NCBI GenBank assembly: GCA_964586785.1
Contig: CAZPHS010000004.1
Coordinates: 37,305-101,304 of the forward strand
Direction of reading: 5' to 3'
DNA from: an uncultured Christensenellaceae bacterium
Lineage (GTDB): Bacteria > Bacillota > Clostridia > Christensenellales > SZUA-584
Length of the DNA: 64,000 bases
The position numbers and the translations under genes were made by a program. Below the pieces are notes generated by a model. The model saw nothing but the letters and a program-made list of their open reading frames with translations, ran no database searches and was not told where the DNA came from. This document shows, one piece after another, positions 1 to 64,000 of the stretch. The first letter of the stretch is position 1. Every line of letters begins with the position of its first letter.

Positions 1-525
1 GCGCAAAAATACACACAATTTGCGCTTACGCTGCCCGAGATTGACGCGGACAATATACTGGGAAGTAACATAGAGCCCGAATTGCAATCGGCGCTGCTTG
101 CCGTTTATTACGCGACAAAGCTGGAAGATTGTATTGAAAATACTTCGCTTATGCTTACCGAAAAAACCGGTTCGGATGCCGTGGAAGCGCTTACCGGCGC
201 GATGAGCGCTACGGAGCAAGCAATTAAAGACGCTATGATAATAATTAGGCGGTACATGGACGAGGAGCCGGAATTCGCGAAACTGGTTGATTCCTTGTCG
301 GTAACCTCTCCGTCCGATAATCTTTATACGGAGCTTTTAAAGCTCTATAAAAGCAAAAGCATTATAACGACGGCCTACGGCTACGCCTCCGCTCATTCGT
401 ATTCTGCCACTCCGGAAGAGTTTATAATGCAACATATGGATATAGACATTGATAAAATACTTGATATACAGCTGTCTTTGGTTAACTCCATAGATAATAT
501 GCTCGAAAACCATAATTCCCGTTAA
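1..525 (+). CDS. hypothetical protein, 3' part (frame open to window edge)
   Basis: Frame 1 is open from base 1 to the stop at 523-525. The listed ORF 82..525 is only its first in-window Met. No family motif recognised. Confidence 0.35.
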   Translation, partial: AQKYTQFALTLPEIDADNILGSNIEPELQSALLAVYYATKLEDCIENTSLMLTEKTGSDAVEALTGAMSATEQAIKDAMIIIRRYMDEEPEFAKLVDSLSVTSPSDNLYTELLKLYKSKSIITTAYGYASAHSYSATPEEFIMQHMDIDIDKILDIQLSLVNSIDNMLENHNSR

Positions 526-586
526 AAAGGCTTGTGATTTTCCTCAACCCAATAAAAAATTTATAGACAAAAAGGCGGTCAAAAGC

Positions 587-1270
587 ATGGATATTTTACG
601 AACCGATAAACTGTGCAAAATATACGGTAAAGGCGCGAATCAGGTAATCGCGCTTGATAATGTTTCTTTGACGATTAAGAAAGGAGAGTTTGTCGCGGTT
701 ATCGGCGCAAGCGGTTCAGGAAAGTCTACATTGCTCCATATTATCGGCGGCGTTGATTTGCCTACAAGCGGCAATGTATATCTTGACGGAGAAGACGTAT
801 ACTCCCGCGGCAGCGAAAAGCTGGCGGTATTCCGAAGACGGCAGGTTGGGCTGATTTATCAGTTTTATAATCTGATTCCCACATTAACCGTGGAGGAGAA
901 TATATCGCTGCCCGTGTTGATAGACAAAAAGAAGGTAAACAAACAACGGCTTAACGAGCTGCTCGATTTGCTCAATCTGTCTGAACGCCGCGGTCATTTG
1001 CCGAATCAGCTTTCGGGAGGACAGCAGCAACGGGTATCTATAGGACGCGCCCTGATGAATAATCCGGCAATAATACTTGCCGATGAACCCACGGGCAATT
1101 TGGACAGCAAAAGCGGATTGGATATTATTAATCTTTTAAAGCTAAGCAATGAAAAATACGGGCAAACGCTTATTATCGTTACCCATGATAAGAATATAGC
1201 GCTTAAAGCCGACCGTATTATTGAAATATCGGACGGCAAAGTCTCGCAGGACGAGAAGGTGCGGGCATGA
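587..1270 (+). CDS. ABC transporter ATP-binding protein (MacB/FtsE-like)
   Basis: Walker A GASGSGKST, ABC signature LSGGQQQR, Walker B ILADEPTGNLD. ATGA overlap with the downstream permease. Confidence 0.9.
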   Translation: MDILRTDKLCKIYGKGANQVIALDNVSLTIKKGEFVAVIGASGSGKSTLLHIIGGVDLPTSGNVYLDGEDVYSRGSEKLAVFRRRQVGLIYQFYNLIPTLTVEENISLPVLIDKKKVNKQRLNELLDLLNLSERRGHLPNQLSGGQQQRVSIGRALMNNPAIILADEPTGNLDSKSGLDIINLLKLSNEKYGQTLIIVTHDKNIALKADRIIEISDGKVSQDEKVRA

Positions 1271-3795
1271 ATGTATTTAACAAGGTTACACTGCAAGCGT
1301 TGAAGAAAAACCGTACCCGCACGGCGGTTACCATTATCGGAGTGATACTTTCGATTGCCATGATTACGGCGGTCACAAGCTTTATCTCGTCTCTGCAAAA
1401 TTATATTATACAGGAATACATATACAGAAGCGGCGATTGGCACGCGAAATTTAAAAATGTTGACGCGGCTTTTGCGGAAAAAGTAACTGCGGACGAGAAG
1501 GTGCGCGTCGCTTCCGTAATACAAAATATTGGCTATGCCATGTATGATAATGGTCAATACGAAAAGCCTTACTTTTATGTCGCGGGATTGGACGATACTG
1601 CGTTCGGTTCGATGGGAATTCATTTAACCAACGGAAGACTTCCTCAAAACAGCAATGAGATATTAATACCCGAATATATTTTAGCAGACGACGGCATGAC
1701 CTATAAACCCGGGGATACGCTGACGCTGTCCATCGGGAGCCGCATATCTTATGAGGGAGCAGAGCTTGACCAAAGCACGCCGTTTCTCTGGGAGGAAGAA
1801 AGCTTTCTGCCTAAAAGCGAAAACGCTTATACTGTTGTAGGTATATGTGAGAGAGCGGGTTTTGAGGATTATTCCTCGCCCGGCCATACGCTTGTTACAA
1901 AAACTGACGCGGAACAACGCGGCGGGCTTGACGTATATGTTTCACTCAAGACTCCCGCAAAAATATATGACTACGTCGAAGAAACGGCCGGTGGTTTCGG
2001 CGTGGATTATAACAGGGAATTTTTGCGTTATTACGGCGTTTCCGCCAATGACAGCTTTAATACGGTATTGTATTCTCTCGGCGCTATTCTTATTTCGCTC
2101 ATTTTAATCGGTTCCGTTCTCCTGATTTACAATTCGTTTGCCATCTCGGTAAGCGAGCGCACCCGTCAATTCGGAATTCTGTCTTCGGTAGGAGCGGCAA
2201 AAAAACAAATTCGAAGATCGGTGCTGTTTGAAGGTGTTTGCATTGGAGTTATTGGCATACCCCTCGGAATTATTGCGGGGGCGGGCGGTATGGGGATTAC
2301 GTTGCGGCTGATAGGCGATATAACTAAATCCATGTTTTGGGGTAATACAGACTTATCGTTGCACCTTTCCTGTCCGGCGGTGGTCGCCGCGGCGGTAATA
2401 GGGAGCGTTACGATACTTATTTCCGCTTATATTCCGGCTAAAAGAGCGGCTAAAAAAACGCCTATAGACATTATAAGACAGGCCGACGATATAAAAATAA
2501 AACCGAAAGAGGTTAAAACTTCTAAATTTGCGGGGCTGTTATTCGGAGTTGAAGGCACGCTAGCGCTGAAAAACTTCAAGCGGAATAAAAAGCGTTACCG
2601 CAGCACCGTTATCTCTCTTTTTGTCAGCATTGTACTGTTTGTCGCCGCGAGCGCTTTTTGTATGTATCTTACGCAGGCAACTAAGATGACGATACAAGAC
2701 ACGGGATATGATATATCGTTTTCGGCATCCCAAAACACTTTGGTTTCAAAAAGCCGGTATTTGAGTTTATACGATCGTATGAAAACGGCGCAGGGAGTTA
2801 CTCAAAGCGCTTATTCGAACTATATATATTGTTCCGCCCCCGTACAAAAAAGCGATATTACCGAGCGCTATTTTGATTATTTTTACGGTGGCGATATGAC
2901 CGGACTTTTCCTTGGAATAAGCATACATTTCATTGATGATATCACTTATCGGCAATATATTGAATCGTTGGGGTTTTCGCCGGACGATTTTGGGCTTGCG
3001 CAGGGTAAATTTCTCGCGGCGGCCAAAGCGGAGGGCTATGACCCCGAGGCAAGCCGAACCATATCTATAGATATTTTTAACAATAACGAGATAACGCTTG
3101 ATATAACGGAAGGCTTATATTCGCAGAAAATATCTCTAATCGTTACCGATGCGATGCCTTACGGCGTCTTTCAATCTCCGGTTAACGGCGTTGCCGTCTT
3201 CGCCCCGTACTCCGATATAGCAAAATTAAACATTCCAAAAGAAACCTATAACAACTTCAGTATGTATTTTTCCTCAAACGACCCCGCAAAGTCTTTCGCC
3301 GAAATGGAGGTTATGGTTAAAGATGCGGGAATTGCTGACTATTATTTATACGATGTTACAGAGCCGCTGGCGCATAACCGTAATATCATATTTGTTGTAA
3401 ATATTTTTACATACGGGTTTGTCATTTTGATTTCGCTTATTACAATTGCCAATGTGTTTAACACAATTTCAACAAGTATCAATCTGCGCAAGCGCGAATT
3501 GGCCATGCTCAGGTCGGTCGGGCTTGGAAGCCGCGGCTTCAATAAGATGATAAATTTTGAATGTATATTCTATGGGTTAAAAGCTTTATTATACGGACTT
3601 CCCGTATCGGCGGCTTTAACCTATTTTATTTACAAAGCCGTTCTTAGCGGCGCGGACGTTTCCTTTGTATTGCCGTGGAGCAGTATAGCAATAAGTGTGT
3701 TCGGCGTCTTTTTCGTCGTATTTGTTACAATGCTTTATTCAACAAACAAAATTAAAAAGGCAAATATAACGGACGCGCTGCGCATCGAGGTTTAA
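1267..3795 (+). CDS. ABC transporter permease, duplicated FtsX/MacB-type
   Basis: 842 aa with two hydrophobic FtsX-like modules (about aa 270-400 and 720-840), each preceded by a large soluble loop. Translationally coupled to the ATPase. Confidence 0.8.
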   Translation: MNVFNKVTLQALKKNRTRTAVTIIGVILSIAMITAVTSFISSLQNYIIQEYIYRSGDWHAKFKNVDAAFAEKVTADEKVRVASVIQNIGYAMYDNGQYEKPYFYVAGLDDTAFGSMGIHLTNGRLPQNSNEILIPEYILADDGMTYKPGDTLTLSIGSRISYEGAELDQSTPFLWEEESFLPKSENAYTVVGICERAGFEDYSSPGHTLVTKTDAEQRGGLDVYVSLKTPAKIYDYVEETAGGFGVDYNREFLRYYGVSANDSFNTVLYSLGAILISLILIGSVLLIYNSFAISVSERTRQFGILSSVGAAKKQIRRSVLFEGVCIGVIGIPLGIIAGAGGMGITLRLIGDITKSMFWGNTDLSLHLSCPAVVAAAVIGSVTILISAYIPAKRAAKKTPIDIIRQADDIKIKPKEVKTSKFAGLLFGVEGTLALKNFKRNKKRYRSTVISLFVSIVLFVAASAFCMYLTQATKMTIQDTGYDISFSASQNTLVSKSRYLSLYDRMKTAQGVTQSAYSNYIYCSAPVQKSDITERYFDYFYGGDMTGLFLGISIHFIDDITYRQYIESLGFSPDDFGLAQGKFLAAAKAEGYDPEASRTISIDIFNNNEITLDITEGLYSQKISLIVTDAMPYGVFQSPVNGVAVFAPYSDIAKLNIPKETYNNFSMYFSSNDPAKSFAEMEVMVKDAGIADYYLYDVTEPLAHNRNIIFVVNIFTYGFVILISLITIANVFNTISTSINLRKRELAMLRSVGLGSRGFNKMINFECIFYGLKALLYGLPVSAALTYFIYKAVLSGADVSFVLPWSSIAISVFGVFFVVFVTMLYSTNKIKKANITDALRIEV

Positions 3796-3920
3796 CGCGA
3801 TATAAAAAAGTTTATAAAGCGCGGCGTAACGGGTGTCTTTAACCGCGTCTTGTGCGGCGGCGCGCGCAATGCTATAATCGCAGTCGAATACGTCTTTCGG
3901 GCAACATTTAAGGAGCGCAT

Positions 3921-6059
3921 ATGACTGATATATCTTCAAGGCTTGCGGAAGAGCTTTCGATTGCAAAAGAGCAGGCGCAAAGCGCGGTATCTCTTATTGA
4001 ACAGGGCAACACGGTGCCATTTATCGCGCGTTACAGAAAAGAGGCAACCGGCAATCTTTCCGACGAATTACTGCGCCGTCTTGCCGACAGGCTGGAATAT
4101 TTAACAAGGCTTGACGGGCGCAAAAGTGAGGTTATGCGCCTTATTGACGCGCAGGGCAAGCTTACGGAGGAGCTTAAAAAAAGTATATCGGAGGCGCGGG
4201 GCATAACAGAGGTTGACGATTTATACCGTCCGTACAGACCGAAACGGCGCACACGCGCCGCTATGGCAAAAGAAAAAGGCTTAGAGCCTTTAGCCGCGCT
4301 TATATTCGAACAGCAAACAGCGGACGAGCAAATAGACAAAATTGCGCAAGGGTATGTAAACAAGGAAAAGAATGTCGCCACGGCGGAGGAAGCGGTGCAA
4401 GGCGCTCTTGATATAATAGCCGAGAGGATAGCGGACGACGCGGCGGCGAGAAGCCTGCTTCGCTCCTGGCTTAAGCAAGGGAGCAGCATAATATCAAAGG
4501 CGGATGAGGAAAAAAGCGGCGTATACGAAATGTACAGCGATTTCTCCGAGCCGGTCAAAAAAATTGTTCCGCACAGGGTGCTTGCGTTAAACCGCGGCGA
4601 AAAAGAAAAAATATTAAGCATAAAGCTTTCGGCGGAGCATAACGAGGCGCAGGCGCTAATTGATAAGGCGTTATCACTCGCCGGCCAACGCAGCCGGTAT
4701 TTGCGCCAATCCGCGGACGACGCGTATAAAAGGCTTATTTTTCCGTCGCTGGAGCGCGAGATACGAAACGAGCTTACCGAAAAAGCCGAGGAGCAGGCAA
4801 TACGTGTTTTCGGTGTTAACCTTAAAAATCTGCTTTTGTCTCCTCCGGTGCGCGGCAAAACAGTACTGGGGCTTGACCCCGGATACCGCACAGGCAACAA
4901 GGCCGCCGTTGTGGACGAAACGGGGCGCGTGCTGGATACCGCCGTTATTTATATGACGCTTCCCCATCACGACATGGAAAAAGCTAAAAAACAGCTTGCG
5001 TCTCTTATAGAAAAACACAATGTTGATATAATAGCGATAGGAAACGGTACGGCTTCAAAGGAAAGCGAAGCGGCGGTGGCGCTGCTTTTAAAAGAGATAA
5101 AAAGAAAAGTTTATTACGCTATAGTCAGCGAAGCCGGCGCTTCGGTTTATTCCGCTTCCGCTCTTGGGACAGATGAGTTCCCCGATTTCGATGTCGCGCT
5201 GCGAAGCGCGGTTTCCATAGCGCGGAGGCTGCAGGACCCTCTTGCCGAGCTTGTAAAGATAGACCCGAAAGCCATAGGCGTCGGTCAGTATCAGCACGAC
5301 GTAAACCAAAAGCGGCTCGCGCAGACGCTTGCCGGCGCCGTTGAAGACTGTGTGAACACGGTCGGCGTGGATTTAAACACGGCTTCCGCGTCGCTTTTAA
5401 AATACGTGGCGGGCATAACGCCGTCCGCGGCGTCGGGCATAGTCTTCTACCGCGAAACGCACGGGCGTTTTACGAGCCGGCGGCAGCTTAAAAAGGTTAA
5501 AGGGTTAGGCGGCAAAGCGTTCGAGCAGTGCGCCGGTTTTCTTCGAATATCCGACGCTGAAAATGTGCTTGATTCCACCGCCATACACCCCGAATCTTAC
5601 GGCGCGGTGGATAAGCTTTCGCAAACGGCGGGCATAAAGCTTAAGACTAAAGAAGATTTACCGCGGCTTTTACAGCGGCTTTCGGGAATGGATTTTAACG
5701 CGCTTGCCAAGGAAGCGGGTATAGGCGAGCCGACCTTGCGCGACATAATAGACGAGCTTAAAAAACCGGGCAGGGACCCGCGGGACGCGTTCGAGCAGCC
5801 GGAGCTTAGAAGCGATATTATGCGCCTAGAGGATATTAAAGAAGGCATGGCGCTGTCCGGCACGGTGCGCAACGTAACGGATTTCGGCGCTTTTGTCGAT
5901 ATAGGCGTCCATCAGGACGGGCTTGTCCACATATCCCAAATGTCCGATAAGTTTATAAAGCACCCTTCGGACGCGGTTAAAACCGGAGATGTTGTAAAAG
6001 TTAAAGTAATAGGTATTGATATCGCTAAAAAGAGGATATCGCTTACAATGAAAATATAG
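3921..6059 (+). CDS. tex: Tex-like transcription accessory protein
   Basis: 712 aa. YqgF/RuvC-like segment VLGLDPGYRTGNKAAVVD and C-terminal S1 domain GTVRNVTDFGAFVDIGVHQDGLVHISQM. RBS AAGGAG upstream. Confidence 0.9.
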   Translation: MTDISSRLAEELSIAKEQAQSAVSLIEQGNTVPFIARYRKEATGNLSDELLRRLADRLEYLTRLDGRKSEVMRLIDAQGKLTEELKKSISEARGITEVDDLYRPYRPKRRTRAAMAKEKGLEPLAALIFEQQTADEQIDKIAQGYVNKEKNVATAEEAVQGALDIIAERIADDAAARSLLRSWLKQGSSIISKADEEKSGVYEMYSDFSEPVKKIVPHRVLALNRGEKEKILSIKLSAEHNEAQALIDKALSLAGQRSRYLRQSADDAYKRLIFPSLEREIRNELTEKAEEQAIRVFGVNLKNLLLSPPVRGKTVLGLDPGYRTGNKAAVVDETGRVLDTAVIYMTLPHHDMEKAKKQLASLIEKHNVDIIAIGNGTASKESEAAVALLLKEIKRKVYYAIVSEAGASVYSASALGTDEFPDFDVALRSAVSIARRLQDPLAELVKIDPKAIGVGQYQHDVNQKRLAQTLAGAVEDCVNTVGVDLNTASASLLKYVAGITPSAASGIVFYRETHGRFTSRRQLKKVKGLGGKAFEQCAGFLRISDAENVLDSTAIHPESYGAVDKLSQTAGIKLKTKEDLPRLLQRLSGMDFNALAKEAGIGEPTLRDIIDELKKPGRDPRDAFEQPELRSDIMRLEDIKEGMALSGTVRNVTDFGAFVDIGVHQDGLVHISQMSDKFIKHPSDAVKTGDVVKVKVIGIDIAKKRISLTMKI

Positions 6060-6071
6060 GAGAGTTTTTAT

Positions 6072-6749
6072 ATGGTGCTTGCGGTTTTTGATTTTGACGG
6101 CACGCTGTTCCCTAAAGACACGCTTCCGTTTCTGCTATCGCAGTGGCGCAAACAAAAGCTGCCCCGCCTAAGGTTATGGACGGCGTACCTTTCCATAGGC
6201 GGGTTGTTTGTCCGCTATAAGCTTAAGCTTTTCAGCGAGCTTTCGCGCGAGCAAATGCGCAAAACCGCGCTGCAGCGCTTTACGCGCATTTTTTCGGGTC
6301 TGCCGAAGACTTTTGTGGACGATTTTTTTAATCATTGCGCAGCCCTTATATCGCAGCAGCTCCGCCCGTGCGTCGTCGCGGAGCTTCGCCGGGTCCAATC
6401 GCAAGGTTTCCATACGGTGCTGCTTTCCGGCGGATATCAAACGCTTATGGATTTTATAGGGCAAAAGCTTAAATTTGACACAATAATAGGCACAAAACTT
6501 TACTGCAAAAACGGAATTGTCGATTCGTCGCCGCCGCTTGATATTGTCTGCGGGGAGCAGAAGGCGCAGCGTCTTTTCGCGGCTTTTGAAGGCCGCGAAG
6601 TTGACTGGGCAAAAAGCACCGCGTACGCGGACAGCCTCTCCGACATTCCTATACTTAAGCTTGTGGGCAAACCCGTTGCGGTAAGCCCGGACAAGGGATT
6701 AGCCGATAAGCTGGAGCTTTTGCGCTGGCCTGTTCTGGCGGAGGAATAG
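6072..6749 (+). CDS. HAD-IB family hydrolase
   Basis: N-terminal DFDGTLF motif I, LLSGG motif II and a late YADSxSD motif. Confidence 0.7.
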   Translation: MVLAVFDFDGTLFPKDTLPFLLSQWRKQKLPRLRLWTAYLSIGGLFVRYKLKLFSELSREQMRKTALQRFTRIFSGLPKTFVDDFFNHCAALISQQLRPCVVAELRRVQSQGFHTVLLSGGYQTLMDFIGQKLKFDTIIGTKLYCKNGIVDSSPPLDIVCGEQKAQRLFAAFEGREVDWAKSTAYADSLSDIPILKLVGKPVAVSPDKGLADKLELLRWPVLAEE

Positions 6750-6849
6750 CGCTTTTCGCAAAACAAACCTCCGGCAACGGGCTGTGTGCCCGTGCCCGAA
6801 GGTTTGCGCCGTATTTTATGAATTGCGCTTAAGGTTTCATATACTTATC

Positions 6850-8148
6850 TTAAGCCGTGGGCGGTATAACCTTTACTATGTTGAACATGCCGTCCAGCAC
6901 AACCCAGTTTTGCGGAAAAGAAAGCCCCAGCACCCAGTAGCTTACGCCGCGCAAATCATATTTGTTGACGAGAAGGAGCTTGGAACGGACGCTGCGGGCG
7001 TCCTCGAACCATACCTCGTGCTCCGCGCCGTTTTCATCGAAATACCTGAACGTAGGCGATTGCGTCTGTTCGTCAAACCGTATACGCGCGCCGACTTTAG
7101 CGGCAAGCGCAACAGCCTGCTGCGGAGAAACCCTTCTGGCCCATCTTGCGTCCGGCATATACGGCAGCTGCCAGTCGTAGCCGTAAAGAGGCATACCCAT
7201 CATTATTTTACGGCTGGGTATAACGGATACCGCATAGCTTATAACATCTTCCACAAGGTCTATGGGCGCTACCGCATAGGGCGGCCCTCCCGACCAGCCC
7301 CATTCGTATGTCATGATTATTACAAAGTCCACAATCTCGCCATGCGCCGCGTAATCATGCGCTCCGTGCCACGCGCCAGTCCGCACATCGGAAGCCTTTG
7401 GCACAAGGGCCGTGGAGACAGCATAATTAAGCGGATGCAAAGCCGCCGTCACGCGCCTTAAAAAGCTGTTGTATTCTTCGCGCTTTTCGGGCGATATTCT
7501 CTCAAAGTCTATGTTTACTCCGTAGTAACCCTTCTCCCTTAATACGGATATCATATTCCGTATCAGTGTATCCTGCAGCTGTGCGCTGTCAAGTATCGTA
7601 TCTACAAGCTCGGTGTCAAAATTGCCGCCGCTGAAGTTGGTTATAACAAGCAGCGCGGCAATACGATGCGCCCTCGCCTGCGCAAGTATAGCGGCGTCGT
7701 TTAAAGGCACAAGGCTGCCGTCGGCGCGCGCCTGATAGCTAAACGGCGATATATACGTTAGGTACTCCCCCACTTCTTGTATTATCTGTGTTTCGCGCTG
7801 CGCCGTGCTCGGCTCTATGTAGCCGTTAACCTCAATAAAACCGTAGTTTTTTTCGCGCACAGGTATGCGCAGAACCGTACCGGGCTGAATCAAATCGGGG
7901 TTTTCTATGGTGTTTAAAGCTATAATGCTGTCTGTCGTTGTCCCGTAACGCCGGGCGATAGTGTAAAGCGATTCTCCCTCCCGCACGGTATGAGAAATCT
8001 CAACCGTCGGTATAACAAGCGTTTGCCCCACAACAAGAAAGGGGAGATCGCCAAGTTCGTTTACCGTATACAGCGCGTCCACTCCAACGCCGTACCGCCG
8101 CGCCAGGTTATAAAGCGTGTCTCCGGCTTTAACAACATGTATGTCCAA
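6850..8148 (-). CDS. sleL: spore cortex peptidoglycan hydrolase, 2x LysM + GH18 (YaaH/SleL-like)
   Basis: Two N-terminal LysM repeats (VKAGDTLYNLARRYGV..., VREGESLYTIARRYGT...) followed by a GH18 core with YGVNIDFE. TTG start preceded by AAGGA. Confidence 0.75.
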   Translation of the reverse strand: MDIHVVKAGDTLYNLARRYGVGVDALYTVNELGDLPFLVVGQTLVIPTVEISHTVREGESLYTIARRYGTTTDSIIALNTIENPDLIQPGTVLRIPVREKNYGFIEVNGYIEPSTAQRETQIIQEVGEYLTYISPFSYQARADGSLVPLNDAAILAQARAHRIAALLVITNFSGGNFDTELVDTILDSAQLQDTLIRNMISVLREKGYYGVNIDFERISPEKREEYNSFLRRVTAALHPLNYAVSTALVPKASDVRTGAWHGAHDYAAHGEIVDFVIIMTYEWGWSGGPPYAVAPIDLVEDVISYAVSVIPSRKIMMGMPLYGYDWQLPYMPDARWARRVSPQQAVALAAKVGARIRFDEQTQSPTFRYFDENGAEHEVWFEDARSVRSKLLLVNKYDLRGVSYWVLGLSFPQNWVVLDGMFNIVKVIPPTA

Positions 8149-8343
8149 ATATTATCACATCCTTAATATGTATTTGACGACTGTTGTATTATATGGGCGC
8201 GGCGTTTACGCTGTTCGCTTATTTTATAAAGTTTATATTTTCGCTTTACGGCCGCGGCTTTTTATCACTTTTTCGGCGCCGCGAGTATACAATACTGTAT
8301 GCCAATAAACGCCGGCGGAAAAAAAATTATATGGTGATGATAA

Positions 8344-8787
8344 ATGGAATTTGAAGCAAGAGAATTATTTGCGCGAATGATAAGGTGCGAGGCGGAAGGC
8401 GAAGGGCTCGGCGGAATGCAAGCCGTGGCCACCACTATTATGAACAGGGTCCATGTCGCTTACGGGGAATACCTTCGCACGGGGCAGGGAGATTTGCGGC
8501 GCGTGCTTACCCAGCCCGGCCAGTTTTCCTGTTATCTTACCACTATAGGCGGACAGATAAATCCCCAAACTGTTTGGTCAAACCCGCCCGAGCAGATACA
8601 TTACGACGTTGCGGACTGGGCGCTCGCCGGAAACGTGCATCCGGGCGTTATAGAAACACTATGGTATATGAACCCATTCCTTCCGGAATGTCCCGCTTAC
8701 TTTCCGTATAACCGGACGGGGGTGCAGTTTAACAGAATACGCGACCATTGTTTCTTCCAGCCAACGTCGCTGTATGCGCTGACATAA
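8344..8787 (+). CDS. cwlJ: cell wall hydrolase, SleB/CwlJ family
   Basis: Hydrolase_2-type N-terminus RCEAEGEGLGGMQAVATTIMNRV, 147 aa. Divergent from sleL and followed by a gerQ-like gene, as in Bacillus. Confidence 0.75.
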   Translation: MEFEARELFARMIRCEAEGEGLGGMQAVATTIMNRVHVAYGEYLRTGQGDLRRVLTQPGQFSCYLTTIGGQINPQTVWSNPPEQIHYDVADWALAGNVHPGVIETLWYMNPFLPECPAYFPYNRTGVQFNRIRDHCFFQPTSLYALT

Positions 8788-8814
8788 CATACTTTTAAAG
8801 GGGGTGATAATAAT

Positions 8815-9270
8815 ATGAAAAATAACTTCGGGTATCCCGATAACCGCGGCATGGCCGGTATGCAAAAGCCGCGGGAAAACATGCGTCCGGCAGCGCCGCG
8901 CGTTCCTACCGGCAGACCGGGCTTGCCTTCGGGCAGATCCGTTATGCCTTCGGGTACGGGGGCAACGCAGGAACAGTTTATGCCGCCGGACACGTTAAGG
9001 CCGCTTGTGCCGTTAAACTCCGCCGCGCCGCTTGCCGGCGAGGCGCCGTCAACCGTGCAAAGCCCGTACTATACCGCCGGATTCCTCCGTAATTTTCTCG
9101 GCAGAAGTATGCGCGTTGAATTTTTAATCGGTACGTCCGGCGCTTTGGTTGACAGAATAGGCGAGCTTGTAGAGGTTGGCGCAAGCTATATTGTACTGCG
9201 TCCGCTGCTAAGCGACGACCTTATAATGTGCGACCTTTATTCAATCAAGTTTGTCACAATATTCGACTAA
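8815..9270 (+). CDS. gerQ: spore coat protein GerQ-like
   Basis: Pro/Gly-rich low-complexity N-terminus, then a conserved C-terminal block (RVEFLIGTSGALVDRIGELVEVGASYIVL...DLYSIKFVTIFD) resembling the GerQ/YwdL domain. Sits directly downstream of cwlJ. RBS GGGGGTG. Confidence 0.55.
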   Translation: MKNNFGYPDNRGMAGMQKPRENMRPAAPRVPTGRPGLPSGRSVMPSGTGATQEQFMPPDTLRPLVPLNSAAPLAGEAPSTVQSPYYTAGFLRNFLGRSMRVEFLIGTSGALVDRIGELVEVGASYIVLRPLLSDDLIMCDLYSIKFVTIFD

Positions 9271-9277
9271 AAACATA

Positions 9278-9309
9278 ACCCCAAAGAAGGCTTAACGCCT
9301 TTTTGGGGT
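9278..9309 (+). terminator. hairpin after gerQ (possible terminator)
   Basis: ACCCCAAAGAAGGC-loop-GCCTTTTTGGGGT. The U run lies inside the stem, so there is no free U tail. Confidence 0.4.
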
Positions 9310-9424
9310 GTAAAAATACGGACAAGCCGCCTTAAAAAATTTATCAGGCCAAGCCCTTTTAACATATCGCTTTGTAAACCGGCATAGCTATTAAATACGG
9401 GATTATCTTTTTTTGAGGGACGCC

Positions 9425-10276
9425 ATGAAACGCAAAGGACTTATAATTTACGCCATCGCCTGCCTTGACGTTATATTGCTCGGGCTTGCATTTGTAAACG
9501 GCTTTGCCGCCGACGCGTGTTATTCGTCGCGCGGCGAAAAAACCGCGCTTTCCGCCCATACCCAGGATACGGTTTACGGGTGGTATTACAAACCGCGCAC
9601 CGACGGCAGCCAGCCGGAGGAGCCTCCCGAGTTTTCATTTATAAGCGGCTTCGACGGCTTATGGCTGGGCGGCTCCGATGAGAAAATCATTTATTTAACA
9701 TTTGACGCGGGATATGAAAACGGCCATACGGAGCAGATACTCGATACGCTAAAAAAACATGACGTCCCCGCCGCTTTCTTTCTTGTCGGGCATTATATAA
9801 AAACAAACCCTGAGCTTGTGTGCCGTATGGAGCGGGAAGGACACCTTGTATGCAACCATTCCACCACCCACAAAAACATGGCCAAAATGAGCGACTTTGA
9901 AACATTTAAGGCTGAAATGAGCGGCGTTGAGAAAATATATACTGATACAACGGGCAAACGGATGCCTAAATTCTTTCGCCCTCCCGAAGGCAGCTTGAGC
10001 GAGCGCTGCTTAAAATACGCGCAGCAATTAGGGTACAAAACCGTTTTCTGGAGTTTTGCGTATAAAGACTGGTACAACGACAACCAGCCTACCGAGAGCG
10101 CGGCATACGATACGATTATATCGCGTACCCACCCGGGCATGGTGGCGCTGCTTCACGCCACGTCCGCGACTAACGCAAAGGTGCTCGATTCGGTAATCAC
10201 CGAATGGAAGGCCATGGGCTATCGTTTCGAAAGCCTTTATAATTTTAAGTCCGCGTCCCCAACCGTCACTCAATAA
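9425..10276 (+). CDS. pdaA: polysaccharide deacetylase, PdaA-like (muramic delta-lactam synthesis)
   Basis: NodB-domain motifs LTFDAGYENGHT and NHSTTH with an N-terminal TM/signal. ATG at 9425 preferred over the listed TTG at 9413 (GAGGGA 5 nt upstream). Confidence 0.75.
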   Translation: MKRKGLIIYAIACLDVILLGLAFVNGFAADACYSSRGEKTALSAHTQDTVYGWYYKPRTDGSQPEEPPEFSFISGFDGLWLGGSDEKIIYLTFDAGYENGHTEQILDTLKKHDVPAAFFLVGHYIKTNPELVCRMEREGHLVCNHSTTHKNMAKMSDFETFKAEMSGVEKIYTDTTGKRMPKFFRPPEGSLSERCLKYAQQLGYKTVFWSFAYKDWYNDNQPTESAAYDTIISRTHPGMVALLHATSATNAKVLDSVITEWKAMGYRFESLYNFKSASPTVTQ

Positions 10277-10445
10277 ATTATAAAGCAATACGCAATTAAA
10301 AAGCAATAAACAACCCATACAAAGATGCTTTGCGCAATAGCGGCGTGTTCTGTAATAATACACGTTTGACAGCTTTATCAAGTTCAAATATAATTATAAA
10401 AAATCGAAAGGGCTTTAAAGCGGTCGCTTAAATCCGCTTTAACAA

Positions 10446-11483
10446 ATGGAACGTTTGTTAATCGCCGCGGCAATATCAACAGTTTTATCATTAGCGTTAA
10501 CGCCTATTATGATATTGGTGTCGCGCAAATTTAAAATACTTGATTATCCCAATAAACGCAAGATGCACACTTCTCCCATACCGCTTATGGGCGGCATGGC
10601 CATATACCTGTCGGCCATAGCGGCTACTGTTTTGTATATTGTATTTTTTGTGGAAGGTTTAAAAACGAATATAGTTATCGCGTTTGTAATAGGCATTTCC
10701 GGCGTTGCTCTTATGGGGCTGATTGACGACATACTTTTTTTAAGCGCAAAACGCAGGTTGGCTACGCTGTTCATACTCGCGGCTATAGTGCTTGTCGGCT
10801 GCCTGCAGTTCTATTTTCCCGTCCGGCTTATGCAAACCAACGCCGTTACAACGCTGCTTATATCTTTGGCGGTTATTTTTTGGATTGTGGCCATAACCAA
10901 CGCTATAAACCTCTCCGACGGGCTTGACGGTCTGGCGGGCTGCCTTACGCTTATATCGGCGGCGGCTTTCGCCGCGGTATTTTATTTTCAGGGACGCACG
11001 CAGCTGGCATTGCCGACGGCTCTCGCGCTGTGCGGCGCCATACTGGGATTTTTGGTTTACAACATAAGCCCCGCGAAAATTTACATGGGAGACGCGGGCA
11101 GCATGTTTATAGGCTTTATGCTCGGCATAATGACCATAATGAGCATGTCGCAAAAAAATGTTATAGAAGTCGTTGTGCCTATTTATATTATGATTGTGCC
11201 TATAACAGACCTTTCAACGGCGGTGCTGCGCCGTATTTTGCTTAAGAAACCCATAATGCAGGCGGATAAGCATCATCTGCACCACAGATTAATCAAGAGG
11301 CTGAAAAGCCAGAGGCTTACGGTATTAATACTATCGGCGTTCCAGCTTGCAGCGGCTTTTGCCGGCATTATGGTTTATATTACCGAAAGCTTTTTGTTAG
11401 GCTGGATTGGGCTTGGAGTTATAGGCGCGGCGTGCGCGGTAAGCACAATATTCCGCGCGCGGGCTATACGGAAGGAAGCTTAG
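10446..11483 (+). CDS. MraY/WecA-family (GT4) undecaprenyl-phosphate HexNAc-1-phosphate transferase
   Basis: Polytopic membrane protein with NAINLSDGLDGLAG and YMGDAGSMFIGF motifs. Confidence 0.8.
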   Translation: MERLLIAAAISTVLSLALTPIMILVSRKFKILDYPNKRKMHTSPIPLMGGMAIYLSAIAATVLYIVFFVEGLKTNIVIAFVIGISGVALMGLIDDILFLSAKRRLATLFILAAIVLVGCLQFYFPVRLMQTNAVTTLLISLAVIFWIVAITNAINLSDGLDGLAGCLTLISAAAFAAVFYFQGRTQLALPTALALCGAILGFLVYNISPAKIYMGDAGSMFIGFMLGIMTIMSMSQKNVIEVVVPIYIMIVPITDLSTAVLRRILLKKPIMQADKHHLHHRLIKRLKSQRLTVLILSAFQLAAAFAGIMVYITESFLLGWIGLGVIGAACAVSTIFRARAIRKEA

Positions 11484-11548
11484 TGTTCGCACCAAATCCT
11501 AAGTGTGCGGCGCGAAATTATGAAAAGCCAAACCGCCAGGCGATAAAA

Positions 11549-11568
11549 AAGGACGCTTTCACGTCCTT
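11549..11568. terminator. bidirectional-type hairpin between convergent genes
   Basis: AAGGACG-ctttca-CGTCCTT flanked by an A run and TTAT. Confidence 0.5.
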
Positions 11569-11584
11569 ATAAGTTATAAATTTA

Positions 11585-12331
11585 TTAATACTGCATAGGC
11601 ATGTTTGCGGCGCGAAGCACCCATTTTTGATGTTCCTTGTCCACAAAACCTAATGCATCCGAAGTGCTGTTATAAAAGTAAAGGCACGTGTGCTCGTCCT
11701 CGCCATGGGGATACCCGAATAAAGACGCGGCGTATTTAACGCCCCCCACCGTTACGAACACGGAGCGTTTTTCCCAATTTGGCTCGCCTCCGAAACATTC
11801 AAGGAATGTGCCGTAAGCCGCTTGGTCAACGGGCTTTATATCCGCATGGCCTTTCCCGCCCACTCGCTTAACCTCGAAGCTCTTGCCCGAATTGTAATCG
11901 GTAACCGTCGCCGCGGCGCCCTCCGGAAATATATCGTTTATCGTATTCCAGTCTGAAAGCTGCCCGAATCCGCTTGGAATGCCTACCGGCGGCGGGCCTG
12001 ATTTTACAGTAACGCTTGTGGCGAGAGGTTTGCGCACAACATTGCTGGAAAACAGCTTATCGTAAGTTAAAGCGCCAAGCTGCCCGTCGGCGTCAAGCTC
12101 GTTATATTCCTGAAAACTGCGCACCGCGCTTACTGTTTTGGAAAGATACTCTCCGGTTGCCCGATAGTTGATATAGCCTAAGTCCCTCAAACGCATCTGT
12201 ATCATAAACACCGTCGTACCCTGGCTTTCGAGCTTAAGCGTCTCAAAATCATCGGGCGCGCCTAACGCCGCCGGCGCGCACAGCAAGAATATAAGAATCG
12301 TTATTACAACTGTGAGAACGAGTTTTTTCAT
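11585..12331 (-). CDS. secreted peptidoglycan-binding-domain protein
   Basis: Signal peptide MKKLVLTVVITILIFLLCAPAALG and a PG_binding_1-like segment (MIQMRLRDLGY...AVRSFQEYNELDADGQLG). The C-terminal half is unassigned. Confidence 0.55.
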   Translation of the reverse strand: MKKLVLTVVITILIFLLCAPAALGAPDDFETLKLESQGTTVFMIQMRLRDLGYINYRATGEYLSKTVSAVRSFQEYNELDADGQLGALTYDKLFSSNVVRKPLATSVTVKSGPPPVGIPSGFGQLSDWNTINDIFPEGAAATVTDYNSGKSFEVKRVGGKGHADIKPVDQAAYGTFLECFGGEPNWEKRSVFVTVGGVKYAASLFGYPHGEDEHTCLYFYNSTSDALGFVDKEHQKWVLRAANMPMQY

Positions 12332-12438
12332 ATCGGCTCTCCCGTAAAATATGCTGAATTTGTATTTATAATACCATAGCCCCGGCTTTTAAGACAAGCC
12401 TTAAACAATTTGTATTGCCTTGCGCCCAATAATACGGC

Positions 12439-13482
12439 TTATTTGACCCATTCCGGCTTGCTACAAGAGAACGCATAACTTGTTTGATGCCGCGCACACC
12501 CTCCCGTTTCAAGCACCGCGTTATCGCCAAACTGCGGCTTATTAACCGAATCGGGAGCATACTGCGTTTCAAGGCAAAACGCGAGGCGGCGGGCTGATTT
12601 GCGCCCCCCTTTTAAAACCAGCTTATCGTTAAGATAATTGCCCGAATAAAACTGTATGCCCGGCCTGTCCGTATACACGCTCATGCATATGCCTGTTTTT
12701 TCGCAGTACGCCTGCGCCGCCACTTTTGCTCCATTAAGAAAATAATGATGGTCGTAGCCCCCCGTGTAAAGCAGCTGTTCGTGTTTTGCGTCTATATCGG
12801 CGCCTATCCTCTTTCCGTCCCTAAAATCAAACGGGGTTCCCGAAACATCCATAATATCGCCGCTGACGCTGCCGAATTTATCAACGGGCGCTATCGCTCC
12901 GGCGTTTATAATAAGATAATGGTCGAGAATTAAACCGCCGTCCCGCCCTCCAAGGTTAAAATACGAATGATTGGTAAGGTTTAAAACGGTTGTTTTATCG
13001 CACATGCCGCAATAGTTTATACGCAGCGCGTCTTTATCAAGCGTATACTCAACGCTCACTATAACATTTCCGGGATATCCTTGGTCCATATCGGGGCTGA
13101 AAAGCGCCAGCCTGACGCTGTTCTCCGACGTTTTTACGGCACTCCAAAGCCGCTTGTCAAAACCCGAAAGCCCGCCGTGCAGATGGTTTATGCCGTCGTT
13201 GCAGTCAAGGCGGTATTCCCTGCCCTCTAACTCAAAAATGCCGCGAACGATACGATTGGCGTATCTTCCAACCGTAACTCCTATATATGACGGGTTTTTT
13301 TCGTATTCGGGCAAAGTGTCAAAACCAAGCACAATATCCGTGGGACGGCCGTTTTTATCGGGCACAATAAGCGACACGAGCGCCGCGCCGAAATCGGTAA
13401 TTACCGCCTTAACGCCGCTGTCGTTTTTAATTGTGTAAAGATATGCGGTTTTTCCGCCGGCGCAAACTCCGAATTCCTTCAT
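12439..13482 (-). CDS. galM: aldose 1-epimerase (galactose mutarotase)
   Basis: 347 aa with NHLHGG and TNHSYFNL motifs. RBS AAGGGGA. Confidence 0.85.
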   Translation of the reverse strand: MKEFGVCAGGKTAYLYTIKNDSGVKAVITDFGAALVSLIVPDKNGRPTDIVLGFDTLPEYEKNPSYIGVTVGRYANRIVRGIFELEGREYRLDCNDGINHLHGGLSGFDKRLWSAVKTSENSVRLALFSPDMDQGYPGNVIVSVEYTLDKDALRINYCGMCDKTTVLNLTNHSYFNLGGRDGGLILDHYLIINAGAIAPVDKFGSVSGDIMDVSGTPFDFRDGKRIGADIDAKHEQLLYTGGYDHHYFLNGAKVAAQAYCEKTGICMSVYTDRPGIQFYSGNYLNDKLVLKGGRKSARRLAFCLETQYAPDSVNKPQFGDNAVLETGGCARHQTSYAFSCSKPEWVK

Positions 13483-13603
13483 GGCGATTCCCCTTGTTTT
13501 TCTTTATATATAAATTACATTGTTTAATACGTTTTGTAAATGAGAAAAACGCGCATTATCATTTGAGCCGGTGAATATGTATTTTAAGAAAAGGGGGTTG
13601 CTT

Positions 13604-14275
13604 ATGACACACGACATGCTTATAAGCCTGCACGATACGGAGGATGAGCTGTTTTTCGGCAAAACAAAAGTACTGAAATTTTCTCTGCAATATCCTTTGT
13701 TTTCTTCCGCGCGGTTTGGCAAAGCGGCAAACGCTTTAAACGGCTGCCATAAAAACAGGGCTGATATCTGCCGCCGCCAGATTAGGCAGGCGCTGTATAT
13801 AAGGGCGGTACGAGACCTTAAGAACTCAAGCGGCGATGTGCCTTTCCGCCCTTACGAGGCCGTTATAACATGCACGGTAACTTACAATCAGTGTTGCTTC
13901 GTATCCCTTTATTTTGATACATACCGATACATGGGCGGCGCGCACGGCTCAACTTTGCGCAGCAGCGAAACGTGGGATTTAAACAACGTTCGGCGGGTGG
14001 CTATGGCGCGCTTTTTCCCGCCGGCCGCGCCATACAAAACAATAATCATAGGCAAAATAGCCGCGCAGATAATGTCTTCCATAGAGAAGGGAAGCGGCGC
14101 GTATTTTGACGATTACGAGGCAAACGCGGCGCGCTGTCTTAACACAAGCAACTTCTTCCTTGTGCCGGAAGGGCTTAAGGTCTACTACCAGCAATACCAG
14201 TTGGCTCCGTATTCGGGCGGCATACCGGAGTTTCTTATCCCTTTTTCGGATGATATGCAAAGCCCTTGCCTATAA
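13604..14275 (+). CDS. DUF3298/DUF4163-type protein
   Basis: YRYMGGAHG motif typical of DUF3298. ATG at 13604 preferred (AAAAGGGGG upstream). Confidence 0.55.
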   Translation: MTHDMLISLHDTEDELFFGKTKVLKFSLQYPLFSSARFGKAANALNGCHKNRADICRRQIRQALYIRAVRDLKNSSGDVPFRPYEAVITCTVTYNQCCFVSLYFDTYRYMGGAHGSTLRSSETWDLNNVRRVAMARFFPPAAPYKTIIIGKIAAQIMSSIEKGSGAYFDDYEANAARCLNTSNFFLVPEGLKVYYQQYQLAPYSGGIPEFLIPFSDDMQSPCL

Positions 14276-14287
14276 CCTTTGGGCTGT

Positions 14288-14773
14288 TTAATAAAAACCG
14301 GTATAGGCGAAAAGCTCCTCGTCGGTGAATATGCCCTTTATCCGCCAGAAATCCCCGTCCCGTCCTATAGCGAGCACCGCCGTATATTCTCCTTCGGGAC
14401 CTGCCGACGATTCCGTATATACCGTAAGTGAATACAGAAAAAGCCCGTCGTCCGTTTCGTTTATATCGAACACTCTATAGCCGCTTACCCAAGGGCTTGA
14501 CACTCCCGTGACCCAGTTGGGCGCGGATTTTTGCAGCGATTTTGCGTATTGCTTTTTAAGCGGGCTGTCCATCACGCTGTACTGCATCGCCGCGCTGCGC
14601 TCCATAAGCCCTTTTGCCCATACGTTTGCCGCTTCGTCGCGGCCGCATACTCCTACGTATTCCATCGCCTCTTGAAAAAGCTTAAGCCTTAATTCCGATT
14701 CCCTATCGTAAGCATTAGCCGCGCATCCGCCCGCGAGCACAAGAGCCATCACAAAGATTATACACTTTTTCAT
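14288..14773 (-). CDS. putative lipoprotein
   Basis: MKKCIIFVMALVLAGGC lipobox-type signal. Internal Met chosen over the listed start at 14827. Confidence 0.5.
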   Translation of the reverse strand: MKKCIIFVMALVLAGGCAANAYDRESELRLKLFQEAMEYVGVCGRDEAANVWAKGLMERSAAMQYSVMDSPLKKQYAKSLQKSAPNWVTGVSSPWVSGYRVFDINETDDGLFLYSLTVYTESSAGPEGEYTAVLAIGRDGDFWRIKGIFTDEELFAYTGFY

Positions 14774-14930
14774 GCGCTCCACCCCCATTTTAATTGATAT
14801 GCGCACAAAAGCGCCGGAATACGGCATTAAAAACTTTTGGGCGGCAAATATATATGCGTTTTATGAGACAATATTAATTGTGCGACACCAAAACTTTTAG
14901 GTATTCATAAAATATCTTCGGGGGGCTTAA

Positions 14931-15176
14931 ATGGGAGACATAATTGACAGTGAAAATTTGGCCTTGCTGATTCCGCTGTTTGCAATATATACAAAAAGGT
15001 CAATAAACGACCCCGCAAAGGCGTCTGTAATCGGGGAATGGGTTTCCGCGTTCGGAGATACTTTGTCCGCCATGGCCGATACCGACACATTCATACGGCA
15101 AAAAGAAGAGGAAAAAAAGAAAATAATAAAGGAAATAGACGAGCTGCAAAAAAAGCTGGCCGAACTGAATAAATAA
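14931..15176 (+). CDS. small hypothetical protein with Lys/Glu-rich C-terminal helix
   Basis: 81-aa ORF with a G-rich RBS and a tail QKEEEKKKIIKEIDELQKKLAELNK. No family recognised. Confidence 0.3.
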   Translation: MGDIIDSENLALLIPLFAIYTKRSINDPAKASVIGEWVSAFGDTLSAMADTDTFIRQKEEEKKKIIKEIDELQKKLAELNK

Positions 15177-15238
15177 TATTAAGCTAACGGCAAGTCAGAT
15201 TATCCCGCCTGTAAGAATATTAGTAATGTGTTTTAATA

Positions 15239-15267
15239 TTGACATAGGTGTATTGCTTTGGTATTAT
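15239..15267 (+). promoter_or_regulatory. sigma-A-type promoter for the vanZ-like gene
   Basis: TTGACA - 17 nt - TATTAT. Confidence 0.5.
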
Positions 15268-15334
15268 ACGCCTGTGTTTGGGTGTCAATGGGAGGAAGGT
15301 TTATAAGTATAACAACTAAATTCCAGGAGTCAAT

Positions 15335-15830
15335 ATGAGAAAATTTATTAATATATTTATAAAAGTCAGCCTTGTTGTATACATAGCATTTATTATTTAC
15401 GCTATGTTTATTAAAAGCAGAGGACACTGGAGCGATATGCCTTTAAAAGATTATCTGCTGTTTCAGTCTAATTTTATTCCATTTAAAACAATCATATTTT
15501 ACATAAACTCAATTTTTGACGGAAGCATTAAACCTCGATATACCTGTATTAAATATAAGCGCCAACCTTTTGATGTTTCTGCCGGCGGGTATATATTTGC
15601 CCTATTATGTGAAACGGATTAAAACATTAAAGAGCTGCGCGGCAACGATGCTTATTATATTGATCTTTATAGAACTGATTCAATTCTTAACAAGAAGAGG
15701 AAGCTTTGATATTGATGATTTAATACTTAATATGTTGGGTGTCGTTATAGGCTATATGATATGGAAAATTAAATTTGTTCAAAGGCTGTTAAAAGGCGAT
15801 ATCACCGCCAACGAACAGCCTTCAACATAA
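15335..15830 (+). pseudogene. VanZ-like membrane protein split by a frameshift
   Basis: ORF 15335..15622 carries the N-terminal TM and the NFIPF motif. ORF 15516..15830, in another frame, carries NLLMFLPAG and GSFDIDDLILNMLGVVIGY. The frames overlap around a T5 run at about 15513-15517. Confidence 0.55.
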
Positions 15831-15909
15831 GTGAATATAAAGATTTGTTTAATGTGCCAACGACGCTTGCGGGCTTGCCAAGTCCCCCGCTTGCCATACT
15901 AATAGCAAG

Positions 15910-18123
15910 CTAATATCTGCGCGTGTTCGCGCCGCCGCAGCCGGAGCACCCCGCGCAGCCGCCGTGCCTTCCGCGCCGTTTTTCCGCGGGTATATTAAAC
16001 CCGCCTCCCAAAATGCTTGGTTTGCGTCGCTTTATAACCGCCAGTATAACAAACAATATTACCGCCGCCGCCATTATGTAAACCATAGGGTTGCCCGCGA
16101 GCGAAACGGCATGTCCTTCGTCCGCGGCGCCGGCAAATATAAACTGCACCCGCTCCGCGTCCGCGAAAAGCAGACTGCCCGCCTGATTAACAAGAAGCGC
16201 CATAAAATACGCAAGCCCCGTCTGATACAAAACCGCGAAAAGCGTCCACTTTACGCTGCCCATCTCACGCCTTGTCGCTCCTATAGCCGCAATACACGGC
16301 GCGGCAAGAAGCGTGAATATCATAAACGCGTAAGCGCTTACAGGCGTAAAGAATATGCCCGCCGGCTCCAAAACGGCAAAAACCGACACAACCATCTCTT
16401 TCGCCGCCATGCCCGATATGGATGCCACGGCATACGGCCACCGCCCGAAGCCGAGCGGGCTGAACACGGGCGCTATTAGCCGCCCGAAACCGGCGAGCAT
16501 ACTCTGCCCGATGCCGTCTTCACCCAAGTATTCCAAAGAGAAAGAGAATGATTTAAAGAACCAAATAACGGCGCTGGCGGCGAATATAACCGTTCCCGCT
16601 TTAATAATAAACGACTTTGTTTTATCCCACACGTTTTTCGCCGTGCCGCTTATACGCGGCAGCCTGTAATCCGGCAGCTCCATAACAAAAGGAGCGTTTT
16701 TGCCCGCAAAAGGCTTTGTACGCTTAAGTATAAGTCCGGAGATTATAACCATCGCTATTCCCACAAGATACATGGAAGGCCCAACCCACGACGCGTCGGA
16801 GAAAATAAAGCCCGTAAACATTGCAAACACGGGAAGCTTCGCTCCGCACGGTATAAACGGCGTCAGCATAACGGTCATCCTTCTGTCGCTTTCGCTCTCT
16901 ATTGTGCGCGAAGCCATAATCCCCGGAACCGTACATCCGGTTCCTATAAGCATCGGTATAAACGATTTGCCCGAAAGCCCGAAACGGCGGAATATCCGGT
17001 CCATAATAAAAGCGACCCGCGCCATATATCCGCTGTCTTCAAGTATAGAGAGAAAAAAGTACAACACAATAAGCTGCGGCACAAAAACAAGCACCGCGCC
17101 CACGCCGCTTATTATGCCGCCGGATATAAGGCTTACAGCCCATATCGGGGCGCCCCATGCCAAAAGCAGCGTTTCCGCGCCCGCGGAAAGCCATTCTATT
17201 ATCTCCTCCATCCAGCCTGTTGTGATATCGCCCGCAATCTGAATAGAAAAATAATATACGCCCCACATTATTACAAAGAACAAAGGCAGCGCAAGAACGC
17301 GGTTTGTCATAATCTTGTCTATTTTCTCGGAGACGGAGGTTTTAGGGCACGCCTTCTTATGTATTCCGCAGAGCAGCCGCGCTATTTGCTCATACCTGTC
17401 ATTTATTATTATGCTTTCCGAATCGTCGTCATATTTTTCTTCCGCCGCCTTAATTGCGCGCTCTATGCATTCGCGGATTTCGGGCGGCACGTTCTTGTAT
17501 ATATCGGCGTCGCGCTCAAACAGCTTTACCGACAGCCAGCGAGGCTCGTATTTATCAAACGGTTCGACGCCTTTTATTATACGGTATATACCATCAAGAG
17601 CCCGCTCTATATCCCGGGAAAAGGGCAAAGGCTTTGGTTTTCCCGGCGTTTCGGTTATTTTTTTAACAAGCGTTTCAAGCCCTTTTAAAGAAACGGCCGA
17701 TATAGGCACCACGGTACAACGTAAAGCCTTCTCCAATACGCAAATGTCAATCTCATCCCCGCGTTTTTGCACCACGTCCATCATGTTAAGCGCAACCACG
17801 ACGGGTATTCCAAGCTCTATTATCTGCGTCGTCAGATAAAGGTTCCTCTCCAGATTCGACGCGTCCACAATACTTATAATAATATCCGGTTTCTCGTTTA
17901 CTATGTAATCGCGCGCGATTGTCTCCTCAAGGGAATACGGCGATAAAGAATATATGCCCGGCAAATCAACAAGCGTGGCGTTTATCCCCTTTATTTGACC
18001 TTCCTTTTTTTCCACGGTAACTCCCGGCCAGTTGCCGACATACTGGGCGCTTGCCGTTAACGCGTTAAATAATGTTGTTTTGCCGCTGTTGGGATTTCCG
18101 GCAAGAGCTATTTTAAGTGACAT
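15910..18123 (-). CDS. feoB: ferrous iron transporter FeoB with fused Cys-rich C-terminal tail
   Basis: G domain GNPNSGKTTLFN plus a polytopic permease. Start at the MSLK Met (GGGGGAAA RBS). The last ~60 aa are an extra TM plus GGCAGCSGCGG. Confidence 0.95.
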   Translation of the reverse strand: MSLKIALAGNPNSGKTTLFNALTASAQYVGNWPGVTVEKKEGQIKGINATLVDLPGIYSLSPYSLEETIARDYIVNEKPDIIISIVDASNLERNLYLTTQIIELGIPVVVALNMMDVVQKRGDEIDICVLEKALRCTVVPISAVSLKGLETLVKKITETPGKPKPLPFSRDIERALDGIYRIIKGVEPFDKYEPRWLSVKLFERDADIYKNVPPEIRECIERAIKAAEEKYDDDSESIIINDRYEQIARLLCGIHKKACPKTSVSEKIDKIMTNRVLALPLFFVIMWGVYYFSIQIAGDITTGWMEEIIEWLSAGAETLLLAWGAPIWAVSLISGGIISGVGAVLVFVPQLIVLYFFLSILEDSGYMARVAFIMDRIFRRFGLSGKSFIPMLIGTGCTVPGIMASRTIESESDRRMTVMLTPFIPCGAKLPVFAMFTGFIFSDASWVGPSMYLVGIAMVIISGLILKRTKPFAGKNAPFVMELPDYRLPRISGTAKNVWDKTKSFIIKAGTVIFAASAVIWFFKSFSFSLEYLGEDGIGQSMLAGFGRLIAPVFSPLGFGRWPYAVASISGMAAKEMVVSVFAVLEPAGIFFTPVSAYAFMIFTLLAAPCIAAIGATRREMGSVKWTLFAVLYQTGLAYFMALLVNQAGSLLFADAERVQFIFAGAADEGHAVSLAGNPMVYIMAAAVILFVILAVIKRRKPSILGGGFNIPAEKRRGRHGGCAGCSGCGGANTRRY

Positions 18124-18143
18124 AAAGTATTTCCCCCGCAAGT

Positions 18144-18158
18144 GTTAGCCTCGGCTAA
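18144..18158. promoter_or_regulatory. palindromic operator-like site, copy 1 (feoA-feoB spacer)
   Basis: GTTAGCCTCGGCTAA, an exact copy of the site upstream of feoA. Confidence 0.5.
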
Positions 18159-18176
18159 TTTATAACTCAAAAAAAA

Positions 18177-18395
18177 TTATTCGACTATAACGTTCGCGGC
18201 GTCTTCTTTTCTTATTGAAAGAGCGTATCCGCGAACCGAAACCTCTATAGGGTCTCCCAAAGGAGCAACTTTGCGCATGGAAACCACAGCGCCTCTCGTT
18301 ATGCCCATATCCATAAAGCGGCGGCGCAAAGCGCCTTTTCCGTTAAGCCTGACCACCTTTACTTGTCTCCCGCAAGGCACCTGCTTTAGCGTCAT
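18177..18395 (-). CDS. feoA: FeoA family protein
   Basis: 72 aa of the SH3-like FeoA type (LKQVPCGRQVKVVRL...GITRGAVV...PLGDPIEV). ATG at 18395 with a GGAGGGGG RBS. Confidence 0.85.
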   Translation of the reverse strand: MTLKQVPCGRQVKVVRLNGKGALRRRFMDMGITRGAVVSMRKVAPLGDPIEVSVRGYALSIRKEDAANVIVE

Positions 18396-18420
18396 TGTTA
18401 CCCCCTCCAAATCACATATA

Positions 18421-18436
18421 GTTAGCCTCGGCTAAC
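18421..18436. promoter_or_regulatory. palindromic operator-like site, copy 2 (at the predicted feoA transcription start)
   Basis: GTTAGCCTCGGCTAAC is a perfect inverted repeat. An extra GGCTAAC half-site lies at 18453-18459, inside the promoter spacer. Confidence 0.5.
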
Positions 18437-18442
18437 GATGTA

Positions 18443-18471
18443 AGTTTATCACGGCTAACTTTCATTGTCAA
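18443..18471 (-). promoter_or_regulatory. sigma-A-type promoter of feoAB
   Basis: Minus strand reads TTGACA - 17 nt - TAAACT. Confidence 0.5.
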
Positions 18472-19099
18472 TATATTTGCATATATTTTTTTACTTGATT
18501 TATAAACAGCTTTGTATCCGTATATATTCACATTTCATATTCCGCCCGGCTTTTTTTAGGCTTGCCGCAAAACTGCAAAACGGCGGCTTTGCGCGGGTAA
18601 TATACGGCAAGTATTTTCCGTTCGCAAGACAGAATTTTCCGCGGCTTTGCGTTATAGGGCGATTATTTAACGCCGGCCGTATTCGCCGCCGTACCAATAA
18701 TATGTTTTCACATATAATAAAACCAAGGAAATTATTTTTATGGTGGTATGATGAATTATATAAAAATGATGCCGGCGCAGCTTTTTAATTTCGGCGTGAA
18801 GCGTAAAGCCGCCGCGGTTGACGCGAAGACCGGCTGTAAAGCCGTACTGTTAACAAAAACCATACTAGACACGGCAAGCATAATGCGGCCGCCCGCAAAA
18901 AGCGCGGCCGGAACAAACAGCCCGCCGCAGCGGGTTGCCGCCGACGCCGCCGCCGAATGCTCCGCGCCGTTGGCTAACCTTGCCGGACAAAGCCGGCCGC
19001 CCGCGATAAGATGCCCTCAACGCCGCTGTGTATGCGGCTTTACGCGCTGCGGGGCAACGCGTAATTTTACAAATTGCAGACGGCGTTAGTACCATATTG

Positions 19100-19945
19100 T
19101 TATCGCCTGCCGAGCGTTTTTATCAGCCTTGGCAGCTGCGGCTCGAAACATAAACCGAAACGCAAATCGGTGCCGGCTTTATTTGTGCGGCGTATGCTGC
19201 CTGCCGTAAAATCCGCCGCCGTGCGCACAGCCTTTTTTATGCCAAAGCCGCTCAGCGCCGCGGCAACAAGGGCGCTTGAGAAAACGTCTCCCGCCCCGTG
19301 ATAAAGCCCCGGCATATGCTTGGAAAAAGCGTATGAGATAGAGCCGCTTTGTTTGTCATAAGCGGCGGCTCCCATATGTTTATCGTCAAAACCGGTTCCC
19401 GTCAAAACAACATAGCGCGGACCTAGCTTTGCAAGCCGCAAAAGCAGACTTTCCACATATTCTTGAGTGTGCGGCCACCGTTTATACGGCTCGTCAAGCA
19501 AAAGCGCCGCCTCTGTGATATTAGGCACAATCATATCCGCGCGGGCGCAAAGCCCTCTCATGCCTTCCGGGAAATCCTTGGGCATCGTTTGATATAAAGC
19601 CCCGTTATCCGCCATAACCGGGTCTACAACAACAAGAGCGTCTTCCCGTCCAAGAAGCTTTATAACCCGCGCCGCTATATCAAGCTGCTTAAAAGAACCC
19701 AAAAAGCCGGTATATATCGCGTCGAATTTTATCGGCAGGGTTGATAAGTGCGTCGCTATAGGCAATAAATCGTCCGTTAAGTCGCGGTAGGTAAACCCGG
19801 CAAACCCACCCGTATGCGTTGAAAGAACGGCGGTGGGAATTACGCAAACCTCAATTCCCGCCGCGGATATAATAGGCATCGCCGCCGTAAGCGAGCATTT
19901 GCCGAAGCAGGATATATCGTGTATAGCGGCTATCCTTTTTTGCAT
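19100..19945 (-). CDS. pdxK: pyridoxal/pyridoxamine kinase
   Basis: 281-aa ribokinase-like PdxK/PdxY-type protein (DPVMADNG, C-terminal GAGDVFSSAL). RBS GAGGAG. Confidence 0.8.
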   Translation of the reverse strand: MQKRIAAIHDISCFGKCSLTAAMPIISAAGIEVCVIPTAVLSTHTGGFAGFTYRDLTDDLLPIATHLSTLPIKFDAIYTGFLGSFKQLDIAARVIKLLGREDALVVVDPVMADNGALYQTMPKDFPEGMRGLCARADMIVPNITEAALLLDEPYKRWPHTQEYVESLLLRLAKLGPRYVVLTGTGFDDKHMGAAAYDKQSGSISYAFSKHMPGLYHGAGDVFSSALVAAALSGFGIKKAVRTAADFTAGSIRRTNKAGTDLRFGLCFEPQLPRLIKTLGRR

Positions 19946-20137
19946 GGCGTTTCTCCTCTTTCCCTGATGTATTAATTATATAACAGAGCAATATGTATAA
20001 ACAAGTGCCGCAAAAACGCCGGTGTTCGTCAGTCAGCAATTTAAAACGCTAAAAATACTGAGTGACAAAAAGAGGACGTTACTGTATAATCAACTGCGGT
20101 ACGTATATTGTCCGGTTTTTTAAAATGGAGGTACTGG

Positions 20138-21754
20138 ATGGATATAATAACCGTATTTAAGCTTTTTGGCGGTCTCGCTTTGTTCGTTTTCGGCATGAAA
20201 ATGATGTCCGAGGGGCTGGAGCACGCCGCCGGAGACAGGCTGCGCCGCGTGCTTGAGGTTTTAACCGGCAAACGCTTCGCGGCGTTTTTAGTCGGCGCGG
20301 GAACAACGTCTTTGATACAAAGCTCTTCAGCCACAACGGTTATGGTCGTCGGCTTTGTCAACGCGGGTCTCATGACGCTGCTGCAGGCGACGGGAGTAAT
20401 AATGGGCGCCAATGTGGGCACCTGTATCACCGCGCAGATTATCGCTTTTAATCTTACCGATATCGCCCCGCTTATACTGTTTATAGGAATGTTTCTTACC
20501 GTTTTTGTTAAAAAGCGCATGATATCGCGCGTAGGCGAGATAATACTAGGGTTTGGCGTGCTGTTTGTCGGTATGGCGATTATGTCCGAAGCTATGACCC
20601 CTCTTAAAGACGACGCGGCGTTTCAAAACCTTCTTCTTAATTTCAGCAATCCTCTTATAGGCATACTCGCGGGCGCGCTTTTCACTGCGGTCATGCAAAG
20701 CTCTTCCGCGGCTATTGGCATATTGCAGGCTTTTGCCGGTCTTGGCCTTATAGGGCTTAACTCCTCCGCCTATGTGCTGCTTGGCATGAATATAGGCACG
20801 TGCATAACGGCCATACTCGCCGCCATCGGAACAAGCCAAAACTCAAAACGCGCGGCAGGCATACATTTGATGTTCAATATAGTAGGCACTCTGGTTTTTA
20901 TAGGCGCTATGGCCATAATCCCCGATATTGTCGGGTTTGTCAAATCGCTGTCGCCGGATAGTCCCAAGAGTCAAATCGCCAATTTCCACCTGCTTTTTAA
21001 TGTAAGCGTCGCCGTGTTGCTTTTCCCCTTTGCACCGCTTATGGTAAAGCTTATAAAGCGTATAATACCAGATAAGCACTCCGCCGACGAGGTGGAAAAA
21101 AGGCTTATATTTCTTGACGCGCGCATAATACAAACTCCCGCCATCGTTTTGGGCCAAACGTTAAAAGAGCTAAAGCGCCTTGGCGATATATCCGCCGATA
21201 ATATGCGGCGCGCAACAACGGCTTTTTTCGACCGAAACGAATCAAAGGCGCGCAAGGTGCTCGATGTGGAAGAAACGATTGACTACTTAACCCACCATAT
21301 AACGGATTATTTAATCGAATTCCGCGGCATGGAAATCTCGGGACATGACCTTAAAATATTGGGCAGTCTCCATCATGTGGTTATAGATATGGAGCGTATA
21401 GGAGATTTGGCTGAAAACATTGCCGAGTTCTCTATTTCCATTACTGAAAGAAAATCCAAATTCAGCGAAGAAGCCGACGGTGAGCTTCGTACAATGACGT
21501 CCAAAGCGTTGGAAACCTTGCAAAGAAGCCTTGAAGCTTTCGCGAAACGCGATAAATCCCTTCTCGCCGAGGTGGACAAGCTCGAGCAGGAAGTTGACGA
21601 TATGAAGAAACAATATATTGACAACCATATTGAACGCCTGCAAAGCAAGTTTTGCGACCCGCAGGTGGGCGTGGTGTTTACCAATATGGTTTCAACGCTT
21701 GAACGCGTCGCCGACCACGCGTTAAATATTGCGTATTCCATAGCGGGCGACTGA
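20138..21754 (+). CDS. Na/Pi cotransporter family protein with C-terminal PhoU-like repeats
   Basis: N-terminal polytopic Na_Pi_cotrans repeats (QSSSATT / QSSSAAIG) and a C-terminal pair of PhoU-like helices (ERIGDLAENIA, ERVADHALNIA). ATG at 20138 after GGAGG. Confidence 0.85.
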   Translation: MDIITVFKLFGGLALFVFGMKMMSEGLEHAAGDRLRRVLEVLTGKRFAAFLVGAGTTSLIQSSSATTVMVVGFVNAGLMTLLQATGVIMGANVGTCITAQIIAFNLTDIAPLILFIGMFLTVFVKKRMISRVGEIILGFGVLFVGMAIMSEAMTPLKDDAAFQNLLLNFSNPLIGILAGALFTAVMQSSSAAIGILQAFAGLGLIGLNSSAYVLLGMNIGTCITAILAAIGTSQNSKRAAGIHLMFNIVGTLVFIGAMAIIPDIVGFVKSLSPDSPKSQIANFHLLFNVSVAVLLFPFAPLMVKLIKRIIPDKHSADEVEKRLIFLDARIIQTPAIVLGQTLKELKRLGDISADNMRRATTAFFDRNESKARKVLDVEETIDYLTHHITDYLIEFRGMEISGHDLKILGSLHHVVIDMERIGDLAENIAEFSISITERKSKFSEEADGELRTMTSKALETLQRSLEAFAKRDKSLLAEVDKLEQEVDDMKKQYIDNHIERLQSKFCDPQVGVVFTNMVSTLERVADHALNIAYSIAGD

Positions 21755-21780
21755 TCAAAAAGCTTATAACAATATTCGCA

Positions 21781-21808
21781 AAAGACCCTTCGCGGTCTTT
21801 TTTTTTTG
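21781..21808 (+). terminator. rho-independent terminator of the Na/Pi gene
   Basis: AAAGACC-cttcgc-GGTCTTT followed by a T run. Confidence 0.75.
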
Positions 21809-21889
21809 GACAATCCATTGTCTTTACAAAGCGCGTGTTCGGCGGCTACGCCTACCGCCTTTTTCCGGATATGTCCGGCTCTCTCCACT

Positions 21890-23350
21890 TTAATCTAAAA
21901 AGCCTCCCAGCAGATATCTTTCCATACCGCCGCCGTTTTTGCCGCGCTTGCCGAAAGGCTCGCGCATATCCGTACAGCCCGCGGCGGGCTCCAACTGCCT
22001 TCTTGAGCACCAGTAGCGAAGCGCGTCCGGACTGTGGGTTATATCGTGAGGTTCGGTTGAGGCGTCCCCCGCCCGAAGCTTGTCATACCGCAGAAGGGGC
22101 AGACAGCGCAGCAAAGGCGCGCAGGTGGAAAAAATGACAAGACGGGGGCTCCCGCGCGAAACGCTTAAATATTCTTTCACGTTAAGCCACCCGTCTATAC
22201 GGCTGCTGCCGGCCTTTACAAGCGGCACGCCGTTTTGCGCGAATATCTCGGCGGCGCTGCGTCCGGTATCCTGCCTGCGGTTCCACATATCCGGCGGCGC
22301 TATATATTCCTCCACATTCTCGCACTGCGATTTTTTTATAACCTCTGCCGCTTCGGACACGGTCAAATCGGCGCGTTCTATGCTTCGGTAGCAATATGCC
22401 CGTCCGTCCTCGTCCACCGCGAACCAAAGCACCGCCAGCATATCAAGCCCGTAGTCAAGCGCGGCGCTTTTTCTCCAGCCGGGAGGCAGCGCGAAAGGCT
22501 CCGTTACGTGCGCTTTTTCGCTAAACTCACTGAAAAACTGTCCGGCAAACACATTCCAGTCACCGTCAAGCCACGCGCGCCGCAGCATAGTCGGGAAGCT
22601 TTGTAGCTGCCTTATATAATCGGCTCCCCGCATGGCACGCTCGTGAAGGGCTGTTTTTGAAAGCGTTCCGCCGTACTTTTTTTTAAGCTTGGCATACGTT
22701 TGCCTGTATCCCTCGTCGGACTCAAAAAGAGGCGCGTTATCATATACGCGCGCCTGTATAAAAACGTAATCGCGTCCGTTCTCGCCTCTCTTATAGTCCC
22801 TGTCTATAAAAAGCCGTTTTACCCACGCGTGACCTACGCCGCCCGGATTGCATGTTATATACGTGCGTTTTGGGTAGCCGCCGGTGCCCCTAACGCACGC
22901 GCAAAGCCAGGAAAACTGGTATTCCGTAAGCTGCGTCGCCTCATCTAAAAAGATTACGTCGTATTCCTGCCCCTGGTATTGAAGCACGTCGCCCTCGTCG
23001 CTGCAATAACCAAGTTTTATGCGCGAACCCCAAGGAAAAGTAAACGCCTTCTCCCCCTCGTTATATTTAGGCTGATAATGCGGCGGCAAATACGAATAAA
23101 CGGCCTTAAGCCGTTTCGTATGGTTTTCGTGCAGCTCCGGAAATGTACGCCGCACTATAAGCATCTGTATGCCGGGATAATAAAAAGCAAGGTACGTCGC
23201 TTTGGCGCGTATGGCGTGAGACTTTCCGCCTCCCTTTGCCCCGCCGTATCCTACAAACCGAGCACTCGCCAAAAGAAAAGCCTCCTGCTTTTTGGTCGGC
23301 TTCCCAAAAGCGCGCAGCAATATATTGTCTAAACCCATATTTTTTATCAT
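21890..23350 (-). CDS. phage terminase large subunit
   Basis: Walker A GGAKGGGKSH, Walker B DVIFLDEATQ and a C-terminal RNaseH-like nuclease with acidic motifs AALDYGLDM and HSPDALRY. The frame is intact at 486 aa. Confidence 0.85.
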   Translation of the reverse strand: MIKNMGLDNILLRAFGKPTKKQEAFLLASARFVGYGGAKGGGKSHAIRAKATYLAFYYPGIQMLIVRRTFPELHENHTKRLKAVYSYLPPHYQPKYNEGEKAFTFPWGSRIKLGYCSDEGDVLQYQGQEYDVIFLDEATQLTEYQFSWLCACVRGTGGYPKRTYITCNPGGVGHAWVKRLFIDRDYKRGENGRDYVFIQARVYDNAPLFESDEGYRQTYAKLKKKYGGTLSKTALHERAMRGADYIRQLQSFPTMLRRAWLDGDWNVFAGQFFSEFSEKAHVTEPFALPPGWRKSAALDYGLDMLAVLWFAVDEDGRAYCYRSIERADLTVSEAAEVIKKSQCENVEEYIAPPDMWNRRQDTGRSAAEIFAQNGVPLVKAGSSRIDGWLNVKEYLSVSRGSPRLVIFSTCAPLLRCLPLLRYDKLRAGDASTEPHDITHSPDALRYWCSRRQLEPAAGCTDMREPFGKRGKNGGGMERYLLGGFLD

Positions 23351-23376
23351 ATAAAAAAGCGCCCGTTTAAGGCGCT
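23351..23376 (-). terminator. rho-independent terminator after the ferredoxin gene, abutting the terL start codon
   Basis: Minus strand reads AGCGCC-ttaaacg-GGCGCT followed by TTTTTTAT and then the terL ATG. Confidence 0.65.
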
Positions 23377-23392
23377 TGCACTCCTTTTATAA

Positions 23393-23584
23393 TTAATCCT
23401 CAATACGTATCACTTCCACCGGACAGCCCTCGGCTGCCTCGGCCGCGCTGTCTTCCGATTCTTTGGGTATCTGCTCCGTTATCGTTTCCGCGGGGCCGTC
23501 GTCTCCCATACGGAAAACCTCGGGGCATACGTCCGCGCATAACCCGCACAATATACACCCGTCCCTGTCTATTATCGCTCTCAT
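23393..23584 (-). CDS. small [4Fe-4S]/[3Fe-4S] ferredoxin
   Basis: 63 aa with CILCGLCADVCP ... CP cluster motifs. Strong RBS GGGGAGGGGAAGG. Confidence 0.8.
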   Translation of the reverse strand: MRAIIDRDGCILCGLCADVCPEVFRMGDDGPAETITEQIPKESEDSAAEAAEGCPVEVIRIED

Positions 23585-23648
23585 ACCTTCCCCTCCCCTG
23601 CAGTCAAATTACTGGTAGTATTTCCTTTTGGCGTTTTGCTATTCACCG

Positions 23649-24089
23649 CTACCGCGCATATTTTTTTATACTTCCCAAATCAAAAGGAGGCATCGCGCGG
23701 GGACGGCAATCATCTCCCAATGCGCCCGTTATTTCAAGCTGTTTTAAACACAGCGAAGACGGTCTCTCGCTCTCCTCCCAATAGCGCTGAAGATGCAGCA
23801 AGCCCATTTGAGCGCACGCGGCAAGCCGCGGGTTGGGGACTGCGCAGCCAATATCCTCAATTCTAAAGTATCCTTCGCGCCAAAGATTAAGTCTTTCGCG
23901 CGTTATGCCAAGAGCGATGCACAAACCCGCGATACTGTATTTTCCCGCGTCGGCCGCGTCCTTAAGGTACGTATTAATCCGTTCGGCTATATTCTGTATA
24001 TCAACGTCCCAAGCCCCGTTTGCCTCAATCGTGTAATCGGTTTTTTCCTTTAAGCGGATACCGCTTATCCGGCTGTTTTGCTTTGCCAT
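23649..24089 (-). CDS. phage terminase small subunit (gp3/HTH-type)
   Basis: The segment YSIAGLCIALGITRERLNLWREGY resembles the HTH of small terminase/DNA-packaging gp3 proteins. Start at MAKQ with an AAGGAGA RBS. Positioned upstream of terL. Confidence 0.55.
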   Translation of the reverse strand: MAKQNSRISGIRLKEKTDYTIEANGAWDVDIQNIAERINTYLKDAADAGKYSIAGLCIALGITRERLNLWREGYFRIEDIGCAVPNPRLAACAQMGLLHLQRYWEESERPSSLCLKQLEITGALGDDCRPRAMPPFDLGSIKKYAR

Positions 24090-24263
24090 ACAAGTCTCCT
24101 TAAAACACAATCGCTGATAAAAGCTTAAATCAAAAACAAACTCCGCATCGCTCAAAAAAACAACGGGCTCTTGTTCTCACAAAAGCGCAAATATGGTATA
24201 CTTATAACATGCTTTTTTGCAGCGCAATAAATCCGCGTCCGCGGATTACGGAAGGAAGCTTAT

Positions 24264-25196
24264 TTGTCAGTTATCACTATATCAAGGCAGCAATGCAGCT
24301 TTGGAAACGAAATAGCCGCCTCACTGGCTCAAAAACTCGGGTTTTCGCTTATAACTCATGAAACGCTGCTTTCAGAATTTTTCGGGGACGCAAGCGCGCA
24401 CGAGCGTCACATGCTCACCGAAAGCGCCAAATTCTATTTAACGGAGAAAAATACCGGCATTACCTACTTGAGTCTTCTTATAAACAGGCTGCGCGAATAC
24501 ACGCAAAAAAACGATTGCGTTATGGTTGGGTTTGGCTCTCAGTCCATATTCGCCGGCGATAAAGACGCTTTGCACGTTAGGGTTTTCGCGCCCGACAATT
24601 TAAGATTAGAGCGGCTTAGGCGGCAGTACCGCGTATCCGAGCAACAAGCTTTAAAAATACTTGAAAAAACGGACAGGAAACAAAAAAGGTTTGTTTCCGC
24701 GCTGTTTGGCATATCCATAGCGGATGTCTCCCATTATCATATTATGCTCAACACCTGTATGCTTACCGTTGACGAGTGCGTAGCCGCCGTTATGGCCATG
24801 CACAGCCAGCGCGCCGTTATAGAGCGCATAGAAAACGAAACACAAAAGGGTGCGGCGCAGTGCCATCTTTCCGACGTCGCGCTGCTTAAAAACAAGTCCG
24901 AAGCAGAATTCGCCCGCCTTCTTGATATGTACCATATCGACTGGATTTACGAGCCTAAAACATTTCCGGTGGAATGGGACGCTTCCGGAAACGTAACTTC
25001 CGCGTTCAGTCCGGATTTTTATCTGCCCAAGTTTGACACGTATATTGAACTGACAACTATGAATCAAAAATATGTAACCGAAAAAAATAAAAAAGTTAAA
25101 AAGCTGCGCGAGCTTTATCCCGGCATCAATATAAAAATTGTTTATAAAAAAGATTTTCATTCCCTGCTCGGCCGCTTTTTTCCTAACGGAGAATAA
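24264..25196 (+). CDS. cytidylate-kinase-like family domain fused to a C-terminal PD-(D/E)xK-like domain
   Basis: The N-terminus ITISRQQCSFGNEIAASLAQKLGF resembles Cytidylate_kin2 with a degenerate P-loop. The C-terminus reads EAEFARLLDMYHIDWIYEPKTF...FSPDFYLPKFDTYIELTT. TTG start after GGAAGGAAG. Confidence 0.55.
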   Translation: MSVITISRQQCSFGNEIAASLAQKLGFSLITHETLLSEFFGDASAHERHMLTESAKFYLTEKNTGITYLSLLINRLREYTQKNDCVMVGFGSQSIFAGDKDALHVRVFAPDNLRLERLRRQYRVSEQQALKILEKTDRKQKRFVSALFGISIADVSHYHIMLNTCMLTVDECVAAVMAMHSQRAVIERIENETQKGAAQCHLSDVALLKNKSEAEFARLLDMYHIDWIYEPKTFPVEWDASGNVTSAFSPDFYLPKFDTYIELTTMNQKYVTEKNKKVKKLRELYPGINIKIVYKKDFHSLLGRFFPNGE

Positions 25197-25198
25197 AT

Positions 25199-25729
25199 AT
25201 GAACAGGCCGTATTACAAAAAAATAGCGTTCACGGAGCTGCAGCTAAAATCCCGCGCCGTGGAATTGGGCAATGATATATCAAAAGACTACGAAGGAAAA
25301 GAACTTGTTCTAATCGCGCTGCTAAAAGGTTCTCTTTATTTCTGCGCGGACTTAACACGCGCCATTTCCGTACCTTTAATGATAGATTTTATGTCCATAG
25401 GCGTTTACGCCTCCAACCAGTCGGGCATTGTGCGCATAACCAAAGACCTGGACATAGACATAACGGGCAAACACGTGCTGATAATAGAAGATATCGTCCG
25501 CACCGGCTTAACTTTAGGATACTTAGTGCAAAACCTTGAGGCGCGCCGGCCGGCAAGCGTTAAGGTATGCGCTTTATTTGTTAATCCAAACCAGCAGCTT
25601 ATAGACGTGCCGCTTGCATATACGGGTTTTACCGTGGCAAACGAATGGCTTATGGGCTACGGCATGGACGCGGGCGAAAAATGGCGCAACCTGCCATACG
25701 TTGTGGAAATCGAAAAAGGCATGAGCTGA
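25199..25729 (+). CDS. hpt: hypoxanthine phosphoribosyltransferase
   Basis: 176 aa with PRPP-binding motif VLIIEDIVRTGLT. Confidence 0.9.
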   Translation: MNRPYYKKIAFTELQLKSRAVELGNDISKDYEGKELVLIALLKGSLYFCADLTRAISVPLMIDFMSIGVYASNQSGIVRITKDLDIDITGKHVLIIEDIVRTGLTLGYLVQNLEARRPASVKVCALFVNPNQQLIDVPLAYTGFTVANEWLMGYGMDAGEKWRNLPYVVEIEKGMS

Positions 25730-26434
25730 TTTTGCCGCCGCGCCGAATGCGCTCTTTCGCGCGGTTTGCGAAACTCATACAGTCTTATCCGTGATTATTT
25801 TTGGAATATAAAGAAGCTCCAGCGAACCCTCATTCAAGCGCTTGCCTTAGCGTCAACTCATTGTGCAAATTTTTCAAGCTTTCCGCCGCCGGCCCTGAAT
25901 CTATCAAATCCATCTCTGCCGCGGCCTGCGCGTCCGTTTATGCTTTGGCCTTCGCCTCAGACATCACTTTTGCGCATACCCGCTTTTAAGACTTCTTTTC
26001 AAAACCCTTGCCCGCGTGTCCGGCCTGCTCCAAGCTACATCGCCTAGCTTTCGCTCTGCTTTTGCCTGTCGCATTTGCCCACCGCACTAAAGTGCGTCGA
26101 CTCTCCGCTAGAGGTTAGAAGCGCTCCCCTTCGGTATTCCCTGGAGCGTACGAGTACTATAACACATTGTATCTGCATACACAACCCTTAAAATCCGCCA
26201 CAAAACGTCGATACGCGTCAACCTCGTACACAACGTCCCTAAAATCCCCTATTATCTTTCGCTATCTGAAATCTTCGCTGTATTTCGCTGTTATCCATTA
26301 TTATCTGTCACAATAAATAGAATTACGTATTTTTTATAAATTATAAAAAGGAATTGGGCATAGCGGTTTAGAATATATAATATGCGTATACGAATTTATC
26401 GATACGCGTTAATAAAATTTTAAGGAGAATACAT

Positions 26435-26920
26435 ATGCCAGGATACTATGGTTACTACAATCCGCTTGAGTCTATTAACACTATAATGTTGGTCTGTTTC
26501 ATACTTTCGCTTATATCGGCGATAGTGCTTCTTGCGGCGTTCTTGCCCAAAAGCAAACAGAACCGTTACTCCGGTTTTACGAAATCTGTTTATAACTTTT
26601 TAAACTTCCAATCTTTTTGGATCTCGCCCATAATAAAGCTGATGTACATGACGCTGGCCTTTACTTTGGTGCTGTCGGGTCTTATCATTTTATTTATCTT
26701 GCCCCTTTACGGACTGATACTTTTGGTTGCCGGCATACTCATCCGTCTGTTTTTTGAGACAGGCTATATATTGTATGCCATACTCGATCAGCTTAAAATA
26801 CTAAACGGCAAATCCACTGTACCAAAACCCTTTGCCGCCGCGCCCCCTATATGCCCTAATTGCGGAAAACCCGCAAACGCGGGCGAATCGTTTTGCAATG
26901 GCTGCGGCACAAAGATATAG
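26435..26920 (+). CDS. membrane protein with C-terminal zinc ribbon
   Basis: Three or four TM helices, then CPNCGKPANAGESFCNGCGTKI. RBS AAGGAG. Confidence 0.65.
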   Translation: MPGYYGYYNPLESINTIMLVCFILSLISAIVLLAAFLPKSKQNRYSGFTKSVYNFLNFQSFWISPIIKLMYMTLAFTLVLSGLIILFILPLYGLILLVAGILIRLFFETGYILYAILDQLKILNGKSTVPKPFAAAPPICPNCGKPANAGESFCNGCGTKI

Positions 26921-27114
26921 TTTTTATATGATTTAAAGAGACGGCATAGATGTTTGTATATAAATGCCGTATCTGCGCATAATAAAAATAAGAGGTGGAA
27001 AAGGAAATGTTTTTACATGGACTTGACTTCTCGCACAGTAATCCGGATATAAATGATGCTTTGTTTAGTCCGGGCGACTGAATGCCTTCAAACGCTGTAT
27101 GCTTTTGGAGGGAT

Positions 27115-27146
27115 AGAACGGGCCTGGCGCCCGTTCTGTTTTTTTG
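27115..27146 (+). terminator. rho-independent terminator with no annotated gene upstream
   Basis: AGAACGGGC-ctggc-GCCCGTTCT followed by GTTTTTTT. Confidence 0.7.
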
Positions 27147-27270
27147 GCGTAAAATTACACCCAACGCAGGGCAGCCCTCCTGACTTAAGCCCGTCATTTT
27201 CTTTATCAGCGGGTGAACCCGAGTTAAATGACCGCTACCAGCTACAACCATAAAAAACCACAAAAAAATA

Positions 27271-27300
27271 TTGACTAGTCCCCCGACTATATTGTATATA
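27271..27300 (+). promoter_or_regulatory. sigma-A-type promoter for the 64-aa zinc-ribbon gene
   Basis: TTGACT followed 17-18 nt later by a TGTATATA region. Confidence 0.45.
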
Positions 27301-27344
27301 GTATATAAGTCTACACTTATCCAAACAATTCAGGAGGTTTTTTT

Positions 27345-27539
27345 ATGGCACTTATTAAATGTCCCGAATGTAATAACGACATATCAAGTGAAGCTATCGC
27401 CTGTCCGCACTGCGGGAAAACGCTCGCAAAAGGAAAACACTGCCCGATGTGTTCTTCGTTCGATGTGGGCAGGATCGGGGTTTCGTTTCAGAAATTCCCG
27501 AAAACATATAAATGCAAGACATGCGGGTATAAATGGTAA
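27345..27539 (+). CDS. small double zinc-ribbon protein
   Basis: 64 aa with CPECN...CPHCG and CPMC...CKTCG pairs. RBS AGGAGG. Confidence 0.7.
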   Translation: MALIKCPECNNDISSEAIACPHCGKTLAKGKHCPMCSSFDVGRIGVSFQKFPKTYKCKTCGYKW

Positions 27540-27555
27540 ACTGTGTCAAGTATTA

Positions 27556-27593
27556 AACACTCCGGTGCAAAGGCCACTTTGCTCCGGAGTGTT
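27556..27593. terminator. hairpin between convergent genes
   Basis: AACACTCCGG - 18 nt - CCGGAGTGTT followed by TTAT. Confidence 0.55.
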
Positions 27594-27623
27594 TTATGCA
27601 AAGCTTCCGCTTTCCCGGCTTAA

Positions 27624-28454
27624 CTAAAACGCTATTATTATTCCGCCTTCGTTGGCGTACATGCCAGTTAATCCATGCGTCGGCGCAATAACAATATCCT
27701 TAAAACAATATTTTTCCTCTATAATTTCTATTAATCTGGCCGCCTTTTCCGCCGCGTTGCAATGCGTTATTGCCAATATACGTTCTTTTGTGTCTTTATA
27801 CACTTCTCCGATTGTGTCAGCCAGCTTTTTAATTGAGTTGTTTGAACCCCTTACCCTTGAAAACAAGGCTATCTCTCCGTTTTCATCCCCTTTTAATATA
27901 GGCCGGATATTTAATACCTCCGCGATTATACCGGCGACCTTGCTCATCCTGCCGTTTTTTATCAGGTTTTCCAAGCTGTCAAGCACAAAAAAAGTCTTCA
28001 TTTTGTCTATAAAATGTTCTATTTTATTTATTATATCCGCCTTTTCAATTCCGGCGTTTATCAGTTCCTTAAGCTTTTTAACTATAAGCAATTGCCCCGC
28101 CGAAGCGCTTTTCGAGTCAAACACATACGATTCGATTCCTTGCTCCAAAAGCATTCCTTTGGCTATATTGGCGCTGCCGTAGGAACCCGATAGCTTTGAC
28201 GAAAGCGTAACAATAAAATTTATAACCCCTTTGCTGCACCTGTCGATAAAATCCTGCGGCGAAGGACAGGATGATTTAGGCTGGCCTTTATACTCATGCA
28301 TTTGTGATAGAAAATCATCGGCGTCCAACGTATCGTTATCAACAAACGTTTTGTTCCCCAAAATCATTGAAAGCGGCACTATTTCCACACCCAGCTCTTT
28401 CTTAAGCTCCAAGGTTACGTCACATCCGCTGTCCGCCACTATTTTATAATTCAT
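27624..28454 (-). CDS. DegV family fatty-acid-binding protein
   Basis: MNYKIVADSGCD N-terminus and ~277 aa, typical of DegV. Internal Met chosen (GAGGGCGG RBS). Confidence 0.85.
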   Translation of the reverse strand: MNYKIVADSGCDVTLELKKELGVEIVPLSMILGNKTFVDNDTLDADDFLSQMHEYKGQPKSSCPSPQDFIDRCSKGVINFIVTLSSKLSGSYGSANIAKGMLLEQGIESYVFDSKSASAGQLLIVKKLKELINAGIEKADIINKIEHFIDKMKTFFVLDSLENLIKNGRMSKVAGIIAEVLNIRPILKGDENGEIALFSRVRGSNNSIKKLADTIGEVYKDTKERILAITHCNAAEKAARLIEIIEEKYCFKDIVIAPTHGLTGMYANEGGIIIAF

Positions 28455-28629
28455 TTTACCGCCCTCTTTTCGGTCATTTTTAAACATCATATATTATTAT
28501 AAGCTAAATTGATACCTAAATAAAGCTATCATATTACAAGCGCTTAAATTGCCGTATTTTCGCCCCTGATTTACCGGCTTGCCCTGTTTAAACCGTATGC
28601 CGCTCTTTTAGCCGCAAAATACCTATAAA

Positions 28630-28655
28630 CCCCGCTTTCAATAACGAATGCGGGG
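28630..28655 (-). terminator. hairpin downstream of ilvB
   Basis: CCCCGC - 14 nt - GCGGGG with T-rich flanks on both strands. Confidence 0.5.
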
Positions 28656-28694
28656 TTTTTATAATTTCAAATCAACAACTCAAAAAATACAATT

Positions 28695-30350
28695 CTAAGA
28701 CAAACTCATCACTATTTTATCAATCGACGCGCCGGGCGCAACCATAGGCAGCACCATCTCGTCCTGGTTGATAACGCAATGTATAAGCGACGGCTCTTTC
28801 TTTTCCAGCGCGTTGCACAGCGCTTGCTTGAATTCGCCGGCATCAGCGGCCTTTTGCGCGAAATACCCGAAACCTTCCGCAATAGCACAGAAATTAAGCG
28901 GCGGCAGGGTGGTTTCGGAATGACGTTTATCAAAGAAAAGCGTCTGCCACTGCCGCACCATGCCAAGCGCGTTGTTATCGAGCAGTATGGTGACGACAGG
29001 CAGGTTATAGCGCATCGTCGTCGCCATTTCATTTAAGTTCATACGGAAGCAGCCGTCCCCCGTTATATGCAGCACGCGCTTGCCGGGCTCGGCAATCTGC
29101 GCGCCTATAGCCGCGCCAAGACCGTAGCCCATGGTTCCAAGCCCGCCGGACGTTATATATTTGTCGCGCTTTTTGAACGGATAGTACTGCGCTGTCCACA
29201 TCTGATGCTGCCCGACGTCGGTAGCTATTATCACATCGCCTTTAACGCACTCGCTTATCGTGCGCATAATGTTCATAGGCAGGTGCTTGCCGGGGATATG
29301 CGATTCGTTTTCCTTTTTCCACTCGCTTATGCTTTGCGCCCACTGCGTATGTTTCTTTTGGGGCATTTCTTTGGTTATGCGGGAAAGAGCGGATTTAATA
29401 TCTTGTATGATGCTTACATGAACAGGTATGTTTTTGTTGACTTCCGACGCGTCAATATCAATATGAACAATCTTTGCGTGCGCGGCGAATTGGCTTGGGT
29501 CTCCCGTCACCCTGTCGGAGAAACGCGCGCCCAGAACAATAAGCAAATCGCAGTTTTGCAGCGCCATATTGCTGGCCTTCGTGCCGTGCATACCTACAAG
29601 ACCCGTATATAACGGGTGATTTACCGGAAACGTGCCTACGCCCATAAGCGTACACGCGACAGGCGCGTCAATACGCTCCGCAAGATTATAAAGCTCGTCC
29701 GCCGCGCCCGATATAACCACACCTCCGCCGGAGAGTATCGCGGGACGCCGCGCGTTTTGCACCAGCTCCTTTATGCTCTCAAGCGGTATGTCCGAAAGCC
29801 TGCATTGTATGTTAAGCTTGCTTTCCGGCGGTGTGTATTCACACGTCTTGGTAAACGTATCGCTTGTTATATCAATCAAAACAGGCCCGGGACGCCCGCT
29901 TTTCGCAAAAGCGAACGCTTCCCGAAACACATCCGATATCCTTGTTATATCCTTAATCTGATAGTTATGCTTTGTTATGGGCATTGAAACGCCCATAATA
30001 TCAACTTCCTGAAAGCTGTCTGTTCCAAGAAGGTTCGCGGGCACGTTGCCGGTGATAGCCACAATGGGCACAGAATCCATATAGGCCGTCGCGAGCCCCG
30101 TCACAAGGTTTGTCGCTCCGGGACCCGAAGTCGCTATAACAACGCCTACCTTGCCGGTTACGCGCGCATACCCGTCGGCGGCGTGCGTCGCGCCCTGTTC
30201 GTGCGCGGTCTCTATATGCCTTATATTATCGCGTTCGTCATAAAGAGCGTCATAAAGCTTTATTACCTTGCCTCCGGGATAACCGAAAACTATATCAACG
30301 CCTTCCCTTTTAAGACACTCCATAATAATTTGTACGCCGGTTAATTGCAT
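28695..30350 (-). CDS. ilvB: acetolactate synthase large subunit
   Basis: ThDP enzyme with N-terminus GVDIVFGYPGG and ThDP motif GDGCFRMN...NN. Start at the MQLTG Met. Confidence 0.9.
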   Translation of the reverse strand: MQLTGVQIIMECLKREGVDIVFGYPGGKVIKLYDALYDERDNIRHIETAHEQGATHAADGYARVTGKVGVVIATSGPGATNLVTGLATAYMDSVPIVAITGNVPANLLGTDSFQEVDIMGVSMPITKHNYQIKDITRISDVFREAFAFAKSGRPGPVLIDITSDTFTKTCEYTPPESKLNIQCRLSDIPLESIKELVQNARRPAILSGGGVVISGAADELYNLAERIDAPVACTLMGVGTFPVNHPLYTGLVGMHGTKASNMALQNCDLLIVLGARFSDRVTGDPSQFAAHAKIVHIDIDASEVNKNIPVHVSIIQDIKSALSRITKEMPQKKHTQWAQSISEWKKENESHIPGKHLPMNIMRTISECVKGDVIIATDVGQHQMWTAQYYPFKKRDKYITSGGLGTMGYGLGAAIGAQIAEPGKRVLHITGDGCFRMNLNEMATTMRYNLPVVTILLDNNALGMVRQWQTLFFDKRHSETTLPPLNFCAIAEGFGYFAQKAADAGEFKQALCNALEKKEPSLIHCVINQDEMVLPMVAPGASIDKIVMSLS

Positions 30351-30360
30351 ATAAACCCCC

Positions 30361-32022
30361 TTAATTGAGCACGGCGCCTTTATCCGCCGAGGACACGAGC
30401 CGCGCATACCTTGACAGCCAGCCGCTTTTTACGCGAAGCTCCCTTTCGGGGAGAGCCGAAAGCCGTTTTTGTATTTCCTCCCGTTCAACGACAAGCGTCA
30501 AACTCCTGTTAGGTATATCAATGCTTATTATATCTCCCTCATTGATAACCGCTATAACGCCGCCCGCCTGCGCCTCGGGCGATACATGCCCTATGGCGGC
30601 GCCTCTCGTTGCCCCGCTAAAGCGCCCGTCGGTGATAAGCGCAACGGTTTTGTCCATACCCATACCCGCGAGGGCGGAAGTGGGAGAAAGCATTTCACGC
30701 ATTCCGGGTCCTCCCGACGGCCCCTCATATCGTATAACAACAACGTCGCCGTCGTTTATTTTTTTAGCGTAAATTGCTTTTATTGCATCATCTTCGCTGT
30801 CGAACACCCTTGCCGGACCTTTATGCACCATCATCTCCGGCGCGACCGCCGATTGCTTTACAACGCTTCCGTCCGGCGCTATGTTGCCGCGCAGAACGGC
30901 TATACCGCCTTCGCGCGAGAAAGGATCGCCAACGCTGCGTATAATTGTGCCGTCAAGTATATGGGCGCCTTTTATGGCCTCGCCTATCGTTGTTCCGGCG
31001 ACGCATTTCGCGCTGCCGTCGAACAGCCCGTTTTTATAAAGTTCGTTAAGAACGGCGTATACGCCGCCCGCGCTGTCAAGGTCTGACATATGTACGCGGC
31101 TTGCCGGAGCCAGCTTGCATATATTCGGTGTGCGCTTGCTGACCTTATCGGCTAAATCAAGGCTTAGCGCAATTCCGCATTCATTCGCTATTGCGGGCAG
31201 ATGCAGCATTGAGTTGGTGGAACAGCCTAACGCCATATCTAGCGCAAGCGCGTTCTCGAAAGCGGTCTGCGTCATTATATCCAACGGGCGCAGATTGATA
31301 TCCAGTATTTTCATAAGCTGCATACCCGCCCTTTTCGCGAGGCTTATGCGCGCTCCCGATACCGCCGCTATGGTGCCGTTGCCTCTAAGCGCCATGCCTA
31401 TCGCCTCGCACAGGCAGTTCATGCTGTTGGCAGTAAACATACCCGCGCACGAACCGCAGCCCGGGCACACGCTTTTCTCCAGTTTGAAAAGATTTCCCTC
31501 GGTCATTTTACCCGCGCTTAAAGCGCCCACGGCTTCAAAAACCTGCGTTAAGCTTGCGTCGCCGCCGTCAAGGTCTCTACCCGGAAGCATAGGCCCTCCG
31601 CTTACAAAAATAGACGGGCGGTTTAATCTTGCCGCGGCCATAAGCATACCGGGAACTATTTTGTCACAATTGGGAACAAACGCCACCGCGTCGAAGCCGT
31701 GGGCGCTTACCATCGATTCTATCGAGTCGGCTATAAGTTCGCGCGACGCGAGCGAATAACGCATACCCTCGTGCCCCATCGCTATTCCGTCGCAAACGCC
31801 TATGCTTGGTATCGTAACGGGCGTGCCGCCGGCCATCCTTATGCCGTCCGCCACCGCGCGCGCAATAGTGTCAAGATGTATATGTCCCGGCACTATATCG
31901 CTTTTCGCGTTTACTATAGCAACAAGAGGGCGTTCAAGCTCCTCTTTGGTATATCCCATAGAATAAAATAACGACCTGTGCGGCGCTCTGTCCGCACCCT
32001 TTTTTACGCTGTCGCTTATCAT
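30361..32022 (-). CDS. ilvD: dihydroxy-acid dehydratase
   Basis: 553 aa with [14 protein letters not shown] and ITDGRFSG motifs. Confidence 0.95.
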
Positions 32023-32052
32023 GCGTTTACACCTCCAAAATTTTTGCCGGCC

Positions 32053-33642
32053 TTAAGCGTTTATACCTTCGCTTTTAGCTCTTGTTCCGTTGTTTATAAG
32101 CACATGGTCTATAGAGTCTATAAGCGCTAAAAGGCTTGCTTCTATAACGTCTGTGGAAACGCCCATTGTACGCCAGTAAGAACTCCCGTCGCTCGATTCT
32201 ATAACCACGCGAACCTTAGCCGCCGTAGCCGCGTCGGTATTGAGCACGCGCACTTTATAGTCGGTCAGCGTCACTTCTTTTAAAGCGGGGAAGAAGACGC
32301 CGAGCGCCTCTCTTAACGCTTTATCAAGCGCGTTGACGGGACCGTTTCCTTCCGCGGCCGCCATGCGCGTTTCTCCGTCCACATGCACCTTAACAACGGC
32401 GTACGCCCCGAATGTATTCTCATGGGTCGGCTCGTCGCTGACTTTAAAGTGCACAAGCGAAAACTTTGGCTTGCGCAGCCCAAGCTCCTTTAATACAAAC
32501 AATTTAAAACTGGATTCGGCGCCTTCGTAACTTAAGCCCTCGCTTTCAAGCTCTTTTAGCGTCGCCATCATTTTCCCGACACGCTGTTTATCCGCCGCAA
32601 GCTCCGGAAACTCCTCTTTAAGCTTCTCCGCCAGAGCGCTTTTGCCCGCGACCTCCGAAATAAGATACTCCCGGCTGTTGCCTACAACGGACGGGTCTAT
32701 ATGCTCAAAAGAACCGGCGGCTTTGCGCAGCCCGTCTATATGCATACCGCCCTTGTGCGCGAAAGCGTTGCGTCCCACATACGGCAGCGTTTCATCAAAA
32801 GCGAGATTCGTTATCTCAGCCGCCTCACGCGAAACCGAATAAAGCCTTTTTATATTATCGCCTATACAGTCGCAGCCAAGCTTTAACTGAAGGTTTGGTA
32901 TTATTGATGATAAACGCGCGTTTCCGCAGCGTTCGCCGTATCCTAAAAGCGTACCCTGTACATGATCTGCGCCCAGCCTCACGCTGATTATTGTGTTGGC
33001 GACAGCCAGTTCCGTGTCGTTATGAACGTGTATGCCGAGTTTTTTATCGACGGCATCTAAAGACGCTTTTACCGCAATTTCCACCTCGTGCGGCATAGCC
33101 CCGCCGTTGGTCTCGCACAGCACTATGGTATCCGCGCCCGCCCGGCAAGCGGTTTTTAACACCTCAAGCGCATATTTTGGGTTTGCTTTATATCCGTCAA
33201 AAAAATGCTCCGCGTCAAAAATAACCTCTTTGCCTTTTTCTTTTAAATATTTGAGCGTATCAAAAATCATGCTCAAATTCTCTTCGAGCGTCGTGCCTAA
33301 AACCTCCGTCGCGTGAAGGTCCCACGCTTTGCCGAAAACGGCGACCGCTTCTGTTCCCGCGTCCATAAGGGCGCGCACGCCCGCGTCCAGTGTCACGTCC
33401 GCGTTTTTACGCCTGGTGCTGCCAAAGGCGGTAAGCCTTGCGTGTTTCAGCGGAACTTTAACCGCTTCCTCAAAGAACCGGCGCTCTTTTGGATTAGAGG
33501 CGGGATTGCCCGCCTCAATATAATCAATTCCAAGTCCGTCCAGCAGCGTCAGCATCTTTAATTTGTCGGTAAGCGAATAATTGATGCCCCGTGCCTGCGC
33601 GCCGTCGCGCAGCGACGAATCAAAAATCTCAATCTTTCTCAT
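32053..33642 (-). CDS. cimA: citramalate synthase (LeuA/CimA family)
   Basis: 529 aa with N-terminal DSSLRDGAQ of the HMGL-like barrel and a C-terminal LeuA-dimer-type regulatory domain. Length and N-terminus fit the CimA subgroup better than LeuA. Confidence 0.7.
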   Translation of the reverse strand: MRKIEIFDSSLRDGAQARGINYSLTDKLKMLTLLDGLGIDYIEAGNPASNPKERRFFEEAVKVPLKHARLTAFGSTRRKNADVTLDAGVRALMDAGTEAVAVFGKAWDLHATEVLGTTLEENLSMIFDTLKYLKEKGKEVIFDAEHFFDGYKANPKYALEVLKTACRAGADTIVLCETNGGAMPHEVEIAVKASLDAVDKKLGIHVHNDTELAVANTIISVRLGADHVQGTLLGYGERCGNARLSSIIPNLQLKLGCDCIGDNIKRLYSVSREAAEITNLAFDETLPYVGRNAFAHKGGMHIDGLRKAAGSFEHIDPSVVGNSREYLISEVAGKSALAEKLKEEFPELAADKQRVGKMMATLKELESEGLSYEGAESSFKLFVLKELGLRKPKFSLVHFKVSDEPTHENTFGAYAVVKVHVDGETRMAAAEGNGPVNALDKALREALGVFFPALKEVTLTDYKVRVLNTDAATAAKVRVVIESSDGSSYWRTMGVSTDVIEASLLALIDSIDHVLINNGTRAKSEGINA

Positions 33643-33669
33643 TTTGACTCCGTTTTTTAAAAAAACTTT

Positions 33670-34671
33670 TTAATATTCGGGCTCTTCCTGCCATGGCATC
33701 ATTTTACGCAACTCTTTGCCCACTTTCTCTACAAGCAAATTCTGCTCTATGCGGCGCCTTGCGGAAAACGCGGGGCGTCCCGCCTTGTTTTCGGCAATCC
33801 AGCGGCTCGCAAATTCGCCCTCCTGTACCTCCCGCAGCACCTTTTTCATCTCTTTTCTTGTTTCGTCGGTTATTATACGGCGGCCTACAGTATAATCGCC
33901 GTATTCCGCGGTATCGCTTATAGAATAGCGCATGTATGAAAGCCCGCCTTTGTTTACCATGTCTATAATAAGCTTCATTTCGTGCAGACACTCAAAGTAC
34001 GCGCTTTCGGGTTCGTAACCGGCTTCCACGAGCGTGTCAAAGCCCGCCTTCATAAGCTCGCATACGCCGCCGCAAAGCACCGCCTGCTCGCCGAATAAAT
34101 CGGTTTCCGTTTCCTCGCGGAACGTGGTGGCAAGTATACCCGCTCTCGCGCCGCCTATGGCTTCGGCATATGCAAGGCCGACCTGCAATGTATCTCCGGC
34201 GGGGTCCTGCTCAACCGCTATAAGGCACGGGACTCCCTTACCCGCCTGGTATTCGGAACGCACGGTGTGTCCGGGGCCTTTAGGCGCAACCATGAACACC
34301 CCGACACCCGCCGGCGGTTTGATTTGTCCGTAGTGAATATTAAACCCGTGGGCGAACATTAAATAATTGCCCGGCTTAAGATTTGGCTTTATTGACCGCT
34401 CGTAAATAACGGGCTGCAAATCGTCGGGAACCAAAATTACAATAACATCCGCCTGCTTTGAAGCCTCGTCCGCCGTCGTAACCTTAAGGCCCGCTTCCTG
34501 CGCTCTCGCCCACGCTTTAGAGCCCTCAGCCTCGGCGACAATAACCTTCATGCCCGATTCTTTCAGGTTAAGCGCGTGCGCGTGCCCCTGGCTGCCGTAT
34601 CCGATAATCGCTATAGTCTTATCGGCCAGGTACTTTTTGTCACAATCCGATTGATAATATAACTTTGCCAT
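33670..34671 (-). CDS. ilvC: ketol-acid reductoisomerase
   Basis: 333 aa with [13 protein letters not shown] Rossmann motif. Confidence 0.95.
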
Positions 34672-34712
34672 TTTCTATTTCTCCTTAGATTTATAAATTA
34701 ATACTTCCGTAT

Positions 34713-35237
34713 TTAAATCTTTTGCATAGCCGCCTTGCGGCTGTTGTAAAGCTGCGCGTCGCCGCTTTCAAGAGCAACCATTCCCGTGCGGGCAAGCTCT
34801 ATTATGTAATACTTTTTAAGCATTGCCACGCTTTCGTTTATATGGTCTATGCGGCCGGTCAGCTGAACGGTTACGGATTCTTCGCCTATATCGAGCACTA
34901 CTCCCTTGCATTTTTCGATATCTTTCATAAGCTCTTTTTTGGCGGCGCCCCTCGTGCCGATTTTGATAAGCGCGATTTCCCTGAAAATACCGCCGTCCGC
35001 CGGAATTTCTTTTATGGCTTTAACGTCAAGCAGCTTGTCAAACTGTTTGACGACCTGCTCTATTACCGAATCATCGGCATACATAACTATTGTTATTCTT
35101 GAAAGCGCCGTATTGCTCGTGACGCCAACCGTTAAACTCTCAATATTAAAGCCCCGCCGGCTTATAACTCCGGATACCCGCGAAAGCACCCCCGGCTGAT
35201 TTGAAACGATAAATGAAATAACGCGCTCCTGCTGCAT
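34713..35237 (-). CDS. ilvN: acetolactate synthase small (regulatory) subunit
   Basis: 174 aa with N-terminal ACT domain (ISFIVSNQPGVLSRVSGVISRRGFNIESL). Confidence 0.85.
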   Translation of the reverse strand: MQQERVISFIVSNQPGVLSRVSGVISRRGFNIESLTVGVTSNTALSRITIVMYADDSVIEQVVKQFDKLLDVKAIKEIPADGGIFREIALIKIGTRGAAKKELMKDIEKCKGVVLDIGEESVTVQLTGRIDHINESVAMLKKYYIIELARTGMVALESGDAQLYNSRKAAMQKI

Positions 35238-35284
35238 AATGCTCTATCCTTTCTGCGCTTTGTTTTGTTAAAGCCTGCCAATAT

Positions 35285-35550
35285 AAAAAAGCCGCATACT
35301 CCTTCGAATAAAATGAAGAGACGCAGCTGTTTCTTACAACTTCGCGGTACCACTCAACTTGTCTTTTTGCAAAGACCGCTTTAAGGCTCTGTCAAGCCCA
35401 TCATCTTTAACGGAATTACCCGGCCATGTCTACTTTGTTCGACACGCGGCTCCGGAGGGATTCGCATGATACCGCGCCGCCGGCTCGCACCAACCGCAGG
35501 CTCTCTTAAAGCGCTTTGTACCCCGCCTGTCTCCATCTGCACCTTTATTA
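35285..35550 (-). promoter_or_regulatory. T-box riboswitch leader of the ilv operon
   Basis: Minus strand carries AGAGAG (35501-35506), distal-loop GGUUGGUG (35488-35495), T-box AAGUUGAGUGGUACCGCGAA (35341-35360) and a terminator GCUGCGUCUCUUC-loop-GAAGGAGUAUGCGGC plus U6 (35285-35327). Confidence 0.85.
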
Positions 35551-35556
35551 CACCCG

Positions 35557-35585
35557 ATATTAACAAACTAAATCGGCTTTGTCAA
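35557..35585 (-). promoter_or_regulatory. sigma-A-type promoter of the ilv leader
   Basis: TTGACA - 17 nt - TAATAT on the minus strand. Confidence 0.6.
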
Positions 35586-35613
35586 CAAAATAATTGCAAT
35601 ATACATACAATTG

Positions 35614-37308
35614 TCACAATAACGTATCGAAAAACCCCCGCAGGCATTCTATCTGTTTTTTTGCCGTCCGCTCTTTCGGCGCGCAGGACGCGATATAAAT
35701 TTTTATTTTCGGTTCCGTACCCGACGGACGCACGCATACCCACGCGCCGCCCTTAAGTATATATTTTATAGCGTTTGTCCGGGGCATATCAATCTGAGTT
35801 TTTGTGCCGTCGGCGGCAATACTTATGCCGCTTTGATAGTCCTCTTTATAAGCGACGCTTATCCCGCCTATGCTTTCATAATTTTTTTCCCTTAGAGCGG
35901 ACATAATAGAAAGCATTTTCTCCATTCCGTCTATGCCCGCGAATTCGACGTTTTTTACTTCCTCCAAATAATAACCGTAACGGGCGTATAGCTCATCGAG
36001 CACTTCAAGCAGCCCCTTGCCCTTATCTTTATAATGCTGCGCCGCCTTGCAAAATAAAAGCGAGGCTAAAACGCCGTCCTTATCGCGCGAACCGTTCCCC
36101 GCGAGAAAGCCGCAGCTTTCCTCAAAGCCGAAAACAAACTCGTTTTCCGTCCCTTCGCTGCGGGCTATAAGCTCTGAAATAAATCGAAAGCCGGTTAAAA
36201 CCGTATGACATTTAACGCCGTAATCCCGCGCTATGGCGTCCGCAAGGTTAGACGAAACAAAAGATTTCACAATAAAATCCGTAGGCAGCAAACGCTTACG
36301 CCGTTTTCTTTCTTCCAGCAGATACGCTATAAGAATGCATCCTATGCTATTGCCCGTCAGCATACGGTATTCCCCGCTGTTTTCGCGCACAGCCGCGCCC
36401 ATTCTGTCCGCGTCGGGGTCGGTGCCTATAACTATATCGGCCTTTATATTTTTCGCCAATTCGACGGCCATCCGCATTGCCAACGCATCCTCGGGGTTGG
36501 GCGATTTTACCGTGGGGAAATCGCCGTCCGGCTCGCTCTGCTCTGAAACGATATGAAGGTTTCGTATGCCCGCGGCGGGCAGAACCCTTTTAACCAAGCG
36601 CAGCCCCGAACCGTGAAGCGGGGTGTACACCACCTTTAAGTCTGCCGCTTCATCGCTTCCGCACAGCAAGATTAGGTTCTCGCAATAGCTCGCGTCCACC
36701 TCTTCGCCTATTTCCTCTATAATCCCCTTTGCTACGCCGTCCTCAAACGCCATACGCTTTATTCCGCTAAAAACGTTTGCCGATTGTATGTGCTCCATAA
36801 CCTTAAGGCTGTCTTGAGGGTTAAGCTGGCCGCCGTATGCGGCGTAAACCTTATAGCCGTTGTAATCCTTGGGGTTGTGGCTTGCCGTTATAACAACGCC
36901 GCCGGAAGCCTTAAGATGCCTCACCGCAAAAGAAAGCTCCGGCACGCCGGTAAGCTCTTTAAATATATACGTTTTTATACCGTTCCCCGCGAATATACAC
37001 GCGGCTTCTTTGGCAAATTCCCTCGAGTAATTGCGGGAATCATACGCTATAACCATGCCTCCCCGCTCTTTTCCCCGCGACTTTAAAAACTGCGCGAGCC
37101 CCTGCGTCGCCCTGCCCACCGTATAGCGGTTCATTCGTGTTGTGCCCGCTCCTATCAAACCGCGCAGCCCCGCCGTACCGAAAGGCATATCCTGCAAAAA
37201 GCGCTCTTTTATCTGCGCGTCGTCGTCTTTAATGCTGTTTAATTCGTCACGCAAATCATCTCCCCGCGCCATATCCAGCCATTCTTTGTATGTTTCCCTG
37301 TAAGACAT
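35614..37308 (-). CDS. pgcA: alpha-phosphoglucomutase/phosphomannomutase family protein
   Basis: Phosphoserine loop TASHNPKDYNGYKVY and metal-binding GTDPDADR. Start at the MSYRE Met. Confidence 0.85.
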   Translation of the reverse strand: MSYRETYKEWLDMARGDDLRDELNSIKDDDAQIKERFLQDMPFGTAGLRGLIGAGTTRMNRYTVGRATQGLAQFLKSRGKERGGMVIAYDSRNYSREFAKEAACIFAGNGIKTYIFKELTGVPELSFAVRHLKASGGVVITASHNPKDYNGYKVYAAYGGQLNPQDSLKVMEHIQSANVFSGIKRMAFEDGVAKGIIEEIGEEVDASYCENLILLCGSDEAADLKVVYTPLHGSGLRLVKRVLPAAGIRNLHIVSEQSEPDGDFPTVKSPNPEDALAMRMAVELAKNIKADIVIGTDPDADRMGAAVRENSGEYRMLTGNSIGCILIAYLLEERKRRKRLLPTDFIVKSFVSSNLADAIARDYGVKCHTVLTGFRFISELIARSEGTENEFVFGFEESCGFLAGNGSRDKDGVLASLLFCKAAQHYKDKGKGLLEVLDELYARYGYYLEEVKNVEFAGIDGMEKMLSIMSALREKNYESIGGISVAYKEDYQSGISIAADGTKTQIDMPRTNAIKYILKGGAWVCVRPSGTEPKIKIYIASCAPKERTAKKQIECLRGFFDTLL

Positions 37309-37643
37309 AAATACTCCTATCAATTAATCTCTATTGTATTTTCTGCCACAATTTCGCGTATCCGTCAAGCGTTATTATTTATATTTATATTTTACGAGCG
37401 CTTAAGCCCCGCAAAAACAATACCGCGTTGTGCTTAAATTAAGTATACACCATTTTATTTATACCCTTTTTTTTGGTGACTAATAAGCGTACTGCACTGT
37501 TATTTTGTTTTGAGAGGAATATTGCTTATCTGTATATGTCAAAATATTATAACATATTTACAGTATATACTTGCACTAATATATTTTTATGTATATAATC
37601 TCATTGTTGTACAAATTACCAATTTAATTTCCGGAGGAGAAAA

Positions 37644-40600
37644 ATGAATAAGAAAATTATATCCGCACTCCTTATTATAGTCACAATAGTATTACTGCTC
37701 CCGATAGGCGCCTTTGCGCATACGCAAACCGAACAGCGCAGAACGGGATTAGTCGCGCCGTCGGAGCGCGCGCGGGAGCTGTTTGAGGAACACGCTACGG
37801 CGATTGGTAAAATACTGCCGAACAGCGAGGGCTTGGCGCGCATAAACCAAGCGAGAGCCGAGAAAGGATTTTCGCCTTTTTCTTCCGCTTATGCCGCGGC
37901 AGACGGCGATGAGTTTATAAGCGCCGACGCTGCCGGAAAAGAAAATAATAAGTATTTAACTATTCTTGATAATTACAGCGAAATTCTCGGTTCTCTGCCG
38001 GCCGCCGTGGATTTGAGCCAAACCAATTATTTTCCCGCCGTGGGCGACCAGGGGTATATAGGCTCCTGCGCAAGTTTCGCGACGACATACTATGCCGCGA
38101 CATATCAAACGGCAAGGAAGCGCGGTATAAATTTGCGTGAGAACCCGGGCAGTATATTGTCTCCCAAGTTCAGCTATAACCTTAACAATAACGGCGAAGA
38201 TATGGGTTCGTCAATATACGATAACCTGATATCATTGCATTGCCTCGGTTCTCCTTTTGTTGACGAAACATCTATGCAAAGCTATCAGTATAACGGATAC
38301 GATTTTTCCTCGGGAACCACCGTAAAACCGGTTCAGTACCGCGAATATCCGCAGACCGCCGCAATATACAACGACGCGCTGAAAAACCTCGCGTATGACG
38401 TCGACTATATGGAATATGAAGACACCGAAGAAGCGCTTGAGCTTATACGGCAGGCGATAACCAACGGCACCGTTCTTGTGTTCGGCACCGATTATATGTA
38501 CGACTGGAGGACGGACGATACGATACAGGATAATCCCGCGGCGTCGGCGGACGATGAGTATATAGGAGAGAGCGCCTGCAGCCGGATACTGATATCCAAC
38601 CCTGCCGATTACAGCCGCCACGCAATGACTATCGTTGGATATAACGATGATATATGGGTGGATATAAACGAAAACGGCGTGGTGGACAGCTTTGAAACAG
38701 GCGCTTTAAAAATAGCCAACTCATGGGGTACGGGATGGGGCAACGACGGCTACATATGGCTATGTTACAGCGCGCTTGAGAACATTGGCAGCGAATATAT
38801 AAACGGCTATTTTAACTTTGATTATAATACATTGTATTTTATTTCCGCCCAAAATGAATATACGCCCAAAGCGACGGCCGAGATAACAATAAACACAGTC
38901 AGGCGTAATCAGCTTTGGCTGTTCGGCGGCGTAAACTGGAACGAGGCCGCGGAGCCTTTATGTTATATTCCTAACTTTGTATTCTGTGGTTGGGGCGGCC
39001 CTTATTCCTTTGCCGGAACAAAAGTAGCAAGCACTGCAACGGTGGTTATCGATTTGACCGATTATATAGACTATATTAACGATGAGATAGAAGACGGCTT
39101 TGCCGACGCGGGCGGCAAAATGTCGCTCTGCGCCGGTGTTTTTGACGATGTAACCGGTTATCCCCAACGCGTTGACAGTGTTGTGTTTAAATCATACGAA
39201 AACGCCACGGCGTTGGACGCGATGCCTCAAACCGTAGACGCCGATTTTAAATGGTTCTGCGGTAAAGCAAAAATAAACAACAATAACCCTCCGGCGTATG
39301 ATAGCACTATTGAAAGGCTGCCGATAATGCCTCTTGACACAAACAAAAGCGCGTATACGTCCGGCAGCGGCAATCCCGCCGAATGGCGTTTTATTCCGTC
39401 CGTATCCGGCGTTTACCTTTTCAGCAATACAATATCCGCGTCCAATACGCTTGAGATACAAAACGCGTCGAGAAAACCGCTGTATGAGGATTGTGATTAT
39501 ATGTACGCGCCGCTCTACGCGGGCAAAACTTATATACTGCGCGCATGGAATGACGACGAAGGCCACGGGGTGTCATTCACCGCAAAAATTTCGCTGTGGG
39601 AGCAATGGCCCGGCTCCTCTTATTCCTCCAAGCTTAGCGGAATAAGCTTGTCAACCGGCGAAAGCATATCTCCTGCGTTTAATTCCAATGTCTTTGGTTA
39701 TTCGGCGAATATAAACGGCACCGGCACAACCTTGTCGGTAAGCCCCGTTCATGCCCAATCTTACGTACTAATCGGAGACAGGAACGTATTAAGCCGCGCG
39801 TATACAATAGACGGCGGCGCCTCAAAATCAATACGTATTGAAGTTACCTCTGCCGACTGGCTGAGCACGCAGATATACAATGTTAACATATCGGCACTGC
39901 CCAAATCGCCTAACGTTTCCATCACGTCCGGCTACAACAACGCAAAGCTGTCTTGGAACAAAGTTTCCGGCGCGGTGGGATACGAGATATATCGTTCAAA
40001 CTCCGGCGCGGGCACGTATACCAGAGTGGCGAACATAACAAAAGGCTCCACAACTTCCTGGACAAATTCCAGCCTTCTTACCGGAACAACGTATTATTAC
40101 AAAATGCGCGCCGTTTACAGCGGCGGCAAATACAGCGCGTATTCCGCCGTTCAGTCTGTAAAACCGATGATAGCCAACGCGGCGGGGCTTAAGGCCTCCG
40201 CCTCAAACTACAACAGCGTTAAGCTCTCATGGAGCGGCGTGTCGGGCGCAAGCGGATACGAAGTGCATCGCGGCACTTCCCCGTCGGGCGCGTACAAGCT
40301 GATAAAGTCCACCGGCTCTAAAAGCTTTACCGACACAAAGCTTGATACCGGCACGACTTACTATTATAAAATACGCGCGTACCGCACGGTAAGCGGCGGC
40401 AAAGTCTACAGCGGCTTTTCGGACGTTAAATCCGAAAAACCCGTGCTCGCTAAAACGGGCAGCCTTAAGGTTAAAGCGTCGGGTTACAATACCGCCAAGC
40501 TATCCTGGGGCAGCACAAAGGGCGCCACGGGGTACAACGTATACCGCTCCACATCCGAAGGCGGCGTATATACTAAAGTGGGTACAACGACTAAAAGAAG

Positions 40601-41825
40601 TTTCAACGACAACACCCTTGAGCCGTACACTAAGTATTACTACACCGTGCGCGCTTACCGCACTGTAAGCGGCGGGCAGTATGAGGGACCGGATTCGCTT
40701 GTTAAAACCGCCTCCACCGTGCTCGCGAAACCGGGCGGCGTCAAATCATATACGGCGCTTCCCCTCGGTATAAGGCTGACGTGGAAAGCCGTTTCCGGCG
40801 CAACGAGCTATGAGATTTTACGCGGTACGTCCAAAACGGGCGCATACACGCCAATAGGAACAACAAGCGGTTTAACCTACACCAACGAAGGGTTGGATGC
40901 CGGAAAAACGTATCATTACAGGATAATCGCTTGCCGTACCGTTGGCGGGAACACCGTTAAGGGTCCGTATTCCTATAAGTCCGCTAAAACCTCCGCCGCG
41001 GTTCCGGGCAGCTTTAAGCTCTCTCAAGCTCCGCCGCTTGGTATAAAGCTTTCATGGAAAGCAGTTACCGGCGCGGAAGGGTATGAGATATACCGCAGCG
41101 CCTCCAAAGCGGGAGCGTATACTCTTGTTGGCGCAACCGGCGATTTAAGCTATACCGATGAAGGTCTGGAAGCCGGAAAGACGTATTACTACAAGGTTCG
41201 CATGTACACTACGCACGGCGGCACAAAGCTGTACGGCAATTATACAAACGTAAAATACTTAAAAGCGCCCGCCGCGGTTCCGGGCGGCATTAAGCTCTCT
41301 CAAGCGCCGCCTCTTGGTATAAAGCTTTCATGGAAAGCAGTTACCGGCGCGGAAGGGTATGAGATATACCGCAGCGCCTCCAAAGCGGGAGCGTATACTC
41401 TTGTTGGCGCAACCGGCGATTTAAGCTATACCGATGAAGGTCTGGAAGCCGGAAAGACGTATTACTACAAGGTTCGCATGTACACTACGCACGGCGGCAC
41501 AAAGCTGTACGGCAATTATACAGGCGTGAAGTACTTAAAAGCGCCCGCCGCGGTTCCGGGCGGCTTTAAGCTCTCTCAAGCGCCGCCTCTTGGTATAAAG
41601 CTTTCATGGAAAGCCGTTACCGGCGCGGAAGGGTATGAAATATACCGCAGCGCCTCCAAAGCGGGAACGTATACTCTTGTTGGCGCAACCGGCGGTTTAA
41701 GCTATACCGATGAAGGGCTTGAAGCCGGAAAAACGTATTACTACAAGATACGGATTGTCGCGACCTGCGGCGCAAGAACGGTGTACGGCGGCTACACGGC
41801 TGTAAAGTACGCTAAGGTGAAATAA
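37644..41825 (+). CDS. secreted multidomain papain-like (C1) cysteine peptidase with cadherin-like and 7 FN3-like modules
   Basis: Signal peptide MNKKIISALLIIVTIVLLLPIGAFA. C1 catalytic motifs GDQGYIGSCASFA (Cys), HAMTIVGYNDD (His) and NSWGTGWGNDGYIWL (Asn/Trp). LSGISLSTGESISPAFNSNVFGYSANI resembles a cadherin-like beta-sandwich. Seven ~92-aa repeats share the pattern LSW..V.GA.GYE.YR...Y.D..L..G.TYYYK.RAY. Confidence 0.85.
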   Translation: MNKKIISALLIIVTIVLLLPIGAFAHTQTEQRRTGLVAPSERARELFEEHATAIGKILPNSEGLARINQARAEKGFSPFSSAYAAADGDEFISADAAGKENNKYLTILDNYSEILGSLPAAVDLSQTNYFPAVGDQGYIGSCASFATTYYAATYQTARKRGINLRENPGSILSPKFSYNLNNNGEDMGSSIYDNLISLHCLGSPFVDETSMQSYQYNGYDFSSGTTVKPVQYREYPQTAAIYNDALKNLAYDVDYMEYEDTEEALELIRQAITNGTVLVFGTDYMYDWRTDDTIQDNPAASADDEYIGESACSRILISNPADYSRHAMTIVGYNDDIWVDINENGVVDSFETGALKIANSWGTGWGNDGYIWLCYSALENIGSEYINGYFNFDYNTLYFISAQNEYTPKATAEITINTVRRNQLWLFGGVNWNEAAEPLCYIPNFVFCGWGGPYSFAGTKVASTATVVIDLTDYIDYINDEIEDGFADAGGKMSLCAGVFDDVTGYPQRVDSVVFKSYENATALDAMPQTVDADFKWFCGKAKINNNNPPAYDSTIERLPIMPLDTNKSAYTSGSGNPAEWRFIPSVSGVYLFSNTISASNTLEIQNASRKPLYEDCDYMYAPLYAGKTYILRAWNDDEGHGVSFTAKISLWEQWPGSSYSSKLSGISLSTGESISPAFNSNVFGYSANINGTGTTLSVSPVHAQSYVLIGDRNVLSRAYTIDGGASKSIRIEVTSADWLSTQIYNVNISALPKSPNVSITSGYNNAKLSWNKVSGAVGYEIYRSNSGAGTYTRVANITKGSTTSWTNSSLLTGTTYYYKMRAVYSGGKYSAYSAVQSVKPMIANAAGLKASASNYNSVKLSWSGVSGASGYEVHRGTSPSGAYKLIKSTGSKSFTDTKLDTGTTYYYKIRAYRTVSGGKVYSGFSDVKSEKPVLAKTGSLKVKASGYNTAKLSWGSTKGATGYNVYRSTSEGGVYTKVGTTTKRSFNDNTLEPYTKYYYTVRAYRTVSGGQYEGPDSLVKTASTVLAKPGGVKSYTALPLGIRLTWKAVSGATSYEILRGTSKTGAYTPIGTTSGLTYTNEGLDAGKTYHYRIIACRTVGGNTVKGPYSYKSAKTSAAVPGSFKLSQAPPLGIKLSWKAVTGAEGYEIYRSASKAGAYTLVGATGDLSYTDEGLEAGKTYYYKVRMYTTHGGTKLYGNYTNVKYLKAPAAVPGGIKLSQAPPLGIKLSWKAVTGAEGYEIYRSASKAGAYTLVGATGDLSYTDEGLEAGKTYYYKVRMYTTHGGTKLYGNYTGVKYLKAPAAVPGGFKLSQAPPLGIKLSWKAVTGAEGYEIYRSASKAGTYTLVGATGGLSYTDEGLEAGKTYYYKIRIVATCGARTVYGGYTAVKYAKVK
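40995..41822 (+). repeat. three tandem 276-bp repeats inside the peptidase gene
   Basis: Copies start at 40995, 41271 and 41547. Copies 1 and 2 share an identical block of about 200 bp (41041-41240 versus 41317-41516). Copy 3 diverges in its last third. Confidence 0.9.
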
Positions 41826-41842
41826 AATATCTGTTACAACAA

Positions 41843-41871
41843 CAGGGAGCGGTTAAAACGGCCGCTCCCTG
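41843..41871. terminator. bidirectional terminator hairpin between the peptidase gene and cheX
   Basis: CAGGGAGCGG - 9 nt - CCGCTCCCTG followed by TTTGT. Confidence 0.7.
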
Positions 41872-41895
41872 TTTGTACTCCGCAGCTTATTATGT

Positions 41896-42357
41896 TTATT
41901 CCTCAAAAGCTATATTGATTTCCACCGAATTATCATCCGCGTTAAGCTGAACGCACAGTACGCTTCTCGAGCTCATGCTCACCGATATATTCGGCCCGTG
42001 AAAAAGTGTTGGGGTGGAAATTTCAATATTAATACCCGCGTTGTAAAAGTAAGTCGCGGCGCTTGCCGTAAGCATATTGCAAAGCTCCGCCAGAGCGCTC
42101 TGGGACATTTCGTCCAGTTCGTCAACCGGCGCGCCCATCATCATTGTTGAGGCTATCGTCTTGGCGGTATCAAAACCTATTCTGTAAACAACATTGCCCT
42201 TTATCGCCCCCACCATGCCGACAACAATCACAACGCCCGAACATGTAAGCTCCTGCCCCTTTTCGCGCAAATCTCCCTTTTGAATATTGCAAAAGCCAAG
42301 CTGCGGCATCACTTCCGAAAAAGATTGTATGAAAGGATCAATGTATTTTATGTCCAC
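41896..42357 (-). CDS. cheX: CheX-type chemotaxis phosphatase
   Basis: 153 aa with N-terminus MDIKYIDPFIQSF. One S-x3-E-x2-N-x21-P match (SALAELCN...TP) to the CheC/CheX/FliY motif. Confidence 0.7.
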   Translation of the reverse strand: MDIKYIDPFIQSFSEVMPQLGFCNIQKGDLREKGQELTCSGVVIVVGMVGAIKGNVVYRIGFDTAKTIASTMMMGAPVDELDEMSQSALAELCNMLTASAATYFYNAGINIEISTPTLFHGPNISVSMSSRSVLCVQLNADDNSVEINIAFEE

Positions 42358-43211
42358 TTTTCCTCGCTCCTTTGAAAGCCGACATTAAGCAGCAGCTTTC
42401 CGTATGATGTGCTTGATACCGCGGTGGTCGTATTAAAACAAGAGGCGGCTATAAGAACATTATCGCCGTGCAGTATGGAAGGAGGCGCCACCCGCAGCCC
42501 TAAAGCTTTATTTTTCCTGTTCAGTATGGAACACGCGTTTCCCGATACTATATTTGAAAACTCTCCGAGAGCGGCCATTGTTTCATCGTCATTTTTGGGT
42601 TCCCTTTTGAAAATCGCGGCGGCAATGTCCTCGGCGGTCTTTATTGACAAATCAAGCAGCATCCTTCCCGAGAATTTGCCTATTATGCCTATAATTATTG
42701 TCATGCCTTGCGATTCATATTCCTTATTGGTAGTGTACTCCTCCGTATATGTGACAAGCGTTTTCGTCATACGGTTCATGCCGTCCATAAGCGCTTCTTT
42801 AAACACGCCAAAATATTCTTCCGATAAAAACTTGTACAGTTCTTCGGAAGCCATAACTCTTTTAACGGCGGTTATAAGTTCATCGGCGTCAACGGGCTTT
42901 TGTACATACGCGGACACATTATTCTCCTGCGCTTCTTTTATCAGCTCTTCATCCATCATAGAGCTTACGACAATAACCCTTATGTTTTTATCAATCTCAT
43001 GCACGGCGCGCGTACACTCAAACCCGTCCGTACCTGGCAATGTCATATCCATGGTTACCAAATTTGGTTTTGTACTTTTTACAATCTCTTTGACTTCTTC
43101 CAATGAGGAGGCTTGCCCGACAACCTTAAACCCGTTGGTTTCAAATATCTCCCGTATCAATGTGATTGCAAAAGATGAGTCGTCGACGATAACAATTCTG
43201 GTCTCTTCCAT
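42348..43211 (-). CDS. response-regulator receiver domain fused to a CheC/CheX-like phosphatase domain
   Basis: REC domain (IVDDS...VTMDMTLPGTDG...K). C-terminal E-x2-N-x22-P element (GEFSNIVSGN...APP). 10-nt overlap with cheX. Confidence 0.7.
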   Translation of the reverse strand: MEETRIVIVDDSSFAITLIREIFETNGFKVVGQASSLEEVKEIVKSTKPNLVTMDMTLPGTDGFECTRAVHEIDKNIRVIVVSSMMDEELIKEAQENNVSAYVQKPVDADELITAVKRVMASEELYKFLSEEYFGVFKEALMDGMNRMTKTLVTYTEEYTTNKEYESQGMTIIIGIIGKFSGRMLLDLSIKTAEDIAAAIFKREPKNDDETMAALGEFSNIVSGNACSILNRKNKALGLRVAPPSILHGDNVLIAASCFNTTTAVSSTSYGKLLLNVGFQRSEEKWT

Positions 43212-43358
43212 AGCGTCAGCCCTCCAAAAATGAGTTTATATAACCTTCGCAAAAATCACCGGCCGCGTTTGTCGTCTCCCATATATACGAAATCATACGG
43301 CAATATGCCGGCTCTTTGTTGATATAAACATTAATTATTAATGCTAAACACACCCGTG

Positions 43359-44009
43359 TTATCTGATGCCCTCTTTTGAGCAAAAAACGTATACGGCCTT
43401 TTGCCACGCCTTCCGTTCGCTTTTAGTCCAAGGCTCGTCAAGAAAGCGATAATCATGCTTCCTTTTTAATTCGGATAAATCCTCAAGGAGGGCGTCGTAT
43501 TTTTGCAGCGTTACACGCTTTATTTTTTCTGTTATATCGTTGTCTTTTACCGAAATGGCAAGCTCTAAATGCGGCAGGCAAAGCAACGCGCCGGCTTTAT
43601 ATTTTTCCGCAAAATTATTATACTTAAAAGATTCTATAAAAGCATTTATATATCTTTTTTCGGCATCCCGCCTTTCCGCGCAAAATAAGCACAGCGCGTT
43701 ATTTTGATAGCTCATTTTATGTTTTTTCGCTTTTTTTGATTTGAGCTCTAAAACGGCGTTATCAATTAAATCCGAATAAATAATAGCGTGAGCAAGCGGA
43801 TCGCCCATTTTAAGAAGCATGTACGAATGATAATTGCACAGTCCTTTTGATTCGCGGATTTTTATCCGTAAATCCTTATCGTTTACGCTTTCGTACAAAA
43901 AGCTGTCCATATGCTGCTCCGTACAATGATTTATAAGCTCGCAAACCGGACATTTTTGTTCGTACAGCCTATCAAAGAGTTCATGCGACGTTATATCAAA
44001 AGCCATCAT
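43359..44009 (-). CDS. Cys-rich hypothetical protein (I recall this pattern as DUF6062-like)
   Basis: 216 aa with CPVCELINHC, CNYH, CLFCAERRD and CLPHLE motifs. No enzymatic motif. Confidence 0.5.
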   Translation of the reverse strand: MMAFDITSHELFDRLYEQKCPVCELINHCTEQHMDSFLYESVNDKDLRIKIRESKGLCNYHSYMLLKMGDPLAHAIIYSDLIDNAVLELKSKKAKKHKMSYQNNALCLFCAERRDAEKRYINAFIESFKYNNFAEKYKAGALLCLPHLELAISVKDNDITEKIKRVTLQKYDALLEDLSELKRKHDYRFLDEPWTKSERKAWQKAVYVFCSKEGIR

Positions 44010-44096
44010 GTTCCTCCTGTTTACTAATTATAAACAAAAAATGCCGCGGTGACGCAGCAGATTTGACGGTAAAGCGCCCGGGGCGAACGCTATTTT

Positions 44097-44828
44097 TTAT
44101 GCCTTTACGGGCGCCCGCCGCAGCGTTATATATGATAAGCCCGTCCATAACGCTAATGACGCCGATTTTAAACAAATGCTTATCGGAGCGTTTTGCGAGT
44201 GCAGCCCCGATATATACGAGAAAAACCGGCCTATTGCATTATAAACAGCCCCGTCGAACAAGTTCGAATCAATAATCGGCAAAACTATAAGGAAAAATAC
44301 CGGCGCTCCGATTGATACCAAAAGCTTAACGGTCTTATTCATACGATAAAACAGGGTAGTTATAAAGTGTCCGACGATTACGGCGCTTATGTAGCAATAA
44401 AACTGCCAAAGCAGCTCCATACCAAAAAAAGCGGCGCCGTATGCCGTATATCCATGGCGCAGCTGCTCAAATATTGTTCTGTAATCAATAAACTGTTTTA
44501 GTATAACGCCGATTAAGCTGTTAATTACGGCCATGCCTATACTGACAGCCGCCGCCGAAGCTAAAAAGCTTCTGAAAAAAGTTTTCCTTGAGACGCCGTT
44601 TGCCATCATCATATGAAACGCCGATTTATGCGAATTTAGCCCAAAAACAAATAAGAATATTATTGACGCGGCTTCAAGGCCGCTGATAGTAACTCTGGCG
44701 CCGCTGTTTATTAACCCCCCCATACTGATTGCCATAAGAGTGTAAAACAAAATGGCAGCGATATAAAAGATTATTATCTGTTTTTTCGCTTCGTAAATCT
44801 GGTATTTCAGCGCGGGTTTGAATCTCAT
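44097..44828 (-). CDS. ABC-2-type transporter permease
   Basis: 243 aa with six hydrophobic segments. ATGA-type overlap with the upstream ATPase. Confidence 0.65.
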   Translation of the reverse strand: MRFKPALKYQIYEAKKQIIIFYIAAILFYTLMAISMGGLINSGARVTISGLEAASIIFLFVFGLNSHKSAFHMMMANGVSRKTFFRSFLASAAAVSIGMAVINSLIGVILKQFIDYRTIFEQLRHGYTAYGAAFFGMELLWQFYCYISAVIVGHFITTLFYRMNKTVKLLVSIGAPVFFLIVLPIIDSNLFDGAVYNAIGRFFSYISGLHSQNAPISICLKSASLALWTGLSYITLRRAPVKA

Positions 44829-45691
44829 TTTTTTATACCTCCGTTATTTGTAAGATGAATAAACAGGCTTTGCAGCTTCATGCGGGAAACCTCAATACCT
44901 TCGGGCACATCAGCCGGACGCCCGCTTTCAAGAACATACGCGCTTTTAATGCCGCCCAATGTGTCGGCGCCCAAAAGCTTTTGCCCTTTGGTGAAGTCGT
45001 CGACCGCCGCGGCCGCGCCTGTCACCGTATACCCTTTTGTCAATATGTTTTGCGTCATATCGCTTATTATTATTTCGCCGTTTTTAATTATGACTACGTT
45101 TTCTATAACGTCCGCGGCTTCCTCTATAAGGTGTGTGGAGATTACAATTGTTTTAGGCCGGCGGCTGTAGCACGCTATAAGCTCCCGGTAAAACAAATCC
45201 CGAAAATTCGCGTCCAGCCCCAGCACCGGCTCGTCCAGAAGCAAAACCGGAGCGTTGCAGGATAAAGCGACAATTATCTTAAATATCGAATTATAGCCCG
45301 TCGAAAGCGATTTTATTTTCTTTTTAACGCTTAAAGAGAACTTATCCGCCAATTCTTCCGCATATGAAAAATCGGTATCCGGATAAAACTCCCTCGTCCA
45401 TTCAAGCGCCTTTTTAACGCTCATGCTTTCCGGATAAAGCGTCTGCTCGCCGAAGCAATATACTTTTGACATCGCGATATCGTTTTCCGCGGCTCTTTCG
45501 TTATCAATCAATATCTCTCCGCCGTCGGCAAAAATTCTGCCTGTAATAAGGTTGAGAAGCGTAGTTTTCCCCGCGCCGTTGCGCCCCAGCAGCCCGCATA
45601 TTTTGTTTTCTTCAAATGTAACCGAAACATTATTTAAAGCCGTAACGCCGCCGTAATTCTTAGTGATATTTTTTACTTCAATAACACTCAT
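44825..45691 (-). CDS. ABC transporter ATP-binding protein
   Basis: Walker A GRNGAGKTT, signature LSTGYNS (degenerate), Walker B LLLDEP. Confidence 0.85.
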   Translation of the reverse strand: MSVIEVKNITKNYGGVTALNNVSVTFEENKICGLLGRNGAGKTTLLNLITGRIFADGGEILIDNERAAENDIAMSKVYCFGEQTLYPESMSVKKALEWTREFYPDTDFSYAEELADKFSLSVKKKIKSLSTGYNSIFKIIVALSCNAPVLLLDEPVLGLDANFRDLFYRELIACYSRRPKTIVISTHLIEEAADVIENVVIIKNGEIIISDMTQNILTKGYTVTGAAAAVDDFTKGQKLLGADTLGGIKSAYVLESGRPADVPEGIEVSRMKLQSLFIHLTNNGGIKK

Positions 45692-46056
45692 TTTTCAAAC
45701 CCGCTCCTTATCATATTAATTATTTCTTCGCGTGAAATGAGCAGCTTTTCCGCTTCCCGTATCATAGGCTTAACAAACTTATCTCCAAACTTATTTTTCC
45801 GTTTTAAAAGTATGGCCTGCTTAGCGCCCGTCGCGACAAACATACCAAGCCCGCGCTTTTTATAAAGCACGCCTTCGTCCACAAGTAACGTTATGCCCTT
45901 AAGCGCCGTCGCGGGGTTTATTTTGTAGCTTACCGATATCTCCGTAGTGGAAGGCGCCTGCCGCTCCTCCGCAAGCGCGTCCGATAATATGGCGTTTTCC
46001 AGCCGCTCGGCAATCTGAACAAACAACGGCGTTTCGCTGTTTAATTCCCGATGCAT
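45688..46056 (-). CDS. GntR-family (YtrA-subfamily) transcriptional regulator
   Basis: 122 aa with winged helix PSTTEISVSYKINPATALKGITLLVDEGVLYKKRGLGMFV and a short C-terminus typical of YtrA. First gene of a GntR-ABC-permease operon. Confidence 0.8.
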   Translation of the reverse strand: MHRELNSETPLFVQIAERLENAILSDALAEERQAPSTTEISVSYKINPATALKGITLLVDEGVLYKKRGLGMFVATGAKQAILLKRKNKFGDKFVKPMIREAEKLLISREEIINMIRSGFEK

Positions 46057-46076
46057 AATGCCACCTCACTTAACTG

Positions 46077-46098
46077 GTTAGTTACCTATGTGACTAAC
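46077..46098. promoter_or_regulatory. inverted repeat overlapping the gntR promoter (probable YtrA-type operator)
   Basis: GTTAGTTAC-ctat-GTGACTAAC with one mismatch. Overlaps the -10 of minus-strand TTGACA(46120-46125)-17-TATAGT(46097-46102). Confidence 0.5.
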
Positions 46099-46202
46099 TA
46101 TAATACGGCGTTGTTGTTTTGTCAACGGTTTCCCAAATCTTTTTTCATAAATTGTTCGCTCCTCACCGGCCGGTACGGCCAGGCTTTAACTTCCGCCGTC
46201 CC

Positions 46203-46231
46203 TTGACACATATTTTTTATAAGTATATACT
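46203..46231 (+). promoter_or_regulatory. sigma-A-type promoter of the MATE gene
   Basis: TTGACA - 17 nt - TATACT. Confidence 0.5.
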
Positions 46232-46265
46232 GCCTTTCGTCAGCTTAGGAAAAGAGGAGCTATTT

Positions 46266-47624
46266 TTGGATCATACAAAACAGATGGGAACTGCCCCTAT
46301 ATTAAAACTGGTTATTAAGTTTTCTCTGCCGACAATATTCGCCATGGTCGTCAACGCCATATACAATATTGTAGACCGTATTTTTGTGGGGCATTTTGTA
46401 AACGAAGACGCGCTTGGGGGATTAACCGTCGTCTTCCCTATAATGATAATAATACTTGCGTTCGGCACTCTTTTCGCCATCGGCGGCGCCGTGCTTATTT
46501 CCATCAAACTGGGTGAGAATAAACTTGACGAAGCCACGATGTATTTTGGCAACACCGTATCCCTTATTGTTATCGGCAGCGCGGTTATGTCCGCGGTCAG
46601 CATAATATTTTTGCCCGATCTTCTTTTATTATCGGGCGCAACGCCGTCTAATCTTCCGTACGCGCTCTCTTACATGCATATTATTCTTCCCTGCGTTATT
46701 ATTCAGCTTTCGTCTTTTGCTATGGCGGCGATAGTCCGCAGCGAAGGCAAACCTTACTTTGCGATGATAAGCCAGGTTTCTTCGGCTCTAACAAACATAG
46801 TGCTGGATTACATTTTTATAGGACCTTTAAACATGGGGGTTGAGGGAGCCGCTATAGCTACCGTAATAGGCCAGTTCGTCGGTTTTGCCATACTGTTCCG
46901 ATACTTCTTTATAAAAAAGCAAGGCATACTGAGGCTTAACGCAAACAGTTTGAAGCTTTCGGCGGCGCGTTTTGGCCGTATATGCGTCACGGGCGCTTCC
47001 AGCTTTGTCATAAATATAGGAACGGGCATCTCGGCCTCTTTTACAAACGCCGCTCTCGCCGTGTACGGGGGCGACGCCGCCATTACTTCCGCGGGCGCCA
47101 TATCGAGCATATTTACGCTCGTGCTTATGCCGGTGCTCGGTTTGCTTCAGGGAATAGGCCCTATAATGGGCTACAACCACGGTATGCGCCAGCCGTCGCG
47201 CGTATGGAGAACGCTATTTACGGGCATTGGCCTCGGCTCCGTTTTTACGGCGGCAATGTTTATACTTATACAAATATTTCCCGAGACCGCCGCTTCGCTT
47301 TTTTTAAAGCCGTCTTCGCCCACAATGGCCATGTGTGCTCACGGACTGAAGCTGAATTTAACAGCTTTGCCCGTACTTGCCTTCAGCGTTCTCTCAACCG
47401 CGTATTTTCAATCAACCGGCCGCGGATTAATAAGCTTATCTATAAGCCTGCTGCGCCAGCTCCTTGTTATTGCCGCCGTAAAAACGCTGCCGTATTATCT
47501 GGCGCTTGACGGCGTTTGGCTTTCGAGCCCCGCCGGAGAAATTCTGACAGTGGCGTTATCCGCTTGCCTGCTTATTGCCGCCGCCCGTACAAAACGCCCC
47601 GCTTCAATAGCCGACGAGGCATAA
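46266..47624 (+). CDS. MATE family efflux transporter
   Basis: 12-TM protein whose N-terminus PILKLVIKFSLPTIFAMVVNAIYNIVDRIFVG is typical of MATE. TTG at 46266 (GAGGAG RBS) or ATG at 46284 preferred over the listed start at 46119. Confidence 0.85.
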   Translation: MDHTKQMGTAPILKLVIKFSLPTIFAMVVNAIYNIVDRIFVGHFVNEDALGGLTVVFPIMIIILAFGTLFAIGGAVLISIKLGENKLDEATMYFGNTVSLIVIGSAVMSAVSIIFLPDLLLLSGATPSNLPYALSYMHIILPCVIIQLSSFAMAAIVRSEGKPYFAMISQVSSALTNIVLDYIFIGPLNMGVEGAAIATVIGQFVGFAILFRYFFIKKQGILRLNANSLKLSAARFGRICVTGASSFVINIGTGISASFTNAALAVYGGDAAITSAGAISSIFTLVLMPVLGLLQGIGPIMGYNHGMRQPSRVWRTLFTGIGLGSVFTAAMFILIQIFPETAASLFLKPSSPTMAMCAHGLKLNLTALPVLAFSVLSTAYFQSTGRGLISLSISLLRQLLVIAAVKTLPYYLALDGVWLSSPAGEILTVALSACLLIAAARTKRPASIADEA

Positions 47625-47662
47625 CGGTATTACACAATTTGCTTTGCGGTTATCCGCGCAAG

Positions 47663-48226
47663 TCAACTTGTAGTAATTACAAAACAGCCCCTCCATTTGA
47701 TTATCCTTTTTTCCTCTTCTCCGCAGCTTTCCGGATCGGGGCATACCGGTATCAAATCTGACGTAAAATTATTCGCGACCGCAAAATCGGTAACCGTTAC
47801 GCTTTCTATAGATGGTATATCGGCAAAAGCGCAGCTTCCCCCGACCGGTTCGTCAATGTTTAAACAGCCCGCGGAGGAAACCCAGCCGAGCATACTTGAG
47901 GCCGTTGTGTCAACGCATACGTCTGCCGTGTTTTCCGGCTCGTTATTAAACGCGGCAAACTGTTCCTGGGTATTATAGGCTTCGTCGCTTTGGATTATCG
48001 GAAAGGCGTTGCATATATACGATATCGTTCCCGTAAGATAGTAAATGTACATCAGTACCTGCCCTATCTCGGGAACTTCAATACTTTTCTGCTTGCCCGC
48101 AATTTGCAGCCTGCTTATATCAAACAAAACGCTTTTAACGCCGTTCGGTTCTGAAAAATCTTCGTCCAGCATAAACTGCGGCGGTATTTCAACTGTTGTG
48201 CAAAATGGCACCTTCACTACAGCCAT
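47663..48226 (-). CDS. Cys-rich hypothetical protein, possibly DUF3992/Ena-like spore-surface protein
   Basis: 187 aa with 8 Cys and a strong AGGAGG RBS. The motifs PVGGSCAFADIPSIESVTV and C-terminal RGCFVITTS resemble, from memory, conserved blocks of Bacillus Ena1A/Ena1B. Confidence 0.6.
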   Translation of the reverse strand: MAVVKVPFCTTVEIPPQFMLDEDFSEPNGVKSVLFDISRLQIAGKQKSIEVPEIGQVLMYIYYLTGTISYICNAFPIIQSDEAYNTQEQFAAFNNEPENTADVCVDTTASSMLGWVSSAGCLNIDEPVGGSCAFADIPSIESVTVTDFAVANNFTSDLIPVCPDPESCGEEEKRIIKWRGCFVITTS

Positions 48227-48574
48227 AATAAAAATAAACCTCCTGATTATAAATTGGTGTTTTACACCATACTGTATATTATTTATGACTGCCGTTTTGT
48301 GTGAATACGGCGCTCTTTGTATAGACGCGCAAGCGGTATTACGCGCATTTTCTTAAAGTATTTATACGCAAAGAGCCGGGTTAAAAAACCCCGGCTCTCA
48401 TCTATGTGAAAAGAGCAATAATTTGGAGGGCAATTGCTCTTTTACATACTGGTATCTTTCCCAAAAATAAATCTTTAAAACGATTTTAAAAACTTTATAA
48501 CATTTTTTTATACGATTTTTGATTAATCATTCCGCGCGTGGTACAATTGCTGATAAATCGGAGGGCGTTTTAAA

Positions 48575-48907
48575 ATGAAGATTGGTATAATAAGGTGTAT
48601 GCAAACCGAGGACATGTGCCCCGCCACAGTAGATTTTCAATTCGCGCGGGAAAAGAAAGGCGCGTTTGAAAACATAGGGGGAGAAGTGGAGATAATAGCC
48701 GTAAACTCATGCGGGGGATGCCCCGGAAAAAAGGCGGTGCCGCGGGCAATGGAGATGGCGCGGCGCGGCGCGGAGGCTATAGCGCTCGCTTCCTGCATAA
48801 CAAGAGGCAACCCTATCGGCTACCCCTGCCCTTTCGCCAAGAAAATACGCGACGCTATTGCGGCAAACATAGATGATAATATTAAAATTATTGACTACAC
48901 CCACTAA
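48575..48907 (+). CDS. CGGC-domain protein
   Basis: 110 aa with IIRCMQTEDMCP and NSCGGCPGK motifs. RBS GGAGGG. Confidence 0.7.
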   Translation: MKIGIIRCMQTEDMCPATVDFQFAREKKGAFENIGGEVEIIAVNSCGGCPGKKAVPRAMEMARRGAEAIALASCITRGNPIGYPCPFAKKIRDAIAANIDDNIKIIDYTH

Positions 48908-48950
48908 GCCCGCGCTTACAAACCCCGTATAATAACTAAAGCCCGATTAG

Positions 48951-49691
48951 TCAGTTGTTTGCGCAAACCGCGCGCTCAAGCCTTTTCTTTCGTTCCGCAA
49001 GATACGATTCAAACCGTTCCGCCGTTGCGTTTACAACCAATTCCTCCGGAAAATTATTTTTCTCCAGTATGCGTAAAGCCGTGTCATGGCCGCCTATATC
49101 GGAAGCGAAATGTGCGTCGCTTGACACGGCGACCCGCACGCCGTACTTGCGGCACAGCTTAAGATACCTTTCCGCGTTGGCTATGCCCCCTCGCCGGTAG
49201 TTAAAAGAGTGGTCGTTAACCTCGAGCAGTTTTCCGTACCGCGAGGCGGCTTTTACTACCGCCTCGTAATCGAGGAAAAAACCCGGGTTGTCCGGATGGG
49301 CGATTATATCTATATATTTATTGGCAAGCGCGCCTATCGCCGCCTGCGTGTCAAGCTTTACGCCTTGAGAAGGCAATACCACCTCGTGCATGCCCGCTAT
49401 TACAAAATCCACTAAATCAATATATTTGCCGCTTATATCTATATCGCCGCGGCTGTTTATTATATTGGCCTCCACTCCCGGATAAATGCGCACCCCCTCT
49501 ATGCGGCTTGGAATGTAAGGATATGTGCCTATATTAAATTCGGGCGGAGCGCCGGGAAGTGACGGCCCGTGGTCTGTAAGCACAAATCCGTACAGCCCTT
49601 TTTTTGCCGCCGCGGCGGCGTTCTCAAGCAGTGTGGAATGCGCGTGACCGGATAAAACCGTATGCGTGTGGGTATCAATTTCTATTTTCAT
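48951..49691 (-). CDS. PHP-domain phosphatase (YcdX-like)
   Basis: MKIEIDTHTHTVLSGHA N-terminal His cluster and later SSDAH. Internal Met chosen. Confidence 0.8.
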   Translation of the reverse strand: MKIEIDTHTHTVLSGHAHSTLLENAAAAAKKGLYGFVLTDHGPSLPGAPPEFNIGTYPYIPSRIEGVRIYPGVEANIINSRGDIDISGKYIDLVDFVIAGMHEVVLPSQGVKLDTQAAIGALANKYIDIIAHPDNPGFFLDYEAVVKAASRYGKLLEVNDHSFNYRRGGIANAERYLKLCRKYGVRVAVSSDAHFASDIGGHDTALRILEKNNFPEELVVNATAERFESYLAERKKRLERAVCANN

Positions 49692-49715
49692 GTCGTCTCC
49701 GTAAAGCAAATTTTT

Positions 49716-52088
49716 TTATTCGGAAAGCTCCTGCGCGATTTTCACCGCGCCCGCGGCGTCCGCGGCGTAACCGTCGGCGCCTATGCTTGAAGCGTAATCC
49801 CGCGTTATTACAGCGCCGCCTACAAGCACCTTAGCCGAAAGCCCAAGCTGTTTTTTAAGCTCTATAACCTTTTCCATCTCCTGCGCCGTCGTTGTTATAA
49901 GGGCGGACAAACCTATTATATCAGCCTTGTGCCGCCGCGCCGCGCTTATAATAGATTCGGCGGGTACATCCTTGCCAAGGTCAATTACCTCAAACCCGTG
50001 GTTTTTAAGCAGCATGGCGACAAGGTTCTTGCCTATATCGTGTATGTCTCCCCGCACTGTGGCTATAACGACCTTCTTTTTGTTATTCGACGCCGCGTCC
50101 GCGGTTATGTATCTCTCAAGGCGCTCAAACGCCGCATGTGCGGCTTCCGCGCTGTAGATAAGATGCGGGAGAAAATAAACGCGCCGCTCATATAAGTCTC
50201 CAACCTCATCAAGAGCCGGTATTATCATTTCATCTATAACTGCCTGCGGTGACTTTCCCAGTTTTATCTGCGTATCCACAAGCGCCGCAACGCTTTTTTT
50301 CTTTCCCGATAGAATACAGTCATAAAGCGTGTCAGATTTGCTTTTCGGAGCTTTTTCTTCCGCAAAACGCTCCAGATAGCGCGCAAACCCTTTGTCGCGG
50401 GCGGTAAGCGCTTCCGCGGCGCAGCAAAGATTAACAAGCGTAATATCGTTCGGGTCCATTATAGCCGAGGACAAGCCGTTCGCCATAGCCATAATAAGAT
50501 ACGCCGCGTTTATCTGCGAACGCGAGGGCAGACCGAAAGAGCCGTTCGACAGTCCGACGACCGTATTAGAACCGTTATCGCCGCACCATTTTATAACTTT
50601 TAATGTTTCATTTGCGGCTTGCGGGTCGGAGGACACCGCCATAACAAGAGCGTCAACAAGATAGCTTTCCTTGTCTATACCGCCCTCGCTCAGCTTGGCG
50701 CAGGCGGTTTTTATAACCTCAATCCGCTCCCGCGCGGTTTTGGGTATCCCTTCATCGCCTATAGGCAGCAATATAAACATTGGATTGTATTTTTTTATAA
50801 CAGGCAGCAGCGCCTCAAAATGCGCGCTCTTGCAGGACAGCGAATTTAATAGCGCGCGCCCCGGATAAGCGCGCAAAGCCCGCTCCGCCACGTTGGCGTT
50901 TGATGTGTCTATGCAAAGCGGAAGCTTTATCCGCGCGCTCAGCGTTTCAATTGCTTTTTTCATCGCGGAGTTTTCGTCCGCGCCGGGAACGCCCATATTA
51001 ACATCAAGTATATCGGCGCCGCCTTCCCTTTGCTCCGCGCCCAAACTAAGAACGGTATCAAAATCGCCGGTTATTATGGCTTCCTTAAGCTTTGGTTTGC
51101 CGGTGGGGTTTATGCGCTCGCCTATTATACGAAATTCCCTGCCAAAGTATACGGTATCCAAAGCCGTAACCGCGGGCGGCAATGCGCTTTTCGGTTTGTA
51201 CGGCGTAAGCTTGGCTGTTTCCCGCGCTATAGCCCGAATATAGTCCGGGTTTGTGCCGCAGCAGCCCCCTATAAGATTTGCTCCCGCCTCGCAAAGCGGT
51301 TTTACGTATTTTCGGAATTCTTCACATGAAAGGTTAAAATGCTGCCTGCCGTCTTTTATCACCGGCATTCCGGCATTGGGTTTAACTATAAGGGGCGCCG
51401 TAGAGACGGCTTTCATGTCCGCAAGCGCGGGAAGCATCTCCGCGGGGCCTGTAGAGCAGTTTAAGCCCACGACGTCCGCGCCCGCGCATATAAGGGCGAT
51501 AGCGGCGGCGGCGGCGCCTGTGCCCGTCAGCGTGCGTCCGTGCTTATCGAATGTCATGCTGGCCACAACGGGAAGGCCGCACGCCTCTTTCGCGGCGATT
51601 ACGGCGGCTCTCGCTTCCTGTATGTCAATCATAGTTTCGATAACCAGAAAATCCGCACCGCCCCGCTCTAAAGCCTTGGCCTGCCGCTTATAAACCTCTA
51701 TGGCTTCCTCTAAATCAAGCTCGCCCAAAGGACGCAAAAATACGCCCGTGGCGCTCATATCCCCGCCCACAAAAGCCTTGTCCCCCGCGAGCCGAGCGGT
51801 TATATTGGCAAGCTTTATATTTAAATCCTCCGCTTCGTCTTGCAGCCCGAAATCTTTAAGCTTTATCGCGTTGGCGCCGAGAGTGCAGGTGTAAATTGCG
51901 CGCGAGCCGGCGTCTAAATAACGCCGCTGCACATCGCGCAGCAAATCCGGATTTTGAGCGGCAAAAAGCTCCGGACATTCACCGGGTTTTAAACCGTTCT
52001 CCAGCAGAAAAGTGCCGGTCGCGCCGTCAAGTATAAGAAGCCGCCGCTTTATGTACTCCAAAAATGACAGCCCGTCTATTTTTTTCAT
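49716..52088 (-). CDS. metH: cobalamin-dependent methionine synthase lacking the activation domain
   Basis: 790 aa with an Hcy-binding barrel (GGCCGT), a pterin-binding barrel and a B12-binding D-x-H-x-x-G motif (GDIHDIGKN). It ends right after the B12 domain. Confidence 0.9.
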   Translation of the reverse strand: MKKIDGLSFLEYIKRRLLILDGATGTFLLENGLKPGECPELFAAQNPDLLRDVQRRYLDAGSRAIYTCTLGANAIKLKDFGLQDEAEDLNIKLANITARLAGDKAFVGGDMSATGVFLRPLGELDLEEAIEVYKRQAKALERGGADFLVIETMIDIQEARAAVIAAKEACGLPVVASMTFDKHGRTLTGTGAAAAAIALICAGADVVGLNCSTGPAEMLPALADMKAVSTAPLIVKPNAGMPVIKDGRQHFNLSCEEFRKYVKPLCEAGANLIGGCCGTNPDYIRAIARETAKLTPYKPKSALPPAVTALDTVYFGREFRIIGERINPTGKPKLKEAIITGDFDTVLSLGAEQREGGADILDVNMGVPGADENSAMKKAIETLSARIKLPLCIDTSNANVAERALRAYPGRALLNSLSCKSAHFEALLPVIKKYNPMFILLPIGDEGIPKTARERIEVIKTACAKLSEGGIDKESYLVDALVMAVSSDPQAANETLKVIKWCGDNGSNTVVGLSNGSFGLPSRSQINAAYLIMAMANGLSSAIMDPNDITLVNLCCAAEALTARDKGFARYLERFAEEKAPKSKSDTLYDCILSGKKKSVAALVDTQIKLGKSPQAVIDEMIIPALDEVGDLYERRVYFLPHLIYSAEAAHAAFERLERYITADAASNNKKKVVIATVRGDIHDIGKNLVAMLLKNHGFEVIDLGKDVPAESIISAARRHKADIIGLSALITTTAQEMEKVIELKKQLGLSAKVLVGGAVITRDYASSIGADGYAADAAGAVKIAQELSE

Positions 52089-52685
52089 TTACTCAACCCC
52101 CGCGACGGCAATCACCGATTTTTCGGGTGAAAGCATGTATTTGTCGTTTATGCTAACTTTCAGCGTATTCAAATCGAGCATATCAAAAAAAAGCTTTTGA
52201 TATTTTATATCTAGGTCTCCGTAACCCGCGCTGTAACGGCGCTTAGTCAATTTTTGCCCCATGCGGCGCAGCGACTCGTTTTTTCCGCTCATTAGAACGC
52301 CCAGCGCGCCGTCCGCCAGTTCCGAGGCGTACGCGTCATATACAAGCGCTTTTAGCCCCTCGCCGTTTCGCATAGCCGTATTTATTTTTTCAACGTCATG
52401 CGCGGGTATTGTCGCGCACATTATATAAACACTGGCGCTATCCTTAAGAAGTTCCGCCAGCTTTTTTGAGGCGACCAACGCGCCGCCCATTTTTATTCCG
52501 CCTTCCGCGCGGCTGAAAGGAAACGTCCCCGCCCTTCCGGCGACGCTGAACGCGCCCGCGGAATTTCTCAAAAAAGTATCAATATCGGCATTAAGCCCAG
52601 CTGAAAACCGCGCCCTAAAAGCACCCATACGTTGTATAACGCTTTTTTTATCCGGCACAAACGGAATATAAGAAAAATGCTCCAT
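52089..52685 (-). CDS. stand-alone methionine synthase activation (AdoMet-binding) domain protein
   Basis: RRYSAGYGDLDIKYQKLFFDML...MLSPEKSVIAVAGV matches the RxSPGYGDW...P.KS pattern of the MetH reactivation domain. Its stop codon abuts the metH ATG (TAAATG). Confidence 0.65.
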   Translation of the reverse strand: MEHFSYIPFVPDKKSVIQRMGAFRARFSAGLNADIDTFLRNSAGAFSVAGRAGTFPFSRAEGGIKMGGALVASKKLAELLKDSASVYIMCATIPAHDVEKINTAMRNGEGLKALVYDAYASELADGALGVLMSGKNESLRRMGQKLTKRRYSAGYGDLDIKYQKLFFDMLDLNTLKVSINDKYMLSPEKSVIAVAGVE

Positions 52686-52795
52686 ACGGCACCTCTTTTA
52701 AAATATGATACAATACTTAGGTCTATTATTCAACCACTTGAAAAAGCCGCTTGGGTGTGTTTAAATGGATTAAATCTATGGGACAGGAGCATTAA

Positions 52796-53665
52796 ATGAG
52801 CATACTTGACAGACTCGCGGACGCCGACGGCGCGTTTTCGCTTGAATTTTTTCCGCCTAAAAAAGAAATGCCTCTTGATTCGGTTTATGGCGCGATAGAG
52901 GAATTGTCCGTTTACAAGCCCGTATTCGCAAGCGTAACATACGGCGCGGGCGGCGGCGACAGCAAACGTACAATAGAAATATCATCGTACGTGCGTTCTT
53001 TGGGAGTTGAGGCTATCGCCCATTTAACATGCGTCGGCGCGAATGAGAAGCAGACGGAGAATATGCTTAACGCTCTTGAAACGGCCGGTATATATAACAT
53101 TTTGGCTCTCCGCGGCGACGTGCCCGACGGAATAAGCAAATATAAAGCGTTTAAACACTATAAGCACGCGAGCGATCTTATTAAACAAATAAAAAAGCGC
53201 GGCTGTTTTACAATAGGCGCCGCGGCTTATCCCGAGGCTCACTGTGAAGCGCCCTCACTTTTGGCCGATATAGGGAATATGAAATTGAAAATCTCCGCCG
53301 GAGCCGATTTTTTTGTGACGCAGCTGTGCTTTGACGAGAACGCAATACTTAACTTTTTTGATTTGCTGTGCAAAGAGGGAATAAAAACTCCTGTGTCGGT
53401 AGGCATTATGCCGGTGTTAAACCCCAACCAGATAATAAGAATGGCTTTGCTTTCCGCGTGCTCTATTCCCGCCCGTTTAAGCAAAATAGTGTGTCTTTAC
53501 GGTAATGATACGGAATCGTTTAAAAAAGCGGGTATAGAATATGCCGTTAATCAGATAAACACGCTGCGTGATAACGGAATAAACAAATTTCACCTTTATA
53601 CAATGAACAAGGCCGCCGAAATCAAAACGCTTATATCTTTAAGCGGCATTGCCAATCTACCTTGA
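52796..53665 (+). CDS. metF: 5,10-methylenetetrahydrofolate reductase
   Basis: 289 aa with SLEFFPPK N-terminus and TQLCFD motif. Confidence 0.9.
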   Translation: MSILDRLADADGAFSLEFFPPKKEMPLDSVYGAIEELSVYKPVFASVTYGAGGGDSKRTIEISSYVRSLGVEAIAHLTCVGANEKQTENMLNALETAGIYNILALRGDVPDGISKYKAFKHYKHASDLIKQIKKRGCFTIGAAAYPEAHCEAPSLLADIGNMKLKISAGADFFVTQLCFDENAILNFFDLLCKEGIKTPVSVGIMPVLNPNQIIRMALLSACSIPARLSKIVCLYGNDTESFKKAGIEYAVNQINTLRDNGINKFHLYTMNKAAEIKTLISLSGIANLP

Positions 53666-55153
53666 TTTTTTGGCCTTTTCCCTGTACATATCGGAATCCG
53701 CAACGCTTATAAGCGTTTCCGCCGTTTCGTCCCGCCCGTAACCCGCCTGCATAAATCCAAAGCTCATCGTTATGCCGCCGCGCCCGTTGGCGCAGCATTT
53801 GGCGACCGCCCTTTCCATCCGTATCGCAAGCAGCTTAGCCTGCGCCGCCCTTATATCCGGCAGTATAAGCACAAATTCGTCTCCGCCCATGCGGCATACA
53901 TAGCCCGACTCTTCAACATGGTTTTTTAATACGTCGGCGGCGGCGCGTATCATGGCGTCGCCCGTCCCATGACCGCATGTATCATTTATACGCTTTAACC
54001 CGTCTATATCCGCAAAACATACAGTTAAAGGCGTCTTTAGCCGTTTACATCGGGAATACACGCTTTTTAACATTTCAAGACCGGCGCGGCGGTTTAAAAG
54101 ACCGGTTAACGCATCGGTTTTCGCCATCTGCTCCAGCCTTGTTTCAGCCTGTTTGTATTTTGTGACGTCGGTGAGCAGCGTCGCGACAATTGTCTGCTTC
54201 TTCCGGCGCATAGGCGCGTGCGTTATATGAAAGCACCGCCCCCGCGCGTCCGTATATTCGGACGACCTGTTAATTCCATCGCGCAAATCGGCGCGAAACA
54301 TCTCGCTTACCATACGCGCGCAATCCTTGCCGAACAATTCCGCGTACGCTTTGTTCTTATAAAGCAGTTTCATAGAATCCGTGTCCCAAATCGCAAAGCC
54401 GTGCTCCAATGAATTTAATCCGCAATCTACTATCTTTGTTTTAGGCATATCGGGAGCGAAGGTTTTATAAAGCCGCACATAGTTTTCAATCTGTTTTTGC
54501 ACCGTTACGTCGGCTTCTTCGTCAAAAAAATACACCGCCGCGCCCCCGGTTCCGTTCTTTTTTATATACGCCGAGGAAAAAGCGTACTTGGCGGATTTTA
54601 ATTTTCGCAGCCTTTCGGTTTCTTTTTGCGGGCTGTCGTCAAAATCATGGCTTAAAACGGGCACGCATACGCTTCTTCTTTTGCGCCATTCGGCTTTTAT
54701 TTTGTAACGGGAGTTATCCCTCTCATAAGCGGACGCGCAAAAAGCGCCCGTGTACTGCGCCGTTAAAGCAAGAAAAGCATATAAAGGATGCAAAGCGCCT
54801 TTGGTAAAAATATTAACTATTCCCGTTGTAACCGCGGACTCTCCGCTGTCTTGCTTTGTCTGTGTTACAACAACTATAAGCGCTTGTATATTATCATAAA
54901 CAGTTTCGCCGGCTGTTATTTGCGCGCTTAATGTCTGCTGATTTATTTGAAGCGTTATCATCTCTCTGCCGCCTTTTGAGCAGGCCTCTTCAAGAGAAAT
55001 TCCCTGCGGAAAGTCGGCGAGAACATCGCCGCGCGCAATGCCGTATTTTCTGGCACGGGAATTAGCATACAGTACGCCGCCGTTGCTTTTATCGAGAATA
55101 AACGCGGGCAACGGCAGCTCTTCAATTTGTATCGTATTATTGCTGCTGTCCAT
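53657..55153 (-). CDS. diguanylate cyclase (PAS-like N-terminal regions + GGDEF)
   Basis: C-terminal DALTGLLNRR ... RMGGDEFVLIL. Confidence 0.85.
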   Translation of the reverse strand: MDSSNNTIQIEELPLPAFILDKSNGGVLYANSRARKYGIARGDVLADFPQGISLEEACSKGGREMITLQINQQTLSAQITAGETVYDNIQALIVVVTQTKQDSGESAVTTGIVNIFTKGALHPLYAFLALTAQYTGAFCASAYERDNSRYKIKAEWRKRRSVCVPVLSHDFDDSPQKETERLRKLKSAKYAFSSAYIKKNGTGGAAVYFFDEEADVTVQKQIENYVRLYKTFAPDMPKTKIVDCGLNSLEHGFAIWDTDSMKLLYKNKAYAELFGKDCARMVSEMFRADLRDGINRSSEYTDARGRCFHITHAPMRRKKQTIVATLLTDVTKYKQAETRLEQMAKTDALTGLLNRRAGLEMLKSVYSRCKRLKTPLTVCFADIDGLKRINDTCGHGTGDAMIRAAADVLKNHVEESGYVCRMGGDEFVLILPDIRAAQAKLLAIRMERAVAKCCANGRGGITMSFGFMQAGYGRDETAETLISVADSDMYREKAKKSR

Positions 55154-55411
55154 AACTGTCCTTATCTTTAGCCAATATGAAAGATTATACGCATATATTT
55201 ATAAAAATATTGGCGAACCGCGCCGTATTTTTAAAATATTTTCGGCTTTTTTCGCTAAATTCCGTTATATACCCAAAATAGTGTGGTATTTAACAATATA
55301 TAAGCGGTGAATAATTTATTACGAAAAACATTGAAAATATCGCCTTAGCGGCAAAAGACACGATAAGTACAAATCGTATAATTTCCCGTATAAATCAGAA
55401 GGAGGCCGGCC

Positions 55412-57817
55412 ATGATTGAGGAGAAAGATTTGCTTTTCAGGCTTTCCACAAAGCAAACCAGCTATTGGTTCCGCGTAACCTCGTTCGGGCATTTAGAACA
55501 CATACACTACGGGCCAAGGCTCGCGGAGCAGGACCCGCAGGGGCTTGTTCTAAAGCGCATAGGGGTTGCGGGCGGCAATATAATATACGATGACAAAGAC
55601 CCGTTATACTGCCTTGAGAGCATGTGCCTTGAATGGTCGGGCATTGGGCGGGGCGATTACCGTCCCACCCCCGCGGAGATAAAAATGCCGGACGGCAGCT
55701 TTTCCTGCGATTTTATCTACCGTTCTTACCGGATAATTCAGGGAGCCGCCGGTATGCAGTCTTTGCCTAACGCCTATGGCCGGGCGGAGGACTGCCGAAC
55801 TTTGGAGCTTACTCTTGAGGATGTCTCCAACAAAGTGACGCTTCTTTTATACTATACGGTTTTTGAGCAAACCGACGTTATCACCCGCCGTTCCGTGCTT
55901 ATAAACAACAATGCCAAGCCGCTTGTAATACGCCGCATTATGAGCATGCAGCTTGATATGCCAAACCGCGGATTCCGCATAGTCACCTTTGACGGCGGCT
56001 GGATTAAAGAAGCGCATAAAAACGAGTGCGAGCTTAAATACGGACTGTTTGTCAACCAGTCAACGACAGGCGCGAGCAGCCACCGCCACAACCCCGGGTT
56101 CCTGCTGGCGGAAGCGGGGGCAAACGAGGAGCACGGCTATGTATACGGCTTTAACCTTGTATACAGCGGCAATCATTACGGCGCCGTTGATTTGTCCAAC
56201 CAGCAGCTTGTCCGCGTTATGCTAGGTATAAACCCTTACTGCTTTGAATGGACTTTATATTCCGGTGAGAAGTTTGAAACGCCGGAAGCTATAATGACTT
56301 TCAGCGGCGGCGGATATAACGGCGCGAGCGCGAATTTTCACGATTTTATTAATAATCATATAATACGTGGCGAATGGAAAAACTCCGAACGCCCCGTGCT
56401 TATAAACAGCTGGGAAGCGCATTTTTTCTTTTTTAACGAGCGCCGGCTGCTGCGGCTCGCGCGCCGCGCAAAAAAAACGGGCATAGAGCTTTTCGTGCTT
56501 GACGACGGATGGTTCGGCGAACGCAACGACGACACCAAGGGGCTTGGCGACTACACAATAAACAAAAAAAAGCTGCCGCGCGGTTTGCCGCATCTTGCAA
56601 ACCGCATACGGAAAATGGGGCTGCGCTTCGGGCTGTGGGTGGAACCCGAAATGGTAAACGAAAACAGCGATCTTTTCCGCGCGCATCCCGAGTACGCGGT
56701 AACGGTGCCCGGCAAGAAACCTTCGCTCGGGCGGAATCAGCTTGTGCTTGACCTGTGCAACCACGAGGTTCGCGATTATATTGTCTCCTCTGTAAGCCGC
56801 ATACTCGACGAATCGGATATCAGCTATGTAAAATGGGATATGAACCGCCATATAAGCGACGCTTACTCGCCCTTGCTCCAAAACCAGGGCGAGTTCTTTC
56901 ACCGGTATACACTTGGGCTTTATGACGTGCTAAGAAGAATATTTGGGGCGCGCCCGCACATACTGCTTGAGAGCTGCTCGAGCGGGGGAAACCGTTTCGA
57001 TTTGGGCATACTGTGCTTTTCGCCCCAGATTTGGGCTTCCGACAACACCGACCCAATAGCGCGTTTAAGCATACAAAACGGTCTTTCATACCTTTATCCT
57101 CTCTCTACCATAAGCGCGCACGTTTCGCAGGCGCCGCATTTTCAAACTCTGCGAAACACGCCGCTGCCGACGCGTTTTAACGTGGCTTGCTTTGGAAGCC
57201 TTGGCTACGAGCTTAATTTGAGGTTTTTATCCCGCGTTGAAAAGAAAGAAGTAAAAGAGCAGATCTCTTTCTACAAAGCGCACAGAAAAACCTTTCAGTT
57301 CGGCCGCTTTTACAGGCACAGCTCAATAAAAGATAACAAGATGCACTGGCAATGTATTGCCAAAGACGGCAGCGAATCAATCGCGGGTTTTTTTCAAACG
57401 CGAATGCACGCGGGCGAGGGCTTTGATTATCTTCCTCTTTCCGGGCTTGAGCCCGACGCGCGCTATACCGTTACCACACGTCCCCAAAGCCTTTTTTTAG
57501 GCAGGTTTGGTTATCTTATTTCTTATATTCTGCCATTTGTGCTTCATCCGTACGGACTGCTTTTGCATACCGCCGCGCAGCTTTACCGTATGAAAGACTG
57601 CGTGGAAAATTATGAATGCGGCGGCGATATGCTCAACGTGGGCATAAAGCTCAACAACCAGTTCCAGGGCAGTTATTACAACGAACAAGTCCGTATGCTC
57701 GGCGATTTCGGTTCCAACCTTTACCTTATAATAAAGCATAATTACGAGCTTTTGCACTCGCATCAGCTTCCGGCGAACATATACGATACGTATGTTTCAA
57801 AGGAGGGCGCGATATAA
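55412..57817 (+). CDS. alpha-galactosidase, GH36
   Basis: 801 aa with YVKWDMNR nucleophile region and ESCSSGGNRFD. Confidence 0.9.
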   Translation: MIEEKDLLFRLSTKQTSYWFRVTSFGHLEHIHYGPRLAEQDPQGLVLKRIGVAGGNIIYDDKDPLYCLESMCLEWSGIGRGDYRPTPAEIKMPDGSFSCDFIYRSYRIIQGAAGMQSLPNAYGRAEDCRTLELTLEDVSNKVTLLLYYTVFEQTDVITRRSVLINNNAKPLVIRRIMSMQLDMPNRGFRIVTFDGGWIKEAHKNECELKYGLFVNQSTTGASSHRHNPGFLLAEAGANEEHGYVYGFNLVYSGNHYGAVDLSNQQLVRVMLGINPYCFEWTLYSGEKFETPEAIMTFSGGGYNGASANFHDFINNHIIRGEWKNSERPVLINSWEAHFFFFNERRLLRLARRAKKTGIELFVLDDGWFGERNDDTKGLGDYTINKKKLPRGLPHLANRIRKMGLRFGLWVEPEMVNENSDLFRAHPEYAVTVPGKKPSLGRNQLVLDLCNHEVRDYIVSSVSRILDESDISYVKWDMNRHISDAYSPLLQNQGEFFHRYTLGLYDVLRRIFGARPHILLESCSSGGNRFDLGILCFSPQIWASDNTDPIARLSIQNGLSYLYPLSTISAHVSQAPHFQTLRNTPLPTRFNVACFGSLGYELNLRFLSRVEKKEVKEQISFYKAHRKTFQFGRFYRHSSIKDNKMHWQCIAKDGSESIAGFFQTRMHAGEGFDYLPLSGLEPDARYTVTTRPQSLFLGRFGYLISYILPFVLHPYGLLLHTAAQLYRMKDCVENYECGGDMLNVGIKLNNQFQGSYYNEQVRMLGDFGSNLYLIIKHNYELLHSHQLPANIYDTYVSKEGAI

Positions 57818-57873
57818 AAAAATAGCTTATAAAATACCGCTTTCATGCGCAAAATAAGCATGAGGTGAGAAAA

Positions 57874-58296
57874 ATGAAACTACTGGACATTATGTCAAAA
57901 GACATCGCGTTTTTAAATCCGGATGATTCCGTTGAGCAGGCCGCGTGGCTTATGAAGCGGCACAATATCGGTTCCGTACCCATATGCTCCGATAATCAGG
58001 TGATAGGCATAGTCACCGACAGGGATATCGCGTTAAGGTCTGTCGCGGACGGCGCGGGTTTGGCACAAACGGTTGGGGATATAATGACTACAAACCCCGT
58101 TTTAGGAGATCCGCAGATGGATGTTTGCGACGCGGCGCGCATAATGAGCGATAACCAAATCAGAAGGCTCCCCGTCGTTGATAACGGACAGCTTGTCGGC
58201 ATGGTGGCTCTCGGCGATATTTCGGTCGACCCTTCTTTCTCTTCGGACGCCGAGCAGGCGCTTTCCAACATATCGCAGCCTTGCGATCACACCTGA
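57874..58296 (+). CDS. CBS-domain pair protein
   Basis: Two CBS repeats (GSVPICSDNQVIGIVTDRDI and RRLPVVDNGQLVGMVALGDI). ATG at 57874 after GAGGTGAG. Confidence 0.8.
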   Translation: MKLLDIMSKDIAFLNPDDSVEQAAWLMKRHNIGSVPICSDNQVIGIVTDRDIALRSVADGAGLAQTVGDIMTTNPVLGDPQMDVCDAARIMSDNQIRRLPVVDNGQLVGMVALGDISVDPSFSSDAEQALSNISQPCDHT

Positions 58297-58305
58297 AAAA
58301 TGGTA

Positions 58306-58342
58306 AAAGGGCAGACCGGTATACGGACTCTGCCCTTTTTAT
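58306..58342. terminator. terminator hairpin between convergent genes
   Basis: GGGCAGA - 13 nt - TCTGCCC followed by TTTTTATT, with an A run upstream. Confidence 0.7.
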
Positions 58343-58395
58343 TGTTAAATTTATATTAAGAGAAACTGTTTTTATTCCCCGGGTTTTTCGCATAT

Positions 58396-59379
58396 CTATA
58401 CGGTTTTGACTTCGTTTTTTCGCGTTGCCCCCCATTTGCCGCACCTGTCGCCAAAGTGTGCCGCGGTGCCGCTCCCGCAAATTATCTGTATTACTTCACA
58501 CATATTAGAGCAGCCGCCGCATTCAAAGCTTTTAACCGCGTAATCGCCGCGCGGATAGCGAAGCCCCGTAAAATTAGTCCTGCCGCCAAAGAGCTCCATA
58601 TGCTCTTTAGCCAGCAAAGCGGCGCCAAAGGCTCCCATAACATCATAACGCTGAGGTATTATAACCTTTAAGCCAAGAGCCTTTTCAAAAGCCGCTACTA
58701 TGCCTATATTGGCCGCCACGCCGCCCTGGAACATTACCGGCTCCGTTATCCGCTTGCCTTTCGCTAAATTGTTTAAAAAATTACGCACCAGCGCCTCGCA
58801 CAGCCCGGCTATAATATCCTCGTTGCGGTGTCCTGCCTGCTGCTTGCTTATCATGTCGGATTCCGCGAAAACCGCGCAGCGCCCCGCTATATGCACCGGC
58901 ATTTTAGAGCGGAGGGCGTAGCTTCCGAATTCCTCAATCGGTATCTCCAGCCGCGACGCCTGCCTGTCCAAGAACGAGCCCGTGCCTGCCGCGCAGACAG
59001 TGTTCATCGCAAAATCGCAGACAACCCCGCCGTTTAACAGTATTATTTTTGAATCCTGTCCGCCTATCTCCAGTATGGTCCGTACGTTAGGCACTATATG
59101 GCAGGCCGCCACGGCATGGGCGGTAATCTCGTTTTTTACAACATCGGCTCCGGCAAGCGCAAAGGCAAGCTGCCGTCCGCTGCCTGTAGCGCCCGCTCCC
59201 TTTATGCTTCCCGCAAAATCACCGTCTATTATTGATAATCCCTTTATGACGGCGTCTATGGGGCGGCCGCCCGTTCGCATATACAGCCTTTGTACCACAC
59301 TGTCGTTATTGTCAATAACAACTATGTTTGTGCTTACCGACCCTACGTCTATTCCAATATAGCAGCTTTTTTCAGGCAT
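58396..59379 (-). CDS. BadF/BadG/BcrA/BcrD-type ATPase (2-hydroxyacyl-CoA dehydratase activase-like) with Cys-rich C-terminal extension
   Basis: IGIDVGSVSTN phosphate-1 motif, CAAGTGSF and CAVFAESD cluster/ATPase motifs, and a tail ECGGCSNMCEV...FGDRCGKW. ATGCCTGA overlap with the upstream gene. Confidence 0.8.
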   Translation of the reverse strand: MPEKSCYIGIDVGSVSTNIVVIDNNDSVVQRLYMRTGGRPIDAVIKGLSIIDGDFAGSIKGAGATGSGRQLAFALAGADVVKNEITAHAVAACHIVPNVRTILEIGGQDSKIILLNGGVVCDFAMNTVCAAGTGSFLDRQASRLEIPIEEFGSYALRSKMPVHIAGRCAVFAESDMISKQQAGHRNEDIIAGLCEALVRNFLNNLAKGKRITEPVMFQGGVAANIGIVAAFEKALGLKVIIPQRYDVMGAFGAALLAKEHMELFGGRTNFTGLRYPRGDYAVKSFECGGCSNMCEVIQIICGSGTAAHFGDRCGKWGATRKNEVKTV

Positions 59380-60469
59380 ATCGCCCCCCAACCTTCTTCC
59401 TTGATTCCAGCATATCCACAAAGGCCTCTATACGCGTCATATATCCCGCCTCGCCCGTTATCTCGTCCACTATAAGCGTCATAACAGGAAACTTAAGCCG
59501 CCTTTGCAGCGCCGGAAGAACAGATTTTGTTACAATCTCCGGCATACATCCTAAGGGGAACACCTGTATCGCGCCGTCGTATCCCGCCAGACGTGAACGG
59601 GCGGCATGTGCTATTGATTCCTTCGCGTGACCGCCTATATCGCAGGGAAGATATTTTTTTGACGCCGCCCTTATAAGCGGCGAATTCAGTCCGACGGGTT
59701 TCAGCGCCAAATCCGAAACCCACCAGCTGGGCGATAAAAGCCGCTTTGTGCAAACGCCGAGTTCGGCAAGCTTATCTTCTATGTACATATTTGAAAACGG
59801 CTCTATTATTGTGTATATTTCTCCTATAATCGCAATCTTAAGCGGAGTTTTCGCTTCGCAAATATCAACGCTTTTAATACGCCTTTTGTACTCGCGGAGC
59901 ACGGCGCGCATTTCTTTAAAGCTTTCGCATAAAAAGGCCTTGCTTTTGCACTCCGCCAATAATCGGCTGCAGCTGCCTTTTTCCGCTTCGTATCCCGAAA
60001 GCGCGTACGCCAGCCCGTCAATACCGTCTATTTGTTTTAATATGCCCAGCGTTTGCCGAAGACAGTCAAGCTTTTTCGCTTTGCCGGCGGGGCTTGGCGC
60101 CGTTACCCTCGCTATCCTTTTCCAAAACTCCTGTTTGCCTATTTCCGACGGCGAATCGATAACAATTATATCCGCGTTATATCCGTTCTTATCAAGCAGC
60201 TTCATCTGCAGTTCGCAGTATTCACCGAAACGGCACGGTCCGCAGCTCCCCGTAATTATTATTGTGTCCGCGCCCCTTTTTATACAATCCAAAAAATTGC
60301 CCATCATTAGTTTGAAAGGCAGGCATATTTCTTCGGGGGAAACATAAGCCCCCGCCGCAAGCGCGGCTTTGCTGTTTAGTTTGGGTATCACGCAGGGAAT
60401 TTTAAGCTCTTCAAAAAACACCTTCGCCGCCAGATAGATATTACCCATATGCGGAAATGTTATTACCAA
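59372..60469 (-). CDS. activase-associated DUF2229-type protein B (dehydratase-component-like)
   Basis: 365 aa with FPHMGN N-terminus and ITGSCGPCRFGEYCE. An alternative ATG at 60448 would give an ATGGGTAA overlap with the upstream stop. Confidence 0.65.
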   Translation of the reverse strand: MVITFPHMGNIYLAAKVFFEELKIPCVIPKLNSKAALAAGAYVSPEEICLPFKLMMGNFLDCIKRGADTIIITGSCGPCRFGEYCELQMKLLDKNGYNADIIVIDSPSEIGKQEFWKRIARVTAPSPAGKAKKLDCLRQTLGILKQIDGIDGLAYALSGYEAEKGSCSRLLAECKSKAFLCESFKEMRAVLREYKRRIKSVDICEAKTPLKIAIIGEIYTIIEPFSNMYIEDKLAELGVCTKRLLSPSWWVSDLALKPVGLNSPLIRAASKKYLPCDIGGHAKESIAHAARSRLAGYDGAIQVFPLGCMPEIVTKSVLPALQRRLKFPVMTLIVDEITGEAGYMTRIEAFVDMLESRKKVGGRYA

Positions 60470-61355
60470 AAGCCGCCCTCCTTTTAATCATGTCCGCGAA
60501 AGCCTCTATACGAGTGTCAAAACCCGCTTCCCCCGTGTGCTCGTCAATTTTTAAAACCATGAACGGAAAGCCTTCCAGAGCGCTTTTTATCATTTCAACA
60601 ACAACCGAGTCTACTCCGCAGCAAAACGCCGAAACATATATTATACCGTCCGCAAGCTTATTTCTCGCTATGTGCGCGGCGCTTCCGTAATACTGGCGCG
60701 CGAAATACCAAAAAGGACGCTTGAACAGCCTTGCCGCCTCCGCTTCAATATGCTCCGCCGAAACGCATTCCGCGGTGATAATTCCCATACCGAGAGCGTT
60801 TAGCTTTTTTATAAGATTATGGTTAACAAAGCTGTCCTCTATATTGTACATATGGCCTATAAGCGCTATCGTGTACGGACAGCCCCTTTGATTAATGGCG
60901 GGGTTATATGCTTTTTGCTTTTGTACGGCCGCGTAAAAAGCGGAATCTATACGGTTTGCGCCGGCAAACCTCCCCGCGTTCCGCGCCCATTTATAAAGCG
61001 TTCTCTCGTCAAAGCACAAAACAGGCTCTTCAATTACGGGCGGTAAGCCATGTACGCTGTTTACCGCCATCTCTTTTAAACCGCATATCATGGGGCAGGC
61101 AAGCCTAGCGTTCTTTTTGCCTAAAATCCTGGGAATCAATATAAAGTCGCACCTGCGCGCAAGCCATTGGGCGTGTCCGTGAAAAACTTTTATAGGCAGG
61201 CACGCCTCGTCCACACAAGTTTTTAAACCCGCCGCGTGAATTTGCTTATTCGTGCGCGGCGAAACGACTACCTGCGCCCCGAGAGCCTCAAAAAAGGTTT
61301 GGACAAAAACATAATATTTATAATATAAAAGCGCTCTTGGAAGTCCTATCCTCAT
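60441..61355 (-). CDS. activase-associated DUF2229-type protein A
   Basis: 304 aa with N-terminus MRIGLPRALLYYKYYVFVQTFFEALG and Cys motifs ACPMICG and SAFCCGVDS. Confidence 0.65.
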   Translation of the reverse strand: MRIGLPRALLYYKYYVFVQTFFEALGAQVVVSPRTNKQIHAAGLKTCVDEACLPIKVFHGHAQWLARRCDFILIPRILGKKNARLACPMICGLKEMAVNSVHGLPPVIEEPVLCFDERTLYKWARNAGRFAGANRIDSAFYAAVQKQKAYNPAINQRGCPYTIALIGHMYNIEDSFVNHNLIKKLNALGMGIITAECVSAEHIEAEAARLFKRPFWYFARQYYGSAAHIARNKLADGIIYVSAFCCGVDSVVVEMIKSALEGFPFMVLKIDEHTGEAGFDTRIEAFADMIKRRAAFGNNISAYG

Positions 61356-61473
61356 ATGCTTTATCTCCTGTCCGCTTTTTATATCTTTTCTTACTCAAAA
61401 TAAAAATATACAAAAAAATGCGCCGTTTAATAACGAAACGCACCCGCCTTTTAAAACTGCCGCTCTTATCCGG

Positions 61474-62172
61474 CTATTTCATAATGTCTTTAACAACCTC
61501 TCCCGCTATTATAAGCCCCGCGGCGGAAGGAACAAACGCCACGCTGCCCGTCGCCGCCCTCCCGTTTATGCAATTACGGCTTGTCTTTACGGGCTCTTCG
61601 CGCGAATACACAACTTTGAGCGATTCTATGCCAAGCCTCTTTAATTCCCTGCGCATCACCTTAGCCAAAGGACACACCGACGTCTCGTAAATGTCGGCGA
61701 CCTCAAAACGCGTGGGGTCCAGCTTGTTCCCCGTTCCCATGCTGCTTATAATAGGCGCTCCCGCCGCCTTGGCACTCTCAATAAGCTTAAGTTTGGACGA
61801 CACCGTATCAATAGCGTCCACTATATACGTATATCCGGATAAATCATACTCGTCCGCGTTGTGCGCGCCGTAGTATATAGCATACGCCTTCGCCTCGCAG
61901 CGCGGGTTTATGGATAGTATGCGCTCTTTCATAACTTCAGCCTTGTTTTTGCCTATCGTATAATACGTGGCTATAATCTGGCGGTTTATATTGGATTCGC
62001 ACACTATGTCCGCGTCGAAAAGCGATACGCTCCCTATACCGCTGCGCGTGAGCGCTTCCGCGGCGTATGAGCCAACCCCGCCTATGCCGAAAATCGCGAC
62101 CGATGATTTTGCCAGCCTGTCCATGGCTTTATCGCCAAGAAGCGCCGCTGTACGCGAAAATATACCGTTCAT
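61474..62172 (-). CDS. tcdA: tRNA threonylcarbamoyladenosine dehydratase (ThiF/E1-like)
   Basis: 232 aa with VAIFGIGGVGSYAAEAL nucleotide-binding motif and a length typical of TcdA/CsdL. Confidence 0.75.
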   Translation of the reverse strand: MNGIFSRTAALLGDKAMDRLAKSSVAIFGIGGVGSYAAEALTRSGIGSVSLFDADIVCESNINRQIIATYYTIGKNKAEVMKERILSINPRCEAKAYAIYYGAHNADEYDLSGYTYIVDAIDTVSSKLKLIESAKAAGAPIISSMGTGNKLDPTRFEVADIYETSVCPLAKVMRRELKRLGIESLKVVYSREEPVKTSRNCINGRAATGSVAFVPSAAGLIIAGEVVKDIMK

Positions 62173-62549
62173 CTTTTTGCCGCCACCGCTTCTATTTCAA
62201 TCAGCGCGTCTTTAGGAAGCTTGGCTTCAACGCACGAACGCGCGGGGTACGGCGACGCGAAATACCGCGAGTACACTTCGTTTACCGGTGAGAAATCCGA
62301 CATATTTTTTAAATACACCGTGGTTTTAACAACATCCGAAAGCGAAAGACCCCAAGCGGCAAGAACCGCCGTTAAGTTTTTAATTACCCGCTCCGCCTGC
62401 TTTTCTATGCCGCCGTCTGTTATTTTGCCCGTCTCCGGCTCCGCCGGTATCTGCCCCGATACAAAAACAAAACCGCCCGCCGAAACCGCTTGTGAATAAG
62501 GCCCCGCCGCCTCCGGCGCGTTTGCAGTATTAATCACTTTTTTACGCAT
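62169..62549 (-). CDS. ridA: RidA family reactive-intermediate deaminase
   Basis: 126-aa YjgF/RidA fold with PYSQAV...GQIP and IEIEAVA C-terminus. Confidence 0.85.
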   Translation of the reverse strand: MRKKVINTANAPEAAGPYSQAVSAGGFVFVSGQIPAEPETGKITDGGIEKQAERVIKNLTAVLAAWGLSLSDVVKTTVYLKNMSDFSPVNEVYSRYFASPYPARSCVEAKLPKDALIEIEAVAAKR

Positions 62550-62630
62550 CTTTTTTCTCCGGAATTTTTATTCACTTAAAATATAGCGCATATAATGTAT
62601 TTGCGCAATTTTTTACGCCGCGGCAATATA

Positions 62631-63263
62631 TTAAATCTTAATCAACGCGGGCGTTACAAATGTTTGTATGAGCAGCCCCAGTATTGAAATAAAAAACACT
62701 GCCGCAAGACGTTTAAAATGCGGAGCCGCGTCTTTTAGGCGGCCTCTCGCGGTTGACGGTATGCTCCGGTTTTTGAAAGTTTCAACCGAGTTGTTAAGGC
62801 TTAAAACACCCGCTTTTATAAAGCATGGCAGCAATATAATGTTAGGCAGCAGCGAGCAGGACAATATCGCCCCAAAGCCGCCTCCGAAAAAATCAAGCGA
62901 CAGCACCCCCGCCGCGAATCCCGCGCAGAACCCTTTTACTATCATTAGAACGCTTATAAATGCTATACCCGCCATCGTCATCGAAAGCCAGGCGAACGCT
63001 CCGTAATACAGTATGTTTACAAAAAGCGCGCTTAAAAAAATCCGCAAATAGTCAAGCTGCGCGGTTTTAGCAGAAAAGAATAAAACTGCGGCATAGGTGC
63101 AAAGCGCGTTTTTGGTTTCGGACTGCATATTGCTTACGGTAAACGTCCCCGCCGTTATGCCTACGACGAGAAAAAATACTAAAAGCAGATATTGCGCCTT
63201 GTTGTCGGCAATATCGTATATCGCGCCTCTTTTTATTTCCCTTAGCAAATCCGCCGCCTCCAT
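62631..63263 (-). CDS. spoIIM: stage II sporulation protein M
   Basis: Polytopic membrane protein. SCSLLPNIILLPCFIKAGVLSL parallels the B. subtilis SpoIIM segment VLPQNLVLIPAYI. Internal Met chosen. Confidence 0.65.
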   Translation of the reverse strand: MEAADLLREIKRGAIYDIADNKAQYLLLVFFLVVGITAGTFTVSNMQSETKNALCTYAAVLFFSAKTAQLDYLRIFLSALFVNILYYGAFAWLSMTMAGIAFISVLMIVKGFCAGFAAGVLSLDFFGGGFGAILSCSLLPNIILLPCFIKAGVLSLNNSVETFKNRSIPSTARGRLKDAAPHFKRLAAVFFISILGLLIQTFVTPALIKI

Positions 63264-63347
63264 ACTTATACGTAAAATAAATATGCGCGGATTCGCTCGC
63301 GTATGCGGCGCTTGCATTCCACAGGTATTTTTGAACAGATAAACCTG

Positions 63348-64000
63348 TTAATCTACAAGTTTAAGCTCGGTGTTAAGCTTATCGGCAAGCATCGCTATAA
63401 ATTCGCCGTTCGTCGGTTTACCGCGTGTTTCAAGTATTGTGTAGCCGAAAAATTCTTCAAGCGTCCCTATGTTCCCCCGGTTCCACGCCGTTTCTATCGC
63501 ATGGCGCATGGCTCGTTCCACACGCTGCGGAGTGGAATTGTGTTTTTGGGCTACCGATAAATAGAGTCCGGCAGTTAACCGGCTTAAAAGCTCAAAATTC
63601 TCATGCACCATAAGAATAGCGTCCCGCAGGTAATGATAACCTTTTACATTCGCGGTAATGCCTATTTCTTTTATATGCTTTGTGACTATCAAATCCGGAT
63701 TATTTTCGTGCCAGTCCCGGTTGTCGTTTATACCGGCGGATTGTCTGTTCATAATTTCCACCAAACGCTTTTTGAACACCTCTTTTTTAAAAGGTTTTAA
63801 AAACACATAGTCAACATTATAGCTTTCGGCTTTTTTCATGATATAGTCCAAGCTTACTGCGGACGTCATCACCACTTTGGTGTTTGTGCTGTAACCGCTT
63901 TGATACAGCTCCTCAAGCACGGCGAATCCGTCAAGCACCGGCATTATCAAGTCGAGCAGCAGCATATCCGGCCGGTATTTGCATGTCAGCTCAACAGCTT
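63348..64000 (-). CDS. spo0A: stage 0 sporulation protein A (5' end beyond window)
   Basis: C-terminal Spo0A DNA-binding signature STPQRVERAMRHAIETAWNRGN, preceded by the end of a receiver domain (LLLDLIMPVLDG). The frame is open to the window edge. Confidence 0.9.
   Translation of the reverse strand, partial: AVELTCKYRPDMLLLDLIMPVLDGFAVLEELYQSGYSTNTKVVMTSAVSLDYIMKKAESYNVDYVFLKPFKKEVFKKRLVEIMNRQSAGINDNRDWHENNPDLIVTKHIKEIGITANVKGYHYLRDAILMVHENFELLSRLTAGLYLSVAQKHNSTPQRVERAMRHAIETAWNRGNIGTLEEFFGYTILETRGKPTNGEFIAMLADKLNTELKLVD

Follow-up and report, generated by a model that had tools for sequence, protein, structure and literature searches.

The largest intergenic gap in the window, the 64-kb stretch of DNA analysed here from an uncultured Christensenellaceae bacterium, probably holds an independent gene for a structured ncRNA of ~345 nt, which occupies the minus strand from 26149 to 25805 and belongs to an undescribed family. 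The original prediction was of an unannotated structured ncRNA of 300–500 nt on the minus strand. It is borne out by homologues in other genomes, a positioned promoter, a strand-specific covarying fold and a non-coding pattern of evolution. A structured core is thus present, and the conserved part covers only ~345 nt (25805–26149) of the 705 nt in the gap. Most likely, the element represents a new ncRNA family of narrow distribution, which limits its immediate impact. It provides a concrete and testable candidate family with clean promoter and structure signatures, from a poorly studied uncultured order, and the window's largest "empty" gap would then be a gene that annotation pipelines have missed.

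The gap downstream of hpt

We surveyed the gaps of the window with a crude gene model of non-overlapping ORFs of at least 100 aa. The stretch between hpt and an ORF of 161 aa (25730–26434) was the largest, being 705 nt long where the median gap measures 74.5 nt, and only one other gap exceeded 400 nt. As originally noted, it contains no credible ORF; two overlapping ORFs of 93 and 62 aa are indeed present on its plus strand. The gap and its surroundings comprise the following features.

21890–23350: terminase large-subunit homologue
25199–25729, plus strand: hpt, the 5' neighbour of the gap
25735–25775, plus strand: GC-rich hairpin directly 3' of the hpt stop codon, seen in folds, a probable hpt terminator
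25805–26149, minus strand: predicted ncRNA of ~345 nt, bounded by its predicted start (~26149–26151) and the U-rich tract that follows the closing helix
26165–26434, no strand: divergent intergenic DNA, not conserved, that separates the RNA promoter from the 161-aa ORF
26435–26920, plus strand: ORF for a 161-aa zinc-ribbon membrane protein, the far-side neighbour of the gap

Outside the ~345-nt element, ~240 of the 705 nt are AT-rich, divergent intergenic DNA, and the promoter, the terminator hairpin of hpt and a short spacer account for the remainder. The hairpin at 25735–25775 did not align with relatives and lies outside the conserved RNA, and homology to relatives ends ~50 nt upstream of the RNA start.

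Strand asymmetry had been part of the original argument, which put C at two to three times G on the plus strand. Our recount of the same four 60-nt lines (C/G of 19/9, 22/10, 19/7 and 20/5) came close to its figures. Such an excess is only local, however; over the core, where G makes up 34% of the sense RNA and C 20%, C exceeds G on the plus strand ~1.7-fold. The skew itself is present (–0.27 to –0.34) and is the same as that of ordinary minus-strand genes of the window, for example at 27600–28100; hence it marks the direction of transcription and is no anomaly by itself. Folded over its whole length, the stretch scored modestly (z = –2.49 on the minus and –1.50 on the plus strand); the core of the window copy alone reached –3.72.

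Homologues of the element

Conserved copies of the element were found in the window and in four further Christensenellales lineages (L049, L005, L050 and L022), in every case within an ORF-free gap. The five sequences are all distinct (pairwise identity 63–86%), and a five-sequence nhmmer profile matched the homologues with E-values of 1e-93 to 1e-105. We reached them by three routes. A comparison with relatives by blastn, one of the checks that the original prediction had proposed, was made against loci fetched from contigs that encode Hpt homologues at 79–91% identity; over 392 nt, the region was 72% identical to L005 and L006. There, the copy is found 4 kb past hpt, where a gap of 577 nt without genes separates the gene for a 571-aa zinc-ribbon protein from an MFS transporter gene. 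A pattern derived from the invariant block GTCNGAGGCGAAGGCCNAAGC gave 30 matches among 185,579 species genomes. One of these was real, a full-length copy in L022 (Christensenellales bacterium AnMBR.bin221; nhmmer E = 1.6e-45 with a two-sequence profile), and the other 29 proved by nhmmer to be chance matches in GC-rich genomes. The metagenome scan with the pattern returned the L005 contig and a single chance match (L012). Lastly, since the element follows the MFS gene in both L005 and L022, we searched for MFS homologues and fetched their contigs. Two of these, L049 and L050, carry the element at full length according to nhmmer.

Within the element, blocks of 17–34 nt are invariant, whereas the flanks cannot be aligned between the five sequences. 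The element was absent from the syntenic place beside hpt in close relatives (L007 and L013–L018), and likewise from beside the MFS gene in neighbouring MFS clades (L051–L055). Since some close relatives lack it at the syntenic place, the element is either mobile in this clade or dispensable. It is single-copy in the window, where a second copy was not found.

A conserved promoter and the predicted RNA ends

All five copies carry a sigma-70-type promoter sequence, TTGnnn followed after 17 nt by TAnAnT, at one aligned position, and in each of the five it ends ~7 nt ahead of the conserved start. The window copy reads as follows.

26179–26184, minus strand: –35-like hexamer TTGTGT (relatives have TTGTGC, TTGAGA, TTGAAA and TTGAAA at the aligned position)
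26156–26164, minus strand: TGT-TATAGT, an extended –10 element spaced 17 nt from the –35 hexamer (relatives have TAGAGT, TAAAGT, TAAAAT and TAAAGT)

A promoter scan reported the sites of L050 (10/12 matches, TTGAAA/TAAAAT), L022 (9/12) and L005 (9/12). In the window and L049, the –35 hexamer matches at only three of six positions, yet the –10 element is TGn-extended; because of the weak –35, these two promoters fell below the threshold of the scan. Sequence conservation starts exactly at the –10 element. The promoter pattern places the predicted RNA start at ~26149, and the RNA body extends from there to ~25805 on the minus strand. We infer that the RNA would be made from this promoter of its own.

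At the other end, a U-rich run, UUCUUUAUAUU, follows the last helix (tract at 25803–25815). A strong bidirectional terminator hairpin, common to the element and the convergent gene, lies 15–45 nt further on in four of the five copies. In the window copy, we could recognise no terminator hairpin with a U-run on the RNA strand, only the hpt hairpin at 25735–25775, and its 3' end is placed, with uncertainty, from the pattern of the U-tract. The RNA might accordingly end either at the U-tract that follows P1, the helix that closes the fold (see below), or at the bidirectional terminator. If the terminator is used, processing would then shorten the transcript as far as the protected P1 helix; trimming to a protected closing helix happens in stable RNAs with paired termini.

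The element is non-coding

We compared the five sequences for signs of a reading frame. In each pair other than window/L049, the indels that are not multiples of three number at least six and form the large majority; for window/L049, two of the four indels are of this kind. Each sense frame contains 2–9 stop codons in each of the five species, and the variable columns show no 3-periodicity (60/54/51). On the antisense strand, ORFs of 93 and 62 aa (window), 106 aa (L005), and 96 and 64 aa (L022) use different frames over the same conserved block. The length of these antisense ORFs follows from composition: the sense strand is purine-rich (62–65% A+G), and the complement of such a strand seldom spells stop codons. 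Frames and indels thus rule out coding on either strand, and the element is non-coding by its evolutionary pattern.

A strand-specific consensus fold with compensatory changes

RNAalifold predicted a consensus structure of 91 pairs in 14 helices for the five sequences. From the outside in, the fold consists of a closing helix (P1), a 6x6 internal loop, P1b, P2, a side hairpin (HP1), P3, a covarying helix that carries a variable arm, and an inner rod whose tip is the near-invariant apical hairpin at 25969–25936. P1, P1b, P2, HP1 and P3 are also present in the single-sequence MFE folds of all five copies. The main parts of the fold are listed below.

26128–26147, minus strand: P1 5' strand, GCUCCAG-G-GAAU-A-CC, invariant in all five (helix 1)
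25816–25833, minus strand: P1 3' strand, GG-GUUC-G-CUGGAGC, invariant and followed by the U-rich tract
26117–26126, minus strand: P1b 5' strand, GAGCGCUUCU, in a hand-checked register
25836–25845, minus strand: P1b 3' strand, GCAAGCGCUU, which pairs with 26117–26126 across ~270 nt
26083–26096, minus strand: HP1 side hairpin, CGCAC-UUUA-GUGCG, with CCGCAC/GUGCGG in relatives (helix 4)
25936–25969, minus strand: apical hairpin, AAGUGAUGUC-N-GAGGCGAAGGCC-R-AAGCAUAAA, the tip of the rod (helix 14)
26025–26075, minus strand: variable arm, purine-rich, with a covarying helix that closes it (helices 6–8)

The sense alignment is better paired than its controls, with 90.8% of cells paired in the consensus as compared with 86.3% in shuffled alignments and 31–40% in slid controls. 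Pairs changed on both sides numbered 18, against 8.8 ± 2.1 in shuffles (none of 500 reached 18) and 3–7 in slid controls; these compensatory counts are inflated, because one alignment served both to derive the structure and to test it, and five sequences from one narrow clade are too few for covariation to be formally significant. The signal is specific to the sense strand: the consensus has 91 pairs there and 48 on the antisense strand, compensatory pairs number 18 and 5, consensus energies are –68 and –37 kcal/mol, and the z-scores after column shuffling that preserved conservation and gaps are –7.47 and –2.26, respectively. The element therefore shows, over five sequences and with a structure taken from their own alignment, a strand-specific conserved fold with compensatory changes, as would be expected of a structured ncRNA.

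The helices differ in how they contribute to this signal. P1 joins the two ends of the RNA in 13 base pairs (26147–26128 with 25833–25816), and since these pairs never vary, they lend no covariation support. In the next helix inward, P1b (8–10 bp), four positions carry compensatory changes (CG/UG/UA, GC/AU, CG/UA and AU/GC), which were counted after a one-base misalignment of L022 had been corrected by hand. The stem of HP1 is invariant and its loop varies (UUUA, UGA, AUC). The apical hairpin, the block whose pattern recovered L022, has only two variable positions among 33 aligned consensus columns. The variable arm holds a GC-GAAA-GC hairpin and differs in length by 8–13 nt between species. 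Pairing reaches only 70–83% in interior helices 9, 10 and 12, for which L050 and L022 are probably misaligned.

The original prediction had listed four consecutive local hairpins read on the minus strand, and these fared unevenly. CGCAC-UUUA-GUGCG (26083–26096) is real: it is HP1, found in all five homologues with a variable loop. CUCU-5nt-AGAG (26101–26113) is not conserved (L049 has CUAU/ACAG), and AGCUA/UAGCU (26033–26049) falls in the variable arm. CGCUCC-15nt-GGAGCG (26122–26148) competes with P1 and P1b, shows no compensatory changes and erodes in L050 and L022; this local hairpin may be a transient folding intermediate.

Genomic context across relatives

In L049, L005, L050 and L022, the gene order is MFS, element, and a convergent gene for a large zinc-ribbon protein (ZnR), and the element shares the strand of the MFS gene and begins 120–150 nt beyond its stop codon. 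The hpt gene adjoins this locus in L005 and L050. By contrast, both the MFS gene and the ZnR gene are absent from the entire 64 kb of the window, which retains the element and its promoter without them. The ZnR proteins are only 35–44% identical to one another, whereas the Hpt proteins of these genomes are 79–91% identical to that of the window; the neighbourhood thus evolves fast while the RNA blocks stay invariant.

Past the 3' end of the RNA, the next gene is convergent and on the opposite strand in all five genomes (hpt in the window, ZnR in the others). No same-strand gene lies downstream of the RNA in any of the five, as a riboswitch or 5' leader would require. This arrangement argues against a leader, riboswitch or UTR and in favour of a trans-acting product.

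On the hpt side, a PBP-family gene (PF01161; 217–246 aa) directly follows hpt in L005/L006 and L008–L010, and L003 has a PBP fragment there. The DNA downstream of hpt in the PBP-bearing relatives did not align with the window. Judged from these comparisons, the locus downstream of hpt is a rearrangement hot spot.

Comparison with known RNA classes

We searched the 4227 models of Rfam 15, which include 6S, SRP, RNase P, tmRNA, OLE, ROOL, GOLLD, raiA and HEARO, as the original prediction had also proposed. None matched the element in the window at gathering score. Between 25600 and 26550, the sole match at E ≤ 10 was a chance c-di-GMP-II hit inside hpt, and the four homologue loci gave nothing on the element at E ≤ 5. 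Thus, Rfam, like the original prediction, could not assign the element to a class. Text searches of the literature with the conserved strings found nothing relevant. In the whole window, the only Rfam 15 match at gathering score was a T-box at 35314–35548.

The closest likeness in architecture is to 6S, Ms1, SRP and RNase P RNAs. Like them, the element appears as a stand-alone, single-copy gene with its own promoter and no tie to a downstream gene, whose RNA ends pair in a long closing helix and whose rod-like nested fold carries a highly conserved apical hairpin. It differs from them in the absence of an Rfam match and in its ~345 nt with a variable purine-rich side arm. Moreover, stable RNAs of this type are universal, whereas the element occurs in few lineages and is missing beside hpt or MFS in some close relatives.

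With the OLE, ROOL, GOLLD and raiA motif RNAs, the element shares the character of a long, elaborately folded and purine-rich orphan ncRNA that was recognised through comparative study of a gene-free gap, comes from an anaerobic, Clostridia-type host and contains a conserved GNRA-type hairpin (GAAA/GGAA in the variable arm of the element). ROOL and GOLLD are phage- or prophage-encoded and often lie near tRNA islands; many GOLLD members exceed 800 nt, a linker in ROOL is numbered 414–464, and these RNAs contain multiple pseudoknots (PMC12286853). The element, at ~345 nt, is unlike ROOL and GOLLD in having no tRNA between 25000 and 27500, where ARAGORN found neither a tRNA nor a tmRNA, and in being absent from the viral and phage collections searched; on informal inspection, it also showed neither pseudoknots nor palindromic loops of a multimer-forming kind.

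In four of the five genomes, the element also resembles 3'-UTR-derived sRNAs, being located just past a same-strand gene (MFS) and having its own promoter. Compared with typical base-pairing sRNAs, it is much longer and more structured; it has no obvious single-stranded pyrimidine-rich seed, and is kept in the window without the upstream gene.

Alternative explanations

We weighed the independent RNA gene against four other readings of the conserved element. It is unlikely that the element acts in cis or as an antisense element, that is, as a 3' UTR or insulator of the MFS mRNA or, on the plus strand, as a 3' UTR of ZnR or hpt. Its place 120–150 nt past the MFS stop codon on the same strand in four genomes, the bidirectional terminator that it has in common with the convergent ZnR gene, and a 3' end that faces the 3' end of a gene in every case would all suit such a role. 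However, the window keeps element and promoter with MFS and ZnR missing from its 64 kb, the promoter hexamers are conserved between the MFS stop codon and the element, and MFS orthologues of two neighbouring clades do without it; as for the plus strand, the antisense sequence folds far worse (z of –2.26 versus –7.47; 48 versus 91 pairs). We consider very improbable a decayed relic, of the PBP gene or of a lost minus-strand gene, with conservation due only to recent ancestry. A relic had been the other reading offered by the original prediction, which named an intact protein gene at this position in relatives as the sign of one. Relatives do carry such a gene, namely the PBP gene after hpt in L005/L006 and L008–L010, with a fragment in L003; the GC skew of the gap is like that of minus-strand coding genes of the window, and in L005 the element contains a minus-strand ORF of 87 aa. 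Nevertheless, tblastn with four PBP proteins found nothing in 25730–26434 at E ≤ 10, so the PBP gene bears no similarity to the stretch. The homologues in four other lineages are likewise ORF-free, with indels that break all frames and sense stops in all frames of all five, and blocks of 17–34 nt are invariant beside flanks that are unalignable. A relic would also lose the positioned promoter and the compensatory pairs, both of which are kept.

A rod-shaped mimic that binds RNA polymerase, similar to 6S or Ms1, is an improbable identity for the RNA. 6S RNA is a rod of ~180–200 nt, made up of a closing stem, a large central bubble and a terminal stem, and binds the RNA polymerase holoenzyme; Ms1 of mycobacteria is a 6S-like RNA of ~300 nt. 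The element resembles them in its paired ends, which form a long interrupted helix, in its rod-like shape with internal loops, and in being a single-copy gene with a promoter of its own. Against this stand a length nearly twice that of 6S, a fold that is branched (HP1 and the variable arm) and has no clear large central bubble, and the strong sequence invariance of the apical hairpin, which is not a 6S trait; neither RF00013 nor any other Rfam model for 6S or another RNA matched, even at E ≤ 10. The original prediction had also raised a link to prophages, by analogy with ROOL and GOLLD, and we regard it as extremely improbable that the element is what is left of a prophage or mobile element, or is carried by one as cargo. 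The link drew on the terminase large-subunit homologue at 21890–23350, and it would suit a rearrangement-prone spot downstream of hpt and a position that differs between genomes. The terminase-ferredoxin-CK-hpt block is syntenic in all relatives, though, and hence is stable chromosomal DNA and not a decaying prophage. By blastn, the element had no match among the 50,697 phage records of INPHARED or in the PLSDB plasmids. A scan of IMG/VR with three conserved patterns yielded no true match, the lone 17-mer hit (L056) being due to chance. Furthermore, the element is single-copy in the window, with no tRNA nearby, and no terminal repeats were found around it.

Possible modes of action

We therefore return to an independent gene for a structured RNA. 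Such an RNA would act in trans, because no gene lies downstream in its direction of transcription and because the window has kept the RNA and its promoter without both of the usual neighbours. In P1 and in the apical hairpin, neither strand varies even though pairing would tolerate change, which suggests sequence-specific recognition. Such recognition makes a stable protein-bound RNA our preferred reading, and we take the most likely mode of action to be that of a stable protein-binding or scaffold RNA; this is a guess, which we would expect to be right in roughly one case out of three. A 6S/Ms1-like role, a base-pairing role, catalysis and self-assembly stay among the candidate functions.

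Bacterial ncRNAs longer than ~300 nt with conserved elaborate folds are rare, and earlier ones have been found to act as ribozymes, to form the core of ribonucleoproteins or, in recent work, to assemble from RNA alone. Whether the element founds a new class of large (~345 nt) structured trans-acting RNA in an uncultured Christensenellales clade, with a novel partner or activity, is in our estimate evenly balanced. By analogy, a member of such a class might possibly form a dedicated ribonucleoprotein, or be a catalytic or self-assembling RNA like the ornate RNAs whose structures were recently solved.

Other motifs in the element and its upstream DNA

Several smaller motifs were considered in passing. 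We rejected a K-turn in the 6x6 internal loop that separates P1 from P1b, since the tandem G-A that marks this motif is not conserved. Kissing loops of the palindromic type known from OLE and GOLLD were discarded likewise; the junction GGCCGG is not kept as a palindrome (GGUCGG in L050, CAUCAG in L022). The element contains nine GGA motifs by hand count, whereas ~11 would be expected from its composition, and this lack of enrichment speaks against a CsrA sponge.

The two related blocks of ~25 nt that the original prediction had counted towards the RNA do exist (~26176–26199 and ~26226–26250), though they precede the start of the RNA and belong to the promoter region. The divergent DNA at 26165–26434 also includes a 14-nt direct repeat, TCGATACGCGT(C/T)AA, with copies at 26208–26221 and 26399–26412.

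Gene content around the RNA

The genes downstream of the RNA form a block shared with relatives, whose loci carry L numbers here:

Window 21890-25729: terminase-to-hpt block, likewise in L003-L010 and L013-L018

A lone terminase large-subunit homologue of 486 aa (PF03237/PF04466) belongs to it, along with a ferredoxin of 63 aa, an ORF of 146 aa, and a divergent cytidylate-kinase-like gene with hpt. The original prediction had taken the terminase-like gene for a phage packaging remnant. However, gene order in the block is unchanged in all relatives examined (L003-L010 and L013-L018; Hpt identity 79-91%), hence it does not look like a decaying prophage. The terminase homologue looks like a case of stable retention, possibly of a domesticated protein.

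In related genomes, the RNA usually adjoins a convergent gene for a large zinc-ribbon protein:

L005 7931-9646; L049 4011-5609; L050 5774-7501; L022 5842-7458; L007 5646-7169: large zinc-ribbon protein gene

These proteins carry a zinc ribbon at the N terminus; they also have a linker rich in Pro and Gln, a probable membrane segment, and domains that are repeated internally. Their mutual identity is only ~30-44%, whereas Hpt of the same genomes is 79-91% identical to that of the window. L007 carries the gene without the RNA. In L022 (AnMBR.bin221 MAG), the MFS gene that lies upstream of the RNA (4027-5237) is broken into overlapping ORFs of 78 aa and 361 aa, possibly by a frameshift or an assembly error.

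A promoter-proximal repeat and a short ORF

Two further elements lie upstream of or within the RNA:

Window 26208-26221 and 26399-26412: 14-nt direct repeat TCGATACGCGT(C/T)AA, 13/14 identical
Window 25938-25964, minus strand: 8-codon ORF in the near-invariant apical hairpin

One repeat copy (26208-26221) is ~24 nt upstream of the -35 hexamer of the RNA; the other (26399-26412) is inside the leader of the 161-aa ORF that diverges from the RNA, immediately 5' of that ORF's ribosome-binding site. The repeat could be an operator common to both. The hairpin ORF, AUG UCN GAG GCG AAG GCC RAA GCA UAA, is present in all five species with two variable sites, one of them synonymous. It is nevertheless probably coincidental, since no Shine-Dalgarno sequence precedes it.

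Other gaps in the window

Window 14828-15515: second-largest ORF-free gap, 688 nt
Window 35314-35548, minus strand: T-box leader (RF00230, Rfam, 93.8 bits)

The 688-nt gap contains nothing but 49-95-aa ORFs on both strands, and no Rfam match at gathering score. The T-box leader, barely exceeding its gathering score of 93, is the sole Rfam match of the window at that threshold, and explains the 376-nt gap at 35238-35613.
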